DNA of 64,000 nucleotides, taken from assembly GCA_044226015.1 (NCBI GenBank), contig JBGAHS010000004.1, positions 288,001-352,000 on the forward strand, given 5' to 3'. Of the stretch, positions 1-64,000 are shown in pieces. The stretch comes from Candidatus Obscuribacteraceae bacterium (GTDB taxonomy: Bacteria; Cyanobacteriota; Vampirovibrionia; Obscuribacterales; Obscuribacteraceae). The notes beneath the pieces are model-generated. The model saw nothing but the letters and a program-made list of their open reading frames with translations. It did no database searches and had not been told where the DNA came from. The first letter of the stretch is position 1; every line of letters starts with the position of its first letter. Both the position numbers and the translations under genes were made by a program.

Positions 1-2
1 CG

Positions 3-743
3 CCAGAGCTAATTTCGATTTATGGCACAGAAACCTTTGAGAAATTGACAGAAAAAGAGCAGCAATTACTTTCCTTTTTTGAGGCAGTAAATTTCTTCAG
101 CCTGAATATCCATGGCGAGAAGCCGCTTGTCGAGGGCTTAGCAAAACGACTTTATTCAAAGGAGCTGAAAGAGTTTGCTGTTTACCTGCATCATTTTCTT
201 GATGAAGAGAATAAGCACATGATTTATTTTGGTGGATTTTGCCAGCGCTATGCGGGAAAAATCTATCGTGACCGAAAGCTCGTTATTCCCCGAGAATACG
301 AGCCTGGTGAAGATGACTTTCTGTTCTTTGCAAAGGTGATGATATTCGAAGAACTTGTGGATATGTATAACATCAAGATGTCCAGTGATGAAAGACTCGA
401 ACCCATTTCTCGAAAAATCAATCAGGTTCATCATGCGGAGGAAGCTCGGCATCTGGTTTTTGGGCGGCACATGGTTGAGCATCTGTTCCAGAAATATTCA
501 TCTAGCTGGAGTCCTTCGACTCTAATAGCTATGCAAGACTATCTGAAAAACTATGTGGTCGCAACCTGGAAAGAGTATTACAATCCAGATGTGTATAAAG
601 ATGCCTTGCTGGCGAGTCCCTATGAGCTTCTCGAGCAAGCGTGGAACTGTAGCGTGCAGCGCGAGCACCGAAAGAAGATTTCGTCCAGACTGTTGGATTA
701 CCTTAAGCAGCGAAATATGATAGTGGAGTATCCTGAGTTATGA
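3..743 (+). CDS. AurF/CmlI-like ferritin-fold diiron oxygenase (5' end outside the window)
   Basis: The frame is open from base 3 (PELISIYGTETFEKLT..., an AurF-family-like N-terminal segment). Diiron motifs HGEK, DEENKH, FEE and HHAEEARH; the last has the extra His of AurF/CmlI-type sites. Confidence 0.8.
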   Translation, partial: PELISIYGTETFEKLTEKEQQLLSFFEAVNFFSLNIHGEKPLVEGLAKRLYSKELKEFAVYLHHFLDEENKHMIYFGGFCQRYAGKIYRDRKLVIPREYEPGEDDFLFFAKVMIFEELVDMYNIKMSSDERLEPISRKINQVHHAEEARHLVFGRHMVEHLFQKYSSSWSPSTLIAMQDYLKNYVVATWKEYYNPDVYKDALLASPYELLEQAWNCSVQREHRKKISSRLLDYLKQRNMIVEYPEL

Positions 744-991
744 AAAGCGAAGCAGAGTTTCGTGAATCACTACGCAATTGGATTCTCTCAAAGAATGCCA
801 AGGTCAAGCCTGAAGATCTTGCTGATGACACCCCAATAATTGAACAGCGCATAATCACATCGTTGCAGCTTATGGATCTTATTCTTGAACTTGAAAAACT
901 CACTGGAGAGCCTGTCGAAGTAGAAGAGCTAAAGCCCGGAGTTTTCAAAAATATCAACAGCATTTGTCAGAATTTCTTGAGGCGAGAATGA
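740..991 (+). CDS. Acyl/aminoacyl carrier protein (ACP1)
   Basis: 83 aa, acidic. DDTPII..IITSLQLMDLILELE resembles an ACP helix with the conserved Ser. ATGA overlaps with both neighbours. Confidence 0.8.
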   Translation: MKSEAEFRESLRNWILSKNAKVKPEDLADDTPIIEQRIITSLQLMDLILELEKLTGEPVEVEELKPGVFKNINSICQNFLRRE

Positions 992-1848
992 GCATGGCTG
1001 CCTCAATTGACCCTATTGAACTAACTGAATTGCACTGGCAGGAATCTGGACAGGCTTCTTTTAGTGGGTCGCTTCTGAGGCTGTTTCGAAGGCTCGATGC
1101 TATGTTTTGCGATTGGGCGACAACTCTCAACTCGCAGGAATTTATGTTTCCTCCGTTCCTTTCAAGCAAGCAAATGAACAAGCTTGATTATTTCAAGTCG
1201 TTTCCACATCTCATAACCATTCCTGTCACGCTCGAAAGCTCTGCTGAAAATCTGCAAGCATTTGCCGACTCGCCGCTTGATGAAAACTATAATTTGAAAT
1301 TGCCTCAGTTGGCTGCAGCAAAACAGGTGCTGACACCTGCGGCGTGCTACCACTTTTACGATGAACTCGAAGGGGCACAGCTTAACTCAGGGCTCTATTT
1401 GACGACTAGATGTGTCTGTTATCGAAATGAGTTAGCCTATCAACCTCTGCGGCGGCAGTGGGCGTTTTCAATGCGTGAAATTGTATGTATTTCCAGTATT
1501 GATGAGGTTCAGAGCTTCCTTCAGGTCTTTGAGCAAAAATTGGCAGAGTATTTTGCCTTGAACAAGTTTCCTGTAAAATTTGAGTACGCAACTGACCCGT
1601 TTTTCAACCCCCGTTCAAATCCCAAATATTTGCTACAAAAACTTGAACCTGTGAAAAAAGAAATGATATACGACGGTCAGCTTTCGATTGGCTCATTGAA
1701 CTTTCATCGTAATTTTTTCGGTGAAACCTTTCAGATTTCACACAACAAAGAAGCCGCCTACACTGCTTGTGTCGCTTTTGGCATCGAGCGTTGGATGTAC
1801 ATGATTTTGAATGAACGTGGTTTGCAAGAAAATGGGTGGAGCTTCTGA
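988..1848 (+). CDS. Amino acid:[carrier protein] ligase (class II SerRS catalytic-domain homolog, no tRNA-binding domain)
   Basis: Motifs YFKSFPH, TPAACYH, FSMREIV, ATDPFF, SLNFHRNFFG and TACVAFGIERW (Cys/Glu/Cys Zn ligands). About 286 aa. Start set at ATG 988, which overlaps the ACP stop. Confidence 0.85.
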   Translation: MSMAASIDPIELTELHWQESGQASFSGSLLRLFRRLDAMFCDWATTLNSQEFMFPPFLSSKQMNKLDYFKSFPHLITIPVTLESSAENLQAFADSPLDENYNLKLPQLAAAKQVLTPAACYHFYDELEGAQLNSGLYLTTRCVCYRNELAYQPLRRQWAFSMREIVCISSIDEVQSFLQVFEQKLAEYFALNKFPVKFEYATDPFFNPRSNPKYLLQKLEPVKKEMIYDGQLSIGSLNFHRNFFGETFQISHNKEAAYTACVAFGIERWMYMILNERGLQENGWSF

Positions 1849-2813
1849 TGTCATCTTCTCTGGATATTGAAGCTATTGTGAAAGACGCTTACGCGGCTCT
1901 GGATGATGATGAACTTCAGAGAGCAATGGAGCTTGCCGCACTGCTTTTGGAAACGCGGCATGCTCGCGGCTTTGAAATTATGGCGCTCGCCCTGGAAAAG
2001 CAAGATCGATTTGAGGAAGCTATTGATTTGCTGAGAAAGGGCGTTTCGATTATTCCTGACGCTTACCCATTGTGGGAATTAATGGGAAATCTCTATTCCA
2101 AGGAAAAGGAATACGACAAGGCTGAAACTGCCTATGTGACTGCGCTTTCTTGCTATGGTTCTAACAGCGGTTCCATAACATACAACATGGCTGTGATGTT
2201 GCGTCACGCAGGAAAGGCGAAACAAGCATATACCGTCACTGAACATATTCAGGACCCCGCTCTTGCGGTCAAAGTAAATACTTTGCGGGTTTCACTTCTA
2301 AATAGTCTGCAGGAATACGAAGAAGCTGCAGAGCTCGCAAATCAACTTATAAACGAAATTATGTCACTGGAAGAACTCGGTGATGAAGATATGAAAGATC
2401 TCGCGCAAGTCTACGCAGAGCTTGGGCGAGCGATATATTTGGGAACAGGCAACAAACAAGGTGCATTCGAGAATGCCTGGAAGTCGTTAGAGTGGGAGCG
2501 CTCTGAGCCAACAGCACTATGGCTGGTGCGTGAGTTAATTGGTAGAAAGTCAGCCGACTCTCGTTGGTTCAGGTTGGAAGTAGAAGGTCACTGGTACTTC
2601 CCGCTTGAGCAAGGTAAGACGCCACCGAAGTTTCGGGTTACTTATGACATAGTCGCGGACAACATAGATGAAGCTATGATGTTTTCAAAGCATCTCGAGC
2701 CACCAGAAATACGCGAGTCCATGCAAGTGAAATCGGTGAGTGACCGCGGTTCTCATGCGCAATTCACTCAAGGACTCTACTGGCGCAGCCCCTATAATTT
2801 TGTAGTCGGCTAA
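1848..2813 (+). CDS. TPR-repeat protein with an uncharacterised C-terminal alpha/beta domain
   Basis: TPR-like helices (EEAIDLLRKGVSIIPD, LMGNLYSKEKEYDKAETAY). TGATG overlap with the ligase stop. Confidence 0.7.
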   Translation: MSSSLDIEAIVKDAYAALDDDELQRAMELAALLLETRHARGFEIMALALEKQDRFEEAIDLLRKGVSIIPDAYPLWELMGNLYSKEKEYDKAETAYVTALSCYGSNSGSITYNMAVMLRHAGKAKQAYTVTEHIQDPALAVKVNTLRVSLLNSLQEYEEAAELANQLINEIMSLEELGDEDMKDLAQVYAELGRAIYLGTGNKQGAFENAWKSLEWERSEPTALWLVRELIGRKSADSRWFRLEVEGHWYFPLEQGKTPPKFRVTYDIVADNIDEAMMFSKHLEPPEIRESMQVKSVSDRGSHAQFTQGLYWRSPYNFVVG

Positions 2814-2814
2814 T

Positions 2815-3924
2815 ATGAATGAACCATCGATTCTTATCACCGGTGGAAACGGCTATGTCGGAGTCAATTTGGCCGAAGCTCTTTTGGCAGAGGGGCGATA
2901 TGCGATTCAGTTGTACTTACATGCTGTTGATCAGGCAGAACTTGAAAGCAAGGCTGAGCCTTTGCGCGAGCGATTTGCGACCTATGTTAATAGTGGACAG
3001 CTTGTGCTCATTGGCGGCGAATTGTCGAATGATCAACCGTTAACTTCGGTCTCTCCTTCTGGTATTAAACAGATTGTCCATTCGGCAGCTGTAACGCGAT
3101 TCAACGTGGAAGAGGAGCTTGCGAATAAAGTAAACATCTCAGGTTCAAGGCATGTGCTTGAGTTTGCGCGGCAATGTGAAAATTTAGAGTCTATTCAGTT
3201 TCTTTCTACTATTTACGCTGCTGGGCTTCGGACCGGAAAGGTAGCAGAGGAGAGGCTTGAAAAATCGACATTCTCAAATCATTATGAGCGTTCGAAATGG
3301 GAATCTGAAGAACTACTCTTTAAGGAGTTTTCTGACATGCCTTTCAATTTGATTCGAATTGCGACGCTCATCTCTGATAATGCTGCTGGAACTGTCAGTC
3401 AGCAAAATGCATTCCATAACACATTGAAGTTGTTTTACTACGGTCTTCTATCGATATTTCCAGGCGAAAAGACATGTCCCGTTTATTTTGTTACCGGTGA
3501 TTTTGTGATTAATTCGCTGCTCTCTATCATGCACAGTTCGGCTACTGCTAAGGTGTTTCACATTTGTCATCGCGATTTTGAAACAGCTCGCCTTGAGCAG
3601 TTGGTTGATACCGTATTTGATACTTTTGAAAAATATTCAGACTTTAAAACGAGGCGCGTCTTGAGACCTCTCTGGTCTGACGTGGAATCATTCGAACTTC
3701 TGCAAGAAGGCATTGGCGGCTTATCTAATGGAGTTATGTCTCAGGCGGTGTCGAGCGTTGCACCGTTTTCTCGGCAATTATTTGCCCCAAAAGAATTCTG
3801 CAATGACAATTTAAGGAGGGTGCTGCCTTCCTACGAGGCTGAAGATCCTCTTCTATTAATTTCAAACGCAGCGAAGTATCTCGCTGATACAAAGTGGGGG
3901 CGTTTGCTCAACCATGCTAAATGA
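2815..3924 (+). CDS. Extended SDR, thioester-reductase / fatty acyl reductase-like (NAD_binding_4)
   Basis: ITGGNGYVG, HSAAVTRF, VNISG, STIY and YERSK motifs. Confidence 0.8.
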   Translation: MNEPSILITGGNGYVGVNLAEALLAEGRYAIQLYLHAVDQAELESKAEPLRERFATYVNSGQLVLIGGELSNDQPLTSVSPSGIKQIVHSAAVTRFNVEEELANKVNISGSRHVLEFARQCENLESIQFLSTIYAAGLRTGKVAEERLEKSTFSNHYERSKWESEELLFKEFSDMPFNLIRIATLISDNAAGTVSQQNAFHNTLKLFYYGLLSIFPGEKTCPVYFVTGDFVINSLLSIMHSSATAKVFHICHRDFETARLEQLVDTVFDTFEKYSDFKTRRVLRPLWSDVESFELLQEGIGGLSNGVMSQAVSSVAPFSRQLFAPKEFCNDNLRRVLPSYEAEDPLLLISNAAKYLADTKWGRLLNHAK

Positions 3925-4534
3925 AGAAGAACTCTCAAACTATTTTTCAAACGAACTTGGCACTGAGTTGCGATTTTGTGTTCGTTTTGATGAAATTGTT
4001 ATGGAATGCTTGTCGGCGCCAGAACTGGCTTTGCTTACTGGGTTTAAGCATGAGAAAAAGCGAAGTTCTTGGTTGAGAGGGCGGGCGGCGTTGAAAGAAA
4101 TACTGAATGATGTCAGTTCGTCACGAGATACCGCAGCCTTTCCTGTTCCAAATCCTAAATGTTCTTTGAGTCATACAGATTCTGTGGCTGTCTGTGTAGC
4201 GCGTGTGAAAGGCTCAGGCGTGGGCATCGACATTGAGGGGGCAAGAGAAGTGCGTCCGCCGACGAAGAAATTCTACCTCACAGAAATTGAGCAAGAACAA
4301 ATGGATTGTTCATCGCAAGATGATCTACTTCGCATGTGGACAGTAAAAGAGTCGTTGTTTAAGGCAGACATGCAGAATGCTAACAAGACTGTTCTGAAGT
4401 ATGTAACTGAGAATGCGTCACTTTTCACGGGTGTAGCCACCAATGATGGTGTCAGCGGCAAGCTGTATTTTAAGTATGCAAGCAAAAAATTTGGGCAACA
4501 CTGGTTGTCGGTATCGATTGCGATACAGGAGTGA
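3914..4534 (+). CDS. 4'-phosphopantetheinyl transferase (Sfp/EntD-like)
   Basis: SLSHT, GIDIE and WTVKESLFKA motifs. Confidence 0.88.
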   Translation: MLNEEELSNYFSNELGTELRFCVRFDEIVMECLSAPELALLTGFKHEKKRSSWLRGRAALKEILNDVSSSRDTAAFPVPNPKCSLSHTDSVAVCVARVKGSGVGIDIEGAREVRPPTKKFYLTEIEQEQMDCSSQDDLLRMWTVKESLFKADMQNANKTVLKYVTENASLFTGVATNDGVSGKLYFKYASKKFGQHWLSVSIAIQE

Positions 4535-4537
4535 GTC

Positions 4538-5104
4538 ATGAGCAACAAACTTAAAGAAAACGAACTCTGGTTGTTGAGTTTCTACAGGACTTCCGAAATT
4601 AGCGGTGCCTTGTTCTTTGGGCGTCTCTGCAAGTCTTTGCGGCCAGGACCGGTGCAGCATGATATGACCAAACACTTCTCCGATGAGGCGGTGCATTCAT
4701 GGCTTTGGACCGACTGTATCACGAAGATGGGTGCTAGCCCCTTGAAGCTTGCCGACTCATACCAAGATCAATATCTTTCTGTCGCGGGAATGCCTGCTAA
4801 CGTTATGGAAATTCTTGCGTTGACTCATGTTTTCGAAAAGCGGGTGATTCGTCAGTATGCTCTGCATTCGCGGGTTCCAGAGCTTCATGCTGAGATTTCT
4901 GAAACCCTGTCCAAAATAATGGATGATGAAAAGTGGCATCTCACTTGGGTTCATTCTGCCTTAGAAAGCATGGAACCAGAGTATGGCAAAGAATACATTG
5001 AGCAAACTATACAACGCTTCTGGGACGCAGATCAGGAGGTTTATTTACGAACTATGAAAGAACACGAAGAGCGAGTTCGAGATTTGGGGATGCTGCTAGA
5101 ATGA
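4538..5104 (+). CDS. Ferritin-like diiron protein
   Basis: Paired motifs SEISG..DEAVH and FEKR..DEKWH, the four-helix diiron pattern. Confidence 0.8.
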   Translation: MSNKLKENELWLLSFYRTSEISGALFFGRLCKSLRPGPVQHDMTKHFSDEAVHSWLWTDCITKMGASPLKLADSYQDQYLSVAGMPANVMEILALTHVFEKRVIRQYALHSRVPELHAEISETLSKIMDDEKWHLTWVHSALESMEPEYGKEYIEQTIQRFWDADQEVYLRTMKEHEERVRDLGMLLE

Positions 5105-5129
5105 TTCGTGGGCAAAGCGAGTAAAGCAG

Positions 5130-5360
5130 ATGGTTGAAAGCGAAGAATTTAGAGGACGAATCGCAAAGTTTTTGAAAATTGCGCCAGAGCGTGTCAAGGA
5201 TGATGCAATTTTGACTGAACTTGTGAATGATTCTTTTGCGCTGGTTGATATGGTGGTAGAGCTGCAAGAAGAATATGGTGCCAGGCTGACGCAAGAGAAT
5301 TTGAAGGATGTAAGAACCGTCAACGATCTCTATGTTCAGGTCCAAAGCCACTTGAAGTAA
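5130..5360 (+). CDS. Acyl carrier protein (ACP2)
   Basis: 76 aa, acidic, LVNDSFALVDMVVELQEEYG, ending TVNDL. Confidence 0.85.
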   Translation: MVESEEFRGRIAKFLKIAPERVKDDAILTELVNDSFALVDMVVELQEEYGARLTQENLKDVRTVNDLYVQVQSHLK

Positions 5361-5394
5361 GCAGGTTTACACGTTTATTTAGCTCCAATACTAG

Positions 5395-5612
5395 GACCAA
5401 ATCTCTGAAGCTCTAAAGTCCGAGCGCGAGGACCAAGCGCGAGCTGAAGCTCTAAAGTCTGAGCGTGAGGACCAAGCGAGAGCTGAAGCTCTAGAGTCCG
5501 AGCGTGAGGAGCAAGCGTGAGCTGAAGCTCTAAAGTCTGAGCGTCGGAACCCAGTCCGAGTTCAAGCTCTAAGGTCTGAGCGTGAGGACCAAGCGCGAGC
5601 TTAACCTCTAAT
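5395..5612. repeat. 39-bp tandem repeat, about 5.5 copies
   Basis: Unit CTGAAGCTCTAAAGTCYGAGCGYGAGGACCAAGCGNGAG starts at 5405, 5444, 5483, 5522 and 5561, with a partial unit at 5600. Confidence 0.95.
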
Positions 5613-5620
5613 GCGCGAGT

Positions 5621-7099
5621 TCAAACTCTGTTGTTTTTACTTATAGATTCAGCAGCGCTTTTGTTGTTAGAGCGCTTAACTTCATCAATCATTCGCTCGA
5701 CTTGCTTGGAACCAAACAAATCATTTTGTTCTTTATATAGCTGTGCTGCTTTTTCGAGGTCCATCAAAGCGCCTTTATGGTCACCTAGATATTTTTTGCT
5801 TTGCCCTCTGAACTTGTAGGAAACAGGTAGATCTTGCTTGCGTTCGATTGAGTAATTGAAGTCATTTAGCGCTTCCTGGTATTGTTTTTTCACGATAAAT
5901 TCCAAGCCGCGATCTGCATAAGCTGTCGATCCCATGGGGTCAAGCTCGATTGATTTGCCAAAGTCTTTAATCGCATCGTTTGAACGTCCCAATCTAGAAT
6001 AGACCAGACCGCGAGCCTCAAAGAGAGCTGACACAGGTTTGTCGGAAAATTCGATTGCTTTTGTATAGTCGGAAATCGCTCTGTCACTTTGACCAATTGC
6101 AAGATGCGCTTTGGCGCGAAGTGCTAGTAAATTGGAATCTTTTGGACTTATTGCCAGCGCTTTATCGAGGTCTTCAATAGCATTGGAGAACGCGTTCATG
6201 TGCATGTAGACCGAAGCACGCCATTTGTAAGCTTCAAGACCATCGGGGTCGTCTTCCAGCGCTGAGGTGAATTCGCGAATAGCTTCGAGGTATTCGCCGC
6301 TTCTTTCTGCTGCCATGCCGCGTTCAATCAATTGCGCCGCAATGTCTTGTTTCTTGCCAAGTTTTAGTGACTTAGCAAAATGATCACGCAATTCCTTTTC
6401 TTCTTGAGTCTCTGGTCCATATTCCTTATCGAGGAATGAGCTATCCAGAGTTATTGCAGTGTTGAAGTCTCTCAGAGCCTCGGTATTTTTGTTCAGTTGT
6501 TTGAAGTACTTTGCTCGTAGTAAATATGCCTTAGCTTGCTTCGGGTCAAGCTGCAGTGCTTGTTCTAAATCGTTGATGGCTTTCTCTTTTTCGCCACGCG
6601 ATAGCTCGCAGTCAGCACGGCTTATAAACGCCAGTACAAATTTCGGATCTGCCTCAATCGCTGCGTTCAAGTCTCCCATTGCCTTTTCGTATAGTTTGAG
6701 ACCTGTGTATGCTCTGCCGCGACAGACGAGAACCGCGTTACGATTGGCTTTGTCTAGCTCGTACGCTTTGTCGAGATCTGCCAGTGACTCATCAAATTTC
6801 TCGAGTTCTAGAAGAGACAGTCCGCGTTGTAAGTAGAGCCCACCTTTTTTGGGATTGATTTTTATCGCATTGGTGAATTCAGCTACTGCTCCTAAAAAGT
6901 CAGCTTGTGAAAATCGCCCCAGCCCAGCTGCTGTAAGCCTTTCGACTTCGCTTGCAGGAAATGTGTTAACGGTAGGACCGTCCACGCGACTGGGTGGCGA
7001 CGGGGTATCGGCGTCATTGACTCTCGAAAATCCGGGGGTGCTGATGGTTGTGAGGCTGCTAGCAAGCGCTAGAAGGACCAGGATGGATTGCCTTAACAT
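5621..7099 (-). CDS. Secreted multi-TPR protein
   Basis: Signal-peptide-like N-terminus followed by many 34-aa TPR units. Confidence 0.85.
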   Translation of the reverse strand: MLRQSILVLLALASSLTTISTPGFSRVNDADTPSPPSRVDGPTVNTFPASEVERLTAAGLGRFSQADFLGAVAEFTNAIKINPKKGGLYLQRGLSLLELEKFDESLADLDKAYELDKANRNAVLVCRGRAYTGLKLYEKAMGDLNAAIEADPKFVLAFISRADCELSRGEKEKAINDLEQALQLDPKQAKAYLLRAKYFKQLNKNTEALRDFNTAITLDSSFLDKEYGPETQEEKELRDHFAKSLKLGKKQDIAAQLIERGMAAERSGEYLEAIREFTSALEDDPDGLEAYKWRASVYMHMNAFSNAIEDLDKALAISPKDSNLLALRAKAHLAIGQSDRAISDYTKAIEFSDKPVSALFEARGLVYSRLGRSNDAIKDFGKSIELDPMGSTAYADRGLEFIVKKQYQEALNDFNYSIERKQDLPVSYKFRGQSKKYLGDHKGALMDLEKAAQLYKEQNDLFGSKQVERMIDEVKRSNNKSAAESISKNNRV

Positions 7100-7281
7100 G
7101 TGCTTTGTTCACTCTTATATAGACCTCCGGTTATTCTAACCGCGCTTGGCGCTTGATATCGCGCTGATTTGGCGATTCTGAGATTAATTGAGCACTTGGA
7201 AAGCTGCTTTCAGTGCTGAGTCCGCTTCCAGCCGTCGGCTGTTTCTGTAGCTTCTCGCGATTCTTTTTTGTTTTGGATCCT

Positions 7282-7307
7282 GGGAGCGCCGCCATCCTGG
7301 CGGCTTC
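7282..7307 (+). repeat. REP-like palindrome
   Basis: GGGAGCGCCGCCATCCTGGCGGCTTC; related copies occur elsewhere in the window. Confidence 0.8.
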
Positions 7308-7388
7308 TCTCGGTGTCCTGTGTGAATGCTTTTGATTATCGGCATCTCGGCAAGCACGTTGTCTCCCGATCAATTATCATGAGTTCTG

Positions 7389-8381
7389 TTGTCTGATTCG
7401 GAATCAATACACGCTTCGATGTTCTCTCTGATATTGGAAAAAATCGAGAAGTTGGCTATTGCGCTTGGGGTCGTTGTCGGTCCACTTTGTTTTCTTAGCT
7501 ACTTTGGTGCAAACAACGATTTCTTCGATTTGCTGAGCCATTTTAGACTTCAGTTTGCTTTGTGTTTTGTTCTCATTGCATTGGTTTTAGTTCGACGCAA
7601 AATCTACGCTCTGGCTTTTTTCCTTATGGCGGTTTCTGCTGCTCCTGATTTGCCACCATTTTTTCTGAAAGAAAAAGTCATGCAAGCCTCATCTACAAGC
7701 TCTCGTTTGCGAATCTTGCAGATGAATCTATGGTCTAAGCATGAACAATTCGAGAGAATACGAGCGTTAATTGAAAATTCAAACGCAGATCTGGTTGCCC
7801 TGGAGGAAGTTTCGCCTGAAGCAAAAATCTGGATGGCAGCCAACATGCAAACGAAGTATCCATACCAGATTTTGCACACCCGACCAGATTTCTTTGGAAT
7901 TGGGCTATTGAGCCGTTATCCACTCAAGAATTCCAAGCTGTTTTATAGCAAAATTGATCAAGCTCAGTCACCGCCAATGGTGACTACGGAGATTGAGGTC
8001 GATGGATGCAACATAGGAGTTCTGGTCGCTCATCTGCTTCCTCCCTTTGGGGAATATCATTTCACTATGGACAAAGCCATGATTCAGGCGATATCAGACT
8101 TTTGCAAAGATTACAAGGACAAAATAGTCGTAGGTGATTTGAATTTGAGTCAACACTCGTCTTTGTACAAGAAGCTGCTTAGAGACACTGCACTTAGCGA
8201 TAGCGCACGAGGATTTGGTTGGCATCCTACGTATCCCTCATTTACTAAATGTGGAATCTATATTGACCAGTGTCTGACTGGGGGTAACATCGTCGTTTTG
8301 GATAGAAAAAACGGACCATATTTTGGCTCCGATCATTTTCCGGTCGTTATTGATCTCGCGCTGCCGCATGGAACCAAGTAG
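7389..8381 (+). CDS. Membrane-anchored endonuclease/exonuclease/phosphatase (EEP) family protein
   Basis: N-terminal TM segments; QMNL, DLVALEE, GDLN, IDQ and SDHFP motifs. Start uncertain. Confidence 0.85.
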   Translation: MSDSESIHASMFSLILEKIEKLAIALGVVVGPLCFLSYFGANNDFFDLLSHFRLQFALCFVLIALVLVRRKIYALAFFLMAVSAAPDLPPFFLKEKVMQASSTSSRLRILQMNLWSKHEQFERIRALIENSNADLVALEEVSPEAKIWMAANMQTKYPYQILHTRPDFFGIGLLSRYPLKNSKLFYSKIDQAQSPPMVTTEIEVDGCNIGVLVAHLLPPFGEYHFTMDKAMIQAISDFCKDYKDKIVVGDLNLSQHSSLYKKLLRDTALSDSARGFGWHPTYPSFTKCGIYIDQCLTGGNIVVLDRKNGPYFGSDHFPVVIDLALPHGTK

Positions 8382-8484
8382 TTTAAATGATTGTGCAGTT
8401 CATGCAGATTTCACACTTAAGTGGTGAACTGTTTTATAAGCTGAATTGGTTTCGTTTCTCCCGTTCCCCGTTTCAGCCGGTGCT

Positions 8485-8508
8485 GAGTGCGCCACCATCG
8501 TGGTGGCT
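8485..8508 (+). repeat. Degenerate REP-like palindrome
   Basis: GAGTGCGCCACCATCGTGGTGGCT; both stem arms are changed in a compensatory way (GCCACCA/TGGTGGC). Confidence 0.6.
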
Positions 8509-8751
8509 GGCAGCTCTAAAAATCAGATTGACAGCACTTTTCGATTGAGTGATCTGACCTGCGACATTCGTTGGAACTTAAAGCTGCGTAAATTGAAAAT
8601 TGCTTAAGCATGTCGACCCTTTCCGGTTCTCTGTCGTCACGCAGTCAAAGTGAGAATAATGGAATGATGCATCTCTTTGCAAGTTGGTCAGACGCCCAGA
8701 TTATTAGCTATAATATGCTTTGGCGGTTTGAAACTGGTGGTCCGATCTAGA

Positions 8752-10206
8752 ATGTCGCGCGAACATAATCAACAAAACAGTGTTGGAACATCCGTTGAGG
8801 AGCGAGTTATTCAGGGGCAACCGCGGTCGAGTGGAACATTTTTCTGGCGCTCGCCAGTGGTCATCGGCAGCGTTGTAGCTCTTGTGGCTCTCGTAGGTGG
8901 ATTCTTCGCCTGGCAGCACATGCACGCAACGCCGAAGCAGACTAGCAAAGAAGACAGCACCGTTTCGCTCACTGTAAGCACATCGCAAGCGCGTCTCAAC
9001 GAGATAGATCGTCATCTCGAAGTTAATGGGTCAATATCTGCTTGGGACCCTCTCTCGATTGGTGCCGAAACTTCGGCTTTAAGAGTCGAGTCTGTTCTGG
9101 TTGAAGAAGGCGATCATGTTCGAAAGGGACAGATATTAGCAAGCTTGAACTCATCCGTTTTGCGGGCACAGCTGGAGCAATTGAAGGCCCACCTCAACGC
9201 TGACGAAGCTGCACTCAAGAAAGCCATACAGCCTAATCGTGTCGAAGACATCAACTCTATGCGGGCTGCGCTCTCTGCTTCGGAGGCAAATTTGGCGCAG
9301 GAAGAAGCGAATTTGATTCGTTTGAAAGCGAATGCTGCGAACTCGCAGGAAAATGCTCGTCGATACAACGAGCTTAGAAAAGTTGGTGCAGTAAGTCAGA
9401 TGGATGCTGATACCAAGAATACCGACGCCAAAACATCGACAGCAGATGTTTCTGCTGGAGAGAAACGTGTGGATGCGATGCGCTATGCGCTGCATCAGGC
9501 TAAAGAGAGACTTGCCATGGCTGAACGCGGCGGACGGCAGGAGGACATTCAAATCTCTCGTTCCAGTCTAGAAGAAACTCGAGCCAGGCTTTCTCAGCTA
9601 GAAGCGCAAATCGAGCAAACTATTATTCGAGCTCCTTCTGATGGCAAAATTGTCAAACGCGAGGTCCACCTTGGTGAAATAAGTAGTGTTGGAAAAACGA
9701 TGTTTCAGATGGTGCGCGATAGTCGATTTGAGATGCGCGCTCTAGTGCCTGAAGTTGATCTGGCGCGCATTCGTCCAGGCATGAAAGTCACGATGTCCAG
9801 CATGGGACAGAGCACGCCGGTAGTGGGTGTCATCCGCGAGGTGAGCCCGAGTGTTGATGAAAAAACGCGTTTGGGTATGGCAAGAATCGACCTGCCTGAG
9901 GCTGCAGCTAAAGAGATGAAGCCTGGCTTGTTCTATCACGGTGATATAGATTTGGGGCGTGACAAAGCTATTGTTGTGCCATCAAAGGCGGTGCTAAATC
10001 GCAATGAGAAAGATGTGGTTTTCGTTTGCGAAAACGATCAAGCACACTTGCGCGAAGTGAGCATTGGTGAACCTCTGCTGGATGGAACAATCGAAATCCG
10101 TTCGGGACTGAAGGTTGGTGAGCCCGTAATTGTAAGCGGCGCTGGCTTTATGAAAGACAATGATAAAGTTCGAGCAGTTCCGGAGGGTTCCGATTCTCGG
10201 AACTAA
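8752..10206 (+). CDS. RND efflux membrane fusion protein (periplasmic adaptor)
   Basis: TM anchor, VEEGDHVRKGQ lipoyl half, long coiled coil, IRAPSDG. Start moved to ATG 8752. Confidence 0.9.
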   Translation: MSREHNQQNSVGTSVEERVIQGQPRSSGTFFWRSPVVIGSVVALVALVGGFFAWQHMHATPKQTSKEDSTVSLTVSTSQARLNEIDRHLEVNGSISAWDPLSIGAETSALRVESVLVEEGDHVRKGQILASLNSSVLRAQLEQLKAHLNADEAALKKAIQPNRVEDINSMRAALSASEANLAQEEANLIRLKANAANSQENARRYNELRKVGAVSQMDADTKNTDAKTSTADVSAGEKRVDAMRYALHQAKERLAMAERGGRQEDIQISRSSLEETRARLSQLEAQIEQTIIRAPSDGKIVKREVHLGEISSVGKTMFQMVRDSRFEMRALVPEVDLARIRPGMKVTMSSMGQSTPVVGVIREVSPSVDEKTRLGMARIDLPEAAAKEMKPGLFYHGDIDLGRDKAIVVPSKAVLNRNEKDVVFVCENDQAHLREVSIGEPLLDGTIEIRSGLKVGEPVIVSGAGFMKDNDKVRAVPEGSDSRN

Positions 10207-10212
10207 CCTTCA

Positions 10213-13200
10213 ATGCAAATGAATCTCTCTTCCTGGTCTATTCGAAACATAGTACCGACCACTACTCTTTTTCTCATCTTGACAGTGGCTGGTGTGCTGG
10301 GTTTCACGCAATTGGGCATCGATGAAAATCCTAATATCGATGTTCCACTAGTGTCAGTTACCGTGACCCAAAAAGGTGCCTCACCTACTGAACTTGAAAC
10401 TCAGGTCACCAAGAAAGTCGAAGATGCAATCGCTGGTATAAGCAACATACGGCACATCAATTCAGTCGCTAGCGATAGTGTTTCAGTAACCAATATTGAG
10501 TTTGAGATTGGCACTAGCACCGACCGTGCAGTAAACGATGTACGTGATGCTGTTACTAAGATTCGTCAGCAGATGCCACAAGGCATTGAAGAGCCCATAG
10601 TTGCCAGAGTAGATTTTGTTGGCGGTCCCTTTGCCACATTTACTGTAGCTTCGAAAGAGCGAACTCCGGCCGAGTTGAGTTGGATTGTTGATAATGATAT
10701 TGGGCGTGTCCTTCGCACTGTGCCGGGAGTGGGGAAAATCGCCCGCTCTGGTGGCGCTGATCGCGAAGTAAGAGTGAATCTTGACCCTTACAAAATGCTT
10801 TCTCTGGGCGCAACTGCTGACATTGTCAATTCTCAGGTTCGTGCACTAAATATTGATTTGCCGGGTGGTCGAGGCACCGTTGGTGGTGCTGAGCAATCTG
10901 TTAGAACTCTGGGCAGCGCACCTACTGTCGCTAAACTTGCGGCAACTCAAATTGCTCTTCCAAACGGTACAACTGTCAGGCTAGACCAACTTGGAAAGGT
11001 TGTCGATGGAAGCTCAGAAGAGCGCAACCTTGCTTTCTTGAACGGCAAGCCCGTTGTCGCTTTCTGGGTCGTGCGCAGCAATGGCAGCAATCTCGTTGAT
11101 GTTGAAAAGAAAGTAGATACCAAAATTGATGAGCTGCGCAAGATTCTTCCGAAAGACATTCAGCTGACGAAAATAAGAACTACAGGCAGGTTCATTAGAG
11201 AGTCTTACTCAGCGTCTCTGGACTCATTAATCTTCGGGGCGCTTCTGTCACTCGTTGTTATCTGGATTTATGTTCGAGACAATCGTGCGACATTGATTTC
11301 AAGTCTGGCAATTCCGCTTTCGGTAATTCCGACCTTTGCTGTGATGAAGTGGGCGGGGTTCACCTTGAATGGTATGTCACTTCTTGGTCTGGCACTGGTG
11401 ATTGGAATTCTAGTGGACGACGCCATCGTTGAAATTGAAAACATTGTCAGACATTTGCACATGGGCAAAAAGCCCTTCGATGCAGCATGTGACGCTGCCG
11501 ACGAAATTGCTCTGGCCGTAATCGCAACGACAATGACCATCATAGTTGTGTTCGTTCCAGTAGCTTTTATGGGAGGTATTCCGGGGCAATTCTTCAAACA
11601 ATTTGGATTGACCGTCGCTGTCGCCGTTTTCTTTTCACTGATGGTTGCTAGAATGCTGACGCCGATGATGGCAGCTTATATGATGAAAGAATTGCCTGAA
11701 GAAGACCATGAAGACTGGATGGCTAAGGCATTCTCTCGTTCACTTGAATGGGCATTAAAGCATCGTCTTACTTCAGTTGGCGTGGCATTTTTGATCTTTG
11801 TTGGCAGCATAGTCATGTTCAAAACTATGCCGACTTCTCTTATCTCAAATATCGATAGAAGCGAATCTGTAATGGATATTTCACTTCCACCGGGTGTTTC
11901 CGTGAACGATGTCAGATCTGTAGCAGAAAAGGCTTCAGCGATTTTCATGGCACACTCTGAAGTAGATTCAATATTCATTACCGATAGTGGCGATTCTCAG
12001 ATCAACAAAGGCACAATGTTTGTCGAGCTTGTTCCAAAAGACAAGCGGAAGATCGGGCAGCAGAAATTTGAAGACACAATCCGTAAGGAACTTGACGCTA
12101 TACCTGGAGTGCGCTTTGGATTTTATCGCTCAATTGGCGGTGGAACCAAACCCTTGCAGATTGCGCTCACCTCGGAAGACCCTGACGAACTTGCGAAATA
12201 TTCGGAACGACTACTTAACGAGATGCGTTCTATTCCAGGACTCTATGATTGCAATTCGAGTGCAGCGGTTTTGCGGCCTGAAATTGAAGTTAAGCCTGAT
12301 TTTGCCAGAGCTGCAGAGCAAGGCGTCTCGGTTTCAGCTATCGCTCGCACCGCGTTGATCGCAACGTTGGGCGATACAGATTACAACATGGCGAAATTCA
12401 ATTTGAAAGATCGTCAAATCAATATTCGCGTTCAGTTAGACCCGCAATATCGCAAAGATATTCAGGTACTTGCAGGGTTGCAGGTGCAGGGTTCGGAAGG
12501 GCGGCTAGTGCCACTGCGTTCGGTGGCTGAGATTAAGTTCGGCAGCGGTCCAGCTGAGATTACCAGGTTTGATCGCGCTCGCCAAATCACTGTTGATGCC
12601 GGTTTGAATGCCGACACTACTCTGGGCGAAGCGATGAAAGCTGTGCATGAGTTGAAAGCCTACAAAGAAATGCCTGCTTCGATTAGAGAGCAACCAATGG
12701 GTGACAGTGAAATTCAGAGAGATGTTTTTACCGGTTTTGGAACAGCCATAGGCTATGCAATCTTATTGATTTACGCTGTTCTTGTACTTCTGTTCGGTGG
12801 TTTCCTGCATCCAATTACAATCATGGTATCACTGCCGCTGTCGCTATGCGGTGCATTGCTTGGTTTATGGATGACCAATAATTCCCTGGGCATGTATGGA
12901 CTCATCGGCATTGTCATGCTTATGGGATTGGTCACCAAGAATGCAATTCTGCTCGTAGAATATTGTTTGAAAGCTATGAGAGCAGGCATGACTCGTGAAG
13001 AGGCAATCAGAGCTGCTGAATCCATAAGGATGCGACCAATTGTTATGACTACAATTGCGATGATTGCAGGCATGCTACCTATTGCGATGAAATGGGGCGC
13101 TGGTTCTGAAGCCAGGGCACCAATGGCAATCGCCGTCATAGGCGGACTCATCACATCAACAATTCTGACATTGGTAATTGTTCCAGTAGTCTTCACCTAC

Positions 13201-13311
13201 ATAGATGATTTCCAAAACTGGTTACTTAATTTGTTCAAGAAGAAGAATTCTCAGGAAAGCAGTGCCTCCTCGGAAGAGGCTCAATCAAAGCCCGCGAGCA
13301 CAAGGCGCTAG
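10213..13311 (+). CDS. RND efflux permease (AcrB/AcrD/AcrF family)
   Basis: 1032 aa; GILVDDAIVEIEN, GLVTKNAILLVE and RMRPIVMTT motifs. Confidence 0.95.
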   Translation: MQMNLSSWSIRNIVPTTTLFLILTVAGVLGFTQLGIDENPNIDVPLVSVTVTQKGASPTELETQVTKKVEDAIAGISNIRHINSVASDSVSVTNIEFEIGTSTDRAVNDVRDAVTKIRQQMPQGIEEPIVARVDFVGGPFATFTVASKERTPAELSWIVDNDIGRVLRTVPGVGKIARSGGADREVRVNLDPYKMLSLGATADIVNSQVRALNIDLPGGRGTVGGAEQSVRTLGSAPTVAKLAATQIALPNGTTVRLDQLGKVVDGSSEERNLAFLNGKPVVAFWVVRSNGSNLVDVEKKVDTKIDELRKILPKDIQLTKIRTTGRFIRESYSASLDSLIFGALLSLVVIWIYVRDNRATLISSLAIPLSVIPTFAVMKWAGFTLNGMSLLGLALVIGILVDDAIVEIENIVRHLHMGKKPFDAACDAADEIALAVIATTMTIIVVFVPVAFMGGIPGQFFKQFGLTVAVAVFFSLMVARMLTPMMAAYMMKELPEEDHEDWMAKAFSRSLEWALKHRLTSVGVAFLIFVGSIVMFKTMPTSLISNIDRSESVMDISLPPGVSVNDVRSVAEKASAIFMAHSEVDSIFITDSGDSQINKGTMFVELVPKDKRKIGQQKFEDTIRKELDAIPGVRFGFYRSIGGGTKPLQIALTSEDPDELAKYSERLLNEMRSIPGLYDCNSSAAVLRPEIEVKPDFARAAEQGVSVSAIARTALIATLGDTDYNMAKFNLKDRQINIRVQLDPQYRKDIQVLAGLQVQGSEGRLVPLRSVAEIKFGSGPAEITRFDRARQITVDAGLNADTTLGEAMKAVHELKAYKEMPASIREQPMGDSEIQRDVFTGFGTAIGYAILLIYAVLVLLFGGFLHPITIMVSLPLSLCGALLGLWMTNNSLGMYGLIGIVMLMGLVTKNAILLVEYCLKAMRAGMTREEAIRAAESIRMRPIVMTTIAMIAGMLPIAMKWGAGSEARAPMAIAVIGGLITSTILTLVIVPVVFTYIDDFQNWLLNLFKKKNSQESSASSEEAQSKPASTRR

Positions 13312-13312
13312 T

Positions 13313-13813
13313 ATGATTCTCGTTGTTATGGGAGTTTCAGGCTCTGGAAAATCAACGATTGCAAAAACTCTCGCTCGTAAACTGAAGCTGAAGTATGCCG
13401 ACGCTGACTCCTTTCACAGTGAAGCAAATATTCAAAAAATGAGCAGTGGTTTGCCCCTTACCGATCAAGATAGAGAGCCCTGGTTGGGCTCTATTGCAAC
13501 AGCTATGAAAAGTTGGATTGCCGCCGACGAAGGTGTTGCGCTAGCTTGTTCTGCGCTAAAAAAGCAATACCGTGAAATCCTTATGGTCGACAAAGCTAAT
13601 GTAAGGTTCATTTATCTGCGAGGAAGCTTTGAGCTATTCGAAAGCCGCATGGCAAAAAGAACAAAGCATTTCATGAAGTCTCAGATGTTGAAGAGTCAAT
13701 TTGAGGCACTTGAAGAACCCGACGACAGCGAAGCCATCATATGTGATGCGCGTAAACCCGTCTCTGAAATTGTTAGCTCTGTGATTTCACGTTTGCGTGG
13801 TCGCACTCCCTGA
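13313..13813 (+). CDS. gntK: Gluconokinase
   Basis: MGVSGSGKST, DADSFH, PLTDQDREPW, ACSALK and SQFEALEEP. Start moved to ATG 13313. Confidence 0.9.
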   Translation: MILVVMGVSGSGKSTIAKTLARKLKLKYADADSFHSEANIQKMSSGLPLTDQDREPWLGSIATAMKSWIAADEGVALACSALKKQYREILMVDKANVRFIYLRGSFELFESRMAKRTKHFMKSQMLKSQFEALEEPDDSEAIICDARKPVSEIVSSVISRLRGRTP

Positions 13814-13900
13814 TGGAATGCACTTCTTCATTACCTGTTCTTCAGGAGAATGTTTTCATGCTCTGCTAAAGTCACTTGTGAAATCCACGTTTAAGCAGGC

Positions 13901-14926
13901 TTGCAAAGGTGTATCTTGAACAAAATTCGTCGCTCCGCTTGTTTCACACTCTTTTTCACACTCATCTCGGTTGCAGGTGCTGCATCTGCGAGCGCGGAGT
14001 CGAACACCGGACTGTCGCCCACTGAGATCAAAGAGATAAAGAAGGTCACTAAGAGCGAGCAAACTATGGCGGGAAGTTATCTAGTTCTTGCTGCTCTGGC
14101 TGAATCAAAAGGTCAGTGGAAGAAAGCGCGTTCGTACTACGAAAAGATTCTCGAAATTTACAAAACGGACCCCGGAATTGGCACTCGCTCTGCCCGTTAT
14201 GCGTACTATTTGTCAAAATCAGCAAGCTGTGACAAGCGAGTCGGTGATAAGGACGCAGCGCAAAAAAAAGTGCAAGAATCCCTTTCAATCGTCAACGGCA
14301 AAGACTTTTCTAGCAATACAAAAGAGCACAACTACGAGTTGATGACTCGAGATACTTGCGCGCTTGTAATTGGCAAGGCTCCAGAGAAAAAGCCCGCACA
14401 GAAGCCGCTTCCTGAATTAACAACGATTGCTGCTTCTGATATCAAAGACCTTGCTGAGCGCGAGCGTCAGGTAAAAGAATACATGGCTACAGAAAAGAAC
14501 AAGAACAGTCCAGAGCAAATGAACAGGCGTATTTATCTGGCCAACGTTTACACGCTCGAAAAAAAATACGATCTTGCTGACGCTCAGTTCAAGCAGATAT
14601 TGCGTGATATTGAAACAAAGCAAGGAAAGCATAGCCCCCAATTGTTGACCCCCTTGAGCAATTATGGATTTTTGCTGAAGCAACAAGGAAAGCAAAAAGA
14701 AGCGGATGCAATTCTAAATCGAATGCAGCTTCTAATAGGTGTTCGTCAGGAGCCAAAGCCGAAGTCAATTGTTTTACACATCAGCAAAAAACATGGCGTA
14801 AAGAATGATAAAGCTCCTGCTGCTGTGAAAAAAGACACTGGAGCGAAGGCGCAAAGTTCTGCGCCAGGCAAAACAACTGGCGCTGTTCCTGCAAAAGCTC
14901 CGGCAGGAGCAAATTCCGGGCATTAG
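13901..14926 (+). CDS. Secreted TPR-like protein with Lys/Ala/Pro-rich tail
   Basis: Signal peptide (AGAASASA), helical repeats, low-complexity C-terminus. Confidence 0.7.
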   Translation: MQRCILNKIRRSACFTLFFTLISVAGAASASAESNTGLSPTEIKEIKKVTKSEQTMAGSYLVLAALAESKGQWKKARSYYEKILEIYKTDPGIGTRSARYAYYLSKSASCDKRVGDKDAAQKKVQESLSIVNGKDFSSNTKEHNYELMTRDTCALVIGKAPEKKPAQKPLPELTTIAASDIKDLAERERQVKEYMATEKNKNSPEQMNRRIYLANVYTLEKKYDLADAQFKQILRDIETKQGKHSPQLLTPLSNYGFLLKQQGKQKEADAILNRMQLLIGVRQEPKPKSIVLHISKKHGVKNDKAPAAVKKDTGAKAQSSAPGKTTGAVPAKAPAGANSGH

Positions 14927-14997
14927 AAATTAGAATACTTAAATGTTGTCAAGCGTTCGCCTCCGGGTAAGAAGCTGTGGGGTAATGGATTTTTCCG

Positions 14998-16473
14998 ATG
15001 GCTGAACTTGAACTTGCAGTAAAGTACGAAACGCTTCCAAATCGACTTGGCTTTTATTTGATGGCAGGGCTCTTTCCTATCTGGTCCCTGGTTATTCCTT
15101 TTCTTCTTGGGCTTGTAATTTCCTATTTGATTATCAATCCGGGGGCTATAGCAAACCCAAACGTCACGCTGGCTATTCTTTTAAGTCTCTCAGCCGTTCC
15201 GATACTCGGTGTCGCCCTTACAGCATTTTTTGAAGATAACCGCTTGTACGTCACAAAAAGCGGAGTCGCGTTTCCCATCTCCATGCTTCCTTTCATCGGA
15301 TTTCGTCGCAATAGAAGTTGGTCTGAGCTTGTGAGCGCGGGAGTGCGAAGAAACATATCGGTTCGCTCAGATAGTCCAGATGTGCTCTATCTGACATTCG
15401 ATAAAACGGTACCAGTGCAGTTCAAATTAAAGAATCTCGATAAAGTTCAGCTCGAACAAATGTTGCTAGCGATTGAACTTTGGAGCGGCAATAAGGTTCG
15501 TACTCCTGAGCTTGTTGATTACCAGAATCAGTTGCACAACGAAAATAAGGGACTCGGCAAGTTGAGCCAGGTGGAAATGTGGGAAGAGGAGTTGTCCCGC
15601 CGATTTAGCGCAACATCTTTCGTGCCGCTTGAGCCTGGGCGTCAGCTTGGCGGAGGAATGATTGAAATAGTTCGCCAGCTTGCTTTTGGTGGGCTGTCTG
15701 CCATCTACCTGGCTCAGCAAAATAACAAGAACCTTGTTGTTATAAAGGAAGCAGTTGTTCCTTCCAATGCTGATGCCGAGACCCGCAACAAGGCCGCTGA
15801 GCATTTCTTTCGTGAAGCGAAATTCTTGATGACTTTAGACCATCCCAACATCGCAAAAGTGCTTGGGCACTTCACTGAAGATGGTCGTGACTATCTTGTG
15901 ATGCAGTATATTCAAGGACAAGATTTACGCCAACTTGTGAAGCAAAATGGTGTTCAATCGGAGCTTGATGTCGTCTCCTGGTCCATTCAAATTGCAGAGA
16001 TTTTGAGTTATTTGCACACACAGGTGCCGCCTGTGATTCACAGAGACCTCACTCCCGATAATCTTGTTTATGTCAAAACAAATGGAGAGCTGTTCTTGAT
16101 TGACTTCGGTGCGGCGAATCAATTTGTTGGAACTGCGACAGGCACACTGGTAGGAAAACAATCTTACATCGCGCCAGAACAGCTGCGTGGAAAAGCTGTC
16201 ACCGCCAGTGATATCTATTCTTTTGGTGGTACCATGCATTACCTTCTCACCGGGCAAGATCCCATGCCTCTGTCTGCTTCCCACCCACTTGAGATTAAGT
16301 CAGATATCAATCCTGACTTAGACACCATAATTTCTGAGTTGACTGCCTTCAATTTAGATGATCGCCTGACTGATCTCAATCAGATCATCACGAGACTTAA
16401 GGCATTGAAAGTTAGCTTGAGGTCCGAAAAAGGCGCTGATGCTGGTCCTGCAAGCATCGCTGGAGGGCACTGA
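14998..16473 (+). CDS. Membrane-anchored Hanks-type Ser/Thr protein kinase (atypical motifs)
   Basis: Two N-terminal TMs; FGGLSAIY, VVIKE, HRDLTPDN, DFG, APEQ and DIYSFG. Confidence 0.9.
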   Translation: MAELELAVKYETLPNRLGFYLMAGLFPIWSLVIPFLLGLVISYLIINPGAIANPNVTLAILLSLSAVPILGVALTAFFEDNRLYVTKSGVAFPISMLPFIGFRRNRSWSELVSAGVRRNISVRSDSPDVLYLTFDKTVPVQFKLKNLDKVQLEQMLLAIELWSGNKVRTPELVDYQNQLHNENKGLGKLSQVEMWEEELSRRFSATSFVPLEPGRQLGGGMIEIVRQLAFGGLSAIYLAQQNNKNLVVIKEAVVPSNADAETRNKAAEHFFREAKFLMTLDHPNIAKVLGHFTEDGRDYLVMQYIQGQDLRQLVKQNGVQSELDVVSWSIQIAEILSYLHTQVPPVIHRDLTPDNLVYVKTNGELFLIDFGAANQFVGTATGTLVGKQSYIAPEQLRGKAVTASDIYSFGGTMHYLLTGQDPMPLSASHPLEIKSDINPDLDTIISELTAFNLDDRLTDLNQIITRLKALKVSLRSEKGADAGPASIAGGH

Positions 16474-18002
16474 TGAGTCTGACGAATTTACCAGCAGCAA
16501 AAACAAGCGAAGGGCAGGAACGAAAGCTTCCGGCAAAGGTGCCATCTGAAATATTTATTCGTTATCGTCCCCTTATTGCGTTCGAAAAATGGCTATCTCA
16601 AAGAGTTGATGATCGCAGCGATCGCAAAACTGCTTACGTTGTGTTGGTTGCAATCGGATTCATGTTCTTCGTGGTTCCGGTTATTGTATTCGCTTTGAGA
16701 ATTTTGATTGTATGGCTTAACGTTCAATTCGGGTCGGGGGAAGGTGCCGCTACTGCCGCTGCCGCCAATGGTGCGTTGCTGTGGAATTCCTTTTTAACAG
16801 TACTTGGACTGGCTGGAATTGGCACCATCGGTTACTCCAGTCTACCCACGCACCTCTCGCTCACTAAAGATGGACTGAAATTACTCTGGCGCAATCGCTT
16901 TGTTAAAGCTGATGGAAAGTTGATTCCCTGGAAAACAATTAATCGGCTTGGGCTCGACCTTCCAAAGGGTAAAACATCGCCACTTGATCATATCTTGCGT
17001 TTTAACTTTGGTTCAAATCAGACCTTGCGTTTGAGATTGGGCTGTATTCCAACTATGGAAGAACGAGCTAAATTACTAGACGGAATTGAAGCGTATGCTC
17101 CTGACCTAAACCGTGAAGCTGCTGCGGTGCAAGCACTTGAGCTGCCGCCTGATTACAGCTATACAGAATTATGGCTACAGGCTTTGTCCGGACCACCGAA
17201 GCGAGAACGATTGACTCCCCTCGAACACAAGGCGTCCTTACGTGACGGTCGATATCTTGTCGATGCTGCGCTAGGAGTAGGGGGGCAGGGCACGGCATAT
17301 TCGGCTTACGATTCACAGCTGGCCGAGGTTGTGGTGTTGAAGGAGTTTATTCTTCCTGTTTTTGTTGATGTGAATATTCGCCGTCAGAGTCTCGAAAGTT
17401 TTGAAAAAGAAGCCAGAATGCTTCGTCAGCTCGACCATGACAGAATAGTCAAATTGATTGATTTCTTTGTAGAAGACCATCGTGGTTATCTAGTGCTTGA
17501 ACATATTGATGGGAAAAGTTTGCGGGAGATGGTTCTTCAGTCAGGACCTTTCGAGGAGTCCAAGGTCAAGGAACTAGCTATTCAGATGTGTGAAATGCAG
17601 AAGTACTTACATGGGTTGACACCGCCTGTAGTGCACCGTGATTTCACGCCAGATAACTTGATTCTCCGCAAAGATGGAACGCTAAAACTAGTGGACTTTA
17701 ACGTAGCTCAACAGAAGGAAACCACTTCCACTGGCACTGTAGTTGGAAAACACGCTTATTTGCCTCCCGAGCAGTTCCGCGGTAAACCATCAACTCAAAG
17801 CGACATTTATTCAATGGGTGCCTCGTTGTTTTTTCTTCTCACTGCTGAAGAGCCCGAACCTATTAATGTGCAGCATCCACGCAGAATTAAAGACGAAGTT
17901 TCCGAGTCAATGGATCGTATTGTGGCGCGTGCAACAGAGATTGAATTGCGAAATAGATATGCGAGTGCGTCTGATTTAGAGCAAGATCTGATGAATCTTT
18001 AG
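16473..18002 (+). CDS. Membrane-anchored Hanks-type Ser/Thr protein kinase, paralog (atypical motifs)
   Basis: Two TMs; GVGGQG, VVLKE, HRDFTPDN, DFN and PPEQ. TGATG-coupled to the upstream kinase. Confidence 0.9.
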   Translation: MSLTNLPAAKTSEGQERKLPAKVPSEIFIRYRPLIAFEKWLSQRVDDRSDRKTAYVVLVAIGFMFFVVPVIVFALRILIVWLNVQFGSGEGAATAAAANGALLWNSFLTVLGLAGIGTIGYSSLPTHLSLTKDGLKLLWRNRFVKADGKLIPWKTINRLGLDLPKGKTSPLDHILRFNFGSNQTLRLRLGCIPTMEERAKLLDGIEAYAPDLNREAAAVQALELPPDYSYTELWLQALSGPPKRERLTPLEHKASLRDGRYLVDAALGVGGQGTAYSAYDSQLAEVVVLKEFILPVFVDVNIRRQSLESFEKEARMLRQLDHDRIVKLIDFFVEDHRGYLVLEHIDGKSLREMVLQSGPFEESKVKELAIQMCEMQKYLHGLTPPVVHRDFTPDNLILRKDGTLKLVDFNVAQQKETTSTGTVVGKHAYLPPEQFRGKPSTQSDIYSMGASLFFLLTAEEPEPINVQHPRRIKDEVSESMDRIVARATEIELRNRYASASDLEQDLMNL

Positions 18003-18039
18003 CGTGCCGCATTTTTTTTAGATTGATTTGTGCTGATTT

Positions 18040-18200
18040 GTGCCTGCGATACCTGTATGGCTTTCATGCTGCTTACATGCGAGTGTGTATTTTCTGCTGC
18101 TTGAGTGCGAGTATTCGCTTTCGAGAGTTTGCATGCGAGTGCGTACTTGCTGGTGCTAGAGTGCGAGTATTCGCTAGCGAGGTTTAGTTGTGAGTGCTTA
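18040..18200. repeat. Degenerate low-complexity tract of TGCGAGT-like units
   Basis: TGCGAGTG/GAGTGCGAGTATTCGCT recurs between convergent genes. Confidence 0.55.
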
Positions 18201-18506
18201 CTTGCTGGATATAGCGACAAGTGTTCTGATCTCCATCAAGCGATTTTGAAAAGCGCTACCTTTCATGTCTCGGGCAGAGACTGGCTTCTCAAGCCGTTCT
18301 TTAATGTATTCGGCGATTATGGCATCGTTCAATAACGCTGCAAATGACTGAAGATAATTTACCGGGGCTGATGTTCGAAGCGTTAACTTAGCCTGATTTT
18401 GTGAGCCTCTTCTATTTGCGAGAATTTTTGTTAGTGTTCCTGTTGCTGCCGATGCCGTCGATGCGCCTGCGCTATTTCTTTTCAGATAATCAAGTTCTGT
18501 ATTCAT
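18198..18506 (-). CDS. Small hypothetical protein
   Basis: ATG at 18506 preceded by GGGAG; about 102 aa; no recognised domain. Confidence 0.5.
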   Translation of the reverse strand: MNTELDYLKRNSAGASTASAATGTLTKILANRRGSQNQAKLTLRTSAPVNYLQSFAALLNDAIIAEYIKERLEKPVSARDMKGSAFQNRLMEIRTLVAISSK

Positions 18507-18785
18507 AGTAAAAACTCCCGCAAGCTCAACCTGCCTTGAGACTATTACCGACTGCGTGAAAACACAGTGAAAAATGCATTCGAATGCATTAAGTTTCCAA
18601 ATTTGAAATTTCACTTGACAATAATTTTGGCTCGGTACATTCTGGATTCACGAAGAACTTCAACTTCGTGTCCAACACCTTACTAATGAATCCAGCCATA
18701 CGTGTCAGAAAGGCACCAACTCAAGCATGGGTCCGTTTCGACTCGACTCGTGCTTGCCTTGCAGCCTTCTGGGGGAGAGCCGCTC

Positions 18786-19115
18786 ATGGATAATTCCGTT
18801 AATTACGCTCAAGACCGTTCCGCGCAATACCGCCATCATGTTCCGGTGGACATCGGACCGCCCATAGGGCTGACTGCGCAGGAATATATGAACAATGAGA
18901 GGTCTAAACAAGCAGCCAAGCTGCGTGATTGGTACAGCGATGCGAAAGATGGGCGGCAGACTGTCGACCCGGTTGCGTTGCGGGCAAACTTCAACACTTC
19001 CCGCCGTTTCGTGACACCAAATCCGGTTCAGGAGCTAGACCATCACAAAAAATTCGTGCTTTTAGGTGTCGCTGTGGTAGCCGCAGTCGGCAGTTTCCTC
19101 TATTTCATTCACTAA
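18786..19115 (+). CDS. Small hypothetical protein with a C-terminal transmembrane anchor
   Basis: GGGGAG RBS before ATG 18786; ends in a hydrophobic helix (FVLLGVAVVAAVGSFLYF). Confidence 0.65.
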   Translation: MDNSVNYAQDRSAQYRHHVPVDIGPPIGLTAQEYMNNERSKQAAKLRDWYSDAKDGRQTVDPVALRANFNTSRRFVTPNPVQELDHHKKFVLLGVAVVAAVGSFLYFIH

Positions 19116-19363
19116 TTGCTGAGAACGCTCCTAATTTTTTGACCGGAAACGTTAAATCCTTGTTTTCATGTTTCCGGTCTGACTTTTGGGACACATCGCT
19201 GCTACATTTAATCTGCAAGAGAAATGGCTGAAACCTGATAAACCCGATATATGAACCATTTCGAGATTATCTCGAATTCTTTTCCTGATCTAGCTTTTCA
19301 TGCATTTTTCATATATCTTGAATACTATTAGAACTGTTAAATGAAATTGGGGGTCTTCCTGCC

Positions 19364-19891
19364 ATGAAACCGAGCCGTCTTATGTTTTCCCTAGCTATTA
19401 GTGGATTCTTGTGTGCTCCGGCTGCCTTCTGCGACCCTCAATTCGGTATGGACCAGGATTATCAGCAGCAAGTGCAACAGCAGCAGATGCAACATATGCA
19501 GCAACAGGCGCAGGGTCCAGCCTTCAATAGCTCGGCTGCAGGTAACACTCAGGCTTACCACACGACTGACAGCGCCTGGTCTGACATGGGTTATGTGGGC
19601 AATCAGTATGCGCCACTGGGCAATGTTCAGGCTCCAATTATGAATTCGGGTCTGGGTGCCATTTCGACCTTTGCCGGAAATAACGGACAATACCTGAAGG
19701 GCTCAATGCTTTCTGGTCAGTCCTTGCCCAAAGCGCAGATGGGATTGAACGCCATTAACGGTGGCTATTTCAACGATGCCGCCGGACGTTGGGGCAGCGG
19801 TGGGTTCTCTGGATGGGGTGGTGGAAGCAAAATTTACCCACTTCTTCCGCCAACGTCAACGACTCCGGTTCAGCTAGATACGGCATTCTAA
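19364..19891 (+). CDS. Secreted Gln/Gly/Asn/Ser-rich low-complexity protein
   Basis: Signal peptide, poly-Q stretch, Gly/aromatic-rich C-half; followed by a terminator. Confidence 0.75.
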   Translation: MKPSRLMFSLAISGFLCAPAAFCDPQFGMDQDYQQQVQQQQMQHMQQQAQGPAFNSSAAGNTQAYHTTDSAWSDMGYVGNQYAPLGNVQAPIMNSGLGAISTFAGNNGQYLKGSMLSGQSLPKAQMGLNAINGGYFNDAAGRWGSGGFSGWGGGSKIYPLLPPTSTTPVQLDTAF

Positions 19892-19910
19892 CTAAATCAA
19901 AAATCGAAGT

Positions 19911-19939
19911 AAAAGACCTGCTTTTGGTAGGTCTTTTTT
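19911..19939 (+). terminator. Intrinsic terminator
   Basis: AAAAGACCTGC-TTTTG-GTAGGTCTTTTTT hairpin with T tract, about 20 bp after the stop. Confidence 0.8.
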
Positions 19940-19995
19940 ATTGTCGTTGGACTTTGTTTTCACGAGTTGGAAGCTTCATTGGCATTTTCCTCAGA

Positions 19996-20160
19996 GGGAT
20001 CTTGCTTAGGGAATCTCGCTCATAGGGATCTCGCTCATGTGGAATCTCGCTCATAGGGATCTTGCTTAGGGAATCTCGCTCATAGGGATCTCGCTCATGG
20101 GGAATCTCGTTCATAGGGAATCTCGCTCATAGGAATCTCGCTCATAGGGATCTCGCTTAT
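19996..20160. repeat. Tandem repeat of 13-16 bp GG(A)ATCTCGCTCATA units with a 60-bp higher-order period
   Basis: About 11 units; the block beginning GGGATCTTGCTTAGGGAATCTCGCTCATA occurs at 19996 and again at 20056. Confidence 0.95.
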
Positions 20161-20299
20161 TAGCCATCTTGCAGGATCCTGCTCGTTTGCAATCCTGCTG
20201 TAAGAATTCCTGTATTGCTTGGTGCTTCCAACTTTCAACACATTTTCATAATGCTATTGCATTATAGCTTTGTGCTTACCTGGCTTGGTGTTGAACATC

Positions 20300-20677
20300 A
20301 TGGATAAACAAGCTTCAAACTTCGAATCTACGCAAACCAACAGCTCGGAACGTCCAAGCTCTAACCTGGCGAAGGAGGCGAGCCAATTGCTTCTATCCGT
20401 TACTAAACCAGAAAGTGCATCTCCCTGCGTCACCATGGAAGGCTTGCTCAATGAACTTAGTCCTGCGGAAGAGTTCAAGGACTCTGTCTACAAAGGTCCG
20501 GACCGTTTAATCAGGGATACCAAATCATCTTCATCGGCAGATATTGAGTTCTCAAACGTGTATGCTGATTCTGCTTTTCGGAGCCCAGTAACACTAGTGC
20601 TGCCACTTTCGATAACAAAGCACCCGACTCTCATTCCCGAACGAAGCCAAGCAGGTCAGGGAGCCGAAATTCGCTGA
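20300..20677 (+). CDS. Hypothetical protein
   Basis: The ORF fills the gap; Ser-rich; no motif recognised; start uncertain. Confidence 0.4.
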   Translation: MDKQASNFESTQTNSSERPSSNLAKEASQLLLSVTKPESASPCVTMEGLLNELSPAEEFKDSVYKGPDRLIRDTKSSSSADIEFSNVYADSAFRSPVTLVLPLSITKHPTLIPERSQAGQGAEIR

Positions 20678-20720
20678 GATTTGGATTGGCGTTTTGCTAA
20701 AATTGAGCCAGAAAGTCACG

Positions 20721-22067
20721 CTATTTCTTCAAGCATTTCGTGCAGACAAAGTCTTCATAAGGTCCAAAGATAGGGTCGTTTTTTTCTAAAAACTTGCCTT
20801 TGATTTTGTTGTCACCACATACGGTGCAGGGGTTGCCGATGTACTTGTCTTGTCCGTAGTCTTCTCGCCGCATAGGTCGCTGACTCCAGAAGGTTCTCAG
20901 GAAATAATCGTTGGAAGCGGATAACTTTCCTCGTCCTTTCAAATAGTATACAAAGCTTTCGAATCGCTCTTCATCAAGTACGTCATCTGGGTAAGGTGCG
21001 CTTAGCACAGCAGGTTCCTTTTCCAGAAAAGCAGCAAACGAATGGAGGTGAGAAGGTCTTTCTTTGTACCATCCTGTATATTCTGTTATTAACTCATTCA
21101 TCAGCAGCTTGATTTCATAATAATCTCTCAAGTACGGTGCGACACAGGCTTGGGCATACTGTTCAATCTCTGATGCATTTTCTACAATCCACAGGTGCAA
21201 ATCTTCTGCATCGCTAAAACTGTAATCGGCAACGGGATTTTCCTCTTCGCCTCCCTGTTGATAAACAAATTCATTGCCACCACGGATGATGCCTTTGAAC
21301 GCAATGCCTACGTCAATACTCACCCAATTCGTGCCGTATAATCCTTTCCTGAAACCCACTGATACGCTCAGGTCTGATTTCTCTTTGCTTATTGGGAGAC
21401 GGAAGTAAACGGTGGGTCCATTACCCTTCGTTACTTCGTCAAGTGTCCAACTAGGAAACAGTTCTTTTACAGCTGCTTTTACCGTTGCAGTGAATGAGTT
21501 CGTTTTCCTTTTCGAATCGACTTGCTTGTCTTCTGGCGCCAAATTGTCAGAATCTTGTTCAACTGCAAAATTGCTTTCGTCTGAGCTAAATCCAGCTTCC
21601 TTCTCCCGTTCAATTTCCCCATCTAGCAGTGTATCGAAATCAGCCTGTGCAGTGCTCATGTTCATGCGCTGAAGGTAGCGTTGCAACGACTTACTAAACT
21701 TTGGCCAATTGTAGAATGGAATATTCTCGAGTGAGGCAATTAGCGCACGAAGTTTGCTTTCTTGCACTGATACATTTTGACGAAACAGTTCGGGCAACAA
21801 TTGTTCTAGCGCAGAGGCATTAGTTTGAAGACTCGCATTAAACTGCATTAGTAGATCAATGCTGACTGACGCGATTTTACTCCGCTCTTCCAGCGGTAGT
21901 TTTTTCAGTTTTGCCCAGGAATTGAGTTCTTTCAGTTTTGGACTGGCAAAACTGGACGAGTCTGCAACAGTGTATTCGTCGAGTAGCTCAGCCAGTGCCG
22001 GATTTGCCTCCAGCACCTTCAAAAGTTCGGGTGGTTTGTCGCCGTAGGCTCCAAAATCAGCGCACAT
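20721..22067 (-). CDS. Hypothetical protein with a C-terminal CxxC...CxxC zinc ribbon
   Basis: AGGAGAGG RBS before ATG 22067; ends CTVC-x20-CTKC. Confidence 0.7.
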   Translation of the reverse strand: MCADFGAYGDKPPELLKVLEANPALAELLDEYTVADSSSFASPKLKELNSWAKLKKLPLEERSKIASVSIDLLMQFNASLQTNASALEQLLPELFRQNVSVQESKLRALIASLENIPFYNWPKFSKSLQRYLQRMNMSTAQADFDTLLDGEIEREKEAGFSSDESNFAVEQDSDNLAPEDKQVDSKRKTNSFTATVKAAVKELFPSWTLDEVTKGNGPTVYFRLPISKEKSDLSVSVGFRKGLYGTNWVSIDVGIAFKGIIRGGNEFVYQQGGEEENPVADYSFSDAEDLHLWIVENASEIEQYAQACVAPYLRDYYEIKLLMNELITEYTGWYKERPSHLHSFAAFLEKEPAVLSAPYPDDVLDEERFESFVYYLKGRGKLSASNDYFLRTFWSQRPMRREDYGQDKYIGNPCTVCGDNKIKGKFLEKNDPIFGPYEDFVCTKCLKK

Positions 22068-22129
22068 TAATCCCTCTCCTGACTTATACTTTCCACCGTG
22101 CAAGGAAAGATAATCGAGAGATTGCGGAT

Positions 22130-23443
22130 TTATTTGCTTCCTACTGGAACAGGAGCCTTGAACTCGATCGGCAGGTCTTTCCAGCAATTTAAGTAATTAC
22201 GCTGCAACAGCGGTGTTTCATTTGCAAATCTAGTTGGTGAGTAGACTAGCGAACTTTCAAACATGAATGCAAGTGTATTGTCGAGATATGTTGGCTTCAA
22301 GTCAACAGAAACTGCTTTTGTGTATGTGAGAGTGTCAGGTCCGTGAGCAGACATCTGATTATGGAGACTTCCGCCACCTGGGATGAAACCTTCTTCCTTC
22401 GCATCATAAACGCCGAAAATAAGACCCATGTATTCACTCATGATGTTTCGATGATAATAAGGCGGACGGAACGTATCTTTGGCTACCATCCATCGCGGAG
22501 GAAATATCACGAAATCCACATTTGCCGTTCCTGGCATTTCTGATGGTGACGTAAGCACCGTGAAAATGCTCGGGTCTGGATGATCAAAGCTCACTGTATT
22601 GATTACATTGAAAAGGCTAAGGTCATATTTGTAAGGCGCATAATTTCCGTGCCATGCCACCACATCTAGTGGTGAATGGTCTATTTCCGCTTCCCACATA
22701 TTGCCCGCAAATTTGCAGAGCAGCTTGAACTTGCCTTTCTTTTCTTCGTAGTATGCAACCGGGGTTTGGAAGTCTCTCGGATTTGCTAAACCGTTTGCTC
22801 CTATGGGTCCCAGACCTGGTAATCTGAAAGATGCGCCGTAGTTTTCACAAATGTAGCCACGGGCTTCCTTTTCCAATACGTCAACCTGGTATTTGATGCC
22901 TTTGGGAACGACTGCTATGTCGCCCGGCTTGATGTCTAACAAACCCATTTCCGTGCGCAGTCTGAGCGCTCCCTTTTCTGGAACGAAAAGAAAGTCGCCG
23001 TCCGCGTTATAGAAGTAGCGGTCGCCCATTGATTTGTTGCAAGAATAGACATGCACCGCGCTGCCTTTGCAGCTTCCATAACCGCCATTTCCTGCAAAGG
23101 TGACTAGCCCATCGAGGAAGTCGGTTGGCTTGCTTGGTATTGGAACTGGATCCCACCGCAATTGATTTGGAGTTGCTGGCACGTCGTTAAACGGCTTGTG
23201 TTCTAGCGAATCGCACTTGATCATTTTGAATTCGCCATGCAAAACAGATGGACGAATTCTATATAACCAGGTGCGCAAATTCTCATTGCGAGCCGCAGTG
23301 AAAGCTGAACCGCTTAACTGTTCCGCGAAGAGACCATGGGGAACTCGTTGCGGAGAGTTCTTTCCTTTGGGAAGAGTACCCTCATAAACTTCAGTCTCGA
23401 AGTGATTCCCAAATCCACTCAAGTACTTCAATTCACTGGACAT
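22130..23443 (-). CDS. hmgA: Homogentisate 1,2-dioxygenase
   Basis: YLSGFGN, AEQLSGSAFT, WLYRIRPS, DHPDPSIFTVLT, RPPYYHRN and HGPD. Confidence 0.97.
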   Translation of the reverse strand: MSSELKYLSGFGNHFETEVYEGTLPKGKNSPQRVPHGLFAEQLSGSAFTAARNENLRTWLYRIRPSVLHGEFKMIKCDSLEHKPFNDVPATPNQLRWDPVPIPSKPTDFLDGLVTFAGNGGYGSCKGSAVHVYSCNKSMGDRYFYNADGDFLFVPEKGALRLRTEMGLLDIKPGDIAVVPKGIKYQVDVLEKEARGYICENYGASFRLPGLGPIGANGLANPRDFQTPVAYYEEKKGKFKLLCKFAGNMWEAEIDHSPLDVVAWHGNYAPYKYDLSLFNVINTVSFDHPDPSIFTVLTSPSEMPGTANVDFVIFPPRWMVAKDTFRPPYYHRNIMSEYMGLIFGVYDAKEEGFIPGGGSLHNQMSAHGPDTLTYTKAVSVDLKPTYLDNTLAFMFESSLVYSPTRFANETPLLQRNYLNCWKDLPIEFKAPVPVGSK

Positions 23444-23482
23444 GATTTTTCCTTCCACTGCGTCTGCAATTGTAGAGTCGAG

Positions 23483-24607
23483 CTAGAGATTGCCTCTGAT
23501 AGCTTGTTCTCTTTCGATAGATTCGAAAAGTGCCTTGAAATTGCCTTTTCCAAAGCCCTTAGCACCTTTGCGCTGAATGACTTCGAAGAACAATGTTGGG
23601 CGATCTTCCACTGGTTTGGTGAAGATCTGCAGCAAATAACCATCTGACTCTCTGTCTACAAGTATGCCAAGATTGTACAAAGTCTCGATGTCTTCATCGA
23701 TTTTGCCGACGCGCTCTTCCAGAGTGTCATAGTATGAGCGTGGAACAGTGAGGAATTCTATGCCTCTAGCGTGCAATTCACCGACTGTTTTGATGATATC
23801 TGCAGTAGAAACGGCAATGTGTTGAACACCACCTGCGGTGTAGAAATCTAGATATTCTTGAATTTGTGATTTCTTCAATCCAACGGCTGGCTCGTTAATA
23901 GGCATCTTGATTGAGCCAGCTTTATTAGCCATTACTTTGGAAACCAGTGCTGAGTATTGGGTGCTGATGTCGTTTGCATCGAAGCCCTGGTAGACGTAAA
24001 ATCCGAATACCTTTTGATAGTAGTCGACCCAATATTCCATCTTATCAGTTTCAACATTGCCAACAATGTGGTCGATGATGAGCAAACCTGCGCTGTTGCC
24101 TTTCTTGTCGATAGCTTTGTATCCGGGAGCAAAAGCGCCTTTGTAAGCATGACGTTCGACGAAAGTGTGTATGGTGTCACCGTATGTTTTCACTGTCGCA
24201 GTGACGAATCTTCCGTTTTCATCTTCCACTACTTTTGGTTCTTCCATGCTGACTGCGCCGCGCGAGATTGCGGTTTCATAAGCCTTCTTCGCATCTTTGA
24301 CGCGGAAGCCAATGTTCTTTACGCCGTCACCGTGTGCCAAGACATGCTTGCCGATTTCGGAGTCAGCGGTGAGTCCCGTTGTGAGAACAAGGTTCACATT
24401 CTTTTGTCTGAGAACGTACGAAGCCTTGTCTCTGCTGCCTGTTTCAAGTCCTCTGTATGCAACAACATCAAAGCCAAAGCCTTTGTGATAGTAGTAGCAA
24501 GCTTGCTTTGCATTGCCGACATAGAACTCGACGAAGTCGAACCCTTCGATGGCAATTTCCTCAGCTCGCGATGTTGCTGACGACTTTTCAATAGTTTCTC
24601 TTGTCAT
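23483..24607 (-). CDS. hppD: 4-hydroxyphenylpyruvate dioxygenase
   Basis: FYVGNAKQA, IDHIVGN, SQIQEYL, GVQHIA, LLQIFT and GFGKGNFKALFESIE. Confidence 0.97.
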   Translation of the reverse strand: MTRETIEKSSATSRAEEIAIEGFDFVEFYVGNAKQACYYYHKGFGFDVVAYRGLETGSRDKASYVLRQKNVNLVLTTGLTADSEIGKHVLAHGDGVKNIGFRVKDAKKAYETAISRGAVSMEEPKVVEDENGRFVTATVKTYGDTIHTFVERHAYKGAFAPGYKAIDKKGNSAGLLIIDHIVGNVETDKMEYWVDYYQKVFGFYVYQGFDANDISTQYSALVSKVMANKAGSIKMPINEPAVGLKKSQIQEYLDFYTAGGVQHIAVSTADIIKTVGELHARGIEFLTVPRSYYDTLEERVGKIDEDIETLYNLGILVDRESDGYLLQIFTKPVEDRPTLFFEVIQRKGAKGFGKGNFKALFESIEREQAIRGNL

Positions 24608-24918
24608 TTGCTTCCCCTCGTGCAAGCATAGCTACCAGGTCGGCTCCTACTGGAGCGCTTTTCATATGGCAGTAATAATTTTACGACAGATTCAACAGCA
24701 TTCACTACTTCATAAGGATGATTTCGTTTGGTTAAGTCCCTGAGTCCAAGCGGATTTCTGAATGCTGTCTTATCCAACTGGCAATATCGCTTCTTTAATT
24801 GCTTCGCTCTTTCTCAATCGGTTGCTGATTTCCTAGAATTAGAAGTTCAAATCAATCCGGTTTTTGTCATTTATTTGAATGATGCGGCTAGAATTGAAAG
24901 AACCAACCAGGGGGCTTT

Positions 24919-25647
24919 ATGAAACGTCAGGCGTTACTGCTACTTTGTTCGCTAGGGCTGCTTTTCGGCTGTTCAAAAGCCCAGGTATCAAAAGATAGTT
25001 TGTCTGAGGTCAAGGTTGATACCGTCCAACACTCATCTAGCGACAAGGTAGCAAGCGCGGCAAATGCGGGTCCTGGCGAAAAATTTGACCCGGTTGAGGA
25101 CGAGTTGATTAGCAAAGAAACGCTGAAAGCCTGGAGAAAAGCTCTTTCCCATGATGAGCAAGAAGGACTCTCAGATACTGAATGGAAAGACGCCAGAGTT
25201 AAAGATGAAGAAGAGTCGATGGCATCTCTAAAGCAGTTGTCGGAGGGTCATCCAAATTCTAGCTATATCAAAACAATGATGGGGCAGGTAAAGCAACACT
25301 TTGGCAAAAAAGAAGAGGCTGCTGCCTATTATGAGGAAGCGCTGCTGCAAAATCGGAAAGACCCTGTGTTGATCTTCAAAGCTGCTGAGATGCGTCGCAA
25401 GAGTGGAAACAACAAGCAGGCATCGCTTTATTACAGTCAGGTCTTGAAGATTCAGCCAGATTTTCCTGGTGCAGAGCTGGGGCTAGCTAAATGCAAACTG
25501 GCTGATGCAAGCACTGCTGCTGATGGACGCAAGCTATTGGAAGATCTTGTCCAGAAAAATCCGGATGATGATAAGGCGAAAGCCGCACTCGATGAGCTGA
25601 AGAGCGGTAAAAGCAATGATGCTAAGAGAGAGTCTGGTTCCAAGTAA
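24919..25647 (+). CDS. TPR lipoprotein
   Basis: Lipobox LLFG-C; C-terminal TPR helices. Confidence 0.75.
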   Translation: MKRQALLLLCSLGLLFGCSKAQVSKDSLSEVKVDTVQHSSSDKVASAANAGPGEKFDPVEDELISKETLKAWRKALSHDEQEGLSDTEWKDARVKDEEESMASLKQLSEGHPNSSYIKTMMGQVKQHFGKKEEAAAYYEEALLQNRKDPVLIFKAAEMRRKSGNNKQASLYYSQVLKIQPDFPGAELGLAKCKLADASTAADGRKLLEDLVQKNPDDDKAKAALDELKSGKSNDAKRESGSK

Positions 25648-25904
25648 AGCGAGTTGTTTGGTTCGCTTATTGCTAGACCTTATATTCGGTTGAATGTCGA
25701 GTTGATAATCTACAGCGCAAGCTCCACGTTCCCGCACCGGCGGCCGCTGTCCTTGTGGGACTTCCCTCCGATGAGCGCGATCCAGGCGGGACTCCATTGA
25801 GCGCCTCCAGGCGAGGAGCAATTCTGCTGATTCCAGCAAGAACCATTTATAGTGAGCCGCAGGGACTAATTCAAATAGATGGAACTTTATAGATAGAACT
25901 GTGA

Positions 25905-26672
25905 CTATGGAAGCAGGTTGGTATGACCCATTCCGCGTACTTCTTTTGAGTCTTTAAGTTTTGCCTGAGCAATACTGCGCTTCGTATTAGGAGTCGGCAG
26001 CGGAGCCGGCATCACGTCCATTTCTTCTTCAATGTTAGCCATTTCTGGCTCAGGAGTCGAAGTCTGAACCTGTTGATGTTGCGACTTTGAAAGCACGAGC
26101 ATGTTATGAATGCGAGCGGATACTTTTGCTCTGAATTTCTCGGGCACACCACCTTCGTAGGTCAGGTCAACCAGAGTGCGTGCAGCTTGGTAGTATTCGC
26201 CGCGCTTTTCATAAGCTTCAGAAAGCGCTACCCGGAGTAAAAGCTCTTTTGGCTTTTCCTTCTCGAGCTTGGTCAATTTTGCAATTGCATCGTCAAGAAT
26301 TGCGGTATCGTCTGTAGTGGCTGTCAATTGATGGTATGCCACCCACAAAGCATTGTCTAGTTCGATCGCCTTGCGATATTCATTTATAGCTGCTGAAATA
26401 CGATTCTCTTTGCGATAAACCTCACCAAGCTTGTAGTGCAGGTTCGCGTCATTTGGTTTCAGAAGCAAATCCGTTTTCAGCTGTTTCACTTCAGCTTGTG
26501 CTTGCTCAGGTGTAACTGGAATCAGCTTGGGCGCCCGAACCGGAGTCTTTAGCTTATCTCCGTTTGGAACGTGAGGCGCTGCCGAAATGTCATCTCCGGA
26601 CGCAAAGCACGGCGCCGCTGCAATTAAGCTGATGACCGTTGAGCAAATTATGTTTGTAGAACTCTTCCGCAT
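25905..26672 (-). CDS. Secreted TPR protein
   Basis: Signal peptide; PNDANLHYKLGEVY TPR unit. Confidence 0.75.
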   Translation of the reverse strand: MRKSSTNIICSTVISLIAAAPCFASGDDISAAPHVPNGDKLKTPVRAPKLIPVTPEQAQAEVKQLKTDLLLKPNDANLHYKLGEVYRKENRISAAINEYRKAIELDNALWVAYHQLTATTDDTAILDDAIAKLTKLEKEKPKELLLRVALSEAYEKRGEYYQAARTLVDLTYEGGVPEKFRAKVSARIHNMLVLSKSQHQQVQTSTPEPEMANIEEEMDVMPAPLPTPNTKRSIAQAKLKDSKEVRGMGHTNLLP

Positions 26673-26790
26673 GATCGGGGCCTTTCTGGGTCCAGGGATG
26701 TCGTCCCTTAGGGACCTTGTATACTCCGGTTATATATTGGAAACTCCGGTATACTCTCTGAAATTGGCTTTTTTGTCAATCAGAGCGGTC

Positions 26791-27015
26791 TTATACTTTG
26801 CGAACAGTGATTCGGAAGTGCCCTTCTTCATGTTCATTTTGAGCAAGAATTTCGTGCCCTTCCTGCGTCAAGCTCTGGCAGACATTGATTACAGGCTCTC
26901 CGGCGTCAAGCAGAACATGCAAGAGATCACCCACCGGAAGCTTATCTAAAAATAATTTGGTCTTTACAAAATTCATGGGGCAAGCAACTCCCCTCATGTC
27001 TATTTCGTGTTCCAT
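26791..27015 (-). CDS. TusA/SirA-family sulfur carrier protein
   Basis: 74 aa; DMRGVACPMN with the CP motif; GDLLHVLLD. Confidence 0.9.
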   Translation of the reverse strand: MEHEIDMRGVACPMNFVKTKLFLDKLPVGDLLHVLLDAGEPVINVCQSLTQEGHEILAQNEHEEGHFRITVRKV

Positions 27016-27028
27016 TCTTAAGCGCCTC

Positions 27029-27337
27029 TCATTCTGGCTGGAAGCAGGTCTTAGGGATACAGGTTTCTTTGAAAGGGCAGTAGTCTTCGTTTTCGTAGCG
27101 ATTCCACGGTTTTATAAAGCAGTCTCTCTTCCTTATAAAAGGAATGACTGCTTCCATGATGTCTTCTCTAGATCTTTCCGTGTCCTCGGCAAGGCATGCA
27201 AGGCACAATGTTCTTTCGGTGTAACCAAGTGCCATTGAAATTAGCTGCTGCCGCAGACAGACCTCCTTTTGGCATACATCACAAGTGGATGATACGTCCG
27301 GAAGTAATCCTACTTTTTCGGCGAGTGGGTTGTTCAT
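27029..27337 (-). CDS. Small Cys-rich putative metal-binding protein
   Basis: CDVC, VC, CLAC, DCF and CPFKETCIPKTC. Start inferred at ATG 27337. Confidence 0.65.
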   Translation of the reverse strand: MNNPLAEKVGLLPDVSSTCDVCQKEVCLRQQLISMALGYTERTLCLACLAEDTERSREDIMEAVIPFIRKRDCFIKPWNRYENEDYCPFKETCIPKTCFQPE

Positions 27338-27506
27338 GAGGCTATTATAGTGCTGTGAATCGGCTTCGGACAATCTGCGAATGCCAATCACGAAGCTTTG
27401 AAAAGTTCGTCTCGAATCTTTCAAGACGCTTGCATGTTCGCGGAGAACTCAGTGCAGTGCGGTTCATTGCTGCTAAAATTGCAGCACCCGAGGAGGAGAG
27501 CGTCCC

Positions 27507-29201
27507 ATGGCTAATGATGAACTGATAGATGTACTTATTGTTGGCGCAGGACCGACAGGGTTGACGCTAGCCTGTGAACTCGCTCGTCGTGATATCAATA
27601 TCAAAATCATCGATAAGCTGGATAAGCCAGGTGATAAATCGAAGGCGCTTGTTCTGCACGCGCGCTCCCTCGAATTGCTCGATATGATGGGCGCCTTGCC
27701 AGCATTCATGGAGAATGGAACCCCAATAACCGGGGTGAATATTTTTGATTCTGATAAACGAATCGCGCATTTGTCTTTAGATCAAATTGATAGCCCGTAT
27801 CCCTACGCGCTGGGAATTCCGCAGTGCACCACAGAGCGACTTCTTTATGAGTTTCTTCAGGCTCATGGACGCGAAGTTGATAGGAACGTTGAGCTCATTG
27901 CTGTCGAAGACAAAGGCGACCATGTTATTGCTAGAGTGAAGACTTCGGGTTCTGAGACAGAACTAAAATGCAGATATCTGGTCGCTTGCGATGGTGCGCA
28001 CAGCACAACAAGGCACGCTATCAATGAGCCTTATGAAGGTGGCGAGTACAGGGAAGATTTTCAGCTCGCTGATGTTGAAGTCGATTGTGGCGACAGGCAC
28101 AAAGCCAATGAGATTTTTGCTTTCTCTAGCGGAAGTGGTAACGCCGCGTTTTTTCCAATGCCGGGAAATCGATGGAGAGTCGCTGTTGTGCTGCCTGAGC
28201 CACTTTCAGAGGAAGCGCTCAAACGACAACCCGCGCTTGAGGAAATTCAAGCGAAAGTCGATCAGGTTGTGCCATATAAATTGCGACTTTCTGACCCGCA
28301 TTGGCTTGCAAATTTCAAAATTCGTTATCGCAAGGTCAAGCACTATCGCCACAACCGTGTATTCCTGGCGGGAGATGCCGCACACTGCCATAGTCCGGTG
28401 GGCGGTCAGGGGATGAACACTGGAATGCAAGATTCATTCAACCTGGGTTGGAAACTCGCTCTGGCTGTGCAAGGACTTGCCAGCGAGGCTTTGCTTGATA
28501 GCTATCATTTTGAGCGAAATGCCGTAGCGGTGCAGCTGTTGCATACAGTTGATATGATGACTCGTGTTAATTTGCTTCGAGCTCCGATTGCTCGTGAAAT
28601 AAGAAATCGCTTGGCACCATTTTTGGTGTCACAGGAGGGAGTGCAGTCTCGTCTGCGCAATTTCATGTCTGAAATTGGCATTAACTACAGGCGCAGTCCA
28701 GTTGTGTCTGAGGTGAAACGCAGCCTCGTAAGTACGGCGATGAGTGGCAAAGATTCTCAAACAAAAGTAGGCGATTGGTTTGAGTTCTCTCAAGGACCAC
28801 ATGCTGGTGACCGTGCAATCGATGCAAGTATATGCACTTGTGATGGCGACAACATGCACTTGATGAGCTTGTTTAGAAGTACCAAGCATCATTTGTTGCT
28901 CTTCACTGGCGATAGTCCGAGTTCGCATACGTACTCAGAATTGTGTGAATTTGCAAACAAGGCATACGAAAAATATTCTGACTTTCTTGATGTTAGCCTC
29001 ATTTCCTCAGAGGAAGAGCCGACTTGTGAGTTAAATATATTAGGGAAACGCTTGTCCGATCCTGATTATTCTGCTCATGAAAGGTATGGTGCGGGTGCTT
29101 CGTGTCTCTATCTCATAAGACCTGATACCTATGTCGGATTGCGCTGCCAACCTACAGATTTCACGGCACTAGAAAATTATTTTTCTACGATATTACACTG
29201 A
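27507..29201 (+). CDS. FAD-dependent aromatic-ring monooxygenase (group A flavoprotein hydroxylase)
   Basis: GAGPTG, ACDGAHS, AGDAAHCHSPVGGQGMNTG; C-terminal LIRPD domain; strong RBS. Confidence 0.92.
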   Translation: MANDELIDVLIVGAGPTGLTLACELARRDINIKIIDKLDKPGDKSKALVLHARSLELLDMMGALPAFMENGTPITGVNIFDSDKRIAHLSLDQIDSPYPYALGIPQCTTERLLYEFLQAHGREVDRNVELIAVEDKGDHVIARVKTSGSETELKCRYLVACDGAHSTTRHAINEPYEGGEYREDFQLADVEVDCGDRHKANEIFAFSSGSGNAAFFPMPGNRWRVAVVLPEPLSEEALKRQPALEEIQAKVDQVVPYKLRLSDPHWLANFKIRYRKVKHYRHNRVFLAGDAAHCHSPVGGQGMNTGMQDSFNLGWKLALAVQGLASEALLDSYHFERNAVAVQLLHTVDMMTRVNLLRAPIAREIRNRLAPFLVSQEGVQSRLRNFMSEIGINYRRSPVVSEVKRSLVSTAMSGKDSQTKVGDWFEFSQGPHAGDRAIDASICTCDGDNMHLMSLFRSTKHHLLLFTGDSPSSHTYSELCEFANKAYEKYSDFLDVSLISSEEEPTCELNILGKRLSDPDYSAHERYGAGASCLYLIRPDTYVGLRCQPTDFTALENYFSTILH

Positions 29202-29217
29202 CGTTTGGCTGTGCTCG

Positions 29218-29946
29218 ATGGATTTGCTTAAGCGAACTAAGAAACGAGAAACTTTCGGTGCATGCAGGAAAATGCATCTAATTATGTCTTTTGCAGCTTG
29301 TCTTTTCGTTTGGTTTTACACTCCATTCTCTATCGCACTCAGCCCTGCTGCACTTTCGCAAGAGCCACCAGCCGTGGTTTTGCGTCGTGGCACTCAATTG
29401 ATCGACTCAGGTCGCTTGCAAGATGCTCTGAGCGTGTTTCAAGGCTTTACCCGCAGCCGTCCATCTGATGGACGTGGCTATTTTTGGATGGGCGTCTGCT
29501 ACGACGAAATGGGAAATTACCTTGCAGCAACGCAGGCTTATCACGATGGGCTCAATAAAGCCGAGCAGTCAGGAATGGATTCGAGTGAAATGAGAATGAA
29601 CCTCGGCAATGTTCTCTTGAAGCAAAATCAGGTTGATTTAGCAATCGAGGCTTTTCAGCGAGCTCTTGAAATTAATCCCGCCTATGGATTAGCTGCCCTA
29701 AATCTAGGTCGAGCTTATATTGCTAAGGGTGACTACAATTCTGCACTTTCCTCATTCGACAAATGTAAGGAACTGCGATTTTACGTCAGGCAACTGCCGT
29801 ACTATAAAGCGAAGGCTTTGCTTGGTCTTGGCAAAAACGACGAGGCTGCAAGCCTTATAAAACGGCTGCTTCAAGACTTGCCGGAGGGCAGCGCAAAGCA
29901 AGAAATAGTGCAAGAATTTCAATCTTGTTTGAATTCGCAGAAATAA
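29218..29946 (+). CDS. TPR protein, probably exported
   Basis: Hydrophobic N-terminal segment; NLGNVLLKQNQVDLAIEAFQRALEINP. Confidence 0.8.
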   Translation: MDLLKRTKKRETFGACRKMHLIMSFAACLFVWFYTPFSIALSPAALSQEPPAVVLRRGTQLIDSGRLQDALSVFQGFTRSRPSDGRGYFWMGVCYDEMGNYLAATQAYHDGLNKAEQSGMDSSEMRMNLGNVLLKQNQVDLAIEAFQRALEINPAYGLAALNLGRAYIAKGDYNSALSSFDKCKELRFYVRQLPYYKAKALLGLGKNDEAASLIKRLLQDLPEGSAKQEIVQEFQSCLNSQK

Positions 29947-30045
29947 AAAACCTAAATCGCTCCTTATCCTCAGCATTTTTTGCATACACTAAGCTATGCT
30001 TGCCGAGTTATTTTAGTGTTTGATTGAGCCGATTTAAGGAAAGCG

Positions 30046-31188
30046 ATGGCAAGCAAAAAGCAGGAGTATAGAAGCGAAAGCGATTCACTCGGAGAAATCG
30101 CTGTACCAGTCTCGGCTTATTGGGGCGTGAGGACAGCTAGATATTTGCAAAACGCTGCCAAGGTTCAGTCGACCAATCCGCGCTTTCTTGAAGCTGCATT
30201 GCTTGTGCATAAAGCCCATGCTCAGGCGAACGCTGATGCTGGTCGAGTCGAGCGATCGATAGGTAGAACGCTCAGTCAGACTGTTGATGAGATTCTCTCA
30301 GGGCAATGGCGCGAACAATTCGTTGTCTCATTGTTGCAACCAAATGCGGTATCAGATTATATAGCTAATATAAGGGAAGTGTTGGCTAATCGAGCGGGTG
30401 AAATTCTCGGAGCTGCTCCAGGTTCTTACAGTATTGTTCATCCTGAAATGCATGTTGGTTTGAGCCGTAAACCAGCAGAAGATTTTTCAATGGCCTTGCG
30501 CATAGCATTACTTTTTCTCTTGAAAGATCTTGAAGTGCCATTGCGAGATCTCGAACGCTTGCTTCGCAGAAAAGCACTTGATTTTGATCGCTTTTCCAAG
30601 AGCGAAAATGGCGCCAGCAGTAATGAATTGGCACACTCTCTAAATGCCAGTGGTGCCGACGTTGCTAAAATATGCAGGCGCATTCAAGATTTGTCATGCA
30701 ATCTAAACGAGATTCCATTTTGTAAGAATGCTGGTACTGAATATGGTGCTGACGCCCTGCAAGCTAAATTGGTTTGCGAGCAACTTTCGTCTATCACAGG
30801 TTTCAATTTGCGTGTCGTCGATGAGTCCGTACGATTTCAATCTAATAGTGACTTCGTTGAATTTTCCGCTGGCTTGCGTCTTCTTTCGTTGACATTAAAC
30901 AATATTCTTCAAGATAAGCCAGAGTTTGTGCCTCAAGCAATTTCGGATTTTATGAGCGCAGTTTCTTACCAGGTAGTCTCCTTGGATGCTGCGCTTGCAT
31001 CTCTGGCCCAGTCAGGCTTACTTCGCAGTGAGGCTTTCATGGCATTAGCGGCGCAAAATATTTTGCTCTCTGTTGATTTGCTTAGGCAGTGTATTAGTTT
31101 GTTTAATCAACAGTGTATAAATGGATCAGGAACGGCTTTCAAACTAAGTTCTAATGATCGCCCTTCGAATCTTGCAATGTCGATTTGA
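30046..31188 (+). CDS. Degenerate class II fumarase/aspartate ammonia-lyase family protein lacking catalytic motifs
   Basis: N-terminus RSESDSLGEIAVP..AYWGVRTAR and EVLANRA..VHP are FumC/AspA-like. GRTH and GSSxMPxKxN are absent. Confidence 0.7.
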   Translation: MASKKQEYRSESDSLGEIAVPVSAYWGVRTARYLQNAAKVQSTNPRFLEAALLVHKAHAQANADAGRVERSIGRTLSQTVDEILSGQWREQFVVSLLQPNAVSDYIANIREVLANRAGEILGAAPGSYSIVHPEMHVGLSRKPAEDFSMALRIALLFLLKDLEVPLRDLERLLRRKALDFDRFSKSENGASSNELAHSLNASGADVAKICRRIQDLSCNLNEIPFCKNAGTEYGADALQAKLVCEQLSSITGFNLRVVDESVRFQSNSDFVEFSAGLRLLSLTLNNILQDKPEFVPQAISDFMSAVSYQVVSLDAALASLAQSGLLRSEAFMALAAQNILLSVDLLRQCISLFNQQCINGSGTAFKLSSNDRPSNLAMSI

Positions 31189-31416
31189 TATGCATTCGGT
31201 ATTGAATGTAAATAAAATTGAGTATGACTGTATTTGTATGAGAGGCTGATTTGAGGTGTCCAGCAAGCAGTTCCAGATTTGCTTTGTTTTATTTAATGAT
31301 CATTACTGACACATCATCTAAAGAAATCTGAATGTGCAGATCGCTGGTAACAGCTCGTTTGCCTGGTTATCATGTAGGTCGAAGTCACTACCAATTTCAA
31401 TAAAGAGCGGACGATT

Positions 31417-32112
31417 TTGGCTGTTATGTTGAGTGGATATCGGTTTGAAATGATCATCGGCTGTATGAGCGCTGGTAAGTCCAGCGAGCTTATTCGCCGA
31501 GTGGAACGTGCGCGCTTGGCATATTTGCCGACCGTGATTTTTAGACCTGGCACTGATACTCGTTCAAAGCCAGATTCTGTTGAGTCCAGAAATGGTCTGC
31601 AATCGCACGCCATTGTGGTTGAGAATCCAAAAGACATGCTGAAGTATTCCTCACAGGCTGTCGTTATTGGAATTGATGAAGTTCAGTTTTTCGATAACAG
31701 TGTTGTAGACGTGATACTTACGCTGTTGAAACAGCGCAAAAAGATTATCGCTTCCGGTCTAGACCTCGATTATCGCGGCAAACCCTTTGGACCTGTGCCT
31801 GAGCTGCTCGCCCATGCAGACCGCGTGGACAAACTCATGGCCGTATGCCGCAAGTGTGGCTCAGATTTTGCGTGCAGAACTCAAAGAACAGTGCAGGCAA
31901 GTGAGCAGATTCTCGTGGGTGATTCGGAATACGAAGCTCGTTGTCTTGATTGTTTTGATCCACCCTCTGAGTTTCAATTGAAAATTAACCTGCAGCAAAC
32001 GCGTGATAATTCAGCTCTGCCGCAAGAAAATTTTGATCCTAAAAGTGCAGAAGCTAATAATTCTTCGATTGTCAAGATGTCGGTTCTACCGTTCAACTCA
32101 TCTCCGGTCTGA
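31417..32112 (+). CDS. tdk: Thymidine kinase
   Basis: GCMSAGKS, IDEVQFF, GLDLDYRGKPFG, CRKC and YEARCLDCF. Confidence 0.95.
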   Translation: MAVMLSGYRFEMIIGCMSAGKSSELIRRVERARLAYLPTVIFRPGTDTRSKPDSVESRNGLQSHAIVVENPKDMLKYSSQAVVIGIDEVQFFDNSVVDVILTLLKQRKKIIASGLDLDYRGKPFGPVPELLAHADRVDKLMAVCRKCGSDFACRTQRTVQASEQILVGDSEYEARCLDCFDPPSEFQLKINLQQTRDNSALPQENFDPKSAEANNSSIVKMSVLPFNSSPV

Positions 32113-32276
32113 TATAAACCGAAACAGACGATAGTAGAAATTTCTTAGATATATTTCTGCTTTCTTTTAGCTATGTGTCGCAAGCCTTTTGGGCAAACGA
32201 CTCGATACGTGACATCCTGACTACCTTGCCGTATATGGTAAAGTGGTAGCATCCGCCTGCCTTAAGGAGACAGCAG

Positions 32277-32690
32277 ATGTCCTCGCGGTTTTTACCAATT
32301 TTGATAAGTTCTCTTGCACTTGTACTTCCACTAAGTGCGTCCGCTGCTACCAAATCTGGTGCTTCTAAGACTCAAGCAGCAAAGAGTAAATCTAAAACAT
32401 CGCACGCCGCTGATCGACGCACACGTCATATGTCGAGCCGCCTCGTGCCTCCACCGCCTGCTTACATGCCTTCTATTCTCCCTGAGTTGTATTATCGTGG
32501 TCCTCTTGCTGAAGAGGAAGAAGAAGAAGCTGCTGATTCCGAGGCAGCTCCAGCTAAGCCAAAGAATCCCTATTCTAAGTATTTCTATTCAAGAGATAAT
32601 GCCGTTCCAAAAGCCGTTAAAGCTAGAAGTGGTGTTACCACTTGGACCTCTGGGTCGAACGTGAGTGGCGTGACAACTTGGTCTCGGTAA
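32277..32690 (+). CDS. Small secreted low-complexity protein
   Basis: AAGGAG RBS, signal peptide, basic/Pro/acidic blocks, duplicated SGVTTW at the C-terminus. Confidence 0.7.
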   Translation: MSSRFLPILISSLALVLPLSASAATKSGASKTQAAKSKSKTSHAADRRTRHMSSRLVPPPPAYMPSILPELYYRGPLAEEEEEEAADSEAAPAKPKNPYSKYFYSRDNAVPKAVKARSGVTTWTSGSNVSGVTTWSR

Positions 32691-32860
32691 GCCGTTAAAA
32701 GCCTGTGTTCCTTCTACAAGTTCGCTTGAACTTGAAACTATCGCTGTGCTAAATTGCCCTTGCTTCCTTGTGGCACATAGCATTTCGCATATCTGATCTG
32801 CATGCGTAATGCTCCGGGAAGCATTATTTCAAGGCTTGTTGAAGAGCACAGGAAATCTAC

Positions 32861-35800
32861 ATGGACGCAGCTGAGTTTAGAAGAAAAGTAATTCTTGCCC
32901 GAATAGTCGCATTAGCAGTGGTGTTGCTGCTGATTGCAATAGCGATATTTTTTACCTGGTCGGGCAGTGAGTCTGGAATAGTTTCAAAGGCTGAGATCAC
33001 CTTGAAGTCCGACCATTCCGAGAAGAATATGCTTGAGTCATTAGACCATGCTGAAAAATTCTCGCGTGAGGGCAAGAAGGATTCAGCTCAACGAATCGAA
33101 GCTGCGGTCGACAAGTCGGTGATTGGTTCCACTGCAGACCCTCAAGGTGTGGCAAAGACATATCTTGAGTTAGCTCAAGAACTGAAGAAACGTGGCGATA
33201 ACAACTATGCTCAGATTTACGCTTTTAAGACGTTAAAGACGCTAGAAGATCTCTTTGCTAAGGAACGAGCCAGCAACAATGTTGGTAGCCTTGCTGTTAT
33301 GTTTGATACCGCTGATAGTGCCGCTGCCTTACTGGTGCAGCTGAACAAGCCACTGAACGCTGCTGAATTGAAGACTGCTTTGGCTGTGGCAAACGCAGAA
33401 GAGCACTATATTCTGCGTGACGCGAAGGACCATTTGCTAGATCTGTGTATCAGCTCTGCCGAGAAAACTTCGGCAGCTGCAAGTGACGAACTAGTGAAAT
33501 GTTATTTCAACAAGGACATCGAATTTGCTCGCCAGGGTCAACCTGAAGAACTAGAGAAAATGCTAGCGAAGGCAAAAGACCTTTGTTCTAAATTACAAGA
33601 CCCCAGTACAGTTCGCCCATCGCCAGAACCTTGCTTGTTGCAGCACTACATTAATATTGCTGCTGCAATCGAGAATAACAGTCTGCTTGCGTCCAAGTAC
33701 CTGGGCTATGCTGATGATTTGCTTGCTCGAATAGATGTGAGCAAGCTGGATGAAAACCAGAAGCTAGCTCTTACAGATTCCTTATCGCAAATGTCTCGGG
33801 CGTATTTGGTGATTGATGAAAAGTCGAAAGCTCTGAGTCTTGCTAAACAAGCTGCGACAATTCGTCCTCTGCAAGATGCTGCAAGTGCCTCGGCTGTGAA
33901 TCAACTTCTTGCAGTTTTTGTTGCGGAAAAACATTATCGAGAGGCAGAACCAGTTGCGGCAAAAGCATACAAGTTCTACAAGGCTAATACTGAAGATGCC
34001 GCCATTCAAGCAGCCCGCGGCGAGTTCATTATTCAGTACTTTCCCGCTCTGGTTGGTTTGCAAAAAACTAGCACTGCTATCAGCATACTTAACGACGAAA
34101 TCAAGCTGCAAAAGAAGCTGCTTCCTGCTTCAGTTTCGACTGTCGTAAATCTGCAATGCCGTCTGGCTGATTATTATGTGAGCAAGAATATGCTCAAAGC
34201 TGCGGCTGATTGTGCGCAGAAAATGGCTGATGCATCTAAGATGATGTCCGGCGACGAAAGGCTCAAGCTGAACTTGATGCTGATTGATTATGCCACCAAA
34301 ACCAAAACTCCGTCTTTGGCTGTTAATGCTAGCAAAGATGCAGTTTCATACATAAATAAGAATCGACGTTCAGCAGTGGGTCCTGATTTAATCGAGGGAC
34401 TCTGCTCGGCTCTTGATTCGATCAAGAAGAACGATTCTGACGATACATATACACAGGCAGTGGATTTGATTAAAACCGGCTTTGTCCAGCAGCTATCAGC
34501 TCCGAATTGTGACCCCGTGCTATTGGCAAAGGTGATTAATACGCTAGGCACCTCGGGTGAAGAAAAAGATGCAGATGCGCTTAGAACGCAAGCCAAAGAG
34601 AAGTTGCCTGCAGCCAAAGCCTCGACATTCCTTGCTCAGAGTATGGATTTTGTTGTGAACGGCGAACAAGACTCTGCGCAATACTCAGAGCCAAAAAATG
34701 CCATCAAGGTCTATATGGATATGGCAAAGAGCATGTCCGGCAAAGACGACGAGTCAGCGTTCAAGAATGCTTTTGAAGCGATAAAAATTGTACATGTTCT
34801 TGCTCAGAAGAATGCAGACCTACCCGAAGATTTGCTTGCCACTATGGATGATGCTTCTGCCATCATGATCACGTGTCGCAAACAGGTACCTGATGATGAT
34901 CAGCTCAAGGTATTAACTGAACTCTCAAGTCTTGAAGAAAATTACATTCGCAACAGTGGCAAAGGACGCATTCTTGATTTGACGCTGGTTTCTCACGCCA
35001 AAAGGCACACTCGCGCTACGGACAATCTGCTTTCGCTAATGCTTTTGCGTGACGAAATGCTGGCGAAGAAAGGTCAGGTTGCGGCTCTTGATGCTCAACT
35101 TAATCAGACGAGAGAAGCTATATCTGAGTTGCATCCTGATGGTGCTGCTTACGAAACCAATGTGAGTTTTGCCAAACATCTCGTCGATATTGCTGATCAA
35201 CTGACACAGCATAAGGAATCGTTTACTGCTAGAAAATTCTTGAACGCTGCAAGAAAGACACTTGATGATATTGCTTCAGAACAATCCAGTCGGCTTGCAG
35301 AGTACAATCAAGCAAAAGCAGCAGCAGCAAAAGCTGCTGCTACTCCGGGAGTCAGCCCTGATGCGAACAAGCCATTGCCTGCTGCTCCGCCACCGGTTGA
35401 TCGCATAAGATTAGGTGATTTGTGGAACCGTGTCTCGGTTTTGTATGCTCGTGCTGGCGACTCTCAGAGTGCGTTGGCATCGGCAAAGAAAGCTGTTGCT
35501 TTGCGTCCGATGCAGGATGCTTCAAGTGTGCGAATGACTTTGAACCTCGTGGATAGGCTCACTGAGGCTGGAGCATACGGAGAGTCAGAGCAACTTGCAG
35601 CCGACGCTTACAATTTTTGTAAAGCGAGAACTTCTCCTGATTATTTGCCCTTGCATATTTTTGCTGCTAAAAAGCTTTTACAAATAGAACGCCAATTGCA
35701 CCGAGATTCTAATGTTGATGCTCTTGCGAGATCAGAATTCACGATGTTGAAAGATCTTCCGGGGGCTCAACTTACTTCTGCCAACGATATGCTTGCTGAT

Positions 35801-36379
35801 CTTGCGGATTACTTTGTGGCGCACCAGGATGCTGCCTCTGCGGCTGTGTGCATTGCGAAAATTCAGGAGAGTCAAGCTGCATTGAAACCTGAGCAAAGGG
35901 CCGCCTGGGACAGGGCTGGTGGCTTGTCGCGCTTATTGGTGTTGTCGCTGAGAATTCGAAATCCTAAATTAGCGGCTGCAGAGGTCAATGAGTTGAGCAA
36001 CTCTCGCGTCGTAGACCGTGGAAATGCCGTAAACACACCGTTGAAATGGTGGCCAAATGCAATGGTGACATTCCGCCGTAGCGGAGAAGAGAAAGCCTAT
36101 AAGCAAGTACTCGGATTGCTTGGTGATAACTTCAAGCAGGAATTGAGCAAGCCTTCGCCGGATGCAGCCGCTCTGGGAGATCTACTTAGCGAGTTGAGTA
36201 GCATCGGTGAGACTGATGGTGCACAGAATTTGCGTTCACTTGCTCTGGCAAAACTCTCTGATGCCGACAAAGAAGTACTAAACACACATTGCAAGAATCT
36301 TCCAGCTGATGCTGCTGGCGCGAAAGATGATAATCGGACGCCAGATATGCCGGACGCAAGCACCAACACTGGACAGTAA
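32861..36379 (+). CDS. Large membrane-anchored alpha-helical protein with a two-fold internal duplication
   Basis: N-terminal TM. EEHYI..KDHLLDL matches EENYI..KGRILDL, and RPLQDAAS matches RPMQDASS. Confidence 0.8.
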   Translation: MDAAEFRRKVILARIVALAVVLLLIAIAIFFTWSGSESGIVSKAEITLKSDHSEKNMLESLDHAEKFSREGKKDSAQRIEAAVDKSVIGSTADPQGVAKTYLELAQELKKRGDNNYAQIYAFKTLKTLEDLFAKERASNNVGSLAVMFDTADSAAALLVQLNKPLNAAELKTALAVANAEEHYILRDAKDHLLDLCISSAEKTSAAASDELVKCYFNKDIEFARQGQPEELEKMLAKAKDLCSKLQDPSTVRPSPEPCLLQHYINIAAAIENNSLLASKYLGYADDLLARIDVSKLDENQKLALTDSLSQMSRAYLVIDEKSKALSLAKQAATIRPLQDAASASAVNQLLAVFVAEKHYREAEPVAAKAYKFYKANTEDAAIQAARGEFIIQYFPALVGLQKTSTAISILNDEIKLQKKLLPASVSTVVNLQCRLADYYVSKNMLKAAADCAQKMADASKMMSGDERLKLNLMLIDYATKTKTPSLAVNASKDAVSYINKNRRSAVGPDLIEGLCSALDSIKKNDSDDTYTQAVDLIKTGFVQQLSAPNCDPVLLAKVINTLGTSGEEKDADALRTQAKEKLPAAKASTFLAQSMDFVVNGEQDSAQYSEPKNAIKVYMDMAKSMSGKDDESAFKNAFEAIKIVHVLAQKNADLPEDLLATMDDASAIMITCRKQVPDDDQLKVLTELSSLEENYIRNSGKGRILDLTLVSHAKRHTRATDNLLSLMLLRDEMLAKKGQVAALDAQLNQTREAISELHPDGAAYETNVSFAKHLVDIADQLTQHKESFTARKFLNAARKTLDDIASEQSSRLAEYNQAKAAAAKAAATPGVSPDANKPLPAAPPPVDRIRLGDLWNRVSVLYARAGDSQSALASAKKAVALRPMQDASSVRMTLNLVDRLTEAGAYGESEQLAADAYNFCKARTSPDYLPLHIFAAKKLLQIERQLHRDSNVDALARSEFTMLKDLPGAQLTSANDMLADLADYFVAHQDAASAAVCIAKIQESQAALKPEQRAAWDRAGGLSRLLVLSLRIRNPKLAAAEVNELSNSRVVDRGNAVNTPLKWWPNAMVTFRRSGEEKAYKQVLGLLGDNFKQELSKPSPDAAALGDLLSELSSIGETDGAQNLRSLALAKLSDADKEVLNTHCKNLPADAAGAKDDNRTPDMPDASTNTGQ

Positions 36380-36535
36380 GCGTAGCTAATGTAAAAGTAG
36401 TGCAGCCAAAACAAGAATTGCGAAAATCACCAGCCCCAGCCAGTCAGCTCCCTTAAGCTTTTCAAACTTTACTGGAAAATGAGGTAGGCTCGTTTCGTGC
36501 TCGGTATGTTCATGTTTTTCGCTTTCAGACATAGG

Positions 36536-36614
36536 TACCTGGTGGCTTCGGAGTGCTGGTAGCGCGTATCCTGGCGGCTTCGGGAGCTGGACGCGCCGCT
36601 ATCCTGGCGGCTTT
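36536..36614 (+). repeat. Three tandem degenerate REP-like units
   Basis: CCTGGTGGCTTCGG, GGTAGCGCGTATCCTGGCGGCTTCGG and GCGCCGCTATCCTGGCGGCTTT. Confidence 0.75.
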
Positions 36615-36633
36615 GGGGCAATATGTATAGCCT

Positions 36634-37668
36634 CTAGGGCTGCATGTGATGCTGTAGTTGCGACGCTCTCGCGCTGATTATTTGATGCAATTGAGCTATT
36701 TGCCCGCGTACAGCATTGATGGATTCCTCGCCTGCTTGTCCCTGAGATTGCTGTATCTGACGGCATGTCTCATCGATTTTTTGGAACAGCTGCAACGGAA
36801 AACGCGCGTTGTCGCCGTTCACTTGAAGCTGTCTGATTCGCTCAAGAACTTGTGCTCGCTCCTGGTATAAAGGTCCGTCAGAGAGCTGCAAATTCTCACC
36901 AAGGGCACCATTAGTAATACCGTCATTCTCACCGAATCTGGGAATTCTGTGATGATGTCGTGGTTGCGTCTCTAAATTAGCAGAATTTGTAGTACTAGTG
37001 GGGCTGCCATATGGCGCGAAAGCAGGGGCGACTGGCGGGAGACTCTCGTTGCCTGCGAAACTCTGATTTGATGTCGCCATGTATGGCAATCCTTTGTTCG
37101 AACTCGAAGAATTTGGATTGGTTTCACTAGCTATTGGACGAAAAACTTTGAACGACCCAGATTTTAAGTTGTGCATATCGATAGTCAGTGTTTGCACCGT
37201 GCGGTTTTGGGCAAAGTTCTGATGTAGAATTGTCACCCTTCCGTTATCATTGGTTTGAATTATTGCGGTGTGGTTGGGCCATCCGAGGTCAAACTCTGAC
37301 CAGCTTGTGGGAGACGATTCTTCAAAGTGGCAAGACTTGAATTGCATGATGTCGCCGGGCAACCAGGCTTCCTTTGACGAAAGTTCTTTTCCAAATACAT
37401 AATGGTCTGGGGGCTGTGCGCCTGCACTTTCCAGCGCCGCCGCAGCTAGTGTCCAGCACTCTCCATTACCGACTTGTTTGCCAAGGTTTTGCTGTGCGAA
37501 CTGCAGTACACTTGCGTTGAGCTGAGGCAGTTCGCCTTGTTGACCCACCTGCGCGAGTTCGTTGGACGATTGGTGTTTCTTTGCTTCGACCGTCGAAACA
37601 CAGAAGACCATAGAGGATAGAGCTAAAGTCAGCGACAGCACAAAAATTTGAGAACTCTTCTGTATCAT
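36634..37668 (-). CDS. Secreted protein with a papain-like (CHAP/NlpC-related) Cys-His domain
   Basis: Signal peptide; GKQVGNGECWTLA, PGDIMQF, NHTAII and ILHQN; then a linker and a helical C-domain. Confidence 0.75.
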   Translation of the reverse strand: MIQKSSQIFVLSLTLALSSMVFCVSTVEAKKHQSSNELAQVGQQGELPQLNASVLQFAQQNLGKQVGNGECWTLAAAALESAGAQPPDHYVFGKELSSKEAWLPGDIMQFKSCHFEESSPTSWSEFDLGWPNHTAIIQTNDNGRVTILHQNFAQNRTVQTLTIDMHNLKSGSFKVFRPIASETNPNSSSSNKGLPYMATSNQSFAGNESLPPVAPAFAPYGSPTSTTNSANLETQPRHHHRIPRFGENDGITNGALGENLQLSDGPLYQERAQVLERIRQLQVNGDNARFPLQLFQKIDETCRQIQQSQGQAGEESINAVRGQIAQLHQIISARASQLQHHMQP

Positions 37669-37791
37669 TAATCAGAGCCATTCGTTAGTTACAGAATGAT
37701 TATAGACCGAGCTCATGAATTCTGCATGCGAAAGTTCGCTCTTCTGGATCGGTTTATGTGCTGGAAGTCTCCGGGGGCTTTATGAGACTCA

Positions 37792-37877
37792 GAAGCCGCC
37801 AGGATGGCGGTGCTATCAGGTGTGCATCGCTCCAAGATGCCATCGCTCCAAGATGCCATCGCTCCCAAGATGCCATC
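37792..37877. repeat. Inverted REP-like unit followed by three 16-17 bp tandem units
   Basis: GAAGCCGCCAGGATGGCGGTGCTATC (37792-37817), then CATCGCTCC(C)AAGATGC at 37825, 37841 and 37857. Confidence 0.85.
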
Positions 37878-37891
37878 GGGCACTTGCTCTT

Positions 37892-38245
37892 TTACCCTCC
37901 GACGCCTTTCCGCGGTCCTGTGAAAATCAAGTTGATCACCGAGCTGCGGCGCTCAGTGTACGCTTTGCTGGTCTGTTTGATTGCATCCAGTAAATCCGGA
38001 TCTTCTGTGGAGTACACATACCCCCCATCTGTAAACTTTACGAGTCCATACTTAGAGTAGGTTCCGAGTGCAGCTTCGATGGCATCTTTCGAAATGTACA
38101 AAATGCCCGCTATTTCGCTGCTGTTGAGTGGTTTGCTGGCTGAAAGTAGCGCGAGTAACAGCTCTAGCTGCCAGACTGAGCGAATGTATCTACTTATAAA
38201 ATGTTGTACTTTACCTGTCACGGCAGTTTTATTATCCTCCACCAT
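37892..38245 (-). CDS. Small winged-helix-like hypothetical protein
   Basis: SVWQLELLLAL..SSEIAGILYISKDAIEAALGTYSKYGLV pattern; starts directly after the otsA-like stop. Confidence 0.7.
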   Translation of the reverse strand: MVEDNKTAVTGKVQHFISRYIRSVWQLELLLALLSASKPLNSSEIAGILYISKDAIEAALGTYSKYGLVKFTDGGYVYSTEDPDLLDAIKQTSKAYTERRSSVINLIFTGPRKGVGG

Positions 38246-39673
38246 TCACATCAATGCCTTTTCATCGCCTTCCAGTTGGACCTTTCTATGCCGTCCTGAA
38301 ATAAGCTGTATCCCTTCGTTTTTCGAACTCGTGAAAGTTTGCCACCATGCTGAAAGTTCATTTGCCTTGATAATAGATTTCATTGCTTCCATTCTCTTGG
38401 CTTTGTCACTTCTGCTTAGGTTCAGAGCAAGTTTGATTTGCTCAGCAAAACCTTCTGCATTTCCAGGTTCAACAGTTATTACATGCTCCTTTAACTGTTG
38501 CCAGATGCCCGCACCGGGTGACAGTATTAGTGCGCCATCGATGTTGCAACTGATATATTGCTTTGGTATCAAATTCAATCCATCTTTTATTGGCGAGACG
38601 ATCATTCCGATTGCGTTCTTGTACAGGAAGCAAAATTCAAGCGCAATCAGTGGTCTCTGAATCCAGACGATTGGATGCCAGTCATTGTTTCCCCACCGAG
38701 CGTTTATTTGTTTCACTTCAAACAAGCAACGATTCCAATATTGATCAAAAGCATCGAGTCCAATTCGGCTTGGCTGGCATACTTGAATGAAGCTAATTTG
38801 TCCGCGCGCATCCGGGTTATTTTCGAAATAGAGATCGATTGCTTTGATTCGTTCCAAAATTCCTTTCGTGTAATCTGAGCGATCAACCGATAGGAAGTAC
38901 GGAGTCGCAGTTGAATTGCTCAACTCAATGCCAGCACTGAGATAATTCGATTGCAGATTTGACTGTTCCCAGAACTCAACATCCAAGCCTACAGCCCGAG
39001 CGATTATCTGGCATGAGGTGTGCTGTTTTAGTGGAACTGTTTTTAGCCCAGACGATGATTTGACTGTTACGCGCAATTTGTCATAATCAACATCATACTG
39101 CTTCAAGTTTTTTTCGACGAAGCGCAAAAAGTTTATTGCATGTTCTTCGGTTTGAAATCCAAGCTTGTCGGCACCGAGCATGCCAGCCGCCAGCTCAGAA
39201 ATAACTGCGGTATGTTCTGCCGGCAGATTTTTGGTCCACGGTATGTGCCAAAACAGGCTTGTTCTCGTGCCTCTGTTTGCACTAAGAATTTGCGGTGTCA
39301 GGGCTAACTGATAATCTTGCGCGAAAAACTCCTGGGAGCCTTCAGGCGACACAGCCCTTATGACATTATGAGCGAAAGCCATGTTTAGATGCTCGAATTG
39401 TTTTCTATCGAGTTCGTTGTAAGTGGCATATTTTGGGAAGTCGTGCATTAAAGGCCAGATGAAGTTATTGCAAAAGCGATAGTGTCCATCGACGATGCTC
39501 GACGAAATGCGGCAAAAATATTTTGCCCGTTGATTCCGGGTTTTGTATGCTAAACCCATATTGCTTAGATACCACCAGCGGTCTACAGGGCTGCAATAGC
39601 GCTGAACTACTCGCGCAAGTGCAGACGAAATACTGCCGGAGTCTCCGGGTCCTCGATATGATAAAAGCTCCAC
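38246..39673 (-). CDS. otsA: Trehalose-6-phosphate synthase-like GT20 glycosyltransferase (divergent)
   Basis: WPLMH, QDYQL, FWHIPW, SVDRSDYTKGILER and DGLNL. Confidence 0.8.
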   Translation of the reverse strand: MELLSYRGPGDSGSISSALARVVQRYCSPVDRWWYLSNMGLAYKTRNQRAKYFCRISSSIVDGHYRFCNNFIWPLMHDFPKYATYNELDRKQFEHLNMAFAHNVIRAVSPEGSQEFFAQDYQLALTPQILSANRGTRTSLFWHIPWTKNLPAEHTAVISELAAGMLGADKLGFQTEEHAINFLRFVEKNLKQYDVDYDKLRVTVKSSSGLKTVPLKQHTSCQIIARAVGLDVEFWEQSNLQSNYLSAGIELSNSTATPYFLSVDRSDYTKGILERIKAIDLYFENNPDARGQISFIQVCQPSRIGLDAFDQYWNRCLFEVKQINARWGNNDWHPIVWIQRPLIALEFCFLYKNAIGMIVSPIKDGLNLIPKQYISCNIDGALILSPGAGIWQQLKEHVITVEPGNAEGFAEQIKLALNLSRSDKAKRMEAMKSIIKANELSAWWQTFTSSKNEGIQLISGRHRKVQLEGDEKALM

Positions 39674-39805
39674 CGTTTTTCCTCTGATAACAAATCTGTA
39701 TCGATTTCCACAAACTCAGTCTAGCGTTTCACCATTTCATGAAGATTTCACTAGATGAACTCGCCGAAAAGCGCGGTATGATAGCCTTAGAGAGGATGTT
39801 GCTAT

Positions 39806-40480
39806 ATGAAAATCTTGCTTGCCGAAGACGATAGATTTTTAGCCGAAGGCTTGTCTATGATTCTCCGCGATAATGGTTATGCGGTGGATATTGCGCCTAC
39901 AGGTCCAGAAGCGGACCTTGCCCTGTCGGTTAGCGACTATGACTTGCTGATTTTAGATCTTGGTCTTCCCAAAATGGATGGCTTAGAGGTAATGCGAAGG
40001 GCAAGAGGACGTGCCTGTGCAATGCCGATTCTCATTCTTACGGCAAGAGATCGGCTTGAAGACCGTGTTGCCGGTTTAGATCTAGGAGCGAATGATTACA
40101 TCACCAAGCCTTTTGAATTGCCGGAATTAGAAGCGAGAATTCGAGCACTTTTGCGGAAAGATTTGTGGTCAAATCGAACGCAGGTTCGCTTTTCAAATCT
40201 TGAGTTCAACACCGTTACGCGTGTTGCAAAAGTAGCTGGGCAAAGCATTGAATTGTCAGCGCGAGAACTCGCCGTTTTGGAGTGCCTGCTGCAGCGAATT
40301 GGTCGGCTCGTCAATAAAGATCAGTTGGTTGCTTCTCTTTCCAGCTGGGAGGAAGATCTCTCACATAATGCACTGGGCATCACTGTGCACAGGTTGCGAA
40401 AAAAACTGGAACAATACGGCATAACTGTGCGAGCAATTCGTGGTCTCGGTTACAGACTGGAAACATTGACTGCTGAATGA
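39806..40480 (+). CDS. OmpR-family response regulator (TctD/QseB-like)
   Basis: AEDD, LDLGLP, LTARD and KPF motifs; C-terminal wHTH with RGLGYRL. Confidence 0.93.
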   Translation: MKILLAEDDRFLAEGLSMILRDNGYAVDIAPTGPEADLALSVSDYDLLILDLGLPKMDGLEVMRRARGRACAMPILILTARDRLEDRVAGLDLGANDYITKPFELPELEARIRALLRKDLWSNRTQVRFSNLEFNTVTRVAKVAGQSIELSARELAVLECLLQRIGRLVNKDQLVASLSSWEEDLSHNALGITVHRLRKKLEQYGITVRAIRGLGYRLETLTAE

Positions 40481-40499
40481 CTTATTACAAGGATAGGCG

Positions 40500-41876
40500 A
40501 TGAAGAGAATTGCTCATAACTCGATTCGCGGTCATCTGCTCAAGTGGCTATTGCTGCCGCTTTGCACAATCTGGATCATAACAACTATAGTGGGATATTT
40601 TCTGACCGTGAGTTTTGCAAATGCTTTTCATGATCATCACATGCTGAACTCGGCAGATTCGGTTATCGCCAGAATCAAAACCGTAGACAATCATGTTTCA
40701 ATCGACTTGCCACCAGCAGCGCAGGCCATTCTTCGATATAACCATCTTGATAAATTTTACTATCAGGTCATCAAGAAAGACGGTACCAGGCTATCGGGTG
40801 ATGCGGTAATTCCTGGACCATATCCACATCTTGATGCCAAAGGACCTGTTTTTCGTGACTCGCAGATGAACGGTGAGGACGTGAGGATTTTGAGGCAGCG
40901 AGTCGTGGTGCGAGGCTTCGATGAACCGGTATTCGTTCAAGTGGCAGAGACTTTAAATGGACGTCGTGACCTCATTGCAAGAATAATGATTAGCATTATC
41001 GCACCTCAAATTTTGTTGATTTTTCTTGGCGCTATTGCTGTATCAATGGGCATTTCTAGAGGCTTGCTTCCGCTCAAAACTCTTGAGATGGAACTTGCGC
41101 GCCGCACCCAATTCGATTTGACTGAGGTGTCTGATGTAAACGCACCACTGGAGGTGCTTCCACTGGTCAACGAAATCAATGCTCTTTTACACAGATTGCG
41201 TATGGATATTGAGTTTCAAAAGCGATTTGTTGCAAATGCTGCTCATCAGTTTCGCACGCCACTTGCCGCGTTGAAAACATACATCTATGCTGCTAAGCGT
41301 TTGCCTTCCGATAAGCATATGAATGAAGTGTTGGATAGGATTGACTCAGGGACAAACCGTATGACGCATCTTGCCAATAAACTCCTGGTGCTGGCGAAAG
41401 CTGAACCGAATAATACAGAGACTGAGCATACCGAAGTTGATATGAACTTCATCGCCTCAGAAGTTACTGCTGAACTGGTCAGTGAGGCTGTGCAAAAGAA
41501 TATTGATCTTTCATTCTCTGGTTCGGATATGCCAGCTCTGATATCAGGCAATCCACTGAATTTGACTGAACTTACTAGCAATCTTATCGAGAATGCGATT
41601 CTTTATACTCCTGATGGTGGCAAGATAACTGTCGCCGTTTTGAATTCTGGAAAGGTTTCTCTTGAAGTTTCCGACAATGGTCCGGGAATTCCAGAAGAAG
41701 AGCGTGAACGTGTCTTCGAGAGGTTTTACCGCATTCTCGGCACTGAGGCTCCTGGCAGTGGATTAGGACTCGCGATCGTCAAAGAAATCGCTTCTGCTCA
41801 TGAAGCGGAGGTAGTCATAGATAGCGCACCAAGTGGAAGTGGAACAAGAGTCACTGTTTCGTTCCCACTCCTCTAA
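40500..41876 (+). CDS. Sensor histidine kinase (TctE/QseC-like)
   Basis: Two TMs with periplasmic DKFYYQV and VQVAET; NAAHQFRTPL; N, G1, F and G2 boxes. Confidence 0.93.
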   Translation: MKRIAHNSIRGHLLKWLLLPLCTIWIITTIVGYFLTVSFANAFHDHHMLNSADSVIARIKTVDNHVSIDLPPAAQAILRYNHLDKFYYQVIKKDGTRLSGDAVIPGPYPHLDAKGPVFRDSQMNGEDVRILRQRVVVRGFDEPVFVQVAETLNGRRDLIARIMISIIAPQILLIFLGAIAVSMGISRGLLPLKTLEMELARRTQFDLTEVSDVNAPLEVLPLVNEINALLHRLRMDIEFQKRFVANAAHQFRTPLAALKTYIYAAKRLPSDKHMNEVLDRIDSGTNRMTHLANKLLVLAKAEPNNTETEHTEVDMNFIASEVTAELVSEAVQKNIDLSFSGSDMPALISGNPLNLTELTSNLIENAILYTPDGGKITVAVLNSGKVSLEVSDNGPGIPEEERERVFERFYRILGTEAPGSGLGLAIVKEIASAHEAEVVIDSAPSGSGTRVTVSFPLL

Positions 41877-41946
41877 ATGGTTCATTAGCGATATTTATGC
41901 TGATCGGAACTCCGGAAAGAACTCAGTGCAAGGAATACTGGAACGG

Positions 41947-42001
41947 ATAACGTAGCGGCAATGCAGAACTCAGCGGTAATGCATAACGCAACTGCTCATG
42001 C
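41947..42001. repeat. 18-bp tandem repeat, about 3 degenerate copies
   Basis: ATAACGTAGCGGCAATGC / AGAACTCAGCGGTAATGC / ATAACGCAACTGCTCATGC. Confidence 0.55.
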
Positions 42002-42105
42002 CGAGGTCAGGGAAATGAACTACGACTTACAAAATCATTCTCCAGTAGACTAGAAACTGCAAGCTTGTTTTGCTACATTGAACGGACTTTTACTGCGGAG
42101 AGTTT

Positions 42106-42468
42106 ATGAGAAATATTAGCAGCGTACTCTTGAGCGCAATTTGTTTAATTGCGTCGATTTCACCTGCATCAGCTGACAATTTCGAAGCGTTTTATAGTAA
42201 GTTCAAATCGGCTGTCATAAAGCAAGATAAAGAAACCGTAGCTAATATGACTAAGTTGCCGTTTGACTACGATTCCGGCAAGTTGAATCGGGCAAAGTTT
42301 ATCGCGAAATTTTCACAGATTTTTCCGTCTTCGGTGCGCGGCAGTTTCGCTCGCGAGAAACCGATTAAAGACCAGTCAACGTATGAAGTTTTCTCCGGTG
42401 AATCGATTTACTGTTTTGAGTTAGTGAACGGTCATTACATGTTCACTGATATCGGGGTTAATGACTGA
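42106..42468 (+). CDS. Small secreted hypothetical protein
   Basis: GGAG RBS, signal peptide (ASA), FEAFYSKFKSAV..DKETVA..KLPF. Confidence 0.75.
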   Translation: MRNISSVLLSAICLIASISPASADNFEAFYSKFKSAVIKQDKETVANMTKLPFDYDSGKLNRAKFIAKFSQIFPSSVRGSFAREKPIKDQSTYEVFSGESIYCFELVNGHYMFTDIGVND

Positions 42469-42472
42469 TTCG

Positions 42473-42940
42473 CTACTTCTTTGCGCTAGCTGATAGATTC
42501 GCTAAATCAAGATTTAGTGCTGTCGTTTTTCCTGCTGTCACCAATACTGGTGCCATCCAGAACTCACACTGCGAGTCAGTCTTTCTTCTTGCATAGATAG
42601 AGTAAAAACCCGGACTCAGATTGCTGAATTCATAGTTTCCCTCGCCATCAGATCTCGATGATTGAATCTTCTCGGATTGAATCTCGCTATCAAGCTTATC
42701 TATGGCTTCGGAGAGTTTATTGAAGTCCGATTCGCCTTTTGCCTGGGTTGCAGTTTCTCTTGAGGAAGCAGCTTCGGGGCAGAGGCTTAGCTCAGCATTG
42801 TCGATGGGGATTAATTTCAATGCTTCGTCTCGAAGATGAACCTGTCCTTTGATCGATCCGCTTGAATGCTGAACGCAAGAGCTGAGGATTGAACTCAAGA
42901 AAAAAACTACGCCCAGGCTAACTATTTTTCGCATCTGCAT
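42473..42940 (-). CDS. Lipoprotein with a carboxypeptidase-regulatory-like (beta-sandwich) domain
   Basis: Lipobox LSS-C; GSIKGQV and SDGEGNYEFSNLSPGFY. Confidence 0.7.
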   Translation of the reverse strand: MQMRKIVSLGVVFFLSSILSSCVQHSSGSIKGQVHLRDEALKLIPIDNAELSLCPEAASSRETATQAKGESDFNKLSEAIDKLDSEIQSEKIQSSRSDGEGNYEFSNLSPGFYSIYARRKTDSQCEFWMAPVLVTAGKTTALNLDLANLSASAKK

Positions 42941-43234
42941 CAAGGTGACTCTCTCCCAAACAAGCCTATTGTCCTTACACTTGTCCTGCAAAAATCAAAA
43001 AATTAGGAAGCCATAATTTACTGTAGACTGCACTCTTCCGCAGCTTCGAACTGTTGGTGTTGCTGTTGGACATGGGATGAGAATGATTTCGTGAAGATTT
43101 CATGCACGCCAAGAAATGCATACGTAGCGTTACGCTCGACTCAATATATACCGCTGTCTACAATGCCGTTAACAAAAATCACACGGATAAGCTTTTTACA
43201 GCTTCGGTATGGGTTGAACCAAGCCAGAAGAGCT

Positions 43235-43897
43235 TTATTCAGCCATCCAGAAAAAGACTATGGTCATTCGTTTGTCATTCATTTCAGCGCCAAAATAGTT
43301 TGTTGCAGAGTGGATCATTTCCGCCTTGTAAATTACCACTCGGTTGAACAGATTCTCAATCGCGATGTCCTCTTTCCACGCCTCGATTGGCAAATGCCTG
43401 ATGCCGAGAGCTTCGGCCAGGTTGGCGTTCGGAGCTGGGCAATAATTGCCTCCAAGTTTGCCATCAGGAAAACGAAATCTATAGAAAGAGGTGCCACCAT
43501 CTCTAGGGGCATCTGGTGTGAGGTATACAATTCCCGCATAACGGGCTAATAAATTTGAATCAGAATGTGGGCGCGGACCAGACTCATCTTTGCCCACGAG
43601 TTGCACATAGTTATGAGATAGGGAATCAACTCCGTCGAGTGTTTGCTGCCAGAGCCGCTTGGCTCCAGTTTTTTTCTTTACCCATTCCTCTAGCTTTTCC
43701 AATTCGTCTGGAAGCAAACCATTTGGACAACGCATTCCTGGCCAGTTTTCCTGGCGATATGGAGCACCTAAAACCCAATCTGTCCTTGATAAGCAACGCT
43801 CGCGAATCTCTTCCGCGTTATCAAACATGTGGTCTTTGAGGAAATAGTCGCGACTTAGTTTTGGTTTGCGATATGGAATATTGTTGATCTTAAGCAT
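43235..43897 (-). CDS. 2-oxoglutarate/Fe(II)-dependent oxygenase-like protein (DUF6445-like)
   Basis: PHSD (HxD), GIVYLTP, GGTSFY, FNRVVIY, IHSA and a distal Arg. Confidence 0.75.
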   Translation of the reverse strand: MLKINNIPYRKPKLSRDYFLKDHMFDNAEEIRERCLSRTDWVLGAPYRQENWPGMRCPNGLLPDELEKLEEWVKKKTGAKRLWQQTLDGVDSLSHNYVQLVGKDESGPRPHSDSNLLARYAGIVYLTPDAPRDGGTSFYRFRFPDGKLGGNYCPAPNANLAEALGIRHLPIEAWKEDIAIENLFNRVVIYKAEMIHSATNYFGAEMNDKRMTIVFFWMAE

Positions 43898-44116
43898 GTT
43901 CTGCTCCAAACTCTCTGGACACTCGGCTGGCGAGCAGATTTTGAACTTGCTGATCTATTCAGCTAGAAGCCAGTGTAACGCAGCTTATACTCGAATTCAT
44001 CAGTGATTTAAAACACAAGCTGATCACATTGTTCGAAGACTCAGATGGAAGCTGGCTCTCCGAATTGAATGTGATCTTTAGTGTTTTGCGCTTTGTTATG
44101 AGATGCGTAACGGATC

Positions 44117-44257
44117 GAGGGCGCCGCCATCCTGGTGCCATCTGTGGATCTTCGAAGCCGGCTGGAAAACGTCGCTCCCAGGCGATTAGGAGGTGCAAGG
44201 ATATTGTGCTGGTGGCTCCCAGGATCTTTGAAGCCGGCAGTAAGCCGGCGCTCCCAG
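44117..44257. repeat. REPIN/BIME-like cluster of REP-like units in both orientations
   Basis: Forward GCGCCGCCATCCTGG at about 44121; reverse units GGATCTTYGAAGCCGGC....CGCTCCCAG at 44146 and 44222. Confidence 0.7.
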
Positions 44258-44275
44258 CTAGCGCTCATCGGGGGG

Positions 44276-45454
44276 TCAGACCGTTTCCAATACCATGGCG
44301 ATGCCCATTCCGCCGCCGATGCAGAGGCTTACAAGTCCATACTTCGCCTTGCGACGTTGCATTTCTAGAGAGATACTCAAGAGGAGGCGTCCGCCTGTTG
44401 CGCCAAATGGGTGCCCTATCGCTATAGCGCCACCGTTTACGTTGACCTTAGCTCTGTCTAAATGCAGTTCGCGTTCGCATGCTAGATATTGCACGGCAAA
44501 AGCTTCGTTTATTTCGATGAGGTCCATCTGTTCGAGTTTGAGACCAGCTTTTGCCAATGCCTTCGGAATCGCTGTAACAGGTCCAATGCCCATGATTGCA
44601 GGCTCAACGCCTGACACTGCCCACGATACTACGCGGGTGAGCGGCTTTTGCCCGATCTTCTCAGCATTTTTTGCAGTAGTCACGATAAGCGCAGCGCCAC
44701 CATCAACGATACCGCATGCGTTGCCTGGTGAAACAGTTCCACCCTTCTTGAAGGCAGCGGGAAGCTTTGCAAGAGATTCCAACGTTGTAGCCGGGCGTGG
44801 ATGCTCGTCTTTGTCGACTACGGTAACTTTGCCTTTTCTATCGACAATTTCGATGCCTACGATTTCTTCCGCGAGTTTACCTGCGTCAATTGCAGCCTTT
44901 GTTAGAGTCTGGCTGCGCAGCGCGAATTCATCTTGATCTTCGCGCGAAATCTTGTAGCGACTTTGAATTTCTTCAGCCGTTTCCCCCATAGATTTGTCGC
45001 AAATTGTGTCACGAACATCGATGCCATCCCACATTTCCATGTGACCCATGCGCGCGCCCCAGCGGACACCCCAACTTATATATGGTGTCATGGACAGTGC
45101 ATCGCAACCTGCCGCGACAATAGTTTCGGCTTCGCCACTGTGAATCAGCTGTGCCGCCTGAACCACCGCCTGCACTCCAGAACCGCACAGCTGATTGATG
45201 ATGAGGCCTGGCGTGTCTGTTTTCATTCCTGTATTGATTCCAATGTGGCGACCCATATAAATGGAATCTTTGCTGGTCTGCAAAACATTTCCTACGACAA
45301 CGTAATCAACAGTCTCAGGGTCAACCTTGCCTCGTTCCAGTGCGCCCCGGGTTGCGGCGGTGGCGAGTTCAGTTGCAGTTTTGTTCGCCAGGCTGCCGCC
45401 ATATGCGCCAAATGCGGTTCTTGCGCCGGAAAGAATAACGATTTCTTCTGCCAT
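44276..45454 (-). CDS. Acetyl-CoA acetyltransferase (thiolase)
   Basis: NQLCGSG, NEAFA, NGGAIAIGHP and CIGGGMG. Confidence 0.96.
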   Translation of the reverse strand: MAEEIVILSGARTAFGAYGGSLANKTATELATAATRGALERGKVDPETVDYVVVGNVLQTSKDSIYMGRHIGINTGMKTDTPGLIINQLCGSGVQAVVQAAQLIHSGEAETIVAAGCDALSMTPYISWGVRWGARMGHMEMWDGIDVRDTICDKSMGETAEEIQSRYKISREDQDEFALRSQTLTKAAIDAGKLAEEIVGIEIVDRKGKVTVVDKDEHPRPATTLESLAKLPAAFKKGGTVSPGNACGIVDGGAALIVTTAKNAEKIGQKPLTRVVSWAVSGVEPAIMGIGPVTAIPKALAKAGLKLEQMDLIEINEAFAVQYLACERELHLDRAKVNVNGGAIAIGHPFGATGGRLLLSISLEMQRRKAKYGLVSLCIGGGMGIAMVLETV

Positions 45455-45764
45455 AAATGACCAGGCTGCCTCCAGATTGCTGTTGAAAACTATACATAGA
45501 TTGGATCTGTCGCTGCCATTTTAGAAGAAGCGAATACAGCAATGTATAGAGATGGCTTAAGTTGTGACAGAGTCGACCAGTTTCTCGGACGCCCAAGACT
45601 TAGATAATGTTTAGAAAAAGGGCAAAAAGCTGAGAATTCTTAGCGGCAACTAGTGTTCGCGGATTCAAATCTAAAACAAGTAGAAATGCATAAAGTTATG
45701 TAGCTCTCTGGGGTTAGAATTGCCCTGTCCTTGTATATAGATTTGGATTAAAGGAGCATGAGCC

Positions 45765-46868
45765 TTGGCTAAAGTTGGAGTTCCGAAAGAGATTCTCGAC
45801 AACGAATATAGAGTTGCATTGACAATCGCTGGTTGTAATGCGCTTGTTTCAGAGGGTCACCAGGTTTTTATTGAAACCAATGCCGGTAACGGAAGCGGCA
45901 TCAGCGATGAAGAGTTCAAAGCAGCAGGTGCCACCATTTTGAAAGATGCTAACAGCGTCTTCGAAACGGCTGACATGATTATGAAAGTTAAAGAGCCACA
46001 GGCTTCGGAAGTTCCGCTCCTGAGAAAGGGTCAAATTCTTTTCACCTACCTGCACCTTGCAGCTCACCCGAAACTGGCGATGGACCTCGCTAAGACAGGC
46101 GCTACCTGCATCGCGTACGAAACCGTTCAATACGATAATGGTCAGCTTCCATTGTTGACCCCGATGAGCGAAATCGCTGGACGTTTGGCTACCCAAATTG
46201 GTGCCAGCTACCTCGAGCGTCCAATGGGCGGTCGTGGCGTTCTTCTCGGCGGCGTTCCTGGTGTTGAACCAGGCGAAGTTATCATCATCGGTGGCGGTGT
46301 TGTTGGAACCAACGCAGCGAAGATCGCTGTTGGTCTCGGCGCTCGCGTAACATTGTTCGATCGCTCACTAGAGCGTCTTCGTTACCTCGATGATATTTTC
46401 GATGGCAAGATTCGCACAGTGTTCTCAATCGGACACCATCTCGATAACTTGTTGCCTTCAGCTGACCTCGTAATCGGTGCCGTATTGCTTCCAGGTAAGC
46501 AAGCTCCTCGTGTGGTCACCAGAGACATGGTGAAGAAGATGAAGAAGGGCTCTGTCATTGTTGACGTATCAGTCGACCAGGGCGGATGTATCGAAACCAT
46601 CCACTCGACCACACACTCTGCTCCTATATATGAAGTAGACGGCGTTGTTCACTACGGTGTTGCTAACATTCCAGGTGCAGTACCGTGGACATCAACCAGA
46701 GCACTCACAAACGCAACTTTGCCATTCGCGCTCAAACTCGCGAAGTTCGGCTACCAGGCAGTGCTTGATGATCCAGCACTCAATCGCGGCGTCAACATCC
46801 ACGAAGGACAAATAGTTCATCCTGGCGTGCTTGAAGCTTGCAACCAACAGATGGCTGCCGCTAAGTAG
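45765..46868 (+). CDS. ald: Alanine dehydrogenase
   Basis: [37 protein letters not shown] and NIPGAVP. AAGGAG RBS. Confidence 0.96.
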
Positions 46869-46880
46869 GTCAAAAACCGC

Positions 46881-47660
46881 ATGAGCAAAAAAATCCGACT
46901 TGCGTGCTGGAACGTCAATGGAGTTCGTTCCATCGCAAAAAAAGGATTTTTTGAATGGATGCAAAAGTTCAATCCCGATTGCTTTTGCATCCAGGAAGCC
47001 AAAATACCAGATGATGTAATCCCGGAGGAAATTCGCAATCCTCCGGGATATTCTTCATATTTCAGCTGTGCGGAACGCAAGGGCTATAGCGGTGTAGCGA
47101 TTTACACGAAGAAGAAGCCCCTGAATGTGGTGCACGAAATGGGCATCAAGAAATTCGATTGCGAAGGGCGCTATGTGCGCTTAGATTTTGATGAGTTTTC
47201 GCTGCTGAGCATTTACTATCCGAATGGCAAAGCCAGCCCTGAAAGGCTCGCTTACAAGTTGGAATTTTACGAGGCATTCCTGAAGCACGCGCAGAAGTTG
47301 CGCAAAGAGGGACGCCGACTAGTAATTTGTGGTGACTTCAATACTGCGCATAAAGAGATTGACCTGGCCCGCCCCAAGGAAAACGTAGAAGTCTCAGGTT
47401 TTAGACCCGAAGAGCGAGCCTGGATGGATAAGTTCGTATCCAAAGGCTACGTGGATACTTTCCGGCATTTCCACGATGAGCCGCAATTTTACACCTGGTG
47501 GTCTTTGAGAACTGCGGCTAGACTAAGAAATGTGGGCTGGAGGATAGACTACTTTTTTGTGTCTGATGATTTGAGAGACAATTTGCACTCCGCTGCTATT
47601 CATTCAGATGTGATGGGCTCTGACCATTGCCCAATCAGCCTTGAGCTGAAATTCAAATGA
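46881..47660 (+). CDS. xth: Exodeoxyribonuclease III (AP endonuclease)
   Basis: WNVNG, QEAK, GYSGV, GDFNTAH, GWRIDY and SDHCP. Confidence 0.95.
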   Translation: MSKKIRLACWNVNGVRSIAKKGFFEWMQKFNPDCFCIQEAKIPDDVIPEEIRNPPGYSSYFSCAERKGYSGVAIYTKKKPLNVVHEMGIKKFDCEGRYVRLDFDEFSLLSIYYPNGKASPERLAYKLEFYEAFLKHAQKLRKEGRRLVICGDFNTAHKEIDLARPKENVEVSGFRPEERAWMDKFVSKGYVDTFRHFHDEPQFYTWWSLRTAARLRNVGWRIDYFFVSDDLRDNLHSAAIHSDVMGSDHCPISLELKFK

Positions 47661-49627
47661 AGCTAAACCTCACACTGGCTCAGAAAGCTTTTGTGCTAGT
47701 GTGCGTGCCGCTGGTGTTTGAAATTGCATTCGTTGCTACATTGGCAAATCTTTTGCAGCAAGCTGAGCATGAGAGAGCGCAAGAGGCTCATGCTAAAGAC
47801 TTGCAGGCTCACGTCAGCACTATTCTTGGGTTGATCGTTAACGTTGGCGCAGGGGTGATCATTCAAGAATATGCTAAGTCCAAAAGGGTTCACGCGTTCA
47901 ATGTTGGGGTAATCGACAGAGCCAAAGACGAATTTGAGACGTTAAAGCGTATGGTTCGTGGCCGCCCTGATGAAGAGCAAGCAATTAAGCACATCGAAGC
48001 CATTCACGAGGAAATTCGTGAAACCATGAAGAAGGCTAAGCAAGACTCGAAAGACGACAATAAGCTTGGTATGGTGCAAGACTTCGCAAATTTGCGCTCT
48101 GAGATTACCCGCTTCAGCTCTGCCGTTGCTGAGTTGAGTGCACAACAGAAAGAAATTGAACGCAAGAAATCGCGTGCCCGAGTGCAAGCGCGCTCGCGAG
48201 TTACGTCAATATTGTTTATCGGTTTATTTTTCAATATCACTCTTGCGGTGGGACTGGCTCTCTATTTCAATAGAGGTACCGCTCGACGAATGATCATTCT
48301 GATGGATAACACGCGCAGATTAGCGACAAGGATGCCGTTGAATCCTCCGATTGAAGGTGCCGATGAAATCGCGCACATGGACAAGACCTTTAGAGAAATG
48401 GCAGATGCGTTAGAGATTGCAGCTCAAAAAGAAAGAGCGGTAATCGAAAATGCAAAGGACATTATTTGCACCATCGACCAGCAATTCGTGTTCATTAATG
48501 TTAACCCGGCGTCCGTGTCCGTTTGGGGATATCCGACCGGTGAGCTAATCGGTAAGAGTGTGGATCTTTTGCTTTCGGAAGAACAGCAAATAAAATTCCG
48601 CGAGGAAATGGAAAAAATTCGTGGAAGCGAAAAATCAGTCCCATTTGAAGGCGCAATAACAAGAAAGGATGAGTCAGAGATTGAGATGCTCTGGTCGGTT
48701 CACTGGTCGAAGAAGGAAGAAAGCTTCTTTTGTGTGGTTCACGACATTACTGAGCGCAAGCAAATCGAACGCATGAAACGCGAGTTCGTGGCGATGGTAA
48801 GCCATGATTTGCGTACACCGCTTACTTCTATACAAGGTTTTCTTTCACTGCTTGAGGCTGGTGCCTACGGTGAAGTAAATGACTCCGGGAAGCACAGTTT
48901 GACCATTGCGGACAATAGCATCAGCAGACTAATTAAGTTGATCAATGATTTGCTTGATGTTGAGCGCATCGAATCTGGCAAGCTTGAGCTGAATGTTCAG
49001 ACCGTTTTGCTTTCGGAAATCTTTGAGCAGTCTCTGAATTCAGTGCAGAACTTCGCGCTTGACCATGGCGTGAAATTGGTTTCTCTAATTGGGGGGAAGG
49101 CTGAGCTAAGTGCTGTTGCCGCTTTTGCAGCACCTGGGGATGCCGCCGTTAGCGATGATGCTGCGGCTCAAATCGATAATGCTGCTGCCTCTGCCGTCGT
49201 CGCAGCAGCTATCGAATCTTCCACCGAGATTGACGACGCCGATGATTACGCCGATGATGATGATGACGTTCTCCTCAAGGTCGATGGCGATAGAATTATT
49301 CAGGTTGTAATCAACCTGCTCTCAAATGCCGTCAAGTTCTCCCCTAAAGACTCCACCGTAACACTTTCTGGGTGCGAGCTTGAGAATCGGTTTGTGGAAA
49401 TTAAAATTGCAGACGAGGGGCGAGGAATTCCCGCGGAATTTGTCGATAGTGTCTTTGAGAGGTTTAAGCAGGTCAAGAAAACCGATGCGAAAAACAAGAA
49501 AGGTACTGGGCTCGGATTGGCTATATGCAAAGCAATTGTCGAGAAGCACGGGGGGCAAATTGGCGTCACCAGTGTCGAAGGAAAAGGCAGTACTTTTTGG
49601 TTTCGCATCCCGAAAGAGTTATCATAG
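47657..49627 (+). CDS. Membrane sensor histidine kinase (periplasmic helical, HAMP, PAS, HisKA, HATPase) with an Ala/Asp-rich insertion
   Basis: Two TMs, SHDLRTPL, NAVKF and GTGLGL. ATGA overlap with xth. Confidence 0.92.
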   Translation: MKLNLTLAQKAFVLVCVPLVFEIAFVATLANLLQQAEHERAQEAHAKDLQAHVSTILGLIVNVGAGVIIQEYAKSKRVHAFNVGVIDRAKDEFETLKRMVRGRPDEEQAIKHIEAIHEEIRETMKKAKQDSKDDNKLGMVQDFANLRSEITRFSSAVAELSAQQKEIERKKSRARVQARSRVTSILFIGLFFNITLAVGLALYFNRGTARRMIILMDNTRRLATRMPLNPPIEGADEIAHMDKTFREMADALEIAAQKERAVIENAKDIICTIDQQFVFINVNPASVSVWGYPTGELIGKSVDLLLSEEQQIKFREEMEKIRGSEKSVPFEGAITRKDESEIEMLWSVHWSKKEESFFCVVHDITERKQIERMKREFVAMVSHDLRTPLTSIQGFLSLLEAGAYGEVNDSGKHSLTIADNSISRLIKLINDLLDVERIESGKLELNVQTVLLSEIFEQSLNSVQNFALDHGVKLVSLIGGKAELSAVAAFAAPGDAAVSDDAAAQIDNAAASAVVAAAIESSTEIDDADDYADDDDDVLLKVDGDRIIQVVINLLSNAVKFSPKDSTVTLSGCELENRFVEIKIADEGRGIPAEFVDSVFERFKQVKKTDAKNKKGTGLGLAICKAIVEKHGGQIGVTSVEGKGSTFWFRIPKELS

Positions 49628-49694
49628 TGGTCTACAATTGCCCTTTAATTGCTAAGAGGGACTTGTCGGGGCTGACTGGTTTGGAGTTTGGTGA

Positions 49695-50372
49695 ATGCCG
49701 AAAATCCTGGTGATAGAAGACGATTCGGGACTCAACCGCATGATTCGAGAGTGGTTGGTTTTCGAGCGAAATGATGTCGATTATGCCGAAAATGGTCGCG
49801 AAGGTCTTGAAAAGCTGCAGTGCTATGAGTACGACTGCGTCATTCTCGACTGGGAATTGCCCGAGATGAATGGAATCGAGGTTCTGCAGAAGTTTAGATC
49901 TCAAGGTAAGCCCACTCCTGTTTTGATGCTTACCGGGAAATCAACCATCGGTGACAAAGAACAAGGTTTTGATTCTGGGGCTGACGATTATCTGGTCAAG
50001 CCGTTTCATATGAAGGAACTATCTGCGAGACTTCGAGCGCTGATGAGACGAACACAAATAAATGTTAGCCAGGTGGTCGAAGCAAAGGGAATCCGTCTAG
50101 ATTCGGGCAGTTTTCGTGTCAAGCGCGGAGAAGAGGACATTCAGCTTTTGCCGAAGGAGTTTGCACTTCTAGAATTTTTGATGCGGCATGCTGACCAGGT
50201 TTTCTCGGCTGAGACGCTATTGAATCGGGTCTGGTCGTCAGATTCTGATGCCACCATCGATGCTATCACCACTTGCATCAAGAGAATACGTAAAAAGTTG
50301 GACAAAGAAGGGCAACCTTCAGTAATCAAAACAGTTCATGGCGTTGGATATAAATTTGACCCAACGAAATAA
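49695..50372 (+). CDS. OmpR-family response regulator
   Basis: IEDD, LDWELP, GADDYLVKPF and TVHGVGY. Confidence 0.93.
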   Translation: MPKILVIEDDSGLNRMIREWLVFERNDVDYAENGREGLEKLQCYEYDCVILDWELPEMNGIEVLQKFRSQGKPTPVLMLTGKSTIGDKEQGFDSGADDYLVKPFHMKELSARLRALMRRTQINVSQVVEAKGIRLDSGSFRVKRGEEDIQLLPKEFALLEFLMRHADQVFSAETLLNRVWSSDSDATIDAITTCIKRIRKKLDKEGQPSVIKTVHGVGYKFDPTK

Positions 50373-50389
50373 GTTCAAGACAGGCAAGG

Positions 50390-51973
50390 ATGCAAGAGGC
50401 GGAAAAAACATCAGCGCGAGATAAAGAAATTGAGTTACTGCGTGCAGAACTCGAGAAAGAACGCGCGTTGAGAGCTGCTGCAGAGCTTCAGCTAAAAGAT
50501 GAGAGAAAGCGCTTTGATGACATTCTTGACGCCCTGCCAGCTTTCATCTTCATCAAAGACGACAAGAATAACGTAATCTATATCAACCAGATGGCAGCCG
50601 AGGGGCGTGGATTAGAGCGCGCCGAGATGGAAGGAAAATCATGCTACGAGCTTTATCCCGACGATGGCTCGAAGTACTTTGAGGACGATCAGGAGGTGCT
50701 TCTAACTGGTGCTCCGAAGACGGGCATCATTGAGCAAATTCTGAGCCGTTCTGGTGAAAAGCGCTGGGTGAGTACATCTAAGATGCCCTGGCAAGATAGC
50801 CAATCTGGGCGACGCGGAGTTCTTGTTGTTGCATTTGATATTACCGATATTGTACGCCAGCAAGACCAGCGTGAGTCTTTAATGGCTGCCGTAGCCAAAG
50901 CACTGGAACTCAGTGAAGAGAGATATTACCTTGCTATTCGCGGCTCTAATGATGGTGTGTGGGATTGGAATCTTCGCACTAATGAAGTTTTTTATTCACC
51001 TCGCTACAAGGAATCGCTTGGTTATAGAGATGACGAGTTTCCAAATGTCTTTGACTCATTCCGAAATAACTTGCATCCTGATGACTCAGCGTTAGTAATG
51101 GAACGTGTTCGTGCGCACCTCGAGGACAAGGTTCCTTACGAAGCTGAATTCCGAATGCGGCACAAAAATGGAGAATGGAACTGGTTTTCGGCTCGTGGGC
51201 AAGCCATTTGGGATAAGGATGGTGTGCCTTATCGAATGGCTGGTAGCCAGCGTGACATCACAGATAGGAAGCAAGTCGAGCAAAACGTCAATGAGTTCTT
51301 CTCGACAGTGTCGCACGAATTGCGGACGCCACTATCGGCGGTGAAGGGATCGTTGCGGCTCATTGAAGGCGGTCTTGCAGGGCAAATTTCTAACGAGTCT
51401 CGTGAGTTGCTCGACATAGCACTCTCAAGCTGTGAGCGCTTGATTCGTCTGGTTAACGACATTCTTGATTTGCGAAAAATCGAAGCCGGAAAATTGGAGC
51501 TGCAGATTAATAAAGAATGTGCTGGTGACTTGATTGATAAAGTGCTTTCAGAGCTGCTCTCTTATGCGGATGCTCATGGTGTGACACTTTCGAAAAGCTG
51601 TGCAGATAATCTGATGCTCGAAGTAGATCATGATCGTGTCGTGCAGGTTTTGACGAACCTGGTCGGTAACGCAATTAAGTTTTCCGGCAGTGGTGCGCAG
51701 GTAATGGTTCGGGTTGAGCAGCTTCGTCCCGAGTCAATTCGTTTTGCAGTCATAGACTCTGGTCCTGGCATTCCTGAAGACCAGCATCACTTGCTTTTCA
51801 TGAAATTCAAGCAACTTGATGCTTCCGATTCTCGCCGTCAAGATGGTACAGGGCTAGGCCTTGCGATTTGCAAAGCTATAACGCTGCAACACCACGGCTC
51901 TATTGGAGTGAATAGCCGCCAGGGGGAAGGCTGTGAATTCTGGTTTGAACTGCCAGTGAAGTTCAGCAAATAA
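50390..51973 (+). CDS. Cytoplasmic PAS-PAS histidine kinase
   Basis: Two PAS/PAC domains (GVWDWN, LHPDD), SHELRTPL and HATPase boxes. Confidence 0.93.
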   Translation: MQEAEKTSARDKEIELLRAELEKERALRAAAELQLKDERKRFDDILDALPAFIFIKDDKNNVIYINQMAAEGRGLERAEMEGKSCYELYPDDGSKYFEDDQEVLLTGAPKTGIIEQILSRSGEKRWVSTSKMPWQDSQSGRRGVLVVAFDITDIVRQQDQRESLMAAVAKALELSEERYYLAIRGSNDGVWDWNLRTNEVFYSPRYKESLGYRDDEFPNVFDSFRNNLHPDDSALVMERVRAHLEDKVPYEAEFRMRHKNGEWNWFSARGQAIWDKDGVPYRMAGSQRDITDRKQVEQNVNEFFSTVSHELRTPLSAVKGSLRLIEGGLAGQISNESRELLDIALSSCERLIRLVNDILDLRKIEAGKLELQINKECAGDLIDKVLSELLSYADAHGVTLSKSCADNLMLEVDHDRVVQVLTNLVGNAIKFSGSGAQVMVRVEQLRPESIRFAVIDSGPGIPEDQHHLLFMKFKQLDASDSRRQDGTGLGLAICKAITLQHHGSIGVNSRQGEGCEFWFELPVKFSK

Positions 51974-51995
51974 CTGAACTTCGTTTTGTGAAGAG

Positions 51996-53621
51996 CTATT
52001 CTGCTTTGTCTTCAATCGCTTGTGCGCGTTTTTCAATTTCCTGGGCTTCTTTGTTGCGCTTTTGTTCTCGCAGCATTGTCGCGTAGTTTCGTAAGCTGGC
52101 GTCAAGCCGCACGTCGTTTGGTCCGTAGAGCTTTTCTCTCAGCGCGATTACTTCTTTGTACAACGACTCTGCTTGCTCGTATTTCTTCTCTTCTCGGTAA
52201 ATGCGTGCGAGATTTTGCATGCTCGTCGCAACGTCAGATTGGCTCGCAAATGGTGAGGCTTTTCTGCAATCGAGACACCTTTGCAAATACTCAGCCGCTT
52301 CCTTACGCTTTCCTTCTTCCTTGTACAAAAGACCTAGATCATTGAGCGTGCTCATTGTGTCAGGTGCCGCTTCGCCAAGTGATTTTGTTCGTATGTCTAG
52401 AACTCGCTTCATCAATGTTTCGGCTTCGGCGAATTTGCCTTGCACACGCTGTAGCTCACCCAAATTGTATAAATAGTTAGCAAGTTCCGGAGCATTTGGA
52501 CCCGATTGTTTCTCTACAATCGAAACTGCTTTTCTCAGCAATGTATTTGCTTCCGCAAATTTTTCCTGTTGAATCAAAACGAATCCCATGCTGTTCATCA
52601 CATCAGCTGATGCTGAGCTGTCTGCGCCGTACACCTTTGTCCTTATTGCAAGGGCTTGCTTGTATAGCGGAAGCGCTTGCTCGAAATCGCCTTGCTCTCG
52701 CAGGCACATTGCTAAATTCATCAGCGCTGTAGCTGTGTTTTTGCTTTCTGATCCGCTATTTTCTTTGCTGAGTGCCAGAGCTTTTCTCAGCAACGGTTCC
52801 GCTTTCTCGAATTTGCTTTCTTCTCTATATAGCCTTGCCAGGTTTGTTAGTGAAGCGGTTAAATCTGTTTTCTGAAGACCTGGAAGACCTTCTCGAATGC
52901 GCAGAGCGCGTCGGTATAACTCTTCGGCTTGTGATTGCTTTTCCTGCGAACGCAAACATGTTGCTAAATTATTGCAAGCAATTGCAAGCTCATTGCTCTT
53001 TTCGCCTTTGGCTTTTTCTGTTATCGCTAGTGATTTGCGTAGTAACTGTTCTGCTTCCGTGAATTGTCCTGTGGAGCTTTGAAGCGCAGCAATATCATTG
53101 AGAATGCCAGCTGCTTGCATTGAGTCGGCTCCGAATGATTTGTTTACCAGGCTCTCTTCATCACGGTACAGCAATAGGCAATCATCGAAGCGCTTTTGTT
53201 TTTTGTATAGGCTCGATAGGTTTTTGTAAACAGTCAAATCTGGCTTCACTTCATCTGCTTTTAGTTCGATCGCTTTTTTGTACTCTGTCTCGGCTTCTGC
53301 AAGCTTTCCCTCTGCCTCAAAAACGAGCGCAATACTGTTTTCTATGCGGCTCTTTCGAATGTCTCCTTTGGAGAATTCAGCTGAAATCTTTTTTGCTTCC
53401 AGAAATGATTTTTCTGCTGCCGCGAAGTCACGCTTTTTGTAAGCGGCTGTTCCTGCATCTTCCAAAGTGCCGAACTGTACCCCAGCTTGAGCTGTGACTG
53501 GATGGTTGCTTGATAAGCACGCAACCCAAATTATGAAAGCGCCCTGCTTCCAAATCTTGTTTTTTAAGCTACTCCAGTTAAAACGCAAAATTACTCCATT
53601 GGAATCGCAAGAGTAGTTCAT
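51996..53621 (-). CDS. TPR protein with kinesin-light-chain-like 42-aa repeats
   Basis: Repeated LNNLA.L...G.Y.EAE.L..RAL.I.EK..G units. Confidence 0.88.
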   Translation of the reverse strand: MNYSCDSNGVILRFNWSSLKNKIWKQGAFIIWVACLSSNHPVTAQAGVQFGTLEDAGTAAYKKRDFAAAEKSFLEAKKISAEFSKGDIRKSRIENSIALVFEAEGKLAEAETEYKKAIELKADEVKPDLTVYKNLSSLYKKQKRFDDCLLLYRDEESLVNKSFGADSMQAAGILNDIAALQSSTGQFTEAEQLLRKSLAITEKAKGEKSNELAIACNNLATCLRSQEKQSQAEELYRRALRIREGLPGLQKTDLTASLTNLARLYREESKFEKAEPLLRKALALSKENSGSESKNTATALMNLAMCLREQGDFEQALPLYKQALAIRTKVYGADSSASADVMNSMGFVLIQQEKFAEANTLLRKAVSIVEKQSGPNAPELANYLYNLGELQRVQGKFAEAETLMKRVLDIRTKSLGEAAPDTMSTLNDLGLLYKEEGKRKEAAEYLQRCLDCRKASPFASQSDVATSMQNLARIYREEKKYEQAESLYKEVIALREKLYGPNDVRLDASLRNYATMLREQKRNKEAQEIEKRAQAIEDKAE

Positions 53622-53689
53622 TTCGAACAGATTTCGCCAATGCGAAAGAGCCTTAGAATTCTAGCAGTTTCGTCACTGCAATGAAGGCA

Positions 53690-54298
53690 TCAGGTCTTCG
53701 ATGTGACTTCCAGCACATTTTGCGCCGTCACTCTAAATGTCTTGGTATCGGCAGCGCCAGCTCTATTTTTGCCCTGGATTTCGAGAAGCCAAGCATTTGC
53801 ACCATTACGCAATAATCTGGCACCATCAAACTCTGAAAGCTGGCATTCAGTGAACGTAAGAAAGTTCAAATTGTCCCTTGTAATCAATAAAGTTAAAGAG
53901 CTGGGTTTGCTACCTGAGGGGGCGAACACCATGATCTGTCGAATGTTTGGAGCTCGACCATATGTTCGGTGCCAGGCAAGCTTCTTGCGAAAGTTTATCG
54001 CAAAAGTTTCCCCATTATCACTGTATAGAGCTTCCTGTTTTTTTCCGGGGAACTTGACGCTGCCGAATTCTTGCTTGTGCATCGGCTGTATTATTCCCAG
54101 TGATTTAAGCAAGAGATCGCACCCTGGCTGACCCTGCAGCGCCTTGAAGAGCATTTGTTCGAAGCCTGTCGAATGAGCGATCACGCTTTCAATATAATTT
54201 TGTTTTTCTGGTGCTGCGCATTTGCCCTCAAGACTCAAGGTTGAGAATGTCAGTAATAACACTAGTAGCAAAATTTGCTTAAACTGCTTAGTATTCAT
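53690..54298 (-). CDS. Secreted hypothetical protein
   Basis: Signal-peptide-like N-terminus; no motif recognised. Confidence 0.6.
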   Translation of the reverse strand: MNTKQFKQILLLVLLLTFSTLSLEGKCAAPEKQNYIESVIAHSTGFEQMLFKALQGQPGCDLLLKSLGIIQPMHKQEFGSVKFPGKKQEALYSDNGETFAINFRKKLAWHRTYGRAPNIRQIMVFAPSGSKPSSLTLLITRDNLNFLTFTECQLSEFDGARLLRNGANAWLLEIQGKNRAGAADTKTFRVTAQNVLEVTSKT

Positions 54299-54448
54299 GA
54301 GCTATGCCTGCGCCGATTCGACTATTTTAGACTATTTCTTACTCAAGCGATCATGACTGCGTGGTGACCTCGGTCATCTTTACAGTAAATGTTTCAGCGA
54401 ATACGATAAATGTTGACGACGTGGCTGACAATTCAAAGGAGTTCGCTT

Positions 54449-55420
54449 GTGACCGAATCACAGGTTATCGCTGAGCTTTCCAATTTGACCAAGTTTTATT
54501 CAAACGGAAAGATTAAAGCACTTGATGATGTGAGTTTGCAGATTTATCAGGGCGAAATATTTGGGTTGATCGGTCCTAACGGTGCTGGCAAAACCACGAT
54601 GATTGGTTGTTTGCTTGGTCTGTTGAGACCTGACTCTGGAATTGTTTCTGTTAACGGCAGGTCGCCAGAGTTTCATTCTGTGCACGCGATGCTTGGTTAT
54701 ATGCCTGAGCGTCCGGATTTTGAACACTGGATGACGGGAAGGCAATTCCTTGATTATCATCACGAGCTTGCAAGGAAAGACCCGCACACGAGGAAGGCTG
54801 ATGTGGCTGAGGCTCTTGAGTTTGTAGAACTCAAACCTGACTCGTGGGACAGGAGACTGAAAACATATTCGCGGGGCATGCTGCAACGCTTGAACCTTGC
54901 GCAGATGAGCCTCGGGAAGGGTCAGCTTCTTTTGATGGATGAACCGACCTTAGGGCTTGACCCGACGGGGGTCGCGGTGGTGCGCAAATTCATCAACAGA
55001 GCGCGCGAGCAGAAAATTACTGCCATCATCAATTCTCATCAGCTTGATGAAATAGAACGGTTGTGCGATCGCGTTGCGTTTATTCGCAACGGCAAAATCG
55101 CTGCTATCGAAAAGTTGAAAGAAGAAGAGTTCTGCGACTATGTAATTTGTTTGCGCCTGAGTCCGCATGAAATGAATGGAACAGGCGAGACGAAGCTGCG
55201 AGAAATTGGTGAGTCCTCGCAGTCTATTCTGAATGAGTACAAAGAGAGGCACGCCAAGTTTGTTGTGAAAGATGGAAAACATGCCGGGCTTTTGATTAAA
55301 GACCTTGTGAGTGCGGGAATCTTCGTAGAGGAGGCGGTTCCCGAACGAAGTAGGTTAGAGCAATTGTTCCTCGGGGGTGGCAATTCGCGTAATGAGCAAA
55401 CTGAATCTTCGGAGAAATAA
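54449..55420 (+). CDS. ABC-2 type exporter ATP-binding protein
   Basis: GPNGAGKT, YSRGM, MDEPT and SH. GTG start after AAGGAG. Confidence 0.92.
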   Translation: MTESQVIAELSNLTKFYSNGKIKALDDVSLQIYQGEIFGLIGPNGAGKTTMIGCLLGLLRPDSGIVSVNGRSPEFHSVHAMLGYMPERPDFEHWMTGRQFLDYHHELARKDPHTRKADVAEALEFVELKPDSWDRRLKTYSRGMLQRLNLAQMSLGKGQLLLMDEPTLGLDPTGVAVVRKFINRAREQKITAIINSHQLDEIERLCDRVAFIRNGKIAAIEKLKEEEFCDYVICLRLSPHEMNGTGETKLREIGESSQSILNEYKERHAKFVVKDGKHAGLLIKDLVSAGIFVEEAVPERSRLEQLFLGGGNSRNEQTESSEK

Positions 55421-55422
55421 TC

Positions 55423-56226
55423 GTGTGGTTCAATAAAGCCGTATTCAAATTCACAGTAATGTCTGCCTGCCTGGACCACATGAAGCTGGCTTATGTAGCC
55501 CTTCTGGGGTTCGTGGTGCCCATTGGAATGAAACTAGCAGCGCTCTATCATGGCTCTGCCGATTCGCAAACATTCGAGATGCTTACAGGAAAAGTTGGCG
55601 TTTCGTTTATTCTTATGGTTCTCTGTCTTGGTTTAGCCGGGAACTCTACGACTCAATCAGGGCGCGGTGGAGAGTACTTGCCGCTTTTATTTTCCCGACC
55701 AGTAAGCCGCTGCGAGTATGTTTTCACTAAATGGGTCACCATCACCTTAATTGGTGGCACCCTCGCCGCATTTCAAAATGTCTTAATTGTGGCGTGCGGA
55801 CTTTTCTTTGGTGAGCAAACTTCTTCTACAGGGCTCACCAGCATGCTGATCGAACGATTTTTAGATGCTGGTATCATCTCTGCCGGAATGTTATGGTCAA
55901 TGTTGAATAAGCATCCAGTGTTCCAGATTATTTCTATTTGCGCATTCTATGTTTGGATGATGGGTCAGACAGTTCCACCAGTGAGTGTTGCTGGTCCGCA
56001 AGCCGAGGGCGTTGATCAATTGGCGCTTGAGGCGACCAAAATTATGCTCGACAGCTCGGGCTACATTGGAGATTTGATTTTGCCTGGCATAAACGTTTAC
56101 GATATGTTGCACTCACATATGTTCTCCATTTTGCCTGCCATAGCTTATTTTTCGACCTTGTCCATCTATATTACCGGTGCCATAATCTCTACAAACAAGC
56201 GGGAGTTTTTCTATGGAACCACATAA
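55423..56226 (+). CDS. ABC-2 type permease
   Basis: About 6 TM segments; LFSRPVSRCEYVFTKW. Confidence 0.85.
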   Translation: MWFNKAVFKFTVMSACLDHMKLAYVALLGFVVPIGMKLAALYHGSADSQTFEMLTGKVGVSFILMVLCLGLAGNSTTQSGRGGEYLPLLFSRPVSRCEYVFTKWVTITLIGGTLAAFQNVLIVACGLFFGEQTSSTGLTSMLIERFLDAGIISAGMLWSMLNKHPVFQIISICAFYVWMMGQTVPPVSVAGPQAEGVDQLALEATKIMLDSSGYIGDLILPGINVYDMLHSHMFSILPAIAYFSTLSIYITGAIISTNKREFFYGTT

Positions 56227-56776
56227 AGACTTCAAGCTGACGAGTACTCCGCGAATTTTGCTCACTATAACGGCACTACTGCTGGTGGCACGTGTTGGGC
56301 TAACTATCGTTGATTTCATGCATCCCTCTCAGCCAGGTCGCGCTGTCACATGGATAGACTCCAATAGTTACAAGGCTGACCCAGCCGAGCCGCGTAAGCT
56401 CAAGCTTTATGAGTTCTACGCCGGTTGGTGCAGTCCATGTCTGCGTCTGGAACATGATGTTATGACAAACAGCGAAATTCGAGAAGCTATCGAAAAGAAT
56501 TTTGTGCCAATCAGAGTTGTTGATCGGCAGCGTGAAGATGGACACAATTCCAAAGAAATCACTGCTTTGCAAAAACGCTATCGTGTATTTGCATTTCCAA
56601 CGCTAGTGGCTGTAGGTGAGGATGGCGAGCCGATTGCATTGTTAGTTGGAAACTCTTCTTCGCTTGGAGTTTATAGATTCGTTTCCAGGGTGATTAGCGA
56701 TCAGCGTTCAATGCAAAAACGAACTGCGCAAACAATTGCACCACTGCGCGAATTGAAGCACTCGCTAATTAAATAG
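56213..56776 (+). CDS. Membrane-anchored thioredoxin-family protein
   Basis: N-terminal TM, FYAGWCSPC, FPT cis-Pro loop; overlaps the permease stop. Confidence 0.88.
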   Translation: MEPHKDFKLTSTPRILLTITALLLVARVGLTIVDFMHPSQPGRAVTWIDSNSYKADPAEPRKLKLYEFYAGWCSPCLRLEHDVMTNSEIREAIEKNFVPIRVVDRQREDGHNSKEITALQKRYRVFAFPTLVAVGEDGEPIALLVGNSSSLGVYRFVSRVISDQRSMQKRTAQTIAPLRELKHSLIK

Positions 56777-56809
56777 CTCTTCCGATGTATAAATACAGGC
56801 GCGTAGAAG

Positions 56810-56893
56810 CGCGAGTATAGAAAGAATTTTCGCGAGTATAGGACGAATCTTCGCGTTGGTATGCTCAGAAGCCGCCATCCTGGCGGCGCTCCC
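56810..56893. repeat. 21-bp tandem units followed by a REP-like palindrome
   Basis: CGCGAGTATAG at 56810 and 56831; GAAGCCGCCATCCTGGCGGCGCTCCC at 56868-56893. Confidence 0.8.
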
Positions 56894-56979
56894 CTGTGGA
56901 GACTGAGTGCCGTGCCGTCAATGCGTATCTAGTGAAAGAATCAAAGGACCCGTGTGTCACAGCGTGGCAACGGAAAATC

Positions 56980-57011
56980 AAAAGACCCGCGCTGCAGGGC
57001 ACGGGTCTTTT
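56980..57011. terminator. Probable bidirectional intrinsic terminator downstream of nrdB
   Basis: AAAAGACCCGCGC-TGCAGG-GCACGGGTCTTTT between convergent genes. Confidence 0.7.
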
Positions 57012-57120
57012 GTGTTCGGTTCGGTTCGAAAAAGAGGAAAAACTTTTGGAGAGCCGAGAAACGTGCGGTTAAATTCGTGCAGTGAATCTATGCACGTTTC
57101 TCGGAAATGACGGATTAAAC

Positions 57121-58419
57121 TTAATCCCAGCTGAGAGCGCCACCGGTTTGGTATTCAATGACTCGTGTCTCAAAGAAATTCTTTTCTTTCTTGAGGTCGA
57201 GCATTTCACTCATCCATGGGAAGGGGTTCTTAGCACCAGCAAATTGCTCTGGCAAACCGATTTGACGGCAGCGGCGATTTGCAATGAAGTTCAAGTATTC
57301 TTTGAACATTGAGCAGTTGAGTCCGAGAACTCCGCGTGGCATTGTATCTTCTGCGTACTTGTATTCCAACGCTACACCTTGATTGATCAAGTTGAGAATT
57401 TCTTGCTGGAATTCAGAAGTCCAGAGATGTGGGTTTTCATTCTTGATCTGGTTGATTACGTCGATACCAAAGTTGAGGTGCATCGACTCGTCGCGCAGGA
57501 TGTACTGGAATTGTTCTGAAGCACCAGTCATTTTGTTCTGGCGTCCGAAGCTGAGCATTTGAACGAATCCTACATAGAAGAAGATGCCTTCCATGATGAT
57601 GTAGTATCCGATCAAGTTACGAAGCAAGCGCTGGTCAGATGTGAATGAACCTGTTTGGAAATTTGGATCAGCAAGTTCAGAAGTGAACTGAAGCTGGAAC
57701 GCATCTTTCTCGTGAATAGATGGAATTTCGCGATACATGTTGAAGATTTCGCCTTCATCAAGACCGAGACTCTCAACAACATATTGATATGCGTGTGTGT
57801 GGATCGCTTCTTCAAATGCCTGACGCAACAAGTATTGGCGGCACTCAGGATTTGTGATGTGTCTGTAGATAGCCAGAACGAGGTTGTTTGCAACCAGAGA
57901 GTCTGCGGTGACGAAGAACCCCAAATTGCGCTTGATGATTTTGCGCTCGTCATCTGAAAGACCGTTTGGATCTTTCCAGAGAGCGATGTCACGGCTCATG
58001 CTGATTTCTTGTGGCATCCAGTGGTTTGCGCAAGCATCAAGATATTTCTGCCAGGCCCATTCATATTTGAAAGGCACTAACTGATTGACGTCAGCGCGGC
58101 AGTTGATGATTTTCTTGTCGTCAACACGAACTCTTGCTGCATTGAATGTTATTTCTTCCAGACCGGTTGCTCCGGCTGCTGGCGTGGGCATGGCTTTACC
58201 TCCTGCGGTCATATTGACGGAGGGAGTTGTCGGAGCAAAACTGAGCGTATTTATTGATTGCGTTTCTGCTTGGTTTGGCTGAGCTGCAGCCTGTGCTGTA
58301 CCTGGAGCCGCTGGATTTGGCGCCGCAGCTGCTGACGGTGTAACTGGAACATAGGTCGGTGCTGCATTTTCGCCAGTTGTTTTAGCCGGCTTTACAGGAA
58401 TATTGTCGAAATTAAGCAT
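57121..58419 (-). CDS. nrdB: Ribonucleotide reductase class Ia beta subunit
   Basis: [13 protein letters not shown] (radical Tyr present), MEGIFFY, RDESMH and NFFETRV; Ala/Pro-rich N-extension. Confidence 0.96.
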
Positions 58420-58505
58420 GGTGTCTCCACTCCCTTACCATACAATTGTACGTATACCGCGTGAACTTTGCAAACTGAATTAAGCTTTGAATATCGGTCT
58501 GAGGC

Positions 58506-58534
58506 GGGGAGCCCTCCCCCATAGAGGGCTCCCC
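58506..58534. other. GC-rich intercistronic hairpin between nrdA and nrdB
   Basis: GGGGAGCCCTC-CCCCATA-GAGGGCTCCCC, a perfect 11-bp stem with no U tract. Confidence 0.75.
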
Positions 58535-58541
58535 CAAACCC

Positions 58542-61358
58542 CTACTGACAGGCTTCGCAGTCAGGGTCTGTTATTGAACAGGCCTTCGGCATTGCTGCCG
58601 CTGCGAGATTTGTCAGGTGTTGTTCAACTTTTACTGCGTTGAGAGCGCCAGTGTGAATCGTCGACTTTTCTGCCGATGTAGCTCCACGGGTTCTCAAATA
58701 GTAGGTTGTCTTCAATCCGCGAATCCACGCTAGCTTGTAGGTTTCGTCAAGCTTTTTGCCGCTAGGTTCAGCAAGATATAGGTTGAGGCTTTGCGCCTGG
58801 TCGATCCATTTCTGGCGACGAGCACCTGCTTCGATCAACCATTTCGGATCGATTTCGAATGCGGTTGCGTACAGTTCTTTGATGTCGGCTGGAATTCTTT
58901 CAATTGGAAGAAGAGAGCCATCGAAGTACTTCAGGTCATGAACCATTACTTCATCCCAGAGACCCAGTCTCTTCAGATCTTCTACAAGGTAGGAGTTGAG
59001 TACTGTGAAATCGCCGGAGAGGTTAGATTTTACGTACAGGTTTTGGAATGTAGGTTCGATAGATGGGCTGACACCGATGATATTAGATATGGTGGCAGTT
59101 GGAGCAATTGCCAGAACGTTAGAGTTACGCATTCCCCATTGTGCGATGTGCTCACGAACTGGTGACCAATCGAGGCGCTCAGTACGATCGAGCTGGAGGA
59201 ATTCACCTCTGTATTGAGCCAGTTGTCCGAGGCTATCGATTGGAAGAATGCCCTTATCCCACAGTGAGCCTTTGTATGTGTGGTAGGTGCCTCTTTCTTT
59301 TGCCAGTTCACTGCTTGCTAGAAGAGCGAAATAGCTGATTGCTTCCATTGCTGCGTCAGCGAATTCCACAGCTTCCATCGAAGCGTAAGGTACGCGCATG
59401 ACTTGAAGAGCGTCCTGGAATCCCATGAAACCCAGTCCGATTGGGCGATGTTTCAGATTGGAATTTCTTGCTTTAGCGACACTGTAGTAGTTGATGTCGA
59501 TAACGTTATCGAGCATTCTGACTGCAGTCTTGCAGGTGCGAGCCAACTTCGCGAGGTCCAGACCCTTTTCACCAATGTGGTTAACGAGATTGATAGAACC
59601 AAGGTTGCATACAGCTGTTTCTTTGCTGGAAGTGTTCAGTGTGATTTCTGTGCAGAGGTTCGAGCTATGAACAGTGCCGATGTGTTGCTGAGGGCTGCGA
59701 ACGTTGCAGGGATCTTTGAATGTGATCCATGGGTGACCAGTTTCGAACAACATGGAAAGCATTTTGCGCCAGAGTTGGAGAGCAGGCAGTCTCTTGAACA
59801 ATTTGATCTGTCCGTTGTCTGCGAGTCTTTCATACTTCTCGTATGCTTCTTTGAATGCTGGTCCGTGGAGGTCATGCAAATCTGAAACTTCTTCAGGTGA
59901 GAACAATGTCCATTGTTCGTCTCTCATCACACGTTCCATGAACAAATCTGGAATCCAGTTGGCCGTATTCATGTCGTGTGTACGACGGCGGTCATCACCG
60001 GTGTTTTTGCGGAGTTCAAGGAATTCTTCGATGTCGAGGTGCCATGACTCGAGGTAAGCACATACTGCACCTTTGCGTTTTCCACCCTGGTTGACAGCGA
60101 CTGCTGTGTCATTGACTACTTTGAGGAATGGAACAACACCCTGGCTCTTTCCGTTTGTGCCATGTATGTGAGCACCAAGCGCACGAATTGGAGTCCAGTC
60201 ATTTCCGAGACCGCCACTGAACTTCGAGAGAAGTGCATTTTCTTTCAAGCCGTCGTAGATGCCTTCAAGGTCATCTGAAACTGTTGTGAGGAAGCAAGAA
60301 GAAAGTTGTGGACGATGTGTTCCGGAATTGAACAATGTTGGTGTGGACGAAATGAAGTCGAAGGAAGAGAGCAATTCATAGAATTCAATTGCACGGCGTT
60401 CACGCTCAACTTCATTGAGTGAGAGCCCCATTGCTATTCTCATCCAGAAAGCTTGTGTCAGCTCGAAGCGACGACCATCTGTATGAAGCAGATATCTATC
60501 GTATAGTGTTTGCAGTCCGAGATATTGGAATTGCAAATCGCGTTCTGGTTTCAACGCAGCACCGAGTTCAACTAGATTGAATTGCGACAGTTTCGGATCG
60601 ATCAATCCAGCTTCAACGCCTCTTCTAACGTAGTCAGCGAAGTAGTCGCCGTAACGCTCAGTCATTTGTGTATGTGTAACAGCTTCACCCATAACTTCTC
60701 TGCGGATATGATCGAGAAGCAGTCTGGCAGTTACATATGAGTACGCTGGGTCGCGTTCAATTAATGTACGTGCTGCGAGAATAGCTGAACGATATACATC
60801 ATCTTCTGGGACGGTGTCATAAAGGTTTGAAATTGTTGATTCATAGATTGCTTGAACAGAAACCGCGTCGCCGAGATTTGAGCAAGCTTCTTCGATTACT
60901 GTGCGAAGACGAACATAATCGATTGGTGTAACAGTGCCGTTTGGCAGTGTCATTGTCAGTTCTTGTGTAGGAGCACCCATCCCGCTTTCGGCTACCTGCT
61001 TAGCGCGTTCTTGCGAGCGTTGTTCTCTATACAACACATATCTTCTAGCTACCTCGTGCTCACCTGAGCGCATGAGGGCAAGTTCAACCTGGTCTTGAAT
61101 GTGTTCAATATGAATTGGAACACCTTCAGTTTGTCTACGGGTGAGAGCTTCGACTACCTGCTCTGTGAGCTGGGCGACGATTTCTCTCATACGTGAACTT
61201 GTTGCACACAACTCACCTTCCGCTGCAAGGAAGGCTTTTGTTAGCGCGACTGAAATCTTGGAAGATTCAAATGGCGCTACTGTACCGTCTCTTCTCAGAA
61301 CCTTGTGGGCGCTTTGAAGGACTGGTGTCTCAGCTGAGCTAATTGAAGACTGAGTCAT
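58542..61358 (-). CDS. nrdA: Ribonucleotide reductase class Ia alpha subunit with two N-terminal ATP-cone-like domains
   Basis: [40 protein letters not shown] and terminal [20 protein letters not shown] before ATG 61358. Confidence 0.97.
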
Positions 61359-61793
61359 ATTTTCTCCTGCACTTAAACCGAACCGCTTAATTAAGGACGC
61401 TAAAACCATTTCAAGAGTTCAAAATGAACCCTTAATACGGCTGGCGCCTTTTGTATCTTGTTTGTATATCTATTTGGTGGGATAAACGATTTGTTTTTCT
61501 CACCCGAAGATTAGCTGAACCTCTCTTTCCTTCAATTCCCTGCCTTAGGCACGCGGACATTGCCAGATATCTCTGGTGCAGCTCCTCTTCAAAAAATTTC
61601 GATGCAAAAAAAATACCATTGGCGATTTACGCGTGCTAGTGATCCTCATGTGTGCGGAATGTATATATGTCGCTGTAAAAGCTGATGGCTACACCGTTAC
61701 GAAATCAGAATACAAAGATAAAATCGGACCTTAAACCTGCATGAAAAGTGCTTGGTTTGGTGAGATCCGGGTAATGAAGCGTGTTTGATATAT

Positions 61794-61809
61794 GCACCAT
61801 ATCTGGTAC
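61794..61809. promoter_or_regulatory. Candidate NrdR box upstream of nrdA
   Basis: GCACCATATCTGGTAC resembles the NrdR consensus acaCwAtATaTwGtgt; only one clear copy seen. Confidence 0.4.
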
Positions 61810-61943
61810 TTAGTGGATCGTGATCTAAGAGCATGCATTAGGTCTTCAAGCCCAAAATAAGCCGATCTTCGAATATTTATCAGACTTCATTTTGCGCTGC
61901 TGAGATCTGAGCGTCCTATAAGAATTTGTCGAATAAAAGTCGA

Positions 61944-61980
61944 CACTCTGAAACACGCATTCTGAGCGGGTTTCAGAGTG
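61944..61980. other. Long inverted repeat between cobB and nrdA
   Basis: CACTCTGAAACACGC-ATTCTGA-GCGGGTTTCAGAGTG, 15-bp arms with one mismatch. Confidence 0.7.
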
Positions 61981-62084
61981 AGTTAAACGGCGCTTCAATT
62001 GCGTATATCAAATCGAAATAGATCAGCAACTTGAATGTGAGCGCATGTTCACCTGCTTCCTCTTATATGCGCGCAAATTTCAAT

Positions 62085-62837
62085 TCAATTTGAATTCTTG
62101 AATACTTTCAGTATCTCTGGAAGAGCCGCTCCTGATGCGGCTCTTATAACGATACTCGCTTTTCTACTTAGTGGAGTCTCATCTGGGTTGATTTCAACTA
62201 TTGGAATTTTGTTGTGCAGAGCAAGTGCAGGTAGTGATGCTGCCGGTTGCACTAAAGATGAGGTTCCTACAACGAAAAGGATCGACGTTGCACAGATTTC
62301 TTTTTGTGCGCGATCAAGTTCTTCCATTGGTAATGCTTCATGAAACCAAACGACTGCTGGTCGTATGTATGAGCCGCAATGGCATTTTGGCGGCTCTTTC
62401 AAGCCCATTGGAATCTCATTTGCATTGCATGGATGTCTTTGATCAAAACAAAAGAATTCGCTTATGTTACCGTGCAGCTCCAACACATCAGTCGAGCCAG
62501 CCCGCTTGTGGAGCCCATCTACGTTTTGTGTAACGACAAGCACTTTATCGATAAGCTTTTCGAATTCCGCAATCGTGTAATGCCCAGGGTTGGGATTAGA
62601 TTCATTCAACTTGTGCCGACGCTCGTCATACCATTGCCAGACCAGCTTTGGATTTCGTTTGAAAGCCGTTGGTGTAGCCAATTCCTCAGGGTCATAATTG
62701 GCCCACAAACCAGTTTGAGCATCTCTAAATGTTGGAATTCCACTTTCTTTGGAAACGCCGGCACCTGTAAAAAACACCACATGCTTAGCAGATTTCAACA
62801 ATTTTGCTGCTTCGATAATTTTGCTGGTGTCTGACAT
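62085..62837 (-). CDS. cobB: NAD-dependent protein deacylase (class III sirtuin)
   Basis: TGAGVSKESGIPTFR, WYDERR (YxxR), TQNVDGLH, ELHG, RPAVVWF, GTS and INP. Confidence 0.95.
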   Translation of the reverse strand: MSDTSKIIEAAKLLKSAKHVVFFTGAGVSKESGIPTFRDAQTGLWANYDPEELATPTAFKRNPKLVWQWYDERRHKLNESNPNPGHYTIAEFEKLIDKVLVVTQNVDGLHKRAGSTDVLELHGNISEFFCFDQRHPCNANEIPMGLKEPPKCHCGSYIRPAVVWFHEALPMEELDRAQKEICATSILFVVGTSSLVQPAASLPALALHNKIPIVEINPDETPLSRKASIVIRAASGAALPEILKVFKNSN

Positions 62838-62849
62838 GCTCTGCCTCGT

Positions 62850-63386
62850 TTATGTCGATAACTCTTCTTTCAAAATGGCAAACTGAAGCGTATCTCTCCA
62901 TTCACCGCGAATTTTACAGTCTTTAATGAAATGCCCTTCCTGTCTCATTCCTATCTTTCGTAGTACACCTGCAGAACCGAGATTATTTGCGTCACAGGTA
63001 GCCGTCATTCGATGCAATTTCAAATTAGCGAATGCATATTCCATTACTGCTCGAGCTGCTTCTGAGGCATAACCCTGTCGCCAGTATTGGCGGTTAAAGC
63101 AATAGCCCATCTCGGCTTGCTCCTGGTTCTCATGAATGCGAAGACCACAAGCTCCAATCAACTGCTGATCGGCCTTGAGTGTGATCGCAAACTCATAGAT
63201 TTTGCGGGGTTTTTCTTTTTGACAATGCAGAGTGCCATCTAGAAACGAGACGGTTTCATCAGACGTGTTTGGTCCCCATTCAAGATATTTCACAACCTCA
63301 GGGTCGGCAGCATACAAATGAACTGCCTTCCAATCTGATTTCACGAATTCTCTAAGTATCAGTCTTTCTGTTTCAATTAATGGCAT
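62850..63386 (-). CDS. RimJ/RimL-family GNAT N-acetyltransferase
   Basis: ETERLILR, YWRQGYASEA and N..S..VLRKIGM..EG. Confidence 0.92.
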   Translation of the reverse strand: MPLIETERLILREFVKSDWKAVHLYAADPEVVKYLEWGPNTSDETVSFLDGTLHCQKEKPRKIYEFAITLKADQQLIGACGLRIHENQEQAEMGYCFNRQYWRQGYASEAARAVMEYAFANLKLHRMTATCDANNLGSAGVLRKIGMRQEGHFIKDCKIRGEWRDTLQFAILKEELST

Positions 63387-63546
63387 TTGCTAATTTTACA
63401 CCGCCAGAATAGTCTAAAAGAGACAGCCGCTCTTGCCAAGAGTCGGGCGTTCACCATCACTAAGATAAGGCTAAAAACGGCGCTTTTGTATACCTACAGA
63501 TGTACGATCGTCAAACAAATACACTGATGACCAGGAGGTCCTCTTC

Positions 63547-63957
63547 ATGACTCAGGTTCTTGTCTCTAATTCTGCAGATCAGGGAATGAAGCACGAAATC
63601 AATGCTGGCACGCATAAGATGATTTCTGACGCCGGAAAGGACATCGGTGGTGAAGAGTCAGGACCAAACCCTCATGAGCTTCTGTTGGCTTCGCTCGGCG
63701 CCTGCACTTCAATGACCTTAAAAGTTTTCGCTCAGAGAAGAGGCTGGAAGCTTGATGAAGTGCATGTCAAGCTTGATGAGGAAATGGTGGAAGATCCAAA
63801 CACTCCCGGAAAGAAAATCGCCAAAATCACCCGGGATATTCAAGTTCGGGGCGACCTTACAAAAGAGCAACTCGACACTCTCAAGTCGATAGCCGACAAA
63901 TGCCCTATCCACAAAATCTTGACTGAGTCTAAGCAAATAGTGACATCGTTGAACTAA
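63547..63957 (+). CDS. OsmC/YhfA-family protein
   Basis: GPNPHELLLASLGACT and KCPIH; AGGAGG RBS. Confidence 0.92.
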   Translation: MTQVLVSNSADQGMKHEINAGTHKMISDAGKDIGGEESGPNPHELLLASLGACTSMTLKVFAQRRGWKLDEVHVKLDEEMVEDPNTPGKKIAKITRDIQVRGDLTKEQLDTLKSIADKCPIHKILTESKQIVTSLN

Positions 63958-64000
63958 GCGATAATGTCGCGTTTTGATTTGAGCCTGATTGAAGCTGGGC

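Follow-up and report, generated by a model that had tools for sequence, protein, structure and literature searches.

A conserved 11-gene operon joining an amino acid:[carrier protein] ligase to an AurF/CmlI-type oxygenase, and its possible role in the formation of N-oxygenated lipids

In the Ham (fragin/valdiazen) and Pvf pathways a carrier-bound amino acid meets an AurF-like N-oxygenase and a second oxygenase, and is acylated and reductively released (PMC11659414, in the part available). PvfB, HamC and EtmA, all members of PF11583, take amino acids bound to a carrier as substrate (excerpts of PMC11611017), and glycine-nitronate cassettes bring together carrier-bound glycine, a PF11583 oxygenase and a SAM-dependent O-methyltransferase (PMC9967187 and PMC11611017, both in excerpt). 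Enzymes of the Bll0957 / Atu2573 type load Gly or Ala onto carriers, according to the accessible portion of PMC5370406. The operon described here reaches into the start of the window, that is, the whole stretch of 64,000 nucleotides of Candidatus Obscuribacteraceae DNA that was analysed. Few pathways, to our knowledge, have been assigned to amino acid:[carrier protein] ligases in the years since they became known; the operon sets such a ligase in a conserved and complete predicted route, testable step by step and with a cultured host.

Gene content and conservation

The operon comprises 11 genes, eight of them inside the window and three wholly before its start. The eight window ORFs, all on the + strand, lie where the original prediction had placed them, and the overlaps at 740, 988, 1848 and 3914 and the gaps of 1, 3 and 25 bp were exact on re-check; Pfam also agrees with the families it had named for AurF, the two PP-binding proteins, TPR, NAD_binding_4 and ACPS. 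Its 5' part, expected beyond the window, was retrieved and contained the start of the oxygenase gene and three further genes, namely a fatty-acid ligase of the AMP-binding family (G000:C7:284497-286350; 617 aa), an ICMT-family methyltransferase (G000:C7:286358-286936; 192 aa) and a KAS III-like acyltransferase (G000:C7:286939-287886; 315 aa), which together with the window genes form one abutting series. The view that no adenylation or ketosynthase domain is present thus holds within the window but not for the operon, which has the AMP-binding ligase and the KAS III-like gene upstream. No NRPS with A-T-R domains was found among the 11 genes, the sole AMP-binding gene being the stand-alone fatty-acid ligase, and an operon free of NRPS and PKS domains may be missed by standard cluster finders. 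One contig of an independent run from another study (X2) spans L001:10211-19440 and with it all 11 genes; there are 62 differences and a single gap, which is intergenic. The operon is hence no assembly artefact.

The survey covered 132 loci from Obscuribacterales, other Cyanobacteriota, Actinomycetota and metagenomes, ordered by their similarity to the query, and related loci among them are not independent. The predicted co-occurrence in other genomes was found: oxygenase, ligase, reductase and KAS III stand together in 71/132 loci (the core loci), distant bacteria included. The gene set is real and widely conserved among bacteria. In the 92 ligase loci, which fall into 78 clusters at 90% identity, counted wherever there was room, the oxygenase was present in 51/52, KAS III in 40/41, the SDR in 46/46, ICMT in 35/37, the ferritin-like gene in 34/36, ACP2 in 30/32 and the fatty-acid ligase in 26/29, while ACP1 adjoined the ligase in all 74 of 74. 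The PPTase gene (3914..4534; 206 aa; Pfam ACPS E 1e-9) was detected in 29/41 loci with room. Of 53 other loci with room, four, all from Obscuribacterales, have the TPR gene (1848..2813; 321 aa; Pfam TPR), and the C-terminal part of its product had no Atlas match above 0.77; it is probably a lineage-specific insert outside the conserved set, with no part in the chemistry. Exporter genes occur in some of the loci, MMPL in 15/71 core loci and ABC ATPase genes in eight loci. Catellatospora bangladeshensis (L008) is a cultured host of the operon.

Loading and oxygenation on ACP1

The ligase (988..1848; 286 aa) is a SerRS-like catalytic core without the tRNA-binding domain. Its best PDB match is Bll0957 (E 7e-27, aligned over residues 35-284), and the Pfam model tRNA-synt_2b is reached at 28.9 bits, just below the cut-off of 29.3. 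The residues C120, R146, R156, E164, N238, H240, C261 and A263 are kept in 124 of 127 scored ligases; among them C120, E164 and C261 correspond to the Cys/Glu/Cys zinc site, and R146 and R156 to the class II motifs. The neighbouring ACP1 (740..991; 83 aa; PP-binding E 2e-4) keeps its Ser41 in 101/101 scored sequences. The predicted role as a SerRS-like amino acid:carrier ligase is supported by the Bll0957 match, the adjacent carrier and the conserved motifs. The NCBIfam model of the Bll0957 type, NF005479, gave 132.7 bits against a cut-off of 357, and by its sequence the ligase is of a different subfamily. A263 aligns with Ala281 of Bll0957 (chain position 301 minus a 20-residue tag), a residue with a part in glycine choice, and the amino acid loaded by the predicted ligase is probably glycine. 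Gly occupies this position in two ligases, both outside these operons; one of the two adjoins hexapeptide-transferase, PALP and MaoC genes.

The oxygenase gene (1..743; 286 aa) starts 118 bases before the window, at G000:C7:287883, and matches Pfam AurF PF11583 with E 2e-26 for the window part and E 2e-36 for the whole gene. Its product has the AurF/CmlI fold with all seven ligands (the 3-His/4-Glu set). The operon oxygenases form a clade of their own (100/100, branch 1.33), separate from the enzymes linked to nitronate monooxygenase, and their first Glu ligand comes two residues before its place in the sister enzymes (all 16 have Ile there), so that their reaction may differ from that of the nitronate-linked enzymes. 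The nearest outside relatives among the sequences compared, which share 32-39% identity, adjoin carriers and loaders; nitronate monooxygenase was present in 3 and a methyltransferase in 2 of the 6 plasmid regions examined, and nitronate monooxygenase again in 4/9 Micromonosporaceae sister loci. Sister cassettes were found with ligase, carrier, oxygenase and either nitronate monooxygenase or methyltransferase. Nitronate monooxygenase was found in 0/71 core loci, and a search of the operon's own genome with the L162 enzyme gave no match at E 1e-5.

Acyl transfer, release and alkylation

The KAS III-like enzyme carries a Cys-His-Asp triad (C126/H270/D275) in 71/71 sequences, as aligned to ChlB3, and not the Cys-His-Asn triad of FabH, whose His and Asn positions are held by Gln239 and His270. 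The same triad occurs in ChlB3, with identical His+5 spacing, and in CerJ; both are acyltransferases with the unusual acyl unit as donor, and CerJ moves malonyl onto a hydroxyl (PMC9573744, available in part). The overall likeness to ChlB3 is low, the profile match of E 5e-13 being weaker than that of a FabH at 8e-19. The presence in one operon of a fatty-acid ligase, a methyltransferase and a KAS III-type acyltransferase makes a fatty chain the most likely cargo.

The SDR (2815..3924; 369 aa; NAD_binding_4 E 4e-26) is an extended one of thioester-reductase / acyl-reductase type. It retains GxxGxxG, S131, Y157 and K161 in 83/85 scored sequences, and the NAD(P)H motif and Ser/Tyr/Lys set within this family support the thioester-reductase-like SDR that had been proposed. 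Its best PDB matches are terminal reductases of NRPS/PKS (E 5e-22 to 2e-20), with the fatty acyl-CoA reductase 7eoz below them at E 1e-15. In NCBIfam PRK07201 (E 9e-23) stands above the thioester-reductase model (E 2.5e-17), both below cut-off, and the SDR may for this reason reduce the fatty chain instead; there is also a weak match to the OleD model (E 0.0015). The gene directly follows the ligase in 64/71 core loci.

In most loci the SDR gene neighbours those of a small ferritin-like diiron-carboxylate protein of unnamed family (4538..5104; 188 aa) and of ACP2 (5130..5360; 76 aa; PP-binding E 1e-8), a probable fatty-acyl carrier whose Ser35 is present in 47/47 scored sequences. The ferritin-like protein passed no Pfam cut-off (best DUF455, E 0.0016). 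Both genes are absent from 14/52 loci with room; ACP2 occurs in 37/38 loci with the ferritin-like gene and in 0/14 without it, and in three relatives the ferritin-like protein is fused to a carrier domain. The pair is an optional module, and this, together with the fusions, suggests that the ferritin-like enzyme probably acts on the acyl chain. The two diiron enzymes are thus not equal partners.

A SAM-dependent transferase was found in 60/71 core loci, ICMT in 41 and DUF3419 in 19, the two never together; in the remaining 11 the contigs start inside KAS III, so a SAM transferase is always present wherever the sequence allows. DUF3419 is presumably an aminocarboxypropyl transferase, and this role and its exchange with ICMT point to a SAM-dependent step that is not necessarily a methylation.

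Proposed pathway, alternatives and known relatives

Genes, motifs, folds and co-occurrence were observed; from these we infer every reaction, the reaction order and the product. The preferred reading, to which a probability of about 0.45 is given, is an assembly line of 11 genes, built around ACP1 and without an NRPS, which would N-oxygenate glycyl-ACP1, acylate it, release it reductively and alkylate the N-O oxygen, turning glycine and a fatty acid into an exported lipid. The PPTase would prime ACP1 and ACP2, the ligase would place glycine on ACP1, and the AurF-type enzyme would oxygenate the amine of glycyl-ACP1 to the hydroxylamine, oxime or nitronate level. The long chain, activated by the fatty-acid ligase, would be held on ACP2 and modified by the ferritin-like enzyme where both genes are present, and drawn from the acyl-CoA/ACP pool where they are missing. 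The Cys-His-Asp KAS III would then pass it to the oxidised glycyl unit, on either N or O, the SDR would free the product from ACP1 as aldehyde or alcohol, and the ICMT-family enzyme would add a methyl group to the N-O oxygen. Such a line would most likely yield a lipid resembling an acyl-ethanolamine, N-oxygenated and O-methylated. The conserved gene set and order, the Bll0957 pocket, the AurF/CmlI ligands, the KAS III triad, the SAM transferase, the tie of the SDR to the ligase and the exporters count in favour of it. Of the scheme first proposed, a carrier-bound amino acid that is oxidised and reductively released, the conserved ligase, AurF-type oxygenase and SDR have stood; the second diiron enzyme and ACP2 proved optional, the TPR gene falls outside the conserved set and the operon has 11 genes.

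The separate clade and shifted first Glu of the oxygenase, the PRK07201 match of the SDR and the exchange of ICMT for DUF3419 count against the preferred reading. So does the use of donors by ChlB3 and CerJ, as it fits better a route, rather unlikely on the whole, in which the SDR acts as a fatty acyl reductase to give a fatty alcohol, KAS III adds to it a nitroacetyl or oximinoacetyl unit from ACP1, as CerJ does malonyl with the same triad, and ICMT turns the product into a lipid that is an O-methyl nitronate or an oxime ether. The 7eoz and PRK07201 matches, the adjacency of SDR, ferritin-like gene and ACP2, and the absence of nitronate monooxygenase from the core loci, as expected for a capped nitronate, agree with such an ester, but terminal R domains outscore the fatty acyl-CoA reductase, and the SDR stays by the ligase in the 14 loci that have lost the ferritin-like gene and ACP2, and also in L031, where these two have moved. 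It is very improbable that nitroacetyl-ACP1 serves as a malonyl-like extender without decarboxylation, C-acylated by KAS III and reduced to a sphingoid-like 2-nitro-1,3-diol or a nitroketone/nitroalkene lipid: a nitronate carbanion would not need the FabH His/Asn pair that KAS III lacks, and the SDR does touch the OleD model, but that score is far under those for thioester reductases, the KAS III triad is the one found in ChlB3, CerJ and similar acyltransferases, and no precedent was found in the literature searched.

The separate clade and shifted first ligand of the oxygenase, in a superfamily that also performs C-H oxygenation and desaturation (PMC12154687, in part), would suit an enzyme that is no N-oxygenase and instead attacks the glycyl carbon or the acyl chain by hydroxylation or cleavage, so that an acyl-glycinol, fatty amide or nitrile, plain or modified, is formed. 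This is quite improbable, since fold and three-His ligands match CmlI/AurF well above other diiron proteins and the gene adjoins ACP1 and is kept when the acyl module is lost. The least probable reading of all makes the ferritin-like protein an aldehyde-deformylating oxygenase that works with the SDR and trims the released aldehyde by one carbon. The cyanobacterial acyl-ACP reductase and aldehyde-deformylating oxygenase likewise place a reductase beside a small ferritin-like protein of similar fold, but identity is 13-16% without a family match, the top fold matches are tied with an unknown-function protein and a PaaC-like protein, and Foldseek gave no match at E 0.001 or better. The carrier fusion in three relatives and the optional presence, with loss together with ACP2, also differ from the cyanobacterial pair; the fusion points to a tethered substrate.

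It is tempting to speculate, against the odds, that in many environmental bacteria the operon makes lipids of a new class with an N-O bond, either N-methoxy acyl-ethanolamines or O-methyl nitronate lipids, with stand-alone enzymes replacing NRPS adenylation, condensation and reduction domains, ICMT serving as an N-O methyltransferase and the ferritin-like protein tailoring acyl-ACP. If true, this would establish a lipid class with an N-O bond and give functions to a distinct AurF-like clade, to a carrier-linked ferritin-like family without a Pfam model and to bacterial ICMT/DUF3419 transferases.

No characterised match to the operon was found in the literature covered, which lay apart from MIBiG and He and Ryan (2021, Nat Chem); the latter reportedly describes the enteromycin carboxamide nitronate pathway. 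The ligase resembles Bll0957 / Atu2573 in its SerRS-like core without tRNA-binding domain, its adjacent carrier and its pocket residues, and differs in gene neighbourhood. Ham and Pvf are alike in the carrier-bound amino acid, AurF-like N-oxygenase, second oxygenase, reductive release and acylation, but start from valine and rely on an NRPS (HamD) and a condensation domain where the operon has a stand-alone ligase, carrier, SDR and KAS III, and no aminotransferase in its conserved set. For the ligase/carrier/oxygenase sub-cassette the close precedent is the glycine-nitronate pathways (enteromycin carboxamide; the akazaoxime/A-76356 cluster), which use carrier-bound glycine, the probable substrate here too, and this makes the operon less new than the original prediction held. 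Those cassettes have NRPS/PKS, and their sisters in our survey LCM or class I O-methyltransferases, whereas the operon is set apart by its separate oxygenase clade, the lack of nitronate monooxygenase in the core loci and an ICMT or DUF3419 transferase, and has instead KAS III, a reductase and a fatty-acyl arm.

Gene content and extent of the operon

The eight open reading frames originally predicted at window 1..5360 lie on the plus strand and matched their reported positions exactly, overlaps and gaps included, and a family scan upheld their family labels. The window corresponds to G000:C7:288001-352000. The 5' part, said to lie beyond the window, was retrieved and held three more operon genes, encoding a long-chain fatty-acid ligase (source contig G000:C7:284497-286350), an ICMT-family methyltransferase (G000:C7:286358-286936) and a KAS III-like protein (G000:C7:286939-287886), followed by the AurF/CmlI-type oxygenase starting at G000:C7:287883. 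The first two genes are separated by 7 bases and the ICMT and KAS III genes by 2 bases, and the KAS III gene overlaps that of the oxygenase by 4 bases. The order of the 11 genes is fatty-acid ligase, ICMT, KAS III, oxygenase, ACP1, amino acid ligase, TPR, SDR, PPTase, ferritin-like protein and ACP2. One contig of an independent sequencing run (X2) spans all of them and, save for the fatty-acid ligase, no paralogue of the operon genes was found in their own genome at E 1e-5.

A 39-bp tandem repeat (5.3 copies, window 5405-5611) lies between ACP2 and a convergent TPR gene, and X2 is without 78 bases of it. All 40 listed differences of X2 (of 62 over the whole contig match) fall within a 470-base stretch at window 3744-4210, mostly the PPTase gene; this stretch is possibly a recombined segment. 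The radical-SAM gene preceding the operon (L001:8959-10240, equal to G000:C7:282959-284240) is codirectional with it here and opposite in the related loci L004-L007; it is bracketed by tandem repeats, one with a period of 16 and the other of 42, and a local inversion is possible. Several putative integrase-like ORFs and a 1359-aa protein with a helix-turn-helix-like N-terminal segment, all labels read from sequence, are located further upstream (G000:C7:262052-276379). On the other side, efflux genes of the HlyD and AcrB types lie 3.3 kb downstream of the operon (window 8677-13311), with HlyD-like genes in the equivalent position at L005-L007.

Conservation and the fixed core

The comparison comprised 92 loci (7 genome loci, the 80 top-ranked metagenome loci out of 238, and 5 same-phylum loci), forming 78 clusters at 90% ligase identity; per-gene counts were restricted to loci with enough flanking sequence. 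The closest named relatives were Candidatus Obscuribacterales, with 55-67% ligase identity, so that the host probably belongs to this order. Co-occurrence in other genomes, the lack of which was to count against the original prediction, was observed, the gene set and an almost invariant order being kept across the set: ACP1 was present in 74/74 loci, the oxygenase in 51/52, KAS III in 40/41, SDR in 46/46, ICMT in 35/37, the ferritin-like gene in 34/36, ACP2 in 30/32, the fatty-acid ligase in 26/29, PPTase in 29/41 and TPR in 4/53. Locus L104 (5917-9996), excluded from the counts, holds a rearranged version of the operon in which the ligase is truncated and frames are broken, and no oxygenase match was found anywhere on its contig.

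The occurrence is patchy (9/107 genomes of the order, 5/7 others in the genus, 6/301 in the phylum). Among Micromonosporaceae, 33/401 genomes gave an oxygenase match, including three unpublished genomes excluded from later steps; 21 of the 32 regions fetched hold the KAS III and SDR core, the remainder being sister cassettes or cut short. Single-protein matches bore names from Acidobacteria, Blastocatellia, Fibrobacteres and Manganitrophaceae for the ligase, and from several cultured actinomycetes for the ferritin-like protein.

Oxygenase, ligase, SDR and KAS III occur together in 71 of 132 loci. ICMT is found in 41 of these core loci and DUF3419 in 19, never both; the 11 with neither are contigs starting inside KAS III. 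By inspection, the DUF3419 loci occupy three separate places in a tree built from 53 oxygenases and rooted at its midpoint, in which kin are not independent. The SDR gene immediately follows the ligase in 64/71 core loci, five exceptions having a TPR insert. Of the 52 core loci with enough flanking sequence, 14 are without the ferritin-like gene; the same 14 are also without ACP2, and 13 of them carry a GNAT gene. From these counts of presence, loss and adjacency it follows that oxygenase, ACP1, ligase, KAS III, SDR and a SAM transferase are the fixed core, and that the ferritin-like protein and ACP2 are an add-on, which probably serves the acyl chain. Ferritin-carrier fusions were seen in 3 of 7 distant homologues scanned.

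Individual loci vary further. DUF3419, GNAT and radical-SAM/SPASM genes are inserted before ACP1 in L014:6343-9696, which is without ICMT, and in L015:16-3276. In L010:3839-7378 a single 1179-aa protein combines the fatty-acid ligase with MFS and acyltransferase domains. In the L150-L153 variant, genes for DUF3419, MFS, a dimethylformamidase-beta-like protein and MMPL flank the oxygenase on its other side, and 20 kb of sequence gave no match to the fatty-acid ligase. Unrelated genes separate the ferritin-like gene from ACP2 in two Obscuribacterales (L003:5505-6761 and L004:14575-18565).

Predicted assembly on ACP1

The amino acid ligase aligned with Bll0957 (E 7e-27) and kept all alignable pocket residues, including Ala263 at the position of Ala281, which we take to favour glycine; the pocket set is common to 124 of 127 ligases scored. 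Bll0957-type ligases load Gly or Ala (PMC5370406). The oxygenase has the CmlI/AurF fold with seven invariant ligands. KAS III carries Cys126-His270-Asp275 (71/71), not the FabH triad; the Cys-His-Asp triad is that of the ChlB3/CerJ acyltransferases (PMC9573744). The fatty-acid ligase scored best, below cut-offs, with long-chain-fatty-acid--CoA ligase models, and its Catellatospora counterpart as a fatty acyl-AMP ligase. The ICMT-like protein matched the Methanosarcina-type ICMT structure 4a2n (E 6e-8), and the SDR is nearest to terminal thioester reductases in the PDB and to PRK07201 in NCBIfam.

The reading we prefer (probability about 0.45) is an ACP1-centred assembly line converting glycine and a fatty chain into an N-O-methylated, exported product. 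The ligase would load glycine on ACP1, the oxygenase would oxygenate its nitrogen, KAS III would add the fatty chain by acylation and the SDR would release the product from ACP1, after which the N-O oxygen would be methylated and the product exported. The SDR is placed on ACP1 mainly because loss or relocation of ACP2 leaves the SDR together with the ligase. An ester route is rather unlikely and a C-C route distinctly more so; both share with the ACP1-centred reading a product in which N-oxygenated glycine bears a fatty chain, and such a product is quite probable. An oxidation not directed at nitrogen appears improbable, if slightly less so than the C-C route. The diiron set of the ferritin-like protein is of the two-His carboxylate kind, and the protein has 360 representatives at E 0.001; no family model passes its cut-off, and its fold matches are tied between an unknown protein, an aldehyde-deformylating oxygenase-like and a PaaC-like protein. 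Its action as a deformylating enzyme is very doubtful.

For the ACP1-centred line, MMPL exporters, present in 15/71 core loci, and genes for ABC ATPases, present in 8 loci, point to a product that is lipophilic and exported.

Relation to known pathways

The operon is real, conserved and uncharacterised; the claim that no cluster with this combination had been characterised agrees with a literature search, which found no paper on it. Its overall logic resembles Ham/Pvf (PMC11659414; PMC12154687; bioRxiv 2021.09.29.462267). Its front end resembles the glycine-nitronate cassettes. The nearest outside relatives of the oxygenase (32-39% identity) belong to cassettes that hold carriers and loaders and, in many cases, genes for a nitronate monooxygenase or an O-methyltransferase; these show the glycine-nitronate pathway pattern as given in second-hand descriptions (PMC9967187; PMC11611017).

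Some outside cassettes differ in composition. The ligases of the sister cassettes L156:4822-10357 and L173 have Gly at the Ala263 position, and L156 additionally contains genes for MaoC, PALP and a hexapeptide transferase, which suggests a larger amino acid. On a Streptomyces plasmid (L096:3687-13508) an oxygenase/carrier/ligase cassette adjoins type II ketosynthase and chain-length-factor genes, and a Bacillus wiedmannii plasmid (L109) bears another orphan cluster, in which a homologue of amino acid:carrier ligases is found together with KAS III-like genes, three carriers and genes of the xanthine-dehydrogenase family.

It speaks against a simple identity with the nitronate-linked enzymes that the operon oxygenases form their own clade (38 rows, support 100/100), carry Glu79 at a position occupied by Ile in all 16 sister enzymes, and have a nitronate monooxygenase neighbour in 0/71 core loci. 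The six sister sequences printed have Glu or Asp two places after that Ile. By the features tested, the operon is a member of neither the glycine-nitronate cassettes nor Ham/Pvf, and we conclude that it probably represents a new form of carrier-bound amino-acid N-oxygenation pathway.
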